Assembly: GCA_951406725.2 (NCBI GenBank)
Contig: OX597816.1
Coordinates: 102,176,001 to 102,240,000 of the forward strand
Length of the DNA: 64,000 bases
Origin: Octopus vulgaris
Taxonomy: Eukaryota
Direction: 5' to 3'
This document shows positions 1-64,000 of this stretch, in pieces (the stretch's first letter is position 1; each line of letters begins with the position of its first letter). The notes under the pieces were generated by a model that did not search any database, was not told the DNA's origin, and was given only the letters and a program-made list of their open reading frames with translations. Both the position numbers and the translations under genes were made by a program.

Positions 1-809
1 CTTTCACCCAGTGTCTTTTTCTCTCTCTCTTTCCTCTACACATACATACATCCCTCTTTTTTTAACTCAGCCTCTACCTGCCTGTCGCTCCCTGGGAGTT
101 TAATTATTTCTATTTATGAATTGATCGGATGAGGAAAGAATAGTGACCAGACCTTCGTTGATCCTCCGAGGCTGGTGATACTAATGTAGTCAGCTGTCCA
201 ACTTGATCTTTTGCAAAAAGAAAATGGAGTTGTAACTCTCGAGCATAACAAATGCTTGTTCAAAGCGATTTAGTACGAGGCCTAAAGATTAAAAGACAGG
301 ATTGTCGAGAGCAGAGATGGGTAGATCGAGTGTGTCTACTTCGAGATGGTGTGCATCTTGTTTTGAATAACGAAGAAACCAATACAAGAGACAAGAAAAA
401 CAACTCCGTGAGCCAGTAGCCGTTATATGTTAATAGGGTAAAATCGCTTACAAAACGTTAGCTAAGGGAATTAATTCAACCGGTCTTGTGGCATGAGTTT
501 AGATAATTCAGGTAAAAAAAACGTGTACAGAAACGCTTGGTGATTTGAAATTTGCCTTTTAGTGGAGAAGGATAAGACAAACTTTGCTGTTAATTGTTAG
601 CAACACATAAAGGGAAGAGCAAATAATTTCAAGAAATATTTATTAATAAACAGCTGCGCCGTCTTGAGTCTAGGAATCCTGCTAGGCATGTCAGTTCTAC
701 AATACACCTCAGTCATACTTGAACATTAATGTGACTCAGCAACTTATTAAAGATGAAGTATATTCTAACCTTGAAAGGGAATCTTAATGTTTGGGATCCA
801 GATTATGGC

Positions 810-1475
810 AGTGAACAGATTGAGTCGTTAACGCACTAGACAAAATGCTTAGCAGCATTTCTTGCGATTCTTTAGGCGCTGAGTTCAAATGCCGCCGAGG
901 TCGACTTTGCCTTTTGTCTTTTGGGAGTCAATAAAATAAAAACCAGATGAGCACTGGTAGTTCAATGTAATCGATTTCCTTCTCCACTCAAAATTGCTAG
1001 CGTTGTGCCTATTTTGGAAAAAAAAAAAGGTGGCGAGCTGGCAGAATCGAAGCGCAGCGGACAAAATGATTAGCGGCATTTCTTCCAGTTCTTTATGTTC
1101 TGAGTTCAAATTCCGTAGAAGTTGGCTTTGCCTTTCATCCTTTCAGGGTCGATGAAATAAGTATCAGTTAAGCCTTAATGTCGATGTAATCACCTTCCCT
1201 CTCCCCATAAAAACTGCTAGATTTGTGCCAAAAATTAGAAAGCGTTATTAGAGCCTTCGAGCTGGCAGAATTGCAAGCGCGTCGAACAAAATTCTAAGCG
1301 ACATTTCTTCCGGCTTTTCACATTTTGAGTTCAAATTCCGCCAAGATCGACTTTGCCTTTCATCGTTTTGGTATCGATGAAATATGTACCAGCCAAGGAC
1401 TGGGGTCGATATTATCGACTTGCCCCACTCTCCTCAAAATAGTTGGCCTTGGGCCAAAATTAGAAAGAATTATTA
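810..1475 (+). mobile_element. Three head-to-tail copies of the same SINE family
   Basis: The unit gagctggcagaa...ctgagttcaaattccg...gcctttcatc...gtcgatg recurs at ~810, ~1030 and ~1258. Confidence 0.8.
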
Positions 1476-2379
1476 TTGTTGATGATGATATTGTCTAGTC
1501 TTGGCTTAGCAATGACTGGGCAGATCTGTGATGAAAGATGCTTCGGCCGTGACTTACAATGAATGAGGATGTTGAAAGGAGTTACCTTTGGATATGTTAG
1601 TTATTAGACCTGTATAGTTCTTTTCGGTGTGAGTCATAAGTGCTATGGTTGTTAAGTGTTTGAGACAAGGTTCTGAATGGACACGTAGACAGAGTTAAAC
1701 AGTTACGGGTTACTTGACAGGGTAGAGGCTGTATAGTGTATGTTTGCGGTTGTAGTATTTGAGCTGGGGAAACTAATATTTTGTCCAGATCTCAGACACA
1801 TAAATATCATAAGCCTTTTCAAGGCTTATGATATTTATGTGTCAATGGGAAATTATTAATTACTAGCGGGACCCGGGAATATTCCATGGAATTAATGGTA
1901 AACTTATTGGGTTATTTCTGAAAACTTTATCCAAAAAACCTGAAAGGGTAGTCTGTATCAAAAGATAATCGTTCATCTGCTTATCATTAAAAAGTGAAGG
2001 AAACTGGAATACGATAATTAATTAATACACTTTATATACTTTATGCACAATTTTATTGACTTAATACACAGAGCTCCCCCTCTTTCTTTTCACTCTTCGC
2101 TTTACCTTCTTTCGTTTAAGACAGCTCCGTTTTCTGTTCGCTTATAACGACTTCCAACTGAATCCGTATTTCAAACGTAAGTTATAATGCTTTCCCTAAC
2201 TCATGCATACACACAGACTACGCTCTTTTGACTTGTTAGCTCTTGCAATAATTTAATAAATTAAATTATTTGTTTAAAAACTGCCTTCTGATATTCCATT
2301 ACACATGCTTCTCAAAAGCTCGTTTACTGGACTTTTCCACGAACACTTTCATGCATTAGATTAGCATCACCTCACCACT

Positions 2380-2745
2380 AAACACATAACTGGCACTCCG
2401 TCAGTTACGACAAGGATTCAAGCTGATCCGATCAAAGGAACAACCTGCTCATGAAATTAACGTTGTAAGTGGCTGAGCACTCCACAAACACGCGGATCCT
2501 TAACATAGTTCCCAGGGAGATTCAGTGTGACAAAGAATGTAACAGGGCTGGCCCTTTGAATTACGGTCAATATACAGTTCGAGACTCGTTAATGAAAACA
2601 GGTACTACTCATTTTTGCCAACTGAATAGACTGGAACAGCATGAAATAAAATGCCTTGCTCAAGGACACAACGCACCACCGGTTTTCGAACTCACGATCT
2701 TACGATCGTGAGCCGAATACCCTAACCACTAAGCCACGCACCTTA
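2380..2745 (-). mobile_element. tRNA-derived SINE (second family)
   Basis: Minus-strand head GTGGCTTAGTGGTTAGGG...GAGTTCGAAAACC followed by gtgtccttgagcaaggc; a related head lies at ~54417. Confidence 0.75.
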
Positions 2746-2886
2746 CTGTGCGCACGCACACACACACACACACACATACACACATACATACGTACATACG
2801 TACGTACGTACGCACGCTTTTGAAATACAGTATGTAAGTGATACAAAAAATGTTGGCATGGTTTCAATTCAATATATAATTCTTCA

Positions 2887-3112
2887 GGGAGGCGAGCTGG
2901 CAGAGTCGTTAGCACGCCGGGCGAAATGCTTAGCGGTATTTCGTCTGCCGTTACGTTCTGAGTTCAAATTCCGCCGAGGTCGACTTTGCCTTTCATCCTT
3001 TCAGGGTCGATTAAATAAGTACCAGTTACGCACCGAGGTCGATGTAATAGACTTAATCCGTTTGTCTGTCCTTGTTTGTCCCCTCTATGTTTAGCTCCCT
3101 GTGGGAAATAAT
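2887..3112 (+). mobile_element. tRNA-derived SINE with 14-bp target-site duplication
   Basis: A/B-box-like head and gcctttcatcctttc.gggtcga..aaataagtacc central domain; TSD tatataattcttca at 2873-2886 and 3113-3126. Confidence 0.88.
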
Positions 3113-4477
3113 TATATAATTCTTCATTGTTATTGTTATTCAAACTCCAACAAAGGAACTTTGTTTCTTAGAAACCATCTAGTTCTTTACAGGAAGAATT
3201 CAAATAAAAATAAGAAAGAACATATATACATGCACGCACATTCTCTCTCTCTCACACACCTGGAGATATTTTCATATATAAATACACGAATATTTCTATA
3301 GATACGAAGCATAAATGTATGCTTTGTGACTAAATCCATAAAACATCTTTACCAACATCACCACTAATCCTACGCCATCAATTTGGAATCTATGTTAAAA
3401 GAAGTTGAAACGAAACGATGTTAAAGGGACACGAGAAAGAGACCTAATATTTGGATATCCCTCATAAAATATTGATTTTCCGTGTTCTGCAGAAAGGACA
3501 TAACATTGTTTTGTCTTTATTTTTTACTTAAACAATAGAAATCAGTATTAATGTGACAACTGGCTTCTTTTTAATGACTTATTCACTGGAGAAAAGGCAG
3601 CAGCTATAATCTTTTTCTCAAGGTTTCCAAGACAGGTAGGATGGTGGGGGGATGTTTTCCTCAGATGAAAGATCTGGCTCGAAAGCTTGCAACAAACTGG
3701 ACTCGCCTAATGACTAAATTGTGCTGTCCAAATGAACAAAAAGAAAAAAAAGTTTAGGCTACCCGCCTCATTCTAAGAACAGAAACTGTCCCAGCAGACA
3801 TAATATACTATCTCATAGATGCACATTTCTTCCCACACACTTTTGCTGTAACCAAAGTGGCCCCTGCTTTTCTCAACTACATGTTGTCATCATTTAGATC
3901 CTGTCATCTTTATTGGCACTGCACTGAACACTTCGTTGAAATCTATTCGCCCTAGGCCATCCCTCTGGAATTCTTTTACAGACCACGGTTCATCTAGACA
4001 CTGAGCTGTGGATGTTCATGTAACAATACATTAACTGCAACAATGTCAGCAGTCTGAACACTCACAAATGAAGAAGGTTACGTGTGCAGGAAATGAGCAA
4101 ACTAGAATAAGAATCGTTAAATATTTTATTAACCTGCATTGCTATATTTACAAATGGACATTCAATAAATTAATGAATCAATTTGCAATGAACAATAGTA
4201 AGGAATCTTCGGTATATAACTTGCTGTATAATGTAATGAAGGCAGTACATCGTGTACTGCCTTCATTACATTAATCACTGCATATAAATAATATGGATTA
4301 CTGGATGTGTGCATAGACGCAGGAATAAGTAATTGTGTGGTTAGTAGTTTGTTTCCCAACTACATGGTTCCGGGTTCCCACTGCATGGTACCTTGGGCAA
4401 GAGTCTTCTACTATAGTCTCGGGCCGACCAAAGTCTTATGAGTGGATTTGGTGTACGGAAACTGAAAGAAGCCCGTC

Positions 4478-4516
<39 letters not shown>

Positions 4517-4517
<1 letters not shown>

Positions 4518-4900
4518 TAGCAGCATAGCCCGGCGTTGCCCGGGCATGTAAGAGCCCCTAGTAGGCAACGACTAATCCTAATCTAGTTCTTTCCCTCTAG
4601 GGAACGAAGGCGCATGTGTAGGTTGCAATGTCTTCTCTTCACTTGAATACTTCTATGTATACGATGTTCCTAGCTGTCTCCCGACAGAAAATGTGTTGCA
4701 TATAAAAAGCTTAGATTCTCGACCCCATGTCGAATTTATCGATTTTTTTTCAGAACTGGGGGAACTTTTCAAAATTTTCACTGCGTTAGTTTTGAATTAT
4801 GACATTGGGCTATGTGTGTGTCAAGTTTCATCAGAATCGGTTGAAAGCTGTGGTCAGGGTGAGGGTACAACCTGACAGACACACAGACAGACAAACTGCC

Positions 4901-4905
<5 letters not shown>
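4517..4905 (-). mobile_element. Non-autonomous Helitron-like element nested in the (TA)n of a SINE (related copy at 39154-39452)
   Basis: Minus-strand 3' end has the hairpin CCCGGGCAACGCCGGG ~8 nt before CTAG; 5' end carries (GTCT)n; no TSD. Confidence 0.7.
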
Positions 4906-4957
<52 letters not shown>

Positions 4958-7133
4958 TATATATGTGTGTGTGTGTGTTTGTCCCCGCATCATCGCTTGA
5001 CAACCTACGTTGGTGTGTTTATGTCCCTGTAACTTAGCGGTTCAGCAAAAGCGATCGAAAGAATAAGTACTAGGTTTACAAACCCTGGGGTCGATTTGTT
5101 CGACTAAAGGCGGTGTATGGCCGCGTCTGATATGACTGAAATAAATAAAAGAAATGTTACTTAAATGTGAAAGAGGGGAGAGAGAGAACAACTCGTTGAG
5201 ACAAGCGACATAGATTGCACTGGACGGTTTAACGGCTCTCTATAGTCTTATGTTGAATTTTCCAAGAGAAGTAGTGAATGAGGTGAAAAACTGTTATGTA
5301 AGAAGGGGAGGGCTATAACAGGACCCCTATAAACTTGCAGCAAGTCAGATTCACTCAAAAATGTATTATGGTTTGGTCCACGAATTCCAGAATTTTCTGT
5401 AGTCCATTTGGCGAAAAGATTTTTATTTGCTAATCAATTTGGTTGGCTGATTCACAATTGCGCGAGCTCAACGCCTTTTATGGTAGCTGTGGTCCGACGT
5501 AAGGAAAATCTGAAAACTATGGTTCAAATTTCGCTGAGTTCACACTACAAATTTATTTTTAAAAAAATAATAAGATAAAAACAATCCAACTGACTCTTAT
5601 ACCAACCACATGAACAGCTATACACACACAATGAAGACGCAAGAACTATGAAGCTAAAAATATCCTGCAACAATATTCATGCGACATATTTGCAGTGGTT
5701 GAAAGAAATAGTATATTCCATTTGTGGTGTGTCAAAGAGAGAAGGGTGGAGGGGAATGAGGAGAGGACAGTCAAAAGACAGAAATGGTTGTGTAACCAGA
5801 TTAAACGTCTTGCAGTATTTGCTTACATTATATTTGGCTAACATTGCCATATAGCCATATCAGATTGGATAAAATAAATATTACCAGTAATAGTATTTGT
5901 TAATTTTACCATATGTTTCGCAAATAGAAATATCTGGACTGCAATATCTCGAAATTTGCTGTCGGGTGTACAGGCACGCGAACACACACACAACCTTAGA
6001 ACAATGTGCCTTATAGGAAAGGAGACAGGCAAATTATCATGTTTAATAAAATTAAAATGGTTTTAAACCTCTTTAACATGTTCAACACTATGGCGAAGGA
6101 AGAAGTATAATTGAGCTTGCACAAGCCCAATTTTATCTATTTATTAATAAAGGACGGGAACAGAACTGTTTTAACAACATTACAAGGCCTCAGTTACTGC
6201 AGTATTCTGTGGCTCCTCTACACACAATCTACACTATACATAAATTACCGTTGGACCCCTAGTTTCGTACCCTTCCTACCTCCTCCACACGCAACCTACA
6301 CAGTTTACTTAAATTAACATTAGTCCCCTAAGGTCCCAGAAAACTGCCCAGTGTATCTATATCTTGAGACGACTCTGGATGGAGGTCCAAAAATATTTCA
6401 GACTGCAATATAAGAATCAATGAAACTGATGAGGTTTTCAACTTTAAGATATCCTAAGTTAATCGTAAATTCGCATTGTTTAAACTGCAAAAGAGCGTAT
6501 TAAACCACTTGACCTGCAAAGCATAACGGTGCGATCTCCTTGAGGAAATCTTGATGACAGTTACGTAATCGTTCAAAAAATATTAACCCTTTTATTTATT
6601 AAAGTGGTAAGTTCTTCATACAACCTTCATAATCTTGAACCTTTGAAAGAGCTCATTTATTCCTTTAACAAAAAAAAAACTTTCATTACATGGTGCCATC
6701 TACTTCTAGCTGCATAGCCCTCGAGCCAACGGGGGAAACCTCTACATGGTCACTTATTCTGTTCTTTCCTTCACTCTTCATTATCACATCTCTACAAAAC
6801 TACAAATAGCTTCATGACATATTCACATCATTCCGTCGTTCTAGTGTCATTACTGCACTAATCCAACCGTACAATTAACAATCCACTGTCTTCTTTCTTG
6901 TTATCAACACCAAGAACAAGTACTACCTACGATTACACTCATAAACATACCACTCGCTCATACGTTTTGTGTATGTGACTTTAAAGTCACAAAACGTGCA
7001 ATATTCACAACACCCAGAAGTCATTGTAAGGAAAAGAAAATGGAATTACAGAAAACGCATTTGATAACAGGAAAGAACAACAGTGGTTGTACACATATTA
7101 CATTAAATCCACCATAGACTATATTAATCCTAC

Positions 7134-7460
7134 CTGAACCTGCCATTTCTCTACAACAAATCAGAGTAAACCACAAAGAATCCAAAACTATGTATATAGA
7201 CCAAACCCGGTACTAGTAGCGTAGACTGGACCCGGTTCGCGCAGATGCGCGTCCGTGCTAGCCAGACGTAGGCAGTCGATCCTACGAGCTGACTGGCGCA
7301 TACACGATATATACTTGTATCGATATATACTTGTATCGCACGTCCCCGATTCGCGTACCACCAAACCCACAGACTCCTTCATAACGAAACGAAAATACCA
7401 AAACTTTAAGGACAGCCTCGACATGTGACGGACGTAGTTCGTTGCCACTTGTTGACAAAA
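7134..7460 (-). promoter_or_regulatory. CpG-rich putative promoter with a possible first exon (ATG GCA GGT TCA G|GTAGGA, 7146-7134) of a leftward gene
   Basis: Local CpG enrichment in an otherwise CpG-depleted window, GCGCAGATGCGC and TATCGATA (7318-7325) motifs, a duplicated cgatatatacttgtat, and a downstream ATG plus donor. No downstream coding exon could be recognised. Confidence 0.35.
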
Positions 7461-9619
7461 GTAAAGAATACGTACACCCAGTGTTTAAGGTTAGAGTTTT
7501 TGGGCGATTCCAAAACCATTATCTTTCCAACTCAGATAAGGAAACATATGGAACACAGATGCAGAAATAGCTTTAATATCAATAATCCTCAGTAGTTCAA
7601 AGCACTTGGGATACACATCACCAACAAATGCAGAGGAGCAGCAACTGCTGCGCTTTGAGTCCATCACGATCACCTCAGTTGTGACCGTCACCAGAACGTA
7701 CTGGCGTTCAGAAATAGACTGGACAGTGAAGGTGCAATATGTCCAGAATGTCATACGATTCATCACTTTATGTCATAGTGTGCTGCATGGTCCTCATCTT
7801 GAAAGAGACATGGTATAACTATGAAAATAGATCTGTCACATATAGTCATATAGTGGGAAACCTGTAGGAAAAGTTTTTTCCCTCGATCAGGGCAGACCTT
7901 ACAGTTCAATTATAATAGCATCATCACCCAAACACCACCTCCATCACCATTACTGTTCGTGACTAAGCAATGTTTGTTTTATGATCTTTGTCTGTAATAT
8001 GTAACCCTTCCCCAGTTCATACACACAAGCGGTCCACGAAATTGGAAGCTGTCTATATTTATTTAGTGAGTACACACGCACGCACATCATTATCATCATC
8101 AACAATAACAATAGTAGATCACCTTTATGTGCAACAAACTACTTCTAAGACAGAGAAGAAAGCAAAAGATAATGTTTGTCCCATTATCATTTTCTTCAAT
8201 TAAAACTATTCTTGCCTGCATTTTAAACAACTGCAATTATCCTTTTATAGATACATCTTTCAAAATTCCAATTTAAATTTTCACACATCAACTAGTGGTG
8301 CTTGATTTTCTTTTTTTAATCGAGAAAAATACAGTGAAGGATAGAGGCGGGGTAAGGATTTTTTTGTTAGATTCTTCTCTGAAGAACATGAATAGAGGCA
8401 TTATATTGTCCGATGCAGTAGCTAGGGCTTCTTTTTAATTTTCATACTTGGACAGGCATGTGGTGAACATTAACATTGCTGATGTGTTACCCGAATTATA
8501 TATCTGGTTGGGTGGTAGCACGAGTTGTTTTAGAAGGAGCTGATTCCCTTCTGGAGATTACGAGACACTGACAGGAAAACTTGTTGAGAATTGAGTTGAA
8601 AGGTATCTAAATCAAACTACAAAATCTAGACTAAATTCTGAATCTTACTGAACTCTAACGGGACAAAAACTGGATTTATGGTAGAAAGGAGAAAACTGAG
8701 GTGCTACTTATACAGCAGTGCCAACCATTTGTAGGTCCTCTCTCCACACCTGCAAAGAGGAGCAGAAAAAAGGCCTGCACTCCTGCCAATATCTCATCTA
8801 GAACAGCATCAAGAACTACAACAAAACCAGCAATGGCAGCAGCAAAAACAAAACAGATATTCCCAATACAACAGTAAACCATGATATTTAACCCTCACCA
8901 AAAGAAAACCTTCCAACGATGCCCTCACCCTTCCCCCCCGAAAATTGCGTACACATAGTTCCAGACTCATCTCCCCTCTCAACTACTTAAAGACCTCCCT
9001 GGATCATGGATCTCACCAAGCAATGAAACCAAACCAGAGGGAAGTGCAGTAGGGAGTAATCAGCTGCCCCAAGAAGAAAGCTGGATAATTTAAAGGGATG
9101 ATAGACTGTTTTTAAGGTTACAACACACCTGTAGCTCTACCAAAATCTTAACAGTAGCAACAATAACAACTTCAACGAAAATCACACATATAACTCCAAA
9201 TACAATCACAGAAAAAAGAAAAATACCAATCACAGAATCAATACAGTAAAAAAAAAAATTAACCACATCAACTTCACAGTTGTTCAAAAGTGCAACATTG
9301 AATTGATGGAGGGGTAATAAACAACTAAAGCATTGTTACCAATGGGGAAGGCTTTGAAGAGCTTCTTCCCCCAAACTCCCAAAGATAGCCTCTTAATACA
9401 AACAGATTTACAGATACGGAGAGAGTTAAAAAGAAATGTTCCCTTTGACATTGCATCTTTTCGAAAAAAAAAAAAAAAGAAGCCCAATAGGAATATTTTA
9501 CAAATACCTTTCAAAACTTCCCGCTAAACCAACAAGGAAAATGAATTAATCACACTCCTTGAGGACCAACGTAAGTAACTTTTTCCATTCGTTTGTCTCC
9601 AACGAACATGCTTATCTTC

Positions 9620-10900
9620 AAAGTTGGGTGTATCAATGGGGTCATCTTGGAAGCAAGGTTACTTACTCAATGATCTCAGGTCATGAGGCACAGATGTAAC
9701 AGCCATTAATATGACCAGCACCCCTAGAGCATATGCATCCTCACCCAATTCTGATGTATACTAGGTGTACATATTTTGTGGTCTGTCAGGATCAGGTGGT
9801 GAGATGGCACTGTTATTCCAAAAATCCTTAGATTTCAAGATGCTGACAATTTTGGACACAAACAGTAAATCGGTAGTTTTGAGTGTAAAGCAGCAGTGAA
9901 AGTGGTGCCTTCAGACACTAGTCTGAAGACACCACAGTTGGGTTGTCAATGCTTCAAAGTGGTAGAGCAGACCAATTTCTTCAGTTATGTAGAAGTTTTC
10001 CTGGGGAGATCCTAATCATTACTACTAGTGGGGGACTGGAACTGTATTTTAGATGCACATAAGGACTGTGTGGGAAGATTGCATGAGAATAGAGTTTGCA
10101 AAAGCTTTGGAAGCCACAACAATTTTCTGTTTGACAGGTACTGACTAGATTTCCCTGATGTACCAGTGCGGACATGATGCAACACCAACTGGACATCCAG
10201 ATCATAATCTAGATAGAATGTGTGGTGGGTCATCATGTAGGGATAGAGTATGATGTTCACATTTTAAGCTGGTCAGCCAACATAAACTACAAATTTTTGA
10301 TCTGCTCAGTCAACTTAGATAAGGCTCATTGACAGGGACTCTATTATTAGAAGTTGAACATGTCCTTACCAGCATGCAAAGACTACAGGGGCTATTGTAA
10401 ATAACCATGGCACACCACCTTGAAGAGGGCAATTAGAGCAGCGTTGATAGCAGTAGAGAGAAATAGATTGGAGAGCAAACTAATTAGCAATCTAGATAAG
10501 GTGACTATCTAGTGAAGGAATCACAGCCAATATACTAATGGCAAGAATGGCCCTTAACTATGTTTTTTATGTGCAACACAAAAGCTGAATTGTCAGAGCC
10601 AAAGTCAGTGCACTAAAACAATAGAAAACAATAGCTTTTGATCGGCCCCTGTGACAGAGGCACAATGTAGGCAATAAAGTCACTATCAGGTCTTTAACAT
10701 TAAGATGGATGCATGTTACTCAGTTCCAAGCAGTTGTGTGTGGCTTCTAAGTAGCACTAAGTAGCTGAACTGTTCAGGGTGGGCAAGGAGTCAAAGATAG
10801 CAGTGGACTTCAATCTCTTCCTCATTGAGATGACAAGGGTGGGAGTACAAGACTAGTTTAAACAAGAAAAACAGTGAAGTCTTGAAGAGGGATACATACA
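9620..10900 (+). mobile_element. Highly decayed L1/Tx1-like endonuclease region
   Basis: LLVGDWNCILDA at 10022-10057 and a YLDR-like motif at ~10205 are APE endonuclease signatures; many stops. Confidence 0.5.
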
Positions 10901-11454
10901 GCAGTGGGTTGCTTTATTCTCAGAAAGAAAACATACATTAATACACATATGCATGTGTATGTGTGTGCATGTATGGTGAGGATATTCTATCCACGTCTGT
11001 ATATTTCAAGTGGGAGTTAAACAACTATTGACAGTAGGATTAGTCATATTATCACTATAGGCAATATTAAAAAAAAATATTTACTTTAAACTTTAAACTG
11101 TATCATGTTAAGTCATTCTTATATGTTTAGTGAGTAGAATTTGGGTCAGATTTAACAAAGCACATTATAAACCATACCAAAGAGCTTCTCTGGCTATTTA
11201 CTTTGGTTAATGGTAGAAATGACCAACACATTAGAAAATCACTGGAGTAAATACATTAATGTATTTAGATTGAAGCACCTTAGTTCCGAGTTCAAGTCTG
11301 CCTGTCAGTATACACACACATACACAAATATATCTATAGATATCTATGTAGTTGACCTATTGATATCAATCTGTCTACCTGCTATTTATCTCTCTCTCTC
11401 TTTGTATATAGCAAGTTGACACTGTGTTATGCTGATAAAACATAACAGATTGAG

Positions 11455-12015
11455 ACATCGAAATTGAACCAATCCTCTGACTGGCACCCGGCAGTTGCCA
11501 GGGCCACTGGACTGACTTGTGTGCAGGTGGCAAGTAAAGAAACACCGTTTCGACCCTGTGCTTGAGGAGATCCATTGAGTCAAGTACACCAACATCAAAA
11601 ATCAATGGAAACTGCAGTTGTGATCCCTGTGCTGGTGGCATGTAAAAAGCACCATCTGAACGTGGCCGATGCCAGTGCCACTTAGACTGGCTTCCATGCC
11701 GGTGGCATGTAAAAAGCACCATCCAAACGTGGCCGATGCCAGCGCCACCTTGACTGGCTTCCGTGCTGGTGGCACATAAAAGGCACCAATCCGATCGTGG
11801 CCGTTGCCAGCCTCGCCTGGCACCTGTGCCAGTGGCACGTAAAAAGCACCCACTACACTCACGGAGTGGTTGGCGTTAGGAAGGGCATCCAGCTGTAGAA
11901 ACACTGCCAGATCAGACTGGAACCTGGTGCAGCCTTCTGGCTTCCCAGATCCCTGGTCGAACCGTCCAACCCATGCTAGCATGGAGACGGGACGTTAAAC
12001 GATGATGATGATGAT
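11455..12015 (+). mobile_element. RTE 3'-UTR-only copy (similar copies at 18050-18530 -, 28650-28850 +, 30985-31324 +, 34660-35090 +, 60175-60480 -)
   Basis: Same ggtggcacgtaaaaagcacc units and ...ttaaacgatgatgatg tail as 20700-21270. Confidence 0.85.
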
Positions 12016-12247
12016 TTTAATATCCTCTTTTCTATGCTTGTGTTGATCAGATGGAATCTATTGACAGATTTTCTATAGTTGGATGCCCTTCTTGTTGCCA
12101 ACTCTGACTTATTTTCAAGTAGTAATATTTCCCTCTGGTCAGGCATGTTTTAATCAAATATTGGAAATGATTGTCACTGCTTGTAAAACAGTAGCACTCA
12201 TTTACAACTATCACACAATGTCAAGACAAGGAGACAAGCACACATAC

Positions 12248-12285
<38 letters not shown>

Positions 12286-12925
12286 TTACAAGCTCCTTTC
12301 AATTTCTGTCCACAAAATCCACTTACAAGGGTTTGGTTAGCCTGAGTCTATAGTAGAAGACATTGCCTAAGGTGCCATACAGTGGGACTGAACTCAGAAC
12401 CTTGTGGTTAGGAAGCAAACTTCTTAACCACACAGCTATGCCTGCACCTCATACATAGTTATCCTTTGTGTGCAGCACAGACAAGACTGCTTTTCTCAAG
12501 CATGAAAAAAAAAAAATTTTTTAATTAAAAAAATCTGTACATTTCTTTAAGTTATCTCCTTTTTTCTTGAGAGTTGCTTATAATTGCTGCAAGGTTTTTT
12601 CATCCCCCAGAGAGAAATTTTAAAAGAATTAAGAGTTCAGTGTTATGTACAACATGCAGTTAACTACACCCCAACTAAGATATCTAACATTGTCTGATAT
12701 ATATATATATTCTCTCACTCTGTGCTTTCCATGCATTTTCAATCAAATCTGCATGTTAACATGGGATCCCTTGACGACAATGTAACCTTCATTTGATTAA
12801 GGTATCTTTGGCCCAAGTAGCTAGCGGATTACCCCTTGTTTGGGTAATTACTACTTCTGAAGTTCTGCTAGCAATGAAACATGTATAGCCTGGATTTTAT
12901 ATATTCCATTCCCTAATTTTGGATT

Positions 12926-13305
12926 ATCTATTATATATAAAATCCGTTCTGTCTTTCTGTGTGTGTGCCTTCTAGGATCTCGGGCATCCTCCATCTGATT
13001 GCACTTAAATTTGATATGTAGATACTGATGGTATCAGGGCATATATAAGTCTTCAAAAAATTACAAAAATCGATTCCAGGTGAGAATGTGATCGATAAAG
13101 CTGTGGGAACGTGCAAGTATATCAGATGTTGCGATCAATACTATGCGTACATGAGAAAAATGCACGTGCAGTTTGTGCAAAAAAAGCCAGCTGGCTTGAA
13201 ATAATGCCACAAAATGGGATGGTCGGACAAGTTGTTTTGAGAAAATTCGGTTTAAATGTTTGACAACTCAGCACCGTCCATTGGACAGGGGGTGCTTTGC
13301 TCGTA
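12926..13305 (+). mobile_element. Non-autonomous Helitron-like element
   Basis: Starts TCTATTATATATAAA..ctgt repeats; ends with hairpin gcaccgtccattggac...ggtgc then CTCGT. Confidence 0.6.
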
Positions 13306-15244
13306 TATATATATGCTTTTTAATTTTTTTCCCATAAAATTAAACCAATTCAAGTTGTAACAAGATTATACAAGTTGAAGGCTTGTATTTCAGCACTAAG
13401 AAATCAAAGGTAAAAGTACAAACCATTGACGTGTATTATTTCATACAACTTACACTATTTTGACTTTATAAAAAAAAGAAAAACATTCAAATATAAATCC
13501 ATGCATTGGCCTCCATTATGCTCTCCAGCCATAGAAAACCATGCCAAATCAGACTGGAGTCTGGTGCAATATGCCAGCATGGACAACAGATGTTAAATGA
13601 TGATGATGAACAGGCTTCACACTGTTTCTGTCTCCAGAATTCTTTACACAAGGCATTGATCAACTGAAAGGTATGGAAGAAGACAGTTGCCCAAGGTACT
13701 CCACAGGAGAATTGAACCTAGAACAAGGATTTTCTACTAGAAAGGACTTCAGAATGCTGAACGGTAACATCCAATGATCTTGGTAGGATTTGAATTCAAA
13801 ATATTAAACTCACATAACTACCTACCATAAGGTAGGAATTTGTCTGACATCCTACAAATTTTGCCATCCTCTGTTCTTTGCTAAATGTGATTTCTAAGAC
13901 ACATACAAAGCCAAGCATTTAGGAGAAAGAGCAACAGATGAGATTCACTCCAATACTTGACTGGTACTTATTTTTTCATCTCCAGAGGGACAAAAAGGCA
14001 AAGATGATTTTGGCATGGATTCAAATTCAGTACATAGAAAAAAAGACAATTTTTTCCAGTACCCAACAGAATCTGCCATCCATAGATAATGATCTTTTCT
14101 ACTCTAGGCACAAAGTCCGAAATTTTGGGGGAGGGGGCCAATCAATTAGATTGACCCCAGTATGTAACTAGTACTTAATTTATTGACCCCGAAAGGATGA
14201 AAGGCAAAGTTGACTTCAGCAGAATTTGAATTCAGAACATAACAGCAGATGAAATACAGCTAAGCATTTTGCCAGGCGTGCTAACGTTTCTGCCAGCCCA
14301 CCGCTTTATCCATTGATAATAATGAAATAAGACAATCAAGATGACATACCAGTTTTACAATAGGACACAGAAAATACAATTCTGCATTCCTTGTACACAT
14401 AAAAAAAACAAAAAAAAACAAAAAAAAAAAAACAGGGTGGTCATAGCTGGAATATCTTTGATCTTAGATTTACTTAATTAGAGCAGACCTGAGGCTGAAC
14501 AATAACAATAGACTAAATTTTTATGTATGATGTTACTTATAAAGAAATAAAATAAAAGTAAATATGTAGTTTTCAAATTGTTTGTTTTTTCACATTTTAT
14601 TTACAAAAAATAGTAGATAATTTCAAGAGATTTAAATTCTTCTTGTTACCAACATGAGTATTAACTGAAATGGCTGATATTGTTCACTGTAAATATTCAT
14701 CTCCATACTTTGTAAGTAAAACAAAGAAACTCTGGTTTTACTCAACAAGACTCCCAACTGAAGCTAATGGAAGGCTTAACAGAATGAACAGATGTTGATA
14801 TCAATCCTTTGGATGAAATTTACCATGATTATTGCTTCCATTTTCCAGCTCTTCAACCAGTTTTTTTCCCCCAGATTTACAGTAACAAGTGTGAGTGTTA
14901 TTGCTGTGGTTCACCTTTCTGAGAGTTTATTATCAACAGCATATGAAGACATATGTAAGAATGTGTTATGCTGTTGATAACTGTCAAGTGGGCAAGAAAA
15001 CTTATAAACGACATAGGTTACACCTGTATAAATTCTTATAAATGACATAATATTAACATTTTTGCTACTGTATCTGTGTCGAGATTGATATGACTAAGTC
15101 AGTACCAGTCATTCAGCTGAAGGGCTGAAGATTCATAACTTATCACTGATGTTGCACTGTGGACATGGCCAAGATAGTTTGCTGTACTCAATGGTACAGA
15201 TGAGTATTTCCTACAAAATAAGCAGCAGCAGTAGCATAGCAACA

Positions 15245-15447
15245 TTAACCCTTTAACATTTGGATTATTCTGTCAAATGTAATGTTTATTTATTCACCTT
15301 GTCTTATAGCTTTCAGATTTTTATGAGGTACCTGTTGTTTGAATGATATTGTGGGGTAGGTATGAGGGACAAAATCTGGCCAGTTTAAACATAAAACAGG
15401 TAAAATATTTTGGCCAGATATGGCCAGTCTAAATGCTAAAAGGTTAA
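15245..15447. mobile_element. piggyBac-like MITE (similar elements at 36557-36772 and 38646-38862)
   Basis: TTAA-CCCTTTAACATT ... AATGCTAAAAGG-TTAA imperfect TIRs with TTAA target. Confidence 0.65.
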
Positions 15448-16029
15448 TGTTTTTTTTTGTTAAGTGAGAAGTGCTGCATTCAACTCAACTCTTCCTGCGG
15501 GTGTAACAAAAAGTGATGTTGACCAAGTGTACCACGACTCTGACCATAATCTCTGTTGACCTTCAGATATGAAAATGAAAGGTTTAGGTTTGCATCTTAT
15601 TTAGTATATTTTTACATAATAAATGGCATGGCAATGATATCGTTTAGTGCCTTTTTGAGTGTGTATTTCTCAATCTTACAATCAAAGCCTATCTATATAT
15701 CCTTTCTCACAGAAAAAGAAGGGAAATTGTGCCACATTATTTCATTCTTCACAGCAACTCAACTTCTTCAATGGATTGGTTCCTTTCTGCTGATGCACAA
15801 CACCATCAGTTTCTTCAGATTCTGCATTTTACTCCATATTTACATCTTAAGATGAGGGTACCCAAGGTTTGAAATTTTTTAAATGCATCATTAGCTTTAT
15901 CATACAAAATTGAAATTGCCAAGTGGATTGTCAGTTAAAGATGTTGATTCCAAATCCAATGTATACTTCATTTAATCAGCTTTTTTACCACCTCTTTCAG
16001 CAACATCTTTTAGTTCTCTACATGCACTT

Positions 16030-16046
16030 TCAGCATTCCTCTACCT
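16030..16046 (-). CDS. TMEM141: Probable short last coding exon of TMEM141
   Basis: Acceptor ttttgtttttttgtgtgatag; the phase-1 join gives EVEEC* and a 112-aa protein. Alternatively, read-through of the exon 3 donor stops at 17052. Confidence 0.5.
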
Positions 16047-17089
16047 CTATCACACAAAAAAACAAAACAGAATGATTCTTCACAATACAGGTCACACACA
16101 CAAACACAATGTGTTGTAAATATTTCAAAGCTACACATATGCAACTAGGAGGACTGAAAGAGAGAAAATCTCAGATGCACACACATATACTCAATCACAT
16201 ATGATGTGTGGTTTATGAGTATTTATGAAGTATTCACCCCACTTTGCCAATGTAATGAATATGGGTAATTACAAGAACCCATCAGAGAAACTGTATAATT
16301 AAATAGAAAATGTTTTAGGATAATTTCTTACACAGGTACAAGGCCAGAAATTTGGAGGGAGGGGAACAGTTGGTTATATCAACCCCAGTACTCGACTGGT
16401 ACTTTATTCTATCGACAACAGTAATAGTAATCAGATTGTTGCTGATCCAGTTAGTAAAAACACTCAGAAACATAACATGCATTTGTATGACTTGGGTCTT
16501 CAATAATAGTATCAATGACTATCCTGGGTTAATTTCTCTGCAATTAGAAGAATAAAAAAAACATCATCATTATCATCATTGTCATTGTCATTCTCATCAC
16601 ACAATATGTTCTGGCTAACATATACCCACTCCACACAACGTCTTCCCTGCCATGTTATAACTCTCACAGCATATTTTGACTGTTATAATTTATCCACTCA
16701 ACATATTCTAACTTCCACACCACCTCAACTCTTCCCATCAAGATACCCTGGCCAGTTACCACACTACACAATCCACACAATATAACCACATTGTCAGGCT
16801 ATAACCCCACCCAATAAACTTGTCTTACAAACAATGAACCAACACTTTCATACTAAATCGAATATCACCACCACCAACAACAACAATGGCAAAATGAAGC
16901 ATACACCTCAGTAAATGCATGTGCATCACTACCAAACGTTCAATCAAATACTATCCTCTGGACATAGCTTTGTTCAGGTAAGAACTATTTGGTGGTGGTG
17001 GTGGTGGTGGTGATGGATTAGGAAGGGAAGAGGCACTCTACATCAACATCATCAACAATAAATAAATAAATGTCCAAAGAGGTAATTAC

Positions 17090-17281
17090 CAGATTCTGAT
17101 GTAGTTACAGGTTGTTTCTCTTCAAGGGACACCCACATTTGCTGACAAAGTCTGGTGTTGTGCTGAGTTATGAAATAACCTGACAGACATCCAAGAAAGA
17201 CAGGAGCCAGTAAAAATCCATTTCTACCAAAAGGGAGTTTTGATCTCATCAATTCTTGAGCAATGTAAATGCCAGAGGCCA
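17090..17281 (-). CDS. TMEM141: TMEM141 coding exon 3
   Basis: ttattccacag acceptor; (M)ASGIYIAQELMRSKLPFGRNGFLLAPVFLGCLSGYFITQHNTRLCQQMWVSLEEKQPVTTSES. It has hydrophobic helices and the T.....C...W..LE motif of TMEM141; donor GTAATT. Confidence 0.88.
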
Positions 17282-17554
17282 CTGTGGAATAAATGCAATA
17301 AAATAACAAATAGAGTTAAATGTGTTAAATATTTTATTTATTTAATTTTTCTCCACTTTGCAACTTGCAGTCGAAAATGTGTAACATACTTATATGAATT
17401 ATAGGCGTGGATGTATGCTTAAGAAGTTCACTTTGCTACTGTATGGTTACAAGTTAGAAGCCAATGTATAGTACAATAGTATCTTTGTCAAGTGTCTCTT
17501 ACCAAAGCCTCCTTGGGTTGACTAATTCCTTGTGAATAAAATTTGGTAATACAG

Positions 17555-17992
17555 TTCTATATTTGAGAGATGAGGAATTATGTACATTATTTACATTTGA
17601 CGGATATTTGTCCTCATCTTCTTTGTTGTTAACACAATGTTTCAGTTGACATACCCTCCAGCCTTCACCTGGTGTCTTGGGGAAATTTTGAACCTGGGTT
17701 CTCATTCGTAAGGTATTTTTCGATGTTATTATTATTAGATTTATAAGCCCTAAAATTCACTCTATAATTGCCCACAGGCATATGGCATAGTGGTTAAGAG
17801 CGCGGGCTACTAACACCAAGATTCCGAGTTTGATTCCAGGCAGTGACCTGAAAAATAATAATAATAACATCATGAGAACCCAGGTTTTAAATTTCCCCAA
17901 GACACCTGATGAAGGCTGGAGAGTATATCAGCCAAAACATTGTGTTAACAACAAACAAGATGAGGACAAATATCCATCAAATGTAAATAATG
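17555..17992 (+). mobile_element. tRNA-headed inverted-repeat element with a degenerate hammerhead (second copy at 31938-32431)
   Basis: A box TGGCATAGTGG at 17783-93 and B-box-like GAGTTTGATTCC at 17826-37. The tail carries GACAC-CTGATGA-aGGCTG..CAGCC-aAAAC aTT-GTGTT (17901-17946), and an inverted copy of the tail lies upstream. Confidence 0.7.
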
Positions 17993-18535
17993 AAATTTGG
18001 TAGATAGAAACCAGATGAAAGCCCTTAGTTGATATATATATATAATCATTATCATCATTGTTTAACATCTGTTTTCCATGCTGGCATGGGCTGGATGGTT
18101 TGACTGAGGTCTGGAGAGCCAGTGGCTGCACCAGGCTCCAATCTGTCAATCTCTATTATTGTTTATGTCAGTTTTTTTTGTTTTTTTTATTATTGGTATG
18201 GTTTTATTGGTTGTAGCTCCTTCATAGTAGCAACCCCTTTACAGCTTGGAACAGGCATATTTTACCATGTCACTAGCACAAAAGAAAGGTTATTGTCAGG
18301 ACTAAAATATCTGGCAGTGTTTCTACAGGTGGATGCCCTTCCTAATGCCAACCACTCCGAGAGTGTAGGGGGGTGATTTTTATGTGCCACTGGCACAGGA
18401 GCCAGTCAGGCGGGCCTGGCATCGACCACATTTGGATGGTGCCTTTTATGTGCCACCAGAATGGGAGCCAGCCAGGGGGCACTGGCTACAGCTGCGATTT
18501 TGGTTTTACTTGACTCAACAGGTCTTGTATATATA

Positions 18536-18583
<48 letters not shown>

Positions 18584-19065
18584 TAGAATTAGGTTTAAAT
18601 TAAATTTAACACATTAGACATAGGCTTGTAAAGAAATGAGGATCTAACTATTTCTGACAAATATAAATGGACAGAATCTAAATAAAATAATGGAAGTCTT
18701 ATGACCTTTCAAAAACTAGAACTTAATATCACATTAACTAGAATTCAGGGTGGTGGGGCTATGAGGGTTTTTTTTTTTCTTAGGAAAGTATCCAAGAGAT
18801 ATTTACTGTACCTCCTTGGCTCTCTGGAGCCTCAACCTATATACCCTCTTATAAGCCCTGTCTATTTCAGGATAGCATGTTGCCATTTGTGGTCCTACAC
18901 CATCTGATACACAAACTAGCATAAACAATAATAGAGATTGACAGTCTTTTCTTTTGTTATGTGTATCAGATGGTGTAGGACCACAAATGGCAACATGCTA
19001 TCCTGGAATAGGCATATTTTACCATGTCACTAGCACAAAAGAAAGGTTATTGTCAGGACTAAAAT

Positions 19066-19400
19066 ATCCTGTCATCAATGTTCCCTGCCCAGAAAATCTT
19101 GTACCTGTGTTCTTTGCCTGTGAGGAACCTAGCAGAACTTCCTCTCCACCTTTCTTCTTGGATGCAGCACAAATCTACATGTCTCTGTTCAAGCATCTCG
19201 ACAATCTCACCAGACCTACCTTACAGTGTGCTCACGCTGAGTGTGCCAAGCCTGAGGATGTGGGAGATGTGGGCCTGTGAGACCCTGGGATGGGGGACAG
19301 CAGCGTCATGTACCTGAAAAGAAAGCTCGCATTTGGTAGAATTCATAAACAAACAATAGCTTTCAACCTGCATACACTACACCATCATTTTTATGCGCTA
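19066..19400 (-). mobile_element. RTE LINE 5' fragment (APE endonuclease N-terminus) in TMEM141 intron 2
   Basis: Minus-strand translation LRLGTLSVSTL*GRSGEIVEMLEQRHVDLCCIQEERWRG...YKIFWAGN. Confidence 0.8.
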
Positions 19401-20109
19401 TATGATCATTATATTACATAGGAAATAAACCCTAAGTAGAGGTGGGGATGTTCATGGGAGACAACCAAAGGATGACAGAGGATAGTGACTTCCGGTACAG
19501 GTGGTGGGGGTCAGCGGGCATACCGCGAAATAGCAAAATTAGAGAAGAGCATCTGGATTCATATTCTTTCGGCAGAGTTATTAAAATGCAGTAGGGGAAT
19601 CTGAGTGCTTGCGCTAGTTTATATAGGGTGGGGTGGTGGAGGAGGGGGAAGTGTTGGCGAAGCAAGTGATTATTGGAAGAAAGAGAGAGACAGAGAGAGA
19701 TGAGGCCAGAGTTAGGCTAGTCAAGGATAGAACATGAGGGAGAAAAATATTCTTTTGGGATTTTGGGTAACATAATTTAATGAAACAGCAAATGCTGATA
19801 ATAGTGAAATAAAATTGAAAAATCTTAGAATTTTTGGTCAGCCAATCTGTGACAAAATTAGAGAAATAAGTGACGATGTGACAAACTTGAATAGGTGATG
19901 AATAGTAAATACACGTGAAGGAACCTAAGTTTGTTTTAAGACAACAGCGAGGAAGACGAAACTATGTTTACATGGTAATGAAGTAGATAGAATAATGAAA
20001 GGAACTAATAAGGGGTTTATGATCTGCACATGCCTGTGTGTATTTGTTCTTGCATGTACATACACATGTGTGTATGTTATCTATGGATATATGTATTTAA
20101 ATATCTATA

Positions 20110-21270
20110 AGTAGTTGATAGTTTCCGTTACCTAGGTGACCAAGTCAGTAGCGGGGGCGGGTGTGCTGAAAGTATAACTACTAGAGTAAGAATAGCCTGG
20201 GCAAAGTTTAGAGAGCTCTTACCCCTGCTGGTGACAAAAGGCCTCTCGCTCAAAGTAAAAGGCAGACTGTATGATGCATGTGTACGTACAGCCATGCTAC
20301 ATGGTAGTGAAACTTGGGCTGTGACTGCTGAGGATTTGCGTAAGCTCGCAAGAAATGAAGCTAGTATGCTCCGATGGATGTGTAATGTCAGTGTTCATAA
20401 TCGACAGAGTGTAAGTACCTTGAGAGAAAAGTTGAACCTAAGAAGCATCAGTTGTTGTGTGCAAGAGAGACGTTTGCGCTGGTATGGTCACGTGATGAGA
20501 ATGGCTGAAGATAGTTGTGTGCGAAAGTGCCACACCCTGGCAGTTGAGGGGACCTGTGGAAGAGGTAGACCCAGGAAAACCTGGGTCGAGGTGGTGAAGC
20601 ACGACCTTCAAACTTTAGGTCTCACCAAGGAAATGACCAGAGACCGAGACCTTTGGAAGTATGCTGTGCGTGAGAAAACCCGGCAAGACCAGTGAGAACA
20701 GTCAAAATCAAAATCAAACCAAATCAATACATATATCAGAAAGCAGAACCAAATTGAGGTCGATCAACATCAGGGCCCCCGTGCAGGTGACACGTAAAAG
20801 CACCATCCGTTCGTGGCCGTTTGCCAGCCCTGTCTGGCCCCCGTGTCGGTGGCACGTAAAAGCACCATCCGTTCGTGTTCATTGCCAGCCTCGCCTGGCC
20901 CCCGTGCCGGTGACACGTAAAAGCACCATCCGTTTCGTGACCGTTTTCCAGCTCTGTCTGGCCCCGTGTTGGTGGCACGTAAAAGCACCATCCGTTCGTG
21001 TTCGTTGCCAGCCTTGCCTGGCCCTGTGCCGGTGACACGTAAAAGCACCATCTGTTTGTGGCCGTTTGCCAGCTCTGTCTGGCACCTGTGCGGGTGGCAC
21101 GTAAAAAGCACCCACTACACTCATGGAGTGGTTGGCGTTAGGAAGGGCATCCAGCCGTAGAAACACTGCCAGATCTGACTGGGCCTGATGAACCCTTCCA
21201 GCTTCACAGATCCCAGTTGAACCGTCCAACCCATGCTAGCATGGAGAACGGACGCTAAATGATGATGATA
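20110..21270 (+). mobile_element. RTE LINE 3' end with tandem-repeat 3' UTR and (GAT)n tail
   Basis: ORF 20231-20695 (HGSETW, RRLRWYGHV, RGRPRKTW) overlaps the end of the 61945 element in sequence. It is followed by six ~61-bp units and the ...catgctagcatgg...gatgatga tail. Confidence 0.9.
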
Positions 21271-21435
21271 AATACAGTAGAAAACCTATATTTATGGTAC
21301 AAGTACTGTAAGCATCACACACAAACACACTCACTCATAATTTCTCTCTCTCTCTCACACACACACACACATTACAAGAATTCCATTTTCCTTTTCAAAT
21401 AATGAAATTAGAAATAAATTGAAACTGGTTCTTAC

Positions 21436-21502
21436 TTGCCAGAAATGTGAGTGACCCAAGAGTAAAAGCTCTGTTCTGACACTGTGCATAGGTACGGAAG
21501 TG
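21436..21502 (-). CDS. TMEM141: TMEM141 coding exon 2
   Basis: ttattacag acceptor; HFRTYAQCQNRAFTLGSLTFLA resembles the TMEM141 Y..CQS.AF..G..TF motif; donor GTAAGA, phase 1. Confidence 0.88.
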
Positions 21503-24500
21503 CTGTAATAACAAAGAAATTTGGATGAGAAACTGAAACAGAAGGGAAACACATGACAATCCTGTCATCATTATCATCAGCATCACTATCATCATCATAA
21601 CCATTCTCACAGAAGCAATGATCGAGACCTATGGCATTATGTTGTGCTTGAGAAGAAGGACCCATCAAGCAGAGCAAAATCACAGTCATGGCAAATGGCA
21701 CCTGTGCAAGTGGCACGTAAAAGCACCCATTACACTCTCAGAGTGGTTAGTGTTAGGAAGGGCATCCAGCTATAGTAAACTATACCAGATCAGACTGGAG
21801 TCTGGTGCAGCTTTCCAGCTTACAAGCCCTACCCAAACCGTCCAGCCTATGCCAGCATGGACAACAGACATTAAATGATGATAGTGATGATTTCATCATA
21901 AATAACATTGTTGTTTCATCACTGTTTTACTCAACATTACCATTATCACCATCATAATAATCAATCAACCTCATCATTATCATCATGTTTGTTTTTATTG
22001 TTGTGTTGTATCAGTTCCTGAGAATCAAAAGTGACCACATCAATAAGATACCATCCTATAATGTAAAGTAGGGTGAGACATATCTTTCAACTCCTTCCAT
22101 TTGCCCTGTGTTCAGGGCCAAGAAGACACTTTACACTTAATGGCTGACACCACCTACCTATAAATAAGAAACAAGAGGCAGTATTAGCAGGTGTGCTGTG
22201 TATTATTGAAGACTGACTTATTACCTTACAAAAACGAGTTCCCCTAATCTAGTTGAAAGATATAGAATACTCTACCAAGCTGATTTGTTAACAGTAATTA
22301 TCTTCTAAACCTCAACAGGTTTTCAAAAGTCATGATTAGCTTTCATTTTATGATATTGTACACAGGATTTTAAAACATCTTGGACAGAATACCTCTTTTA
22401 CTGCAGGTAACATTCCCAAGTAATCTGATATTTATTTCTAATGACAGTTATATATGAATCTACAAACACAAAATATTTGTGGTATATCGGAACTTGAGTA
22501 GGTAGTATAACTTACTCTCTCAACCATCTCACCTCTTATTCTAAATACACAACTATCTTCAGTGGTATTACAACCAATCAATGGGTCATATAAGTGTAAT
22601 ACTACCTTACATATTCCTTCCCATACTAGCATGGGTGGGATAGATTTTGTTTGAGCAATTGATTGCTTTCTATAGCTGGATGTTGTTCCAACTACAAACC
22701 ATTTAACTATAGTCGTAAAACCTGGTTCAAGCAAACTGAAGCAAACAGTTATGATGATTGCCTAACAATTGTTAAAATGATGATTTCCATTACACAACAT
22801 GTACATAAACCAAAGTTTACATTAAAATATACTGATAGTTTTTGAGATTTGTATCTGAGGAATTCGGTCCATTCAGTTTGTGAAAATTACAATTAAAAAC
22901 AATTTATTTTTTCAAACTGGAGATTGTAGGAACAATCTCATCCTAGTTATCTTTCACTGAACAGATTTTGATACAACGGTAGCTACATAAACGAGAATTT
23001 CAGTTAGTATTACAGGTTTAGATCAATATATTTTTAGTTATGTCATTTAGCTTGAGATTGGTCCTGTTCAAACATACTTATGATCAAAGACGCTCTAGCC
23101 ATGATCATCTCATGTTTTTTATATGATGATGATGATGATGATATAGAATGACCTGAGTTAGAAATGGATTTGAGAACTAGTTGTAACAAATAATATCTGA
23201 GCTGAAGAGATGTATAGCAGAGCCGTCCCCACTATGACATGTTCAAACAAATGTCAAAATAATGATTACACAACATGCACATGTTTTATTCATATCAACA
23301 TAAACCAGGGGTTGGCAAATTGGCCAGTCTCAACTCCTGGGGATTTGTGTGACTATCCAAGGAATCAATAAACACCTGATATAAGTTTGAGCATTAAAGG
23401 TGATAAATTATTTGCACCCTGAATCTGGAATAACACAATAATTTAAGGTTAAAACTATCAAATTTCCAGCCAATTATAGATACAATAACTAGTAGTCACC
23501 GAACATATTTCACATATCAATATAATGAGACTGAATTTTTTAAAAGCAAATACAGTATGATTTCAGGGAAATTTGGCTGCTTTTTTTAGCAAGTCACGGG
23601 ACCATACAGAAGCTCCCATCATCATCTTGGCTGTAGGAGGAATAACAGTCCTAAAGTCAAGGACTTAATACATTTCATTGCAAAATTTATGCTAGATTAA
23701 ATTGGGATGTTAGATTTTGTAGGTTCCGTGTAATGTAGTTGATGTTCGGTGACTATTCCTGGATAGAATTTTATCTATCGTTTCCATTTCTCTAGTTAAG
23801 ATAAGCTAAGATTATGGAATGTAAAATGTAAGGTCTTTGTCCGAAAACAGAACGAAAGATTTGCAGTGGGAAATTTTATACACACACAGTTGACTGGGAT
23901 TTCAAGTTTCACTTTAATGGCTTTTTTAGTTGTTCGTTATTTTTTTAAAACCAGTCTTGTTGAACATAAGCTGTTAAAGTGAAAAATTAGAAGTCTCGGT
24001 CAACTTTGTATGATTGATAACCTTGACTCTATAATTCCATTACCATTTGTCATCTATTTTTTTTTTAGTACTAATCAAATTTCAAATTTTGATTGTATGG
24101 GTTACGAAGTATCCGTCATAGGACAATCAATCCCATTGACTTCGGATCAAGAAATGAGGTTTATGGCTACCCACTAGAACAGTTGAGGCTAAACAACGGC
24201 CAAGAGAAAAATAACCATTAATTTTTTTTTTTAATAGTGCAACTAGCCTGATGATGAGTTTGTGTCTCATGCGGCCCGCTTCTAGTAGATAAAAGGTTGC
24301 CCCCAAAACATCAACGCCGTAAATAAGCCCATCTCGTGTCCAGAAAAAATATACATGTATTGTCCTTTTTATTTGAGTAGGAATCGTAAATGGCTCTCTG
24401 AGACAATATATAAGGATCTATTTGTATATGTACTGGTATATTAATGTGTTTCAAAATCAATGCGTCTAACCTGTTATATAAACAAACCAGATACGTTACA

Positions 24501-24608
24501 CCTGATGAATATTTCTTTGTAGCATATTAGAAAATTACTTTGCCAGTTTTTACGCTGTTTTGTTGATGAAACTAATTCGAATTAAAACAAAAGAGTCAGA
24601 AATCTTAC

Positions 24609-24671
24609 TGGGTATTTCTCGGACACTTCTTCGGCAATAACTTCTTTACTTCGAAGCTGATGTACCCCCAT
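24609..24671 (-). CDS. TMEM141: Transmembrane protein 141, coding exon 1
   Basis: Minus-strand ATG at 24671 reads MGVHQLRSKEVIAEEVSEKYP, then donor GTAAGA, phase 0. Aligns by eye to the vertebrate TMEM141 ...AAKHP N-terminus. Confidence 0.8.
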
Positions 24672-25165
24672 ATTCAGTCAAAACAACGCAGGCCTTTCTT
24701 GATGTTCAGTATATATACTATTTAACTACACCGTATAATTTAAGAGTATTAAGCGCACGATCCTACATCGAACTGAATAGCATTTCATTGATTTATTTTA
24801 TTACCCTTTTATCTTTTCAAGATTTAGTTTATAGATATTGTATAGACAACATTCAAACCCTAATTACCCCTCATTTATAAATCTATGGTAAGATCGCCAA
24901 TCTAGGTAATATATGTAATCGTAACCAAAGACATTACGGTAGAGCCCATCTAGACTTTACACACACACATAAACACATACACACACACACATGTACATAC
25001 GTCAACATATACATGGCAACACCGTGGGCGAACACACATACACAGAGGAACTGTACCATATTTTTTTTTCGGATCTTAGGACAGCAGCAACACAATGGGA
25101 TGTGAGAATGGGTCTGAGGGGAAGGCCGCATTGCTGCTAAAAACTATGACACACGCACGCACACA

Positions 25166-25197
<32 letters not shown>

Positions 25198-25571
25198 GAA
25201 ACATATGCGCACATAAGGATACACATCTTAGAACAAAATTGAGTAAATGGAGCGAAAACACACACAAAAACGAAAAGTGTCGCTGAAGAGGTCATAGATG
25301 TGTGACGAAAGATTTCCAGACGATGGACACGAATTCAAAAAAATAATAATAAACGAGTAAAGGAAAAACATAGTGCAAGTGTTTATTTGGCAAGAAAAAA
25401 ATGACCGTCCTGAAACAACAATATATATGAGTAAACATTGTCTGGGAGACTCTTCTTATAGTAGGAGAAATAGCTAAATTCTTTGGCGGTTATATAAAGT
25501 TATATATATAAGTAATATATATGTATATATGCATATATATCTAGATCTATATCTATCTATCTATCTATATA

Positions 25572-25605
<34 letters not shown>

Positions 25606-26571
25606 TATATACCAATACATATGCATATATAGGTACAGGACGTCACCAACAGTAAACAACATGAAATATGAAAACAAATGAGTTCAATACGCAAACTATG
25701 AGAGAAATAAAAATGGAAAACAGGAAAGTAACATAAAGAACGACCCTTCATCAGTTGTTGGCTGTCTATCTACTCATTTTGAGCATTGAACAACAATATG
25801 AGTCTTCAAAGCCAGTTGCTCCCATAAGTACCAAAATAAAATTTGGGATTTATGGAGGGTCAAAGTTGGGAACAAAAACAGGACAGTGGAGATTTAGAAG
25901 GAAACCGAATGAAAACAAACATGGAGGGTCATTAGACCTGAACGAGGGTAAAATAGCGAACACTGGAGAAATATTTTCTTTGACAAGAGAAAAGATAGAA
26001 AAGAGAGATAGGATACGTCCAGTCCTGAAAGAAAAGAAGGACGATCACATGAGGAAAAGAAAGATGGACGATGGTCATGTGAGAGCAATGAGAGATTGCT
26101 TTTGATAAATAAACTTTGATGGAAATCTAGCCTAGCTATATATGATGTGTTGCAACAAGTCTATGCCATATATATACAATGCATGTTATTCTTTTATTCT
26201 TTTCTATTTTTCAGCCCTGAGGCTAGAAACATTTTTTAAATACTAGTTTCAGTTTATTTTCTGTTTGTTGACTAAGATAGAACAATTTCTGTGCTGATGA
26301 TGCTTATTGAGGTGGAAGTACATATTAACAGTTGTCTTCTTTCCTTTCAGACAATCAGTCTGTCTCTTCCTTAGTGACATTAATTTTGGAGAATTCTTGA
26401 CCCCCTTCTCAGAGTTAATACCAATTACCACCAAATAATTGGTTTACTCTCTCTGAAAGGGGAGATAATTTCAATAAACCAAGAATTTATCTTGTATGTT
26501 ATTTAATATAACTTTATTAATCTTTGTCGTTTAAATTCATGCTACTGGCGATTCTGAATTGATTCTCTTAG

Positions 26572-26624
<53 letters not shown>

Positions 26625-26784
26625 ATCGCCATATTAATATGGCATTCTTATAGATATAAGAATAATCGCTGCCGCTGGTCAGCTCCATGAGGCCACCGCC
26701 TTAAGATAGCTATTGATACACGATCTGTATCCATTATAACCTTCGAACAAGGGAGGTCAGCCGCTTCACACTGCCAGTCCGACA

Positions 26785-26826
26785 GCTACAGACGCGTTTC
26801 GGGGTATTGCCCCTTGTCAATGTAGC
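26785..26826 (-). ncRNA. Type I hammerhead ribozyme, U3:A8 core variant
   Basis: Minus strand GCTACA-TTGACAA-GGGG caata CCCC-GAA-AC gc GT-C-TGTAGC. Stem I 6 bp, stem II 4 bp, palindromic stem III, GUC cleavage triplet. Confidence 0.85.
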
Positions 26827-26914
26827 GCAGTCAGACCCCGCAGGTGTCGCCACTGACGTCTCTGTTCGAAGGCTTATATTTACCTAGTTTCAGTGGAATA
26901 CATCCACTTGTTTT

Positions 26915-26975
<61 letters not shown>

Positions 26976-27327
26976 AGAATAAATGAGTGAATAAAACTCT
27001 ACTCTTACAGCCGTTGCTACTTTGGGTTCCAGCATGCCAAAGTTGGCACATCATACCAAGATTTACAAAAATTGAACAAGAATTGGACAAAACTTGAACC
27101 TCAAAGCTTCATCAGAGAGTCCATAATGGTAAGAATTAAGGAAGTAAAAAAGTAAAATAAAATAATAAAAAATAGTAAAAAAGCAAATTCCAAGATAATA
27201 TGCAGAGGTTGTGAGATCACATCATATTTCAATCTAAATTGAAATATTATCTTGGAATATATATATACACTTGTTTTTGTATAAATCTAAGTTCTCTGGT
27301 TATTACTGATAAGGTTGATCAATTGAT

Positions 27328-27364
27328 ATGCTGATGATGGCTATTGAGCCTGAAACATGTTCAT
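27328..27364 (+). ncRNA. Minimal hammerhead-like motif
   Basis: ATG-CTGATGA-t GGCT attg AGCC t-GAA-AC at GT-T-CAT; short stem I, U.U at the base of stem II. Confidence 0.5.
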
Positions 27365-28487
27365 GATTGTCTTCTTGTTTCTAGTCAATAAGCCTGTTCT
27401 TTTACTTAATGACATACCAGTTTTTGAGAAATCGTGAATCTTGAGATTATCTCCCTTCCTCATTTGCCATAAAGTAATTATGATACATACTCTAGAGCTA
27501 GAAATAATTTTCATAACTCAAGAATTTATGTTGTATGGTATCTGGTCTACTTGTATTTGTCTATGTTGTTCAAATACATGCAACTGGCCACTCTGAGTTC
27601 TTGATTGATGGTCTGGCCTTGTGGGGAAGAATTATCGATGTACAATATCACATTTCTGAGGATGATGCTTGTGGCAGGTCTTCCAGGCTGCTCATCAAAT
27701 TACAGGGATGTTCTGCTTTTGAAGTGCCTGTGCCTCTTGAAACATTGCTATTATTCATCTTACTCATCACCCCTTGAAAGAAATTAATATAGATCCATAT
27801 TGGTCAATTAATGCCCATTGGTTAATGAAATTTTGAATTACTGTGTTTACACCATAACATTTCAAGGAAAGTATATTTATCCTTAACAGTTTTGTAAACT
27901 TCTGGTGTCTAAATGTGCATATGAATATAACTTCAGACATAGGTATGCATGCGTGCATGTGTAAATACAGTTAATCATAGATATACATATACATGCATAA
28001 ACACACACACAGGGACATGCATATGCCTGTACAGATACATATATACACATATATAATATATACATATTTATGTGTGTATATGCATATGTGTGTGTCAGTA
28101 TGCATATGTATCTATGCATGTATATGTATATATGTGTATGCATGAATGTGTACATACAGATGTATGTATACATACGGGTATATGCATGTATCTCAATGTA
28201 TATTTGTGGGCATATGGATACATATATGCATGTGTGTATGGAGAAGAAGAAAATGGAGATATTGAAGTTAATAAGGGTTTATTATCAGCAACAAATCGAT
28301 CATTATCCCTTACAGCTGTTTTAATTATACACAGAGAAATTAATTAAATATTAAAATCATATTTCTGAGCATAATCTCTTCAGAGGACAAAAATATACCC
28401 TTAGGTATTTTGTGTGCTTGTTTGTAGACTCATCACAGCAGTGATAAGTCTAAAAAATTTTAAGAGGATATGGGCCAACAGGTTTTG

Positions 28488-28548
28488 GGGATCTGACGAT
28501 ATGCCATAAAGCTAAACCCTTTATAGACGGGAAACCTAAGGTAATCCC
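28488..28548 (+). ncRNA. Type I hammerhead-like motif with a degraded stem II base
   Basis: GGGAT-CTGACGA-tatgcc ATAAAG ctaaacc CTTTAT agacgg-GAA-ACC taa GGT-A-ATCCC. Confidence 0.6.
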
Positions 28549-29102
28549 ATAAACTGGCGTTCCCCATTTTTAATATATACTGCTCTACATCTTTTGGATT
28601 TATGTCTTCTAGAAACAATATATATATATATATGTAGTAGCATTACCAGTGTCACACAAATGGCACCCATGCTGGTGGCACATAAAAGCACCCATTACAC
28701 TTTTGGAGTGGTTGGTGTTAGGAAGGGCATGCAGCTGTAGAAACCATGCTAAATCAGACTGGAGCCTGGTGCAGTCTTCCAGCTTGCCACCCCTGGTCAA
28801 ACCGTCCAATCCATGCCAGCATGGACAATGGATATTAAATGATGATGATGATAATACAATTTTTGTATGCCAAAACTGCTGGAGAAGATACCCAAGGTAC
28901 CATGTGATTCCAGAGCAAAAAGTATTCACACATACACATTTATATATAAATATATATGGCATTAGGAAGAGTATCCAGCCATATAAACTTTGCCTAAGCT
29001 GACATTGGAGCAAGATACAGTCCTCCAGCTCACCAGATACTGTCAAACCATCCAACACAAGCCATCATAGAACATGGACATTGAAGATGATGATGATGAT
29101 GA

Positions 29103-29143
<41 letters not shown>

Positions 29144-29449
29144 TCAATAGAGAAATATGTATATGTTTGTGTGTGTGTGTGTGTGTGTGCGTGTAAACAT
29201 GTACCTCACAAAAAGTATTGAGTAATCGGTCTGTTTAATGCTAAATTACTTTTATATATTTTAACAAAAAACAAAAACAAATATGGTTTCAGATTTTGGC
29301 ATAAGGACAACAATTTCGGGTGAGTTGGTAAATCGATTACATCAACTCCAGTGCTCAACTGGTACTTATTTTATCGACTTTGACATGATGAAAGGCAAAG
29401 TTGATCTTGGTGGCATCCTAAAAACAAATGTGTGTGTATATATATATAT

Positions 29450-29924
<475 letters not shown>

Positions 29925-30110
29925 TATACACACACACACACAGTTATTACCGATAGATCAGGCACTATGTATGTATGCATGCATGATTATTGATATATGA
30001 TATAAGTTACTTTTCCTAAACTCTGCGAACTAGCTATAAAATTTGCGTTCGCTGGAAGTCCTTGTAAGAACTTGCTCTGTTTGTCTCGAGTCAAATATTA
30101 CCAGTTCAAC

Positions 30111-30226
30111 ATGGCTGACATCAGACTCGCGAGTTCATCTGTTCGGACAAAAAACAAGTTTCAGCCTTCAGTTGAGAACTTGGTTACTCCAGGAGATGTT
30201 ATTACATCAGACACATGTTTCATGAG
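30111..30226 (+). CDS. EXOSC2: Exosome complex component RRP4, coding exon 1
   Basis: ATG at 30111 reads MADIRLASSSVRTKNKFQPSVENLVTPGDVITSDTCFM(R), matching the RRP4 N-terminal V.PGD.IT.D..FMRGHG motif. Donor AG|GTAAGT, phase 2. Confidence 0.95.
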
Positions 30227-32930
30227 GTAAGTCTTAAATGATGGTTGACTAACGTTAAATTCGTGCTTACTTTTCCTCGTGTTTATTTTCAGCTTCCCGC
30301 TTAAAGTTGATAGCTGCACGTTGGTGTGATGTTTTGATTATAAGGTAGCTCAAAGTTCACGGCATTGAAAAAGTGTGTAGTTAGAAGTAAAGTTTAAAAA
30401 AATTTAGAGCCAGATCCCTCTTCGTGGAAAAAATCTTTTCAGTTCCTAAACTTCATTTGCAACCGTTCAAAACATTTCTCAAACTTTGTACTGCGCGAAA
30501 CCTTGTGATTCGCCTCTTTCCAGCATGTTCAACATCATGAAATTTATTTACTGAATTTTGTTGATCACTATGACTCTCCTTGAACATTATATTTCTTTGG
30601 ATAAATTATTCGGAGAAAGCCATCATTCCTACCTAATATCACGATTATTAAGAACTATATTTTATGGGTATCAGTCGGGAAATGATAAATATCAAAATTA
30701 TGCCCTGAATTTACACTTCAATCGGGTTCGAAACCGAATCGCTTTAATCAGACAGTGAACTTTCCCGTTCCCGACAAAGGAAGCCAACCGGACCTAATTC
30801 TAATCGATATAGAAAACACTCCAACACTACTGGAACTGCAAAGCAGACTATATTTCCCTATCAAAGCAAATACATGTGATCTGATGAGTGAACTAACAGA
30901 CGTACAAGAAACCGTTCATAGCAGGTGCTACCAGCAAATAAAAACAAACCAAAGTATCTGGACTAAATTCAAAGCATACTTGGATCGTAGGGGCGACTTG
31001 CTGTGCTTGAGGAGACCTATTGAGTCAAGTACATCAAAATAAAAATCAAATGGAAATTGTAGTTGTGATACCCGTGCCGGTGGCACGTAAAAAGCACCAC
31101 CCGAACGTGGTCGATGCCAGCGCCGCCTTGACTGGCTTCCGTGCCAGTGGCACGTAGAAAGTACCCACTACATTCAGAGTGGTTGGCGTTAGGAAGGGCA
31201 TCCAGTTGTAGACACACTGCCAAACCAGACTGGAGCCTGGTGCAGCCTCCTGGCTTCCCAGACCCCAGTTGTACCGTCCAACCCATGCTAGCATGGAAAA
31301 CGGACGTTAAACGATGATGATGATTAACTTCTCAGTATGACTTAACTGTTAATGCCACAGAAAGCAATGAGTTCTTTCTGTTGGTGTTGTACACAAACGT
31401 GTCCTATAGAGCTATTTATTTTAGTTATAGAGCTATTAGTTTAATTCGTTTATTAAAGGCAGCTCTAAAATTATTTCTTCAAGATAGTTGAATACAATTC
31501 TGAAAAGCACTTTCTTTTGCTAAAATAGACGAATAATAGAAGGTGAATCGACTGGTTAGCATGTAAAGAAAGCAAGTTAGGTTTGTAAAGGTGGGGAACT
31601 GGCATGACTTGTGTCTTGTGTAATACAAGTTACATTGCTGAATGTCAGAATGTATCATCTGTGAGGTATGAGATTTTCAAAGTTACCATTAATATAGACT
31701 ATAGGCTATTGTGTTATTTAGTATAAAACTGAAACTGTTTAAAAACATCAGATACATATACAAATGGTATAAACAATACAAAATGATCTGAAGAAATGGA
31801 AAATGAAGTCAGTTAAGGAAGGAAGGTTAGAAACTTGGGGCAAAAGAGGATTCAGAGTGAGAGAACCCATGGGTGAGAAGGAATAGTAGGGAAGAAAGGC
31901 AGCTGTAGATAAGAAAACTAAATAAGGAAAAAAGACATTATTTACAATGGACAGGTAGGTGTCCTCACCTTTGTTGTTATCACAATGTTTTGGCTGATGT
32001 ACTCTCCATTAGGTGTTTTGGTGGAATTTCGAACCCAACATGTTATTTGACTAATGGGGTACTCTGTTTCATTCCTATGGTATTCTTTTTTGTTGATATT
32101 ATTTCCCAAGTCCCAGTCTGGGATTGAACTCAGAATCCGAGGGTACATAACATAGTGGATAAGAGTGTGGGCTACTAACACTCGGATTCTTAGTTCAATC
32201 CCAGGCAGGAACTTAGGAATAATCACCCCGCCCCCCCCAAAAAAAGAACGAAAACAGCAGAAAAAGAATATCTTAGGAATGAGAACATTGCACCCCCATT
32301 AGTCAAATAAAGGGTTGGGTTCGAAATTCTACCAGAACACCTGATGAAACATGGTAACAACAAACAAGGTGAGGATACTTATCTGTCCATTGTAAATAAT
32401 GTACATAATTCCTCACCTCAAAAATATAGAATAGTGAGGAAAACAGAATTAGATGTTTATATTTTATTAATGACCAGTGCACAAATAAGATAGAGGAATT
32501 GTATCTAAGAATTGCAAATTTCAGACCATAAAGTACTCTTATTGCTGTAGAACACAAGATATAGCTGAATAAAGTTGAATTTTGTACAAAGCAGTTAACT
32601 ATAAAGTCTTTTTAAAGAATATTGAAGAGAACAGTGAGAGGATTACTGTTTTATGTAAATAGTATGTTAATAGCATTAGGTGAATCTGAACATGGGTTTT
32701 GAAGAAAGCTTATTTGTATGAAGGTTGTCCTGAAAGTAATGTATAAGTGGGAATAACTTTTTTTTTCATGTATTTGAATGATATACATAAGGCTTCTCAG
32801 CCTGTTAGTGTCCAATTTGAGTTGAAAAATCTCATGAAATCATGGCTCCTGTTGACAGTGAGATTTTAAATCTTTATATATTAATGAGATTATTTATGAA
32901 AGACCATTATTTTTTTGTTTTGTTTCATAG

Positions 32931-33032
32931 AGGACATGGTACCTACACAGCGGATGACCGACTTCATGCTTCAGTGGCTGGTGTTGTAGAGAGAGTGAAT
33001 AAGTTGATCTGTGTACGTCCTTTGAAAACGAG
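32931..33032 (+). CDS. EXOSC2: RRP4 coding exon 2
   Basis: tttcatag acceptor; (R)GHGTYTADDRLHASVAGVVERVNKLICVRPLKT(R); donor gtaaag; 102 nt keeps phase. Confidence 0.97.
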
Positions 33033-35283
33033 GTAAAGTATCATTTTTTTCAAATAGCACCAAAATTCATAGGGCTAGTAAGTAATGCCCAGTTTCTGTA
33101 TTATTGAATAGAGGTGGATGGGATTGTTAGAGTTATGTCCCTTATGTCAATAATTAACCGTGTTTATGATTTCTAACAATTAGTGTGTTAACATTTTCGA
33201 GGAAGACGTGTAATCTCAGCTTCATAATTAGTGTCAGTTGATCCCAAATTGTGACTGGTATGCATTTTCATCGACCTAGGAAGATGAAAAGCAATATCAA
33301 CTACCGTGAAATTTTGAACACAGTATATAAAGGAACGTAACTATATATCGTAAGGCGTTTGAAAGATTCTGCACTACTTTTTTTGTCGTTCTGCCATTCT
33401 TATAAATGAAATGGAAACATAATTTTTACAGTCGAGTCTGTGTTAATTAAATTTGTTAATTACTGATAGATTGACAGTAATAATATTTACAATGTGTAAT
33501 TGAAAAAATTTTTTAAAAGAAAATTTCTTTAGGCAAAGCTAACATTCTTTAGTTTAACTTTCGAATGAGGTAGGACCTCTCATAGGCAGGGATAAATTTC
33601 TTTCAAGGATTTTAACTCTGGAATTCTTAGGTTTATATAAATTTTAATATATTTATTTGTTGACTAGAATATATTTTAATAGCATAAATTTTTCACTGTC
33701 ACTTTTCTGGTTGTTTTTTACTCTTTTACTATGCATAAATCTCAATTATCTTTAAGTCTATTTTGTTTTCTTGCCAAATGAGAAAATAGTATAAATACTC
33801 TTTGTATTCCTTATGATAGATGAAAAATAAAAAGTTTCTGGCAGTAGCAAAAGGAAAAAAACAAACAACTTCAAAGAATGTAGCAATGAAGATTTTATGC
33901 AGCTAAAATGTATCTTAGCCTGTTCTCATCATCATCATATGTTTGTTTTCCATACTGGCAAGAGTTGGACGGTTTGGCAGGGGGCTGGTTAGGTAGGAAA
34001 CTGTACCAGGTTTCACTATCTGTTTTGACTGGGTTTTAACAACTAGATACTCTTCCTAACACCAACTACATTACAGAGTGGGCAAGCTTTAGTTTTTCAA
34101 AGCTCACTGTGTTTAGAATGGGAAATCAACTTGATTTGTTAGGATTGTTTGTCCAAAACTCTGTTTACGCAACTATTACACAAAACTTTGTAGGAAATTC
34201 TGCTACTAATTGCCCTACTCTTAGGTATGTAGATTACAGCATCCCACCCAGATACCCAGTAATATGCCTGTAATTATATTGTTATCTAGTCCAGGAAGGC
34301 ACAACTTTGTCTATATCTTTATTTGAGATTGATCGAAGGTTACATATATTGGAATATTTGGCGACAGGGTCTTAGCTTTTGATGTAGGTGTAGAAGCACC
34401 ATTGGAACAAACAGTTTAAATTGGATATTTTTTAAACCTGCCAGAGCCTAGTCTTCTTCAGAGAAAAATAAAAAGAAGAATTGATCCCAGTTTTGACCAG
34501 GTTACTTTATTTATTGACCTTGAAAGGATAAAAGGCAAAGTTGACCTTGGTGATATTTGAAGTCAATGCATAAAGAACCAAAATAAATACCACAAAGCAT
34601 TCTGTCTACTGCTCTAATGACTCTGCCGATTTGCTGCTTTTTATTGTAATTACCCTAATTATAGAGGGAACACATGGAAGGGGTAGACCCAGGAAAATGT
34701 GGAACAAAATGGTGAGAAAGGATCTACAGATGTTGGGATTCACAAAGGGGATGACAGGGCACTGAGTGGTTTGCATTGCTTGAAGAGACACATCAAGCTA
34801 AGTAAAAGTGTGGTTGTCCTTGCATACTGGCTTGTCCCCTGCATCCCACTTCAGGTGAACATTCCTAATCTTGTGGGCTCATAGGTACTGGTGCCATGTA
34901 AACGCACCCATGCCGGTGCTGTGTAAAAGCATCCAGTACACTCTGTAAAGTGGTTGGTGTTAGGAAGGGCATCCAGCCATAGAAACCATGCCAAAACAGA
35001 CATTAAGCCTGGGCAGCTCTTCACCTGGCCAGCTCCTGTCAAACTGTTTAACCCATGCCAGCATGGAAAACAGATGTTAAATATAATGATGACTTTACTA
35101 CAATTAAGTATCATTTATTTTTTTAAGATAGTAGGATGGGATTTATGTGAAATTAACTTGGTGTTTTTAGCAAGCCAGCTGCCTGTATAGAAGTTCCTCT
35201 AATGGTTTCGTTGATAGTCTATTGTTAATCTATGCTGTTAATAGTTAAAATTTCTCCATCTCACTGTTGTTGATGTTCTCTAG

Positions 35284-35419
35284 GTATAATGGTGAAGTTG
35301 GAGATGTTGTCGTTGGTCGAATCATTGAAGTAGGTCAACGGCGATGGAAAGTGGACACCCATTCCAAATTGGATTCTGTTTTGATGCTGTCTTCTGTAAA
35401 TTTACCTGGAGGAGAATTG
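35284..35419 (+). CDS. EXOSC2: RRP4 coding exon 3 (S1 domain)
   Basis: ttctctag acceptor; YNGEVGDVVVGRIIEVGQRRWKVDTHSKLDSVLMLSSVNLPGGEL; donor gtaagg. Confidence 0.97.
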
Positions 35420-36769
35420 GTAAGGAACCTTTTTTTCTAAGTTGTGAAATGTTTATAGTAATTTCTAACTTAGACACAAATCAAATTTTGAGCTATTGTA
35501 CGGTCAGTTATTTCAAAAGTGGTATCTCATCTCATCATTTTAATGTCCACTTTTCCATGATTGCATGGGCCAGACAAAATTTGCAGAGGCATATTTTCTA
35601 CAGTTGGATACCCTTCTAGTTGCCAACACTCACCTGTTTCCAAGCAAGGTAATATTCCTCATTGCCAGACATCTTTTCATGGAAAATTGGAAAGAAAGGA
35701 CACTGCTTGCATGATGGTGACATTTATTTACAACTACCATGTGATGTCACGGCAAGGAGACAGTAGCACACACACACACATATCAATCCATCCATCTGTC
35801 TATCCACCCACCTCACCCACATGCACACACACATATATGATGGGCTTTTTTTCAGTTTCTGTCTACCAAACCCACTCTCAAAAGATTGTTTGACCCAAGC
35901 TATATAATAGAAGACAATTGCTCATGGTGCCATGCAGTGGGACCAAACCTGAGACCATGTGGTTGGGAGGCAAACTTCTTAACACACAGTCTGGATGCAC
36001 CTTCCATGAAAGATTAAACAGTTACAATGTCATCCTTATTGTTTAAGAAATATCTAGAGATGTCATATCTACTGATGAAACTCAGTAGTTAATAGTTTGG
36101 AATTCAAAATTACTCTTGTTTTGCTTCATTTTAAAATGTTTATGTAAATGAACTTCTGTAAATGTTGCTGTTTCTGGTGGATTTCTGAAAATGAGATGAT
36201 GATCTAGTGAGAAATTTTCTATAGCTGTACATTATTGAGCCTCTGATTTTTACCTTAGATGTCATGGGTGCAGGTGTGGCTTTGTGATTGATTAATAATT
36301 TAGCTTAGCAATCAGTTATATTTGCAATAAGTATTTAGTGGTGGTAGTGAATAACCAGCTTGCTAATAAGAGGAACTGTTGTAGCTGTAGACCAGAATCA
36401 GAGAATACATTATATCAATGAGTCAGTGGCTGTAATGTGTTGGTAAGACATTTTTTACCAATTGCATGAATGAAGTGTATTTGGTGTAGCTAAGAATGTA
36501 TGTATGTGTTTGTAGTGGGGCAGTTGCACTGTCTCAGATATTTGAGTAGTACTACCATAACCCTTTAGCTTTTAGATTACTCTGTAAAATGTAATACTTA
36601 TTTATCCACACTGTTTTGAATTATCTATGAATTATCTTGTAGCATCAAGACTTTGATGATGTGATTGTTTATTTTTAGAATGACATTGTAGGATAGATGT
36701 GTGAGACTGGGTCTGGCCAGTTTGAAAATAAAATAGGGCCAGATACAGTTGGTTTAAATGCTAAATGGT

Positions 36770-37570
36770 TAATCAGGCTCAGTGATGGTTCACAACCATT
36801 CTTGTTCTGCAGAGGAAGTCTTGCAGGCCATTGAGATGTTATGTTGGTTATGTTATAGACATGTGGTTGTGAGGAAGGAGTCTCCTCTTTTTAAAATCAA
36901 ACAACAAAAATGGATATGAAATAGAGCAAATCAAACAGGTTTTACAGTTAGAATAGTTATCAATATTGTTGTGGGTGATATCTGTTTCTGTATCCACTTT
37001 GAGCAATAATACTACCTTGGTAGATGAAGTTGGTAATGTTTTCAAGAGGTGCTTAATTCACAAGAATTTGCATCTCCCTTTGCCCACTGGCCTGGATCAT
37101 CTTGGAGCTGATCCTTAGACCTGCCTTTGCTACCTGTTCTCTGATTGTCAATTGCTGGAAGCATGGAGCATGACTCTGCCAGGAGCACAATGTCATTGGC
37201 ATAGTCCAGATCTGTTAAATGTCTGCCTACAATCCACTGTATTTCAGCAATTGGTTCATTTATGGCTCTTCACATAACAGAGTTAATAGCCAGAAGAAAT
37301 TCAAGGGTGACAGGAGACAACCCCATTTTATCCCTGTGATGTTGAAGAATTCTGTGTTGTTACTTTCATTTCTCACACAGCAGCTTGAGTTATCACACAG
37401 ACTCTTAAAAGTGTTAACTCCAGAGTCAGGCATGCAGTAGCAATGTTCAGAGGAATGAACAAGAGCTGGGCCAGCACTTTGATTAGCAATTATATAAAGA
37501 TCCTGCTGTACCAGACTATTGTCCTGTCAACAGCTGTTTACATGGGAGAAACTTGATAAATAACTGCCAA
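36770..37570 (-). mobile_element. Old RT fragment of a second LINE family
   Basis: Minus-strand remnants GIKWGCLLSP and LTDLDYANDIVLL correspond to the QG..LSP and YADD RT motifs. Confidence 0.65.
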
Positions 37571-37822
37571 GATCACTCAGAGCTTGAATGCATCTCACCT
37601 ATATATGTGCTTGTCAGTGTATTCGTGTAATAACAAGCAAGGGGTGGAAACAAAGCCAGACTGACATACTTGCTGTGAGATTGCTTTCTTCTGCTGAACA
37701 GAATTGCAGTTAAATTAGTGGTGATGATGGTAGTGGTGGTTGTTGTTAATGTCTTTGAAGAAGAGACCTGCAACATGATGAAGTTTTGATGGTTTTTAAT
37801 TTGTATTCCTTTTTTCATGCAG

Positions 37823-37888
37823 AGACGAAGGTCAGAAGAAGACGAGAAGATGATGCGACATTACTTGAAAGAGAATGATCTCATCAGT
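37823..37888 (+). CDS. EXOSC2: RRP4 coding exon 4
   Basis: tttttcatgcag acceptor; RRRSEEDEKMMRHYLKENDLIS; followed by the U12-type donor GTATCCTTT. Confidence 0.96.
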
Positions 37889-38125
37889 GTATCCTTTCTT
37901 CCTTTCTTTCCTTTTCTTTTCTGGTTGTATCACAATTTCACTTTGTTGGTTTACTGATCTGTTGGCTTATTGCTTTGTTTATTGGATTTTTTTGTATTGA
38001 TTTGTCGTGTTATTTGTTCATTATTGTCATCATTTAGCCCCAGGACAGCTTTATGCTTCAGTTGATCTTGACCAAGTGTATAACTTGTTTCTCTGTCTGT
38101 TTTGTTCTTCCTTAACTGGCCGAAG
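37889..38125 (+). other. EXOSC2: U12-type (minor spliceosome) GT-AG intron, 237 bp
   Basis: 5' splice site GTATCCTTTC; branch site TTCCTTAAC at 38108-38116, 9 nt before the end of the intron; no polypyrimidine tract between branch site and AG; splicing restores ...DLIS|AEV... Confidence 0.95.
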
Positions 38126-38194
38126 GCTGAAGTACATTCAGTGTTCTCTGATGGGTCCTTGTCTTTACATACTCGCAGTCTCAAGTATGGCAAG
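38126..38194 (+). CDS. EXOSC2: RRP4 coding exon 5
   Basis: AEVHSVFSDGSLSLHTRSLKYGK; donor AAG|GTGAGT. Confidence 0.97.
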
Positions 38195-39448
38195 GTGAGT
38201 GAGATTTTCAAATGATCCATATTCCTATGTATATAACTGTCCTCTTTGTTTCCCCTACTTTTTGCCCCATTTCCTATGTTTTTATCTTTTACTTGTTTCA
38301 GTCACCGGGTTGTTTTTATGTTGGTGCTCTGCCTTGAAGGGGTTTTAGTTGAACAAATTGAGCCCAATACTTCGTTTCTTGAAAGTCTGATATTTATTCT
38401 GTCAATCTCTTTTGCTGAACTGCTAAGTTATGAGGATGTAAACAAACCAACACTGGTTATCAGGCAGTGGTGGCGGGCAGACACATGCACAGAGACACAC
38501 ATACCATAGTCACCTCTATCCCATCTGTAACTATCCTCACATTCCCATGAAACTTGTGCTCTGTTCCCCTCTTGCCCACTCACCCTGTCCAATCTACTGT
38601 ATCACTCCAAACTATATTCAACCCCCCCCCTCACACACTGTACCATAACCCTTTAGTTATCAACCTGGCTGAATCTGGCTCTGAGTACAAATGTCTTGTT
38701 TTCATAAGTTTTTGAATTAAAATCTTCTACCAAACCTTAGTCACAATTTATGTTCCTAACACTAACTGAATGATAACTAAGTTATTTTACTAAATTCTTT
38801 GTTATATTTAAATTGAAAGAAACACAGAGCATCTCAAAATAAATACAGTAACAGAAGGTTAAGAGTATGTCCTGAAGTATTCACCACCATCTATCTTCCC
38901 CTTTGAAGGGATTTTTGTCTTGCAAGTTACTTGGTGACCCCCATCACTAATGCTAGTGCCATGAAAAAAGCACCCGGTACACTTTGTAGGGCATCCAACT
39001 GTAGAAACCATGTCAAAATAGACAATAGTGATGGCACAGTTCTCTGGTTTACCAGCTCATTAGATTGTGCAACCCATGCTGGCATGGACAATGGATGATG
39101 TATACATATACATACAAACATTTTATACATATATAATATATATATATATATAATTAGCAGTATCGCCCGGCGTTGCTCGGATTTGTAAGGGAAAAAACTA
39201 TATAAGCATTTTTAGAGAGTTACTTCCCTTATATAATAGCAAAAAATTGCATTAAAAATGGGAAAAAATTATGGTAAATTTTTTTTTAAATCGTAGACTC
39301 ATCGTAGAAGCGCGCTAATACCCAGAAGGGCTTGATATGAATCACGACTATAAGATACCCGCTTTTGGTTACACTGCACCGCAAAATGTGTGAGTAGTTA
39401 CGAATCTAAATCGTAGGTGACAGACACACAACTTCACTTTATATATAA

Positions 39449-39498
<50 letters not shown>

Positions 39499-39891
39499 CA
39501 CAGCGTGCTTCTTTCAGTTTTTGTCTACCAAGTCCACTCACAAGGCTTCGGTCGACCAAGGGCTCTGACATTTGTAAACTTTCATTTCTTTAAGCTGTTC
39601 ACTTTAGATCAAGAGCGTTTGTGCCTGAAATATATAAAGGTTCACGTTACTTTCCCTTCTGCATTGTAAGAAGCTCTTCATCTTCAATATTTGTTATTTT
39701 ACTCCTGTATCACAATGCTTCAAGCAATCTGTTACGTTCTTCGTTAAAAACTTACTCTATTTTGAAAATTGAAATATAAGGTTCATAGAAAAAGATGTTT
39801 TTGCACAGTTAAGTGATTATCTCCCTTAGACTTGTTTTATGTTTCAGAAACAAAACTCATCTCGTTTTGATGCATGTTCGCGCGTGCGCTC

Positions 39892-39923
<32 letters not shown>

Positions 39924-40307
39924 ACCCAGTAATAACAAGTACAGAGTTGATAGTCGTGACTTTAAGCCTTACTATTAAAGTTTGCCTGATATTCATAAAC
40001 AAATTCTCCTCTAATTTCGTATTTCCAAAGCATCCAGCAGATAATTCATTCCCCTCTCTCGGGGAAAGAAAATTAAGGTAAATACTTGTGTTATATACAT
40101 GTATAATAGATCATCATCATCATCATCATTTAACACCCACTTTTCCTTCCTTGCTTGGACCAGATGGAATTTGCTTAGGCGGATTTTCTACAGCCAGGTG
40201 TCTTTCTTGTCATCAAACCATTCCTGTTTCCAATGCTTGTATGACAGTGATGCTTCTACTAATCATCACATGATGTCAAGATACATTTACATGCATATAC
40301 ACACCAA

Positions 40308-40371
<64 letters not shown>

Positions 40372-40466
40372 AGTTCAGCAAAAATTTAGATTCAAATGAA
40401 TATGGTACTTAATTTAGATGCACCAGAATTTTGTATGGCGTTATCCATAAAAATTTGCTGGGTGAT

Positions 40467-41181
40467 TATAATCAAAATAAGCAACAAGAATGACTCCGGT
40501 AATTTGGTACAATTGTTTCACACTACATCATTTTATTAAATGTTGTAAGTATTACAACAAATTTAAGATGCTGAGTACTCATCAACCAATTATAGAGGTT
40601 TTCCATTAATACAAAAGTTTTCAAATCAAGTGGCAACATTATAGAGAAGGTAGATATACAGACAAAGATGTAGATTTAAATTTTAAGAACATATGAGGTA
40701 GTGAAGTCCTTCCACTGACTGACCAAGATATGGCTGTTCCTAACTGCTATAAGGTTAGAAGTAATAAAGATTTTTTAATTGTAGGAATGGGGTAAAGGAG
40801 GTTTCAGAATACCATAATAGGAATTCATGTTGAAGACAGTAGTTGCCACTAACAAAATGCCAATTACTACTATTTGGTGAGAGAAACTAGGCCAGTGTCA
40901 AATGGTCATTAATTCCATTTACAGAGAGTGTAAATTAGAGAAAAAATTACCTCATATGTTCTTAGAGTTTAAATCTACATCTTTGTCTGTATATCTACCT
41001 TCTCTATAATGTTGCCACTTGATTTGAAAACTTTTGTATTAATGGAAAGCCTCTATAATTGGCTGATGAGTACTCAGCATCTTAAACCTGTTGTAATACT
41101 TACAACATTTAATAAAATGATGTAGTGCGAAGCAATTGTACCAAATTACCGGAGTCATTCTTGTTGCTTATTTTGATTATA
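40467..41181. repeat. Long inverted repeat, arms 40467-40700 and 40948-41181 (~234 bp)
   Basis: Arms are reverse complements with only scattered mismatches; flanked by (TA)n. Confidence 0.92.
41059..41144 (+). ncRNA. Type I hammerhead with large loop II, A15.1>G variant (mirror copy in the left arm)
   Basis: TTGG-CTGATGA-GTACT-[49 nt]-AGTGC-GAA-GC aatt GT-A-CCAA. The inverted copy at ~40505-40590 keeps GAAAC but has TTGATGA. Confidence 0.6.
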
Positions 41182-41609
41182 TATATATATATACACACTT
41201 ATGTATAAGTTGCACTATCATATACTTGATTCTAACTCAAAATACTAGGGTGCAACGTCCGTTTTCCATGCTGGCATGGGTTGGACTGTTTGACAAATCT
41301 GGAGAGCCCATGGCTGCACCAGTCTCCAATCTGATCTGGCAATGTTTCTATAGTTGGATGCCCTTCCTAACACCAACCACTCTGAGAGTGTAGTGGGTGC
41401 TTTTTATGTGCCACTGACACAGGAGCCTGTCAGGCAGGCCAGGCATTGATCATGTTCGGATTGTGCTTTTTACGTGCCACCAGCATGGTAGCCAGTCAGG
41501 CACTGGGCACAGCTATGATATTGGTTTTACTTGACACATCTTCCCGAGTATATCATGTTGCATGACACATCAGGGGAGCTCTTAACTGGGCTGGACATGT
41601 GTGGCTGTG

Positions 41610-42235
41610 ATCTCACTTTAGTTGCTGGGTCTTCTCAATCACAGCATATCTCCAAAGGTCTCGGTCTCCTGTCATTGCCTCTGTGAGGCCCAATGTTCGA
41701 AGGTCATACTTCACCACTTCATCCCATGGCTTCTTGGGTCTACTTCTTCCACAATTCCACAGGTTTCTTCCACAGTTAGGGAATGACACTTCCTTACACA
41801 GCTGTCCTCATCCACATGTAATACATGACCTTACCAGCGCAGTCATCTCTCTTGCACACCACATTTGATGCTTCTTATGCCCAACTTTTCTCTCACATAC
41901 ACTCTGTTGTGTATGCACACTGACATTACACATCCAGCGGATCATACTAGCTTCATTTTTTTTAGGCTACGCATGTCCTCAGCATGAACTGCCATGTAGC
42001 ATGGCAGTTCACACACATGCATCATACAGTCTACCTTTCATCCTGAGCGAGAGGCCCTTAGTTGCCTGCAGATGTAGGAGCTCCCTGAGCTTTGCCCAGG
42101 CTATTCTTATTCTAGCTGCTACACTCTCAGAGCAACCACCCCCACTACAGACTTGGTTGCCTAGGTAGCAGAAGCTATTAATTACTTCTTGTTTCTATCC
42201 CAGGAACATGATGGAATCTGTTTTCTGTACTGGAA
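41610..42235 (-). mobile_element. Decayed RTE 3' fragment
   Basis: Reverse complement matches the 20110-20700 RTE segment, with stops and frameshifts. Confidence 0.8.
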
Positions 42236-42497
42236 TATATATATATATATATATATATATATTACATATTCTTTTACATGTTTCAGTCATTTGACTGTGA
42301 CCATGCTGGAGTACCACCTTTAGTCGAACAAATCGACCCCAGGACTTATTCTTTGTATGCCTTGTCCTTATTTTATCGGTCTCTTTTGCCGAACTGCTAA
42401 GTTTCGAGGACATAAAAACACCAACATCAGTTGTCAAGTGATGGTGGGGTGGGGGTGGGTCTAACACAGACACACACACATAAATATATATATATAC

Positions 42498-42553
<56 letters not shown>

Positions 42554-42704
42554 GACAGGCTTCTTTCAGTTTCCATCTATCAAATCCACTTACAAGGCTT
42601 TGGTCAGCCGGAGGCTATAGTAGAAGACACTTGTCCAAGGTGCCACACAGTGAGACTGAACTCAGAACCATTTGGTTCAGAAGCAAGTTCTTACCACATA
42701 GCCA

Positions 42705-42773
<69 letters not shown>

Positions 42774-42779
42774 GTGTAT

Positions 42780-43830
42780 CATCATCATCATTTAATGTCT
42801 GTTGGATAGTTTGACCAGGGCTGGCAAACTGGAAGGCTGCACCAGACTCCAATCTGATTTGGCATGGTTTCTATGGCTGGATGCTCTTCCTAATGCCAAC
42901 CTCTTTTACGTCTCACCTGCACAGTTGCCATTTGTGTGACACCAGTATCTGCCATTACTGATTTTGCTCAGCTTGATGGGTCTTCTCAAGCACGATACAA
43001 TGCCAAAGGTATCAGTCATTGCCTCTGAGAGGCACAACACTCGAAAGGGACTCAGCCACTTAGCTTTTGTGAGGCCCAATGCTTGAAAAGAACTTGCCTC
43101 CATGAGGCCCAATACTTGAAAGGAACTCAGCCACTTTGCCTCCATGAAGCCCAACGCTCGAATGGTGCTCTTTACGCACCACCAGCATAGGTGCCAGTTA
43201 CATGTCACCATCATCAGTCATGACTACGATTTCACTTGGCTTGATAGGTCTTCTTCTCAAGCACAACATATTGTCAAAGGTCCCAGTCGCTAATCATTGC
43301 CTGTGTGAGGCTCAAAGTTCAAAGATCATGCTTCACCATCCCTTCCCATGTCTTCATGGATCTACCTCTACTATAGATTCCCTCCACAGTTAGAGATTGG
43401 CACTTCTTTACACAGCTATCCTCATCCATATGTATCACATGACCATATCAGCTCAATTGTCTTTCTTGCACATCTCTCAAGATGCTTACACTCTGTTGAA
43501 CATGCACACTGACATTGCACATCCAGTGAAGCATACTGGCTTCATTTCTTTCAAGCCTAAGCATGTCCTCAGCTGTCACAGCCCATGTTTCACTGCCATG
43601 TAACATAGCTGTTTGCACACAGGCATCATACAATCTGATTTTATTCCGAGAGATAGGCCCCTTGTTGCCAGTAGAGGTAGGAGCTTTCTGAACTTTGCCC
43701 AGCTTAATCTTCTCACAGCTACACTCTCAGAGCATCCACCTCTGCTACTAACTTGGTCACCTAGATAACAAGCTATCTACTACCTCTCGCTTGCTCCCAC
43801 TAGCAGTTGATGGTGTCTATTTACTGCACA
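42780..43830 (-). mobile_element. Decayed RTE 3' fragment with 3' UTR
   Basis: ORF 43448-43633 MYDACVQTAMLHGSETWAV...; 3' UTR carries ~42-bp tandem units at 43020-43160. Confidence 0.8.
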
Positions 43831-46800
43831 TTTTATATATCATATTTACTGCACATATATCATATTTACTTGTGTATAAGTCACATTATTATTAATTGTG
43901 CTTGATTCTAACTGAAAATATTGGGGTGTGACTGATATTCAAGTGTTTATAATCATCATTTGACAGTTTGACAGGTTGTAGTGAGTTAGAGGACTGCAGA
44001 GAATTCTAATGTCCTTCCTAGTACCAACCACTTTGCAGTGTATATTGGGTTCTTTCTTGGAAGACAGAAAAAGAAGAAGCACTCTTGGCTGAGTGGGTTT
44101 GAAGTAGATGGGGAACTAGCTTTATGCCAGGTGTTGAACTGCTACAATATGATAGAAGGACAGGCACAGGGGTTTTACTATTGAAGAGATACATGTCAAC
44201 CTTGCATTAGATTGAAGTAGGTGAGAGTAACTGGAAAGAAGATAATGATGTTGGTGATGAGGTATCAGTATACTTTCAAGGTGAATATGAGAGAAAATAT
44301 ATCAGGAGGAGGGAGGAGTAGGTGGATATGTTCATAGAAATGTGAGGGGAGAGTGACAGATGATTAAAGTTGGGGGTTAGAGGTTAATGTTGTGATTGAT
44401 GTGCAAGAGTGGAGTGTGATTGATGGGAAATATCAGTGTAGGGGTGAGAGTAACAGAAGTAGTTCAGGTAAGTGGAGGTGATAAGTGGCACTGCAGGTAG
44501 TTTGGAGAGCAGCAGTATAAAGAAATCTGTTGATAGACCAGTAAATGGGGAGATGATGTGCTGAGTGGGTGAGTAGTGTGTGAGATGTACAAGAACAGAG
44601 ATGGAGGTTAGAGATATGTAAGTGGTAGCTATAGTGAGTAGGGGTGTGGTGAAGATGGTGGTATTTGTCGGGGACGTTGAAAACAGCGATGAAAGGGTGT
44701 TGAGAGTGATTGCAGATATAAAAGAGTGTTAAAAATGAGGATGAGGTGAGGAGTCACAGGAAGGAGTGATCAGTGGAAAATAAAGGATGGTATTTAGAAT
44801 CAGGGATGAATGTTTAAAGGAAGTGGTTTCAGGGACAGGGGGAGGTAACTGGTTGCACAAAGGGTAGGGAATATGTGCAGATTCTGCAGTCATGATTATA
44901 GCCGTTGGATAGTGACATTGTTGGAAGAGTGATGGAGGGATGGGTGTTAGGAAGAGCTTGACATGGGCAGATTGAGTGCAGGGATTATAGAACCTTACTT
45001 TTGCGGTAACATTTTATTGAGCACAGTCAAATGCCAATCATTGCAGTTCTTTTGCTATCTCCACCTTGAGGATCGACATCTTGAGATCAACCATCACTAT
45101 TTCATCCCATGTCTTTCAAGGTTTCTTGCTTCCACAAGTTCCATCCACTTTAAGCAATCAGCACTCCATTATGCAGCTGTCCTCATCCATATGCATCACA
45201 TCACCACATCAGTACAGTTTTCTGTCTTGCATACTACAGCTGATTCTTCTTATGTACAATTATTCTCTTAACACATGTATTTTGTTGTACATGCACTCTG
45301 ATATTGCATTGGAGCATATCAGCTTCATTCCTCTCAAGTCTTTTGCATGTCCTCTGTATTCACAGCGTATGTCTGACTGCCATGTAGCATTGGTGTGTGT
45401 ACACAAGCATCATAGTCTGCCTTGCACTTTGAGGGTGATACCTTTTGTAAGCAACAAAGATGATAACTCTATTCTTATTCTATCAGAATAGGATGGAGAA
45501 AGTTCATATATATATATAATCACCATTTGTGTATCATACTTAATGTATACACACTATTAGAAGGCATGAAACTGTGGAATTGTCTGAAATAAAATCTCAT
45601 CGTAGATGTGTTAAAAACACACTATATATCAGAGTGAGATGAACATTGTTGCTGTAGTGACTCATGAGAATGAGACTGTTTTGCCTTTGTTAAGGTTTGT
45701 GAATGCTTTACACTCAATTGTTTCCTACTTTAACAAAATATATGCTTTGATATATAAGAAGCAGTGAATATAACACTGGTATTGCAGAAGCTTGCCAGGC
45801 AGTAGAGAAGCTCGCTACATGCAGTTGAAACAGTTTTCAATTAGTCACTATCTGTCTATCATACTAATTGTATATTCACCATTAGAAGGCATAATGCTGT
45901 GGAATTGTCTGAGATAAAATCTCTTCACAGACCTGTTGTGTTAAAAACACAATATATATTAAAGCAAGATGATATACGTACAGTTAATGTCTATCAGTTT
46001 CACTCACATTGGTCAGCTCAAGGCTATAATAGACAATACTTGCTCATGGTGTCTCAGAGTAGGAATGAACCCAAAAAAGTGTAGTTGTGAAGCAAAATTC
46101 TTAACCACATAGTCTTGACTGCACCTCACAGCACAGAGGATGAAATAGTTCTGGCAGTCCAACAAGGTGCCAGGAGTAGCTGGTATTTCAATAGATCTGC
46201 TATAAATTATATTAGATGGAACGATTTTGTCTGCCATACTTACTATTACAGCTGAGAAGAAACACCTATGCCACAATGGTGGATTGGTGGAGTTCTTGTC
46301 TCAATATACAAAATCCAAAGATTAAATTTGTATTTGTCATTTATCCTGTATTATTCTCTTGGAGTTTGTTGCAAAAGTTTCACAGGACTACTTTTGAATT
46401 GGTTATTGAAAGATATTTACCCATCAATGCTACTCCCAAGCACAATTTGGTTTTAAATATTATATTGGAGTACAGTGGACATGATTTTCTCAGTAAGACA
46501 ATTAAAAGAAAAAATATATTGAACTGTGTCTTAGATATTACAATAGCTTGGGATTCAAGGGGCCATAGCTCTTCAGTATCTTCCTGAAGTAGTTGTGAGA
46601 TCTACATGGGGTGGATGTAGATGTCTTCAAAATGGTACTAGGTCTCCCACTATCAAGAGTCCCAGATCAGCCATCTTTCACAGCAGGAAGTGTAAGTGAA
46701 GGCAGCAACATCAAACTCTGTTATTTACCAAAAGTCAACTATTAAAGGAGGATTAATGAAGGTTTGGCAACACAAATTCATGGTGTTCCAGCCTGACCAT

Positions 46801-48057
46801 TACTCTCAAGATGAAACTAGTAAAAGAGGAAAAGGGAGCATTTTCTGTCAAAAGTGCATGGTTAGTTACTGCTCTATGATGTTTGACATTATATCCTGCC
46901 ATTTATTTACCAGTTTCAGTCCTTGGATGAACACTGATAAATGAATATTAGGGCTGATGTAATCAACTATAGTATTTTTTCATCAACTTTTGAGTGTTGA
47001 AATTTGAAGATGACTTAGAAGAGATTTGAAATCAGAACAAGGGAAGTAACCAGATATCACTAAGTGTTTTTCTCAATGCTCTACCAATTTTGCCATCCAC
47101 CTGTCTCAATGGATAAATTTGATAATGTATAATGATGTCTAGAAAATACACACTAGGGTGGATGTAATTGTTATAGAAACCATTGGCATTGCTGTAAAAT
47201 GATTAATTAACATTCAATACTGAATTTAAATCCTTTGGCTGCAGCCCTGAGAAAGAGGAGTTCAGTATGACTTATTTCATCAAGATACACTATCTGATTA
47301 TAGTCTCCAGAGGGCCACGTCTATCACCCAGTGAGCTGAGGAACTTGCTATTTGGTAATTGCAAAGATAATCGTAATCAGGAAGATAACATTCTTTCATG
47401 TTTTTATCTTTATAAATAGAAATTACATTCTCAACGATTCACAAAAGAAAAATGATTTTTCTTGTGAATTATGTGAAATTGAACCTGCACTTTAATCCTT
47501 GGTAATTATATTTTTTGGAGAGGCCACTAGTTTATTGAAAGCAATATAACTGCAATGAACTTAGTAGCTGTTCTTCAACAGTTTGGTGAAATAGGTGCAT
47601 GTAGATTTAAGCATTTTTACCTGAGAAAATAAAAATCCTTTCAGTAAATATAAAAACATGGATATCCACTCCATTTTCACATGGTAATGTAACGTTTCCA
47701 ACCTATTTTTTTTTTATTAACGCCTCTACTACTATTGAATACCGCCTGGAGTTACGTCCCCTTAACCTTGTTAAAATATTACCCCTACGAAATGAACTAC
47801 TTAACTGTTCTTGAGCAGGAGTATCAACCTTTTCAGAATGTGATAGAGTAAGAATTATAACATTCATTCCATTTTCAAGGACATTAGTGTTGTTTGTAAA
47901 CCACAGCTTATTCGCACTTTTTCTTCACTATTCTACTCGCTAACCATTAGATATTTTTTATTATATATCTCCTTAACATTCTGTGTTCAAGCTCCACCAG
48001 TGTCTCTTTTTTTTTTTTGTCATTGAGTTGATAAATATATATGGGATGACCCAAGTA

Positions 48058-49337
48058 TTGGGTCATCCCATATATAATGCGTTTTTTTTTAGACTTCTTT
48101 TATTTTTCAAAACCAAGATAAAAAAGGTTCTTTTTTAATCTAAAATATACTCTCCTTCATTTTCTACAATACTCTTCCATCTATCTGGTAGACTTGCAAG
48201 GCTCCTCTTCCAAAATTCACTTGTCCATGACGAAAAATACTCCTCTAGTACTGTTCTGACCACGTCTACAGAATTCATATTTTTTCCGTCCAAATGATTG
48301 TGAAGACTGCAGAATAAATGATAATCAGATGGGGCAATGTCTAGCAATCGTTTCCCATTCATCGTTTCCCATTCAAACTGCTCCAGCCTTTGGAATGTCA
48401 TCCTTGCTGTATGTGGCTGAGCATTATCTTGATGGAAGAACACCTTTTGTCTTGAAACCAAAGATAGTCGTTTTCTTCTAGCACTGTCTTAAGCCATTCA
48501 AGCTGCTTGCAGTAGATCTCCTTTGTTATCATTTGGTTTGGGTTTAAAGATTCAAAGTGGACTAAACCTTTCATATCCCACCAAAGAGAAAACAATACCT
48601 TATGTGGGCGAAGACTTTCTTTAGCCTGGGCTGCTGGTGTTTCTCCTTTTCCAACTCACTGTCTTGACATTTTTATTGACATTTTTATTGAGAACCCATT
48701 TCTTGTCACCAGTCACTATTTGGTCCAAAAAAGGTTCATTTGTGAGACGTGACAGCAAAAAAGAGCACGTATCCGCACTTTGCGCGCGATAAGACTCGGG
48801 AAGTTTGTGAGCAACCCATTGACCCAATTTGCTGATTATTCCGATGGTACGCAGGTGTCGATGAATGGTTGAATGACCGAATCCAAGCTTCTCTGCTAGT
48901 TCCTCAACAGTTGCGATGGGATTTGTTCCACCAGGATGTCCGTGTCAAGCTTTACAGATCTTCCAGGATGAGGCTTGTCTTCTAGGCTGTAGTTTCTGCC
49001 TCAGAATTTCTGGAACCACTGTTGACACTGGCTTATGGTTGTTGTCTGATCCCCATATACTGCATTACTATTCCTTGCACTTTCCGTTGTGTTGTTGCCT
49101 TTATTGAACTCATAAAGCAAAATATGCCGAATATGCTCCTTTGTCACTTCTAGTATAGTTTTGAAAAAATAACCATTAAATCGAACTGCACTCTTCAGAA
49201 GTTGCACTAAGAATAAGGACACGGTAAAATTACTACCTGCTTTTATAGTAAGTTGATATAGGTAGTATTTTTCTAATCCCTCTCCAACTTTTAGTTCATG
49301 GAATTTCAAAAACTGCATTATTTATGGGATGACCCAG
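48058..49337 (-). mobile_element. Mariner DNA transposon, full length but inactivated
   Basis: TIRs (t/c)tgggtcatcccata.ataatgc flanked by TA at 48056-57 and 49338-39; 1280 bp. Transposase fragments WVAHKL, IVTGDKKW, HQDNAQPH and DIAPSDYHLF are split by frameshifts. Confidence 0.93.
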
Positions 49338-51319
49338 TAGTAAGATCAACCAAATTGTCAGTCTCCGAAAATGTTTGAAATTATTTTTTTTTGTCAGGAA
49401 TAGTTGTTAAATATTTTGGTTTCATATTTGGTTTGCAAGATCCTTAATGCGAATTCATATGTTAAAAACAAATCTTATATCTTGAGAGGGTCATTACGCC
49501 AGTAATATTAAGATAGTAGTTAGACTTAATGCTATTTAGGGTTGACTTTGTCTTGCATCCCTTTTGGGTTTGATGAGTAAGGCAAGATAATAAAGATAAT
49601 AGCCCATTACGATGGTAACGAGGAATATTAGAAAATGAGTAAACGATACAGGGTTATTGATTGAGCATGTGTGCTTATGATGGTCTGAGTTTGGGTGAAT
49701 AAGTGTTGTGTCAATAGCATTGAAGTACAATATTTTCAGCCAAATTTTTGACCTTATTGCAAGCTCACCGGTTCTTCCTCTAGACATTGAGACAAAGAAA
49801 ATGATATACTAACCTCAAAAATGGTTGGGGTGGCACTTACGACACTCTGTTACTAAACGCCTCAATTAAACAAGACCTAGAAGTTAATTATTTGGAATGT
49901 GGCACATGTGACTCTAAATTTCAGTTGTCAATGTTCTTTTTCTTTTATTGGCTATAAAGGCCCAAGATATTGTGGGCCGTGCAAGGATAAAGTATAATAT
50001 AAAACAGTAGGATTTACAGTGAGTAAAAAAGCAAAATAATAACTAAATTTCACAATAAAATAAGAAGAATGAAAGGTTGTTCATTTGTAGGGATGTCCAT
50101 CAAGAGCCTAGCAAAGTACTCCAGAGATCCAGGATTACTTTGCCTTCTATTAACTGTCATCTTGTGGGTCTTCAAACCCAAGCTGAGTGTAGTCCTAATC
50201 ACTTTAGTCATGCTCACCATTCTCATCCATCTTTCATCAAATTTACTTAAGAGTAACACCTCCATCTTCACTTTCATCTTCTTTAAATTTGAACTATAAA
50301 AAGTCATTGAGGGCTTACTTGGAGAGGTAAGTGTCTGTTCTGTCATATCTACCATAACTTCTTACATTATAGCTGTCTCACAGAGGAAAATGTCTTTTGG
50401 CTCTATCCCCAACCAAAGAAAGGTAGCATAGCAATCATCACAATGGACTTGACTTGTTAGCATCAGCTCTTTAACAAAACTCAACATGCCAACATTGCTT
50501 GGACACTAAATGAGTTACTTGTAGAAAGTTTTTTTTTTACTTTGTGTACATCTCTGACAGATCTGGCAACTACACTTCTGTGCCTGTAGAATTTATCTTC
50601 AATGGGCAGAGTGCCCCCAGTAGTACTGCCATCAAGGGATTTTTAGTTGTCCATAGTTTTGGGGTTGAAACTCTTCTGGCTCAGATAAGCCAGTTGATTC
50701 TTGTTGATGCCTAGGATGCCTAGAGTTTCCACAAGAACTTTATTGGTCTTCCTCATTATTAGTCTTTAACAACCACTGATACATTACCTGACTTGTAGGC
50801 ATGACTCCACAAATTTTAGGGAAGAGGTATTGTAGATTATATTGACTTGAGTACTTAACTTTGGATGGATGAAAATACTGATTATAATACTCTTGAGATA
50901 GGCATGAATATCACAGCATTCAAGTGTTTGGTTGTCTGAAAATTTCAACTTTCATTTTAAGGCACATTTGTTATTGTCATTTTGTGTTAGAATGCTCATG
51001 AGATTAAACAAAAAATGGGACCACTGATCACTAGATCTTATAAACAAAACTCTCTACTTTCACTGATTACTGCTTTTTGTAGAAAGGACATCCACATATA
51101 AAAATATTTGCAACAACAAGTACAATATGCTGCCAATACAAGCAAGAAAAAATGAGTGTAAAATTGTGAAGCTATCCAAAAGAATAAAATTGGACTTGAT
51201 GTTCTTAGAGAATTCTGTGCATCCCTGAGATCAAATATGTCAGAAGTCAGTTATGACATTTATTCAATCCACAGACACATTCTTTTTCCTGAAAAATAAA
51301 AATAATATTTATGTTTCAG

Positions 51320-51499
51320 CTGAGTCAAGGTTCATTAGTGACTGTATCCCCATCATTGGTGAAGCGCCGAAAGACTCATTTCCATAATTTACCATGTGGT
51401 GCACACATTATTCTTGGAAACAATGGTTACATCTGGATAGCCCCAATCTCTCCAGAGGAGGATGAAGAGTCTGGTGGAGGTTATGAACAAAATCTGTCT
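51320..51499 (+). CDS. EXOSC2: RRP4 coding exon 6 (KH domain)
   Basis: tttcag acceptor; LSQGSLVTVSPSLVKRRKTHFHNLPCGAHIILGNNGYIWIAPISPEEDEESGGGYEQNLS contains the GNNG KH motif; donor gtaagt. Confidence 0.97.
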
Positions 51500-52309
51500 G
51501 TAAGTATCATTTTCTTTAAATGTTGGTGATTGATAATGATGATGAATAAAGACAACGTGCATTTTCCATGCTGACATGAATTGGATAGCTTGACAGGAAC
51601 TGACAAGGTCAGGGTCCACACCAGTCCCATAGCCTGTTTTTGCATGTTTTTTTACAAGCTGGATGTCCTTCTTAATGCCAACCATTTTTTAGAATGTGCT
51701 GGGTGCTTTTTATGTGGCACCAGCACCCACACCAATGCTTTTTATACGATACCTTGGTTTTAGGATTTAAAGTGTGTTGTAGTGGGTGGGTCTTCTTGAG
51801 TATAGTAATGTGCCACATATTCCGGTCCTCTGTCATATCCTTTGTAAGGCTTGGCATATTGGATGTATGATTGTTTTGTTAACTCAATAAATGATATATT
51901 TACTATCATAATTTTAATGTTCATTATTTCATGCTCTCATGGGTTGGATAGAATTTGATAAGGCTGATTTCCTACAACTAGATGTCCTTCCTGTCACCAA
52001 TTTTCACCTGTTTTCAAGTAAGGTAATATTTTTCCATGGTTAGACATGTTTTTCATGGAAGATTGGAAATGAAGGAGACCACTTGCATGGCAGTAACACT
52101 CATTTGCAACTATTGCATTATGTCATGACAAGGAGATGGTAACACACACACATCCACAACAGGCTTCTTTCAAATTCCCCTTACTAGACATTGGTTGGCC
52201 TGGAGCTGTAGTAAAAGACACTTGTCCAAGGTATCACACAGTAGCACTGAATCTGAAACCATGCGGTTGAGAAACAAACTTCTTATCACACTGCCATGCC
52301 TGCACATCA

Positions 52310-54105
52310 TCATTATTGTCATCATTTAGTGTCTGTTTTCCATGCTGGCATGGGTTAGATGGTTTGACTAGAACTGGTAAGCTGGGGAGCTGCAGCAGGT
52401 TCCAGTTCGTTTTGGCTTGGTTTCTATAGCTGGATGCCATTCCTAATGCCAACCATTCCACAGAATGTTGTGGGTGCCTTTTATGTTTCACTGGCACTGA
52501 CCACAACTATGATTTCACTTAGCTTGATGCGTCTTCTCAAGCACAGCAAATCGCCAAAAGTCTAAGTCACTTGTCATCAACTCTGTAAGACTCAATATCC
52601 AAAGATCATATTTCACCATCTCATCCCATATCTTCCAAAGTCTCCCTCTTCCACAGTTTCCCTTGACATTAAGAGATCAGCACTTCTTTACACAGCTGTC
52701 CTCAAATATACGCATCACATGGTCATACCAGCACAGTCTTCTCTCTTGCATGCTACATCTGATACTTCTTATACCCAATTTTTCTCTTAAGACACTTACA
52801 CTCTGTCATACATAAACACTGACATTTCACATCCAGTGGAGCATACTAGCTTCATTTCTTTCAAGCCTTTGTATGTCCTCTGCAGTCACAGCCCATGTTT
52901 CACTGCCATGTAGCATGGCTGTTTGCACACAGATACCTCATAACCGGTCTTTCACTCTCAGGAAGAGGCTCTTTGTTACCAACAAAGGTTGCAGCTCTCT
53001 GAACTTCACCCAGCCTATTCTTATTCTAGCAGGCTCCACAATCAGAGCATCCACCTCCACTGCTTACTTGGTCACCTAGGTAATAGAAGCTATCTACTAT
53101 TTCTAAGAATCCCTCAGAGTATTTGACGAAGTCTGTTTTCTGTACATTTCTAGTGTTTATTGTACTTATACACCTGTCACACACAAAGACTACTGTTAAG
53201 CTTTGATACTGCTGTACCTTTTATGTATCCATAGCTTGCACCGGGTATACCTTATGGAGTTTTGACCTACATCTCTTCCACATATTGAGCAGAGCCATCT
53301 CCCTGAAGGGATTTGTGATTTGTCTGTTTTCCTACTTACTAATACTTTGGTCTTTGCTACATTAACTCTGAGGCCCTTTGATTCCAGACCTTGCTTCCAC
53401 ACCTGAAATTTCTTCTAGTTCTGGTAATGATCCAGCTATAAGAACAAAGTTATCTTCATAGAGGAGCTCCCAATGGCAGCCTGTCTGAAATTCTTTGGGG
53501 CTGAGAACTGATCCTTGTTGAATTCCTACTTTGTACACTGAATTCATTGCTATACTCTCTGCCAACTTTCACCATACTAACAGCATCTCTGTACTTGGCT
53601 TGTACAGCTCTCACCAACCACTCATCTATCCCTAGCTTCTGCATTGACAACCAAATAAGGGAGCAGAGGACCCTGTCAGAGGTTTTCTCCCATGTCAACA
53701 AAAACCAAGTACAGAGGTTTATTTTTGGCTAAGTACTTCTCTTGCTATTGCCTTAATAGGAATATAGCATCAATAGTGTTTCTCCTTGGCACAAGACCAA
53801 ACTGTATCTCATCTAGACTAACTCTTTTCCTAATTAGTTGATCTATGACTCTCTCTGTAACTTTCATCACCTGGTCCAACAATTTGATACCTCTGTAGCT
53901 ATTTCTGTCTAAGGCATCACCTTTATCTCTGTAACCGTTGACTATGGTGCTGCTGCACCAGTCATTGGGCATGACTCCCTTGTGGACGACCTAATTAACT
54001 GTATGTGTGACTAGACCATATCCTACTCTGCCAGATATTTTTTAGCATCTCAGCAGTGATTTCTGATGGGCTAGGGGCTTTCTTCATCTTCATATCCTTC
54101 ATCAC
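52310..54105 (-). mobile_element. Decayed RTE RT fragment (minus strand) in EXOSC2 intron 6
   Basis: ORF pieces PNDWCSS..YRGIKLLDQ, QQGSVLSP, WELLYED, GLRVN; 3' UTR and tail near 52310. Confidence 0.88.
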
Positions 54106-54593
54106 TTATATATATATATATATATATATACAATATATATATATATGGTCTCTCTTTCCAGCTCCATCCCCGTTACTTTCACCCACTCTTCTAAAATGTT
54201 AGTAGCCCTGCAGCTACAACAAAGAACCCATTTTGGACTACTTCTGTCGTACTTCAATTATTTCCTAGTATAAAACCACTGTCCTCTCCACTGTAGCTCC
54301 ACTCATTCAAAGCACCATTAACTTAGCAGACTTTCTCTAAAGGTGAATGATGCTTATGATGTTCCTTTGTCATTGTCAACATCAGAAATGCTGTAGGCCA
54401 ATGTTTGGTCAACTGAGGGCGCCTGACTTAGTGGTTAGGGTGTTGCACTCACAATTGCAAGAATGTGGTTTTGATTCCCAGAACAGGTGGGTGATCATTT
54501 CAACATCTGACACCTGACACATCATGTGCCTGTACAGGCAATATCAATTTGATGGAGGAAGCTAGCTAATGTACAGCGTAAACATTTGGTCAC

Positions 54594-56526
54594 CAGCACC
54601 ATAGTCAACTGCTACAAAGCTAAAGGTGATGCTTTAGATAAAAATAACTACAAGGGTATCAAACTGCTGGATCAGGTGATGAAGGTCACAGAGATGGTAA
54701 TAGCCCAACTAATTATGGAGAGAGTCAGCCTAGATGAGATGCAGTCCAGTTTTGTGCCATGTAACAGCACCAATGATGCTATATTTTTGGTAAAGCAACT
54801 GCAGGAGAAATACCTAGCCAAAAATAAACCCCTATACTTTTGTTGACTTGGAGAAAGCCTTCGACAGGGAGCACCGATTCCTTATCTGGTGGGTGATGTG
54901 GAATCTAGGGATAGACGAGTGGTTAGTAAGGGCCTTGTACAGGGATGCTGTTAGTAAGGTAAGGGTTGGCAACGAGTATAGTGAAGAATTCTGGGTAGAC
55001 GTAGGGACACAAAGGATCAGCCCCCTCTTATTCATCATAGTCCTCCAGGCAATGACAGAGGACTTCAAGACAGGCTGCCCCTGGGAGCTCATCTATGCTG
55101 GTGACCTTGCTCTCATAGCTGAATCACTACCAGAACTAGAGAAGAAATTTCAGGTGTGGAAGCAAGCTTTAGAATTGAAGGGCCTTAGAGTCAATATTGC
55201 AAAAACCAAATCACAAACCCCTTCAGGTAGATGGCCCTGCTTGATCTGTAGAAAAGGTGTAAGTAGAAACTCCATAAGATACACCCAGTGTAAGCTATGG
55301 ATGCATAAGAGGTGCAGCAACATCAAAGGGAGGTTAACTGGCATGATAGTTTTTTTGTGCGGCAGATGCACAGGGGCAATAAACACCGAAAATGTTCAGA
55401 AAACAGATTCCATCACATGCCAGGGGAAGAAACTAGAAGTAGTTGATAGGTGACTAAGTCTGTAGTGGGGGTGGATGCTCTGAAGTGTTGCCACTAGAAT
55501 AGGAATCGCCTGGACATAGTTCAGAAAGCTCCTACCTCTGCTGGTGACAAAGGGCCTCTTACTCAGAGTGAAAGGTAGAGTGTATGATGCATGTGTGTGA
55601 ACTGCCATGCTACATGGCAGTGAAACATGGGCTGTGACTGTTGAGGACATATGCAAGCTTGAAAGAAATGAAGCTCATATGATCTGCTGGATGTGTAATG
55701 GCAGTGTGCACACACAACAGAGTGCAAGTGCCCTGAGAGAAATGTTGGACATAGGAAGCATCAAATATGGTGTGCAAGAGAGATGGCTGCACTGGTATGG
55801 TCATGTACTACATATAAATGAGGAGAACTGTGTGAAGAAGTGTCACTCCCTAACTGTGGAAGGAACCTGTGGAAGAGGTAGACCCAGGAAGACATGGGAT
55901 GAGATGGTGAAGCACGACCTTTGAATGTTGGGCCTCAGAGGTCTCAAGAGACCGAGACCTCTGGAGATATGCTGTGATTGAGAAGACCCCGGCAAGTAAA
56001 GTGAGATTACAGCCATAATCTATACCAGTGTTACATAAACAGCCCATTTAAAAGGTACCTCTGAATTGTTGGGCCACACACCGTGCTTGAGGAGACCTAT
56101 TGAGTCAAGTAAAATCAATATAAAAATTACAACCAGAATCTCAATCAAATCGAAATTAAAATGGAAATTGTAGTTGTGTCCGATGCCAGTACTGCCTGAC
56201 TGGCTCCCGTGCTGGTGGCATGCAAAAAGTACCATTCATGCATGAGTTGATGCCAGTGCTGCCTGAGTGGCTCCCCTTGCCAGTGGCACATAAAAAGCAT
56301 CATCCGAACGTGGCCGATGCCAGTGCCACCTGACTGGCTCCCGTGCTAGTGGCATGTAAAAAGTACCCACTACACTCTTGGAGTGGTTGGTGTTAGGAAG
56401 GGCATCAGCTGTAGAAACCTTGCCAGATCAGATTGGAGCCTGGTGCAGCCTCCTGGCTTGCTAGTCTCCAGTCAAACCGTCCAACCCATGCCAGCATGGA
56501 AAACAGATGTTAAACAATGATGATGA
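54594..56526 (+). mobile_element. Decayed RTE RT fragment (plus strand) with 3' UTR in EXOSC2 intron 6
   Basis: ORFs 54586-54846, 54848-55453 and 55607-55924 are consecutive RTE RT pieces; (GAT)n tail at ~56520. Confidence 0.9.
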
Positions 56527-56826
56527 AACAAATCATCTGTGAAAATTGCACAACAAAAAATTATGGAATCCTCTTTCTTGGATTTGAGAAACTACCAAGA
56601 AGAAGAAACAATGACAATGTTTGTTGTTCACGAATTGTGATATAAACTAAATAAATGAATATGATACATAGATTTAAGTGTTGAACTGCTGGCCACATTA
56701 TTATGTGTTCAAATCTTACTATAGCTGTTGTATCATGCACATGAGTAAAGTAACTGATTAATAGCATGATTTCAGTAGATTTGTATTTTGTTTTGTTCTG
56801 ATGTATTCTGGTTTATTCTCTTGCAG

Positions 56827-56955
56827 CCAGTTTCCTGTGGTGACCGAGAGGTGATTGCTCGCATGAGGAACTGTATCCTGGCCCTCAGCCATCACAAGAT
56901 GATGTTGTTTGATACCAGCATATTGTATACCTATGATAACTCCCTGAAATTCTCA
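56827..56955 (+). CDS. EXOSC2: RRP4 coding exon 7
   Basis: ctcttgcag acceptor; PVSCGDREVIARMRNCILALSHHKMMLFDTSILYTYDNSLKFS; donor gtaagt. Confidence 0.96.
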
Positions 56956-57088
56956 GTAAGTTTCAAAATGAGGTAGCTTTTATGTTTTCAGGAACTGTGT
57001 GTTTTTGGATAGAATATTGTGTTTTCTTTTCTTTTCAGTTGGCTTGGCTTAAAGAATCTGTCTTGCGACTCTTTCCTGTGAATTAATG

Positions 57089-57617
57089 TTGCGAGAAATG
57101 AAGCCAGTATGCTCCGATGGATGTGTAATGTCAGTGTGCATGCTCGACAGAGCGTTAGTACCCTGAGAGAAATGTTGGACCTAAGGAGCATCAGTTGTGG
57201 TGTGCAAGAGAGACGATTGCGCTGGTATGGTCATGTGGCGAGAATGGATGAAGATAGGTGTGTGAAAAAGTGCCAATCCCTAACAGTGGAGGGTTCCCGT
57301 GGAAGAGGTAGACCCAGGAAGACATGGGACGAGGTGGTGAAGCACAACCTTCGAACTTTAGGTCTCACTGAGGAAATGACCAGCGACCGAGGTGGCTGAT
57401 GCCAGCCTCGCCTGGCACCAGTGCAGGTGGCACGTAAAAAGCACCCACTACACTCACGGAGTGGTTGGCGTTAGGAAGGGCATCCAGCTGGAGAAACATT
57501 GCCAGATAAGACCGGAGCCTGGTGCAGCCTTCTGGCTTCCCAGATCCCCAGTCGAACCGTCCAACCCATGCTAGCATGGAGAACGGATGTTAAACGATGA
57601 TGATGATGATGATGATG
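57089..57617 (+). mobile_element. RTE 3' fragment with internal deletion and (GAT)n tail
   Basis: ORF 57109-57399 RRLRWYGHV...RGRPRKTW is joined directly to the distal 3' UTR. Confidence 0.88.
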
Positions 57618-58235
57618 AAGATTGAAATATTTATTTTCTCAAGAAACTCATCCCATAGTACTCTGCATGTTAGTGGAATATCACTGAGATAAAGAGAGAA
57701 GCTTAAATATCTCAGGACCATATTTATGAGTGATGGAAGGCAGGAGGCTGAATTGAATGCTAGAATTGCACATGCTGGTTGGTAAAAAAGCCAAATTTGC
57801 TATCTTCAATTAAGATTTCATGCCTATCCACATCACCTATGATCATGGTTGTTGGTAATAATTAAAAGAGTAGTAGAAACAAGCAGCTGAATTGGGGTTC
57901 CTCTGAAAGTTCTCTGAAGTAATGTTTACTCAACAGGGTGTGTAGTTTGAAGATCAGGGAGTCTAACTCTGGGTTGAGCTGCAACTTTTCCACATTGAGT
58001 GGTCACAGCTGTGGTACAACTTAATTATGACAAGGTCATTTTACTAAATTGCCTCATTTATTTTAAAATTATCTAGCAGAACATTAAAACAGTAAATTAA
58101 CTTTGCGAGAGATTTGTTAGCTATTTCTAGCATGTTGAATGACCACCTTGAAGCTCCTGGTGAGCCTATCATTTGTATAACAGTAGAACTGACCTCTGAA
58201 AGTCACCTGACCTAATTTATCATTTTCTGTTATAG

Positions 58236-58316
58236 TGTAAAGACATCTTGAAACCAGAAATAATGAATGAAGTTGTTGAGATGACACGGTTAAGGCTTGA
58301 ACAAGAAACTCTTTGA
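58236..58316 (+). CDS. EXOSC2: RRP4 last coding exon
   Basis: ttttctgttatag acceptor; CKDILKPEIMNEVVEMTRLRLEQETL*. Summed CDS is 879 nt = 292 aa + stop. Confidence 0.94.
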   Translation, partial: CKDILKPEIMNEVVEMTRLRLEQETL

Positions 58317-60553
58317 TTAGCAGAATATCACCTTTCATTCAAGCCATCGATCTACAATCTCCATTGATCTTACTGGTAAGTGATTGCTATCTATTAGTCT
58401 CCAACTATAAATATTAACTTCTCATTCCATTTATGTTGTGGTGGCAGTGGTAGTGAAAGTGACAGCTGTTGTAGTAGTAGCAACAACTACATGTTCCAAA
58501 CAACTATATGTTCTATTGGGCTTCTCAATGTTGGACTCTGATTTTATTTCTGTTTATTTACTTGCAGGAGGCTGCTTCAAAAGCAATGGTGAAGAACATG
58601 ACTATTCTTCCTTTGATTTCCACCTTCTGGCCATGAGTTTGCTTGTTCCAGCTGTTCAACAATCACAATCAGATTTTCACCCAATACTTTCAACTCCTAT
58701 TTAGTTATGTTTTTTTTAAAAATTTATATTTTGTTCTTCTATCTACATATTACCTACCATGTCATCTCTGTCTGCTTCATCCTTCATATGTACAGTTGAT
58801 AAATTATGTCTGGTGACCTTCAGCAGCAGCCAATATCATCATCACATTCATAAAGTTTCCTTAATTTCTCTTGTGTCATCTCATCTTTTATCTTAAAATT
58901 CTCCTCTCATACCACTACCACCATTACCATCACTGCCACTACAGTCACCATTACAAGCTTAGCAATCATTTTCATCTTTCTCTTTACACTGCTGTCCATC
59001 TGAGATAGTAGCTTAGTCAGTGGTCAGTAGTGTGGATAATCTCAACTCTAAACATTCTGTTTCATGGGTGAACATATGGATGGATGGTCACTCTACCTAT
59101 TAGAAATAGCAGCAAATCTCTCAAGTCTTACAAAAAGGACATATTGAATAATATGATCCTAGCTGTATCTGGGGAAATAAAAGGCTTGGATTATCATGGT
59201 TGGAATGCTTTTTGCTTGGGACTGACCTGGGGATAAACAACATCAACGATAACATCTTGTTTTATATCAGAATATTATATTGTCTCTTCCTAAATAAGAG
59301 CGGTCCCAGAGATGTCAGTTCCATAATGTAGTATTGTTATTGTCATATAAAGTAAGACTTGTTCCGTATAAAAACTTACCTCAACTAACTGAACCAAGGA
59401 GGTGGTATCTCTTCAACAGACTGACACCATAGACAAAGAAATTCAGTCTCAAATAGTCCCTGACAGCTCTGACTGCAAGGGAGTCATTCAAATGGCAGGG
59501 AGAGGTGTATGTGTCTCTGGCTGATACTTGAATAATGCTTGGTCTAAATTTTATCTTGTGATCTTGGGAGGTCATCAAAAATGACAAAAAAAATATATAT
59601 ACAAATAAAACAAATGATGTGGTGGAAGGGTTAAGAAATTCCATTTCAATTAATTCTCATAATCAGACATTCCTCATCATCTCTTATAAACATAGAGGAA
59701 AACACACACACACAAACAGAACATCAAAGAAATCTGGTACCACAAACATTCTGTCTAATGTAGAATTTAAAACAAAATGCAGTTATTTGATGTTGTTATT
59801 AATTAATTTTTTTTTACATTTAAACATTGTATTGTTTTTTACATACAATTTCAGAAAAGATTTCTTTCATTTTCATCATCATCACCATTATGACAACTAT
59901 CACCAATCAATCATCAGTACCAGATAATCTCTTAATATTATTTTTCATGCCTTTTTCCTATGTCTCTTTCAATATATGTGTGTGTGTGTGATATACAAAA
60001 GTACAGGCATGAATGTTTATTTAAAAAGGTTGCTTCCTAACTATGGTTTTTGGGTTCAGTTCCACTGTGTAGAACCTTGGGGAAGTATCTTCTGCTACAG
60101 CCCCAGGCAGAGCAATATTTTATGAATGGATTTGGTGGATGGAAACTAAAGAAGCTCATGTGTGTGTGTGTATGATCATTATTTAACAACTGTTGTCCAT
60201 GCTGGCATGGGTTGGACAGTTTAACCAGAGCTGGCAAGCTGGGGAGCTGCACTGGCTCCAGTCTGATTTGGTTGGATGCCCTTCCTAATACCAGCCATTT
60301 TACAGAGTGTGCCAGATGGCTCTTACATGACACTGCATAGGTGCTTTTATGTGGTACTGTGCAGGTGCTCTTATGTGGTGCACTTTTACGTGGCTCTACA
60401 TGGGTGCTTTTATGTGGCACTGCATGAACACTTTTACGTGGTACCTCCATGAGTGCTTTTTATGTGGCACTAACACAGGACTCTTGCAGGTCAATCCTCA
60501 CCACAAGTGGGACTGGTCTTAACACTTCTGCAGAAGAGTACATATTTATATAT

Positions 60554-60590
<37 letters not shown>

Positions 60591-60724
60591 AAAATAGTAA
60601 AGTGTGAAAAAACGACAGAAGGCTTAAATGTTAAAAAATATATATATTTGTGTCAAAATGTCTGGAGAATATTGGAAAAATTTTTTTCCCTTTCCTTAAA
60701 ATGACATAATTTAAAAAATTTTTA

Positions 60725-60764
60725 AAGAAATTACCGGTTTCGCGTGTAGCTTTTCAAATTTCTT
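60725..60764 (-). ncRNA. Minimal type I hammerhead, U3:A8 variant (left arm of palindrome)
   Basis: AAGAAAT-TTGAAAA-GC tacac GC-GAA-AC cg GT-A-ATTTCTT. Confidence 0.7.
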
Positions 60765-60783
60765 GTGACGTATTTCTTGTGAC

Positions 60784-60819
60784 GAAATTTGAAAAGCTAC
60801 ACGCGAAACCAGTAATTTC
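60784..60819 (+). ncRNA. Minimal type I hammerhead, U3:A8 variant (right arm of palindrome)
   Basis: GAAAT-TTGAAAA-GC tacac GC-GAA-AC ca GT-A-ATTTC. Confidence 0.65.
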
Positions 60820-60996
60820 TTTAAAAATTTTAAAAATTATGTCATTTTAAGGAAAGGAAAAAAATTTTTCCAATATTCTCCAGACATTTTGACACAAATA
60901 TATATATTTTTTAACATTTAAGCCTTCTGTCGTTTTTTCACACTTTACTATTTTCTTATATATTCACCCACGTGCTTTACCAAACAAACTTTCTTA

Positions 60997-61054
<58 letters not shown>

Positions 61055-61224
61055 AATTGAGATAGGGGTTGTAAATGCAACCCTCTATGGGATAACATAT
61101 ATCCAATATACTGCTAGTGAAGTACCCAACAAAGTTAATACATAAATGTTAATGATTGCGATGCAATCAATTCATTTACTGTATTATATGGGCAAAGGTA
61201 AAATGATTTACCACAAATTACTAA

Positions 61225-61932
61225 TACAAGATAAGAAAATGGAGAAATACATCTAAATCAAATATCAATTACCAGATAATACTCAATCACATACTTTATT
61301 AAACCACCACATAAGAGACTGTAGGGTTAAATATAAAAAGCAGAACAAATCAGTGTACATAAAGGAATGTACATAAAAAAGTGTACATAAAAGAGTAATG
61401 TTGTATAATAAGTAGAATATACATAAAAGAGAATATAAATACAAGTAAATATAAATATAAGTATAAATTAGATCTTACAGCTGTTTCGGCCATGTCGATA
61501 AGTATGTCTCATTTTACCAATATTAGTCCTTTATGGTTGGTCTGAGTTATATTACATAATCTCTGAAGAGGCCTTGCGATATTTTTGTAAATGCTTCATT
61601 TATATCTATATATTGACCAACCATAAAGGGCTAATATTGGTAAAATGAGACATACTTATCGACATGGCCGAAACAGCTGTAAGATCTAATTTATACTTAT
61701 ATTTATATTTACTTGTATTTATATTCTCTTTTATATATATTCTACTTATTATACAACATTACTCTTTTATGTACACTTTTTTATGTACATTCCTTTATGT
61801 ACACTGATTTGTTCTGCTTTTTATATTTAACCCTACAGTCTCTTATGTGGTGGTTTAATAAAGTATGTGATTGAGTATTATCTGGTAATTGATATTTGAT
61901 TTAGATGTATTTCTCCATTTTCTTATCTTGTA
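61225..61932. repeat. Inverted repeat, 318-bp arms (61225-61542 and 61615-61932)
   Basis: Direct reverse-complement match with about 2 mismatches seen; 72-bp spacer. Confidence 0.95.
61559..61685 (+). ncRNA. Type I hammerhead with a 92-nt loop II
   Basis: ATCT-CTGAAGA-GGCC-[61574-61665]-GGCC-GAA-AC agct GT-A-AGAT. All core nucleotides are canonical. Confidence 0.7.
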
Positions 61933-61944
61933 TATATATATATA

Positions 61945-64000
61945 ACTTCAGGAAACCTACCAGCCACCTAGTCACTTACCGATCGGGCCAACATACCAGC
62001 CAAATTGACTACATCCTTGCAAGCAAAGGGAGAGATGGCTGCTTATAAATGCCAAAACCTTCCCAGGTGAAGAATGTACCCCACAACATAGACTGGTAGT
62101 TAGTGACTTTAGGATCAGGACTAGGAGGACAACCAGAAGACGACCAATATGGAGAAGAAGGATCTGGAAGCTTAAAGATCCTGTAAATGGACAGAGATTT
62201 AGAGACATATTACTTGAAGCCTCTGACGAAGTAGAAGGGGATAGAGCATCACAGGGGGTAGAAGACAGCTGGACGTTTCTAAGGGACAACCTGCTGAGAG
62301 CCACTGACCAGATCTGTGGCTGGTGCAAAGTCCCCTCTTGACCTAGAATAACGTGGTGGTGGAACAATATTGTAGACAGGGCTATTAGAGAAAAGAGACA
62401 GGCTTGGAAGGTCTGGAAAAATGGGGGTAGCAGGGAATTGTATCAGACTGCCAAAAGAGAAGCTAAGAGACAGGTTTATTTAGCCAGAGGGGAAGCAGAT
62501 AAGAAAATATTTGCTAATGTTCTGCGCCATGAGGACCAAAGACTGGAGGTGTTTCGTGTTGCAAGACAGTGTGTGAGAGAGAATCGTGATGTGGTAGGAG
62601 AGAAGTGTGTTCGCATGGAAGATGGTTCACTTGCGCTAAATGAGGATGCAAAGAGAGAGGCTTGGAGATGCCACTATGAAAGTTTGCTGAATAAAGAAAA
62701 TGAATGGGATAAAGAGAGTCTGCCGAATGTTGACCCAACAGAGGGACCAGCTATCCGAGTTGATAGTTCCGTGGTAGCTAAGGCAATTAGAAGCATGAAG
62801 ACAGGAAAAGCCCCAGGCCCATCAGGAATCACTGCAGAGATGCTCAAAATGTCTGGTAGTGTCGGCTATAGCCTAGTCACCCATATAGTTAATCAGGTGA
62901 TACACAAAGGAGTCATACCCAATGACTGGTGTAGCAGCATAATAGTCAACTGCTACAAAGGTAAAGGTGACGCCCTAGATACAAATAATTACAGAGGTAT
63001 CAAGCTGTTGGATCAGGTGATGAAGGTTACGGAGAGGGTCATAGCCCAACTAATTAGAGAGAGAGTTAGTTTAGATGAGATGCAGTTTGGGTTTGTGCCA
63101 GGGAAAAGTACTACTGATGCTATATTCCTGGTAAGGCAGCTGCAGGAGAAATACCTAGCCAAAGATAAGCCCCTGTACCTGGCTTTTGTTGACATGGAGA
63201 AAGCCTTCGACAGGGTCCCCCGATCCCTTATCTGGTGGGCAATGAGGAAACTAGGGATAGATGAATGGTTAGTGAGAGCTGTGCGGGCCATGTATAGGGA
63301 CGCTGCTAGTAGGGTGAGGGTTGGAAACGAGTACAGTGAAGAATTCCGGGTAGAGGTAGGGGTCCACCAAGGCTCAGTACTCAGCCCCCTCCTATTTATC
63401 ATAGTCCTCCAGGCAATAACGGAGGAATTCAAGACAGGATGCCCTTGGGAGCTCCTCTATGCTGATGACCTTGCTCTAATTGCTGAGTCGCTATCAGAAC
63501 TGGAGGAGAAGTTTCAGGTGTGGAAACAAGGATTAGAATCGAAGGGCCTCAGAGTCAATCTAGCTAAAACCAAAGTCGTAATCAGTAGGAAGGTAGACAA
63601 ATCACAAACGCCTTCAGGTAGATGGCCCTGCTCGATCTGTAGAAAAGGTGTAGGTAGTAACTCTATAAGATGCACCAAGTGTAAGCTATGGACACATAAG
63701 AGGTGCAGCAATGTCAAAGGAAGGCTAACTAGGAAGATGGTTTTTGTATGTGGCAGATGCTCAGGAACAATAAACACTGAAAATGCTCTGAGACCAACTT
63801 CCGTCACTTTCCAGGGAGAAAAACTAGAAATAGTTGATAGTTTCCGTTACCTAGGTGACCAAGTCAGCAGCGGGGGCGGGTGTGCTGAAAGTGTAACTGC
63901 TAGAGTAAGAATAGCTTGGGCAAAGTTCAGAGAGCTCTTACCCCTGCTGGTGACAAAAGGCCTCTCGCACAGTGAAAGGCAGACAGTATGATGCGTGTGT
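61945..64000 (+). mobile_element. RTE-clade LINE, young 5'-truncated copy running off the window end
   Basis: C-terminal APE motifs (IDYIL, PQHRLVVSDF) upstream of ORF 62438-63991. The ORF has RT motifs KAPGPSG, NYRGIKLL, QFGF, FVDMEKAFDRV, GVHQGSVLSP, LLYADD and FRYLG. One upstream stop (~62339) and a terminal frameshift. Confidence 0.95.

Follow-up and report, generated by a model that had tools for sequence, protein, structure and literature searches.

Non-LTR retrozymes have been described in coral, mussel and axolotl (Cervera and de la Pena 2020, PMC7229834), and the dimer-type hammerhead architecture in PMC4209133. Hammerheads with a U3-A8 core are also on record: U3/A8 is a natural covariation that was active in vitro in earlier work (PMC3088659), and it recurs in ~1,300 motifs of Schistosoma mansoni, in the hammerheads of Cercyon Penelope-like elements (PLEs) (PMC4209133). 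For PLE insertions, 5' truncation, partial tandems, an inverted 5' copy, an optional tail and microsatellite targets have been reported (Craig 2021, PMC8557442). A purified PLE protein was found to cut AT-rich DNA on both strands and to start at two internal RNA sites, which gives the optional tail (Frangieh 2024, PMC11167929), and this pair of start sites and the optional tail are described as PLE-specific (PMC11167929, PMC8557442). In Xenopus, 24 of 57 retrozyme families are homologous to known elements, and PLEs make up 21/22 of those (Li, Clavereau, Pollet, bioRxiv 10.64898/2026.07.22.740005). As far as these sources describe it, the mobiliser of animal retrozymes has so far been inferred from co-occurrence with PLEs or from likeness to their pseudo-LTRs (pLTRs).

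We analysed a 64-kb stretch of octopus DNA (the window), in which a short repeat occupies the minus strand at 26621..26920. This repeat is likely (probability about 0.65) a tail-less copy of a non-LTR retrozyme whose type I hammerhead, with U3:A8 in its core, is predicted to cut the dimer and so lead to a circle, and which was likely inserted into (TA)n by a Neptune-type PLE resident in the same genome. That it is a retrozyme mobilised by a PLE is very probable. Judged by the features that can be read from sequence, the family resembles a non-LTR retrozyme.

Reading of the minus strand from 26826 to 26785 gave a complete type I hammerhead pattern, with a three-way junction open at stem I and an NUH site. 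It is composed of stem I (GCUACA/UGUAGC, 26826-26821 with 26790-26785), the core from U3 to A9 (UUGACAA, with U3 and A8, 26820-26814), stem II (GGGG/CCCC with the loop CAAUA, 26813-26810 with 26804-26801), the GAA (26800-26798), the stem III strand ACGCGU (26792..26797) and C17 at 26791, with cleavage predicted after the C17 of GUC, at 26790..26791. The sequence-only reading had proposed this hammerhead and its U3:A8 core, which were confirmed base by base, and both stems are supported by covariation among genomic copies. When the 64-kb window was searched with a type I descriptor that accepts every Watson-Crick pair at 3:8, 26785..26826 was the sole match, and 40 block-wise dinucleotide shuffles gave none.

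Stem I continues into a rod hairpin of 136 nt (26738..26873, minus strand), which folds as had been described for a rod of about 130 nt and is also supported by covariation. From 26873 to 26738 the rod reached -73.1 kcal/mol (z -7.09; 0/200 shuffles equally good), and the fold of the whole 300 nt had a z of -5.95. The minimum-energy fold of the monomer is inactive: core bases pair with the stem III strand, at 1.5 kcal/mol below the open-core form. Monomeric stem III consists of one pair and a palindromic loop and lies 7 kcal/mol above this inactive minimum, while the ACGCGU palindrome paired with a second copy of itself gives -7.5 kcal/mol. Pairing of the palindrome between the two hammerheads of a dimer is predicted from these energies and from the genomic copies. 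The hammerhead has the dimer-type architecture, and self-cleavage as a dimer is predicted. Comparison with Rfam, a check named in the sequence-only reading, was run and returned no hammerhead family at E<=10, nor at E<=1 on four loci.

The genome (2.8 Gb, 227 contigs) was searched for related copies. The 300-nt query yielded 2168 candidates, of which 40 were scored; full-length copies were 97-100% identical, at least one of them at 100%. The exact U3:A8/ACGCGU core pattern (UUGACAA) had 446 matches against 0 in the control, whereas the strict CUGANGA pattern had 10 against 4, which bears out the expectation that strict searches would miss the family. At least 885 hammerhead copies (control 0) were found with a wider core pattern that permitted C3 and G8 as well as U3:A8. 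U3:A8 was present in all of the first 100 listed copies of this pattern, and stem III, counted by hand, was palindromic in 91 of them (ACGCGT in 41, ACATGT in 50; the other 9 non-palindromic). Among 15 loci fetched for the six U3:A8 matches with a variant stem II and the ten CUGANGA matches, no PLE ORF was found joined to the match.

The copies fall into four subfamilies, namely A (to which the window copy belongs), B (~90% identical), C (~88%) and the older D (~82%, one D copy aligned), all of them with the U3:A8 core. Double CpG decay was considered as a route from ACGCGU to ACAUGU and rejected, the single-step forms being scarce (ACGTGT in 1/100 and ACACGT in 2/100 listed copies); because such intermediates are rare, the difference between the two palindromes is regarded as a lineage state. 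Conservation and covariation of the stems and core among copies, which the earlier reading had put forward as a check, were found in 17 hand-picked rods spanning the subfamilies: pairing was kept in 98.3% of cells, compared with 21-43% in slid controls, and compensatory changes on both sides occurred in 5/38 pairs (two in stem I, one in stem II and two in the rod), where counts are of sequences, not events, and represent about five lineage-level changes rather than 19 independent ones.

Other repeats were observed alongside this family. Four loci (L031, L032, L051 and L054) represent an unrelated, older family of repeats whose motifs resemble hammerheads, three of them U3:A8 and one C3:G8, all with ACGCGU, and two more (L057 and L058) represent a second separate family with C3:G8 cores. 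Runs under four coded organism labels contain part of the element, one of them (X11) with more divergent variants and a head-to-tail joint. None of these runs is recorded as RNA, and the four whose sequences were read are contigs, two of them possibly derived from RNA. The window itself also holds tandem repeats of 62-67 nt, of one family, in three places (11629-11850, 20774-21112 and 56176-56367).

In the flanks of genomic copies, a 64-nt AU-rich segment joins one copy to the next head to tail; the unit is therefore 364 nt long and the window copy is tail-less. The window copy is a single partial unit of subfamily A that covers monomer positions 1-300, has its 3' end at the proximal of two sites, lacks the optional tail (62-64 nt) and differs at two positions from a full monomer elsewhere in the genome (L013:1501-1864). 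As previously read, it lies between two (TA)n target tracts, (AT)23 at its 3' end (26575..26620) and (AT)28.5 at its 5' end (26920..26975), and both of its ends are blurred by a few TA bases. Just upstream of the proximal site are two short hairpins rich in AU (26622..26663, minus strand), which folding and the mapping of 3' ends mark as a candidate binding or start signal for the reverse transcriptase.

The 364-nt unit has a GC content of 42.3%, and its longest Met-started frame, read around the circle, is 28 codons, in agreement with the absence of an ORF noted before. Folded as a circle it reached -134.8 kcal/mol (z -10.7 against 100 shuffles). The description of the locus as a GC- and CpG-rich island held for CpG (observed/expected 0.99 in the 300-nt copy against 0.37 in the window) and only moderately for GC (46.7% in the copy and 58.8% in the rod, against 37.9% in the window). 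Similarly, the proposal of a young monomer of ~300 bp stood as regards its youth, given the near-identical copies elsewhere, but not as regards its size. The broader view of a small non-autonomous retroelement is supported by the non-coding unit, the hundreds of copies and the PLE-type insertions.

A 29-mer lying immediately 3' of the cut site has 564 matches, and insertion anatomy was described from the first 100 of them, which yielded 74 loci in genome order. The 3' ends lay at two fixed sites in 80/89 cases (38 at ~297-312 and 42 at ~364-378), and (TA)4+ was found within 30 nt after 65 of these 80 ends, compared with 2.4% at random window positions. The 85 5' ends were scattered, at 0.005 per nt. 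An inverted part was present in 37/74 loci, and 36/74 were more than one unit long. Partial head-to-tail tandems and inverted 5' pieces occurred among the fetched loci, and the sequence upstream of the monomer was more monomer, an inverted piece or host DNA. Twenty-five distinct arrays with the hammerhead site in consecutive units were found among the fetched loci, the longest among the matches listed having 5 units; both the high copy number and the tandem arrays for which a genome check had been proposed are thus present. No LTR-type arrangement was seen in any locus examined, and target-site duplications, which in non-LTR retrozymes exceed 4 bp when present, were unreadable because the targets are (TA)n. 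The insertions bear the PLE signature of 5' truncation, partial tandem, inverted 5' copy, optional tail and microsatellite target.

The form of the RNA template was considered from the same copies. Just ahead of the cut site, 555/564 copies have the base of the element or a single-base change there, so that ~98% read through the site; since neither 3' end lies at the ribozyme site either, the template should be a ligated circle or an uncleaved multimer. A pile-up of 5' ends at the cut site was rejected as evidence of cleavage: exact ends there (9/564) exceed the 2.2-2.9 expected from the mean rate, but raw counts at control positions were 2 (position 137) and 11 (position 162), and therefore no genomic evidence of cleavage was counted. 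A circular template is somewhat more likely than not. The alternative keeps the same element and the PLE machinery and takes as template an uncleaved linear multimer transcribed from one or a few tandem source loci, with a hammerhead that cleaves slowly or acts purely as a fold to which protein binds. It is consistent with the read-through, with the lack of a pile-up relative to the positional controls, with the inactive fold being the energy minimum of the monomer, and with the finding that PLE RNA with a dead hammerhead inserts normally in vitro (PMC11167929). A ligated circle, however, predicts the read-through equally well, and all four subfamilies retain stems I and II, the palindrome and the 3:8 pair; moreover, the longest array among the matches listed had five units, and array-private variants are common to all units of some arrays. 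We regard the linear multimer as unlikely.

The array variants were compared in 22 subfamily A and C arrays, out of the 25 distinct ones. Units were closer within than between arrays in 21/22, where the rearranged array L168 inflates the between-array mean for A, and in 5/22 a variant was present in all units of its own array and in no other array. An earlier and looser within-insertion test, not fully de-duplicated, gave no effect in subfamily A (4.08 against 4.13 differences). The shared haplotype within an insertion favours repeated copying of one molecule and fits rolling copying of a circle; a homogenised tandem parent fits it too. With regard to cleavage itself, 8/9 Xenopus retrozyme dimers are reported not to have cleaved (bioRxiv 2026.07.22.740005).

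Two further observations concern the cut site. Point changes at C17 were C to A in 5/9 and C to G in 0/9 (C-to-A loci L097, L102, L103, L104 and L105), while two control cytosines together showed C to A in 1/19 (Fisher p 0.007, for copies that are not all independent); an error of the reverse transcriptase at a ligation junction could produce such an excess. At a single locus (L095/L037, G000:C3:179964132), an inverted piece meets a forward array exactly at the cut site through a 6-nt complement of stem I, as would be expected of fold-back from a cleaved RNA end.

A candidate mobiliser was found in the same genome. The search for GIY-YIG sequences gave 6136 candidates, of which 150 were scored, and many of them contained open frames of 781 aa that encode a reverse transcriptase, a CX4CxxC linker and a GIY-YIG domain, 96.5-99.7% identical among 7 copies. 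A C-terminal GIY-YIG with CCHH, a CX2-5CxxC linker and a DKG motif are all present, and the family was assigned to the Neptune type by these motifs as defined in PMC8557442, although it may instead belong to Nematis. This PLE has a hammerhead of its own (UUGAUAA, stem II GGUUC/GAACY, GAA and ACAUGU), located about 65-75 nt from the 3' end of the PLE and found in 11/20 first loci and 9/10 extended loci (two overlap). The motif had 1470 matches genome-wide (control 0), and 98 of the first 100 listed were U3:A8 and none C3:G8. The PLE has two alternative 3' ends 38 nt apart, with (TA)n after both, and its core and ACAUGU palindrome are those of retrozyme subfamily D.

Several features of this PLE family and its loci were observed in addition. 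An upstream ORF in a different frame measures 466 codons in one copy (L087:307-1704), where it overlaps the start of the 781-aa frame, and 346 in another (L084, from 445); canonical PLEs are described with one ORF. The candidate PLE unit is ~4.7 kb long and has many short repeats in its 3' region. In 2/185 loci (L010:2241-2850 and L188:1532-1652), the 3' end of a young PLE has its (TA)n tract in common with a retrozyme copy or lies next to the tract of one, and at L121:800-2030 a diverged PLE ORF fragment (43-61% aa identity) directly adjoins a piece of subfamily D in inverted orientation, a junction that occurs twice at that locus.

This Neptune-type family has a slightly better than even chance of being the partner. 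The pairing is one that we infer, because other PLE families are present in the genome (e.g. L092, 46% aa identical), and the retrozyme might instead be mobilised by one of a different kind (another Neptune-like family, Naiad, Hydra or Poseidon) or by a LINE. Outside the core motif, the element and the 3' region of the candidate PLE are without sequence likeness (best blastn 9 nt, E 1.5), the GIY-YIG candidates scored were a small part of those found, and several PLE clades are reported to target (TA)n, including Naiads listed for octopuses with a (TA)n preference (PMC8557442). Against such a mobiliser, the candidate PLE is young and abundant, and the rare core, the ACAUGU palindrome of subfamily D, the two 3' ends and the target are all in common; Naiads are described as inactive remnants in cephalopods (PMC8557442), and the two internal start sites with an optional tail, described as specific to PLEs, argue against a LINE. 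A mobiliser other than the Neptune-type candidate is thus improbable.

The copies might also be solo pLTRs or 5'-truncated ends of an autonomous PLE, as PLE insertions are mostly truncated and leave solo hammerheads (PMC4209133) and Xenopus retrozymes resemble pLTRs (bioRxiv 2026.07.22.740005). This reading is already largely refuted and very improbable: no PLE ORF runs in sense into the retrozyme 5' end at any of 185 loci compared at the DNA level, nor did one in a tblastn scan, what precedes the monomer is the monomer, inverted piece or host DNA mentioned above, and the element hammerhead has canonical stems of 6 and 4 bp, whereas that of the PLE is minimal. Being short, non-coding, dispersed and hairpin-rich, the element might also be taken for a tRNA-derived SINE, a MITE or a satellite that resembles a hammerhead by chance; this can practically be dismissed, as the shuffles gave no descriptor match, the stems covary, no tRNA gene, pol III boxes or B box (1 mismatch allowed) were found, and the ends are polar, with termini not fixed on both sides.

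In the proposed mechanism of the PLE-mobilised retrozyme, tandem copies would be transcribed, and two hammerheads, joined by pairing of their ACGCGU palindromes, would cleave behind GUC; a host ligase would close the unit-length RNA so released into a circle. The PLE protein would nick AT-rich DNA and begin cDNA synthesis inside the RNA, at either of two AU-rich sites that lie ~170 and ~235 nt downstream from the cut. Reverse transcription would then follow the circle over 0.3 to 5 units, and the inverted half could stem from priming on both strands of the target. More speculatively, a retrozyme unrelated in sequence to its mobiliser may parasitise the Neptune-type PLE through a copied rare core, the U3:A8 core and the ACAUGU of subfamily D allowing a mixed hammerhead dimer in trans that would dock on or cut the PLE transcript, while the younger subfamilies with ACGCGU would pair mainly with themselves. 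The mixed duplex of ACGCGU with ACAUGU reaches -0.8 kcal/mol, compared with the self-duplex energy given above; we consider this extension improbable.

The octopus genome pairs a young retrozyme (copies 97-100% identical) with a young open-frame PLE that has the rare core, the target and the two-site 3' end in common with it. As the cDNA start sites have been mapped from hundreds of insertions, a direct assay of trans-mobilisation is feasible, making this a testable pair of parasite and mobiliser. CUGANGA descriptors and Rfam overlook whole families of retrozymes and PLEs (885 and 1470 motif copies). A literature search, mostly without subscription papers, found no report of a U3:A8 retrozyme or of a cephalopod retrozyme, and the main text of an octopus repeat paper (PMC13282606) leaves ribozymes unmentioned; its repeat library may hold the family unlabelled.

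U3:A8 cores (PMC3088659, PMC4209133) and non-LTR retrozymes (PMC7229834) are already published, and what is plausibly new is a U3:A8 retrozyme of canonical fold whose insertions clearly bear the marks of a PLE and for which a young PLE is a plausible partner. The octopus element resembles the metazoan non-LTR retrozymes as described in PMC7229834 in its non-coding unit within the 170-400 nt range (mussel 350-390), GC below 50%, canonical type I hammerhead, weak palindromic stem III, head-to-tail repeats and highly self-paired predicted circle. It differs from them in carrying U3:A8 in every subfamily, in being known here from genomic copies, and in having mostly dispersed insertions of 0.3-5 units with PLE-type tails and inversions. 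The compensatory swap of the tertiary 3:8 pair is as in the Cercyon PLE motifs (PMC4209133) and the variants of PMC3088659; however, the Cercyon motifs are minimal, heterogeneous and mostly single, whereas the octopus swap occurs in a canonical 6-bp/4-bp type I fold, within a young non-autonomous repeat and together with a co-resident PLE.

Two internal 3' start sites, an optional tail, AT-rich targets, 5' truncation, partial tandems and an inverted 5' copy are common to the octopus insertions and to those of Anolis Poseidon PAc (PMC11167929) or PLEs in general (PMC8557442). Unlike PAc, the octopus element is without an ORF, its tail is ~62 nt rather than 30-40, and its candidate partner is of the Neptune type by motif, not Poseidon. 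Retrozymes also co-occur with PLEs in Xenopus, where trans-mobilisation has been proposed (bioRxiv 10.64898/2026.07.22.740005), but the link between retrozyme and PLE in the octopus rests on insertion anatomy and a rare common core, not on homology.
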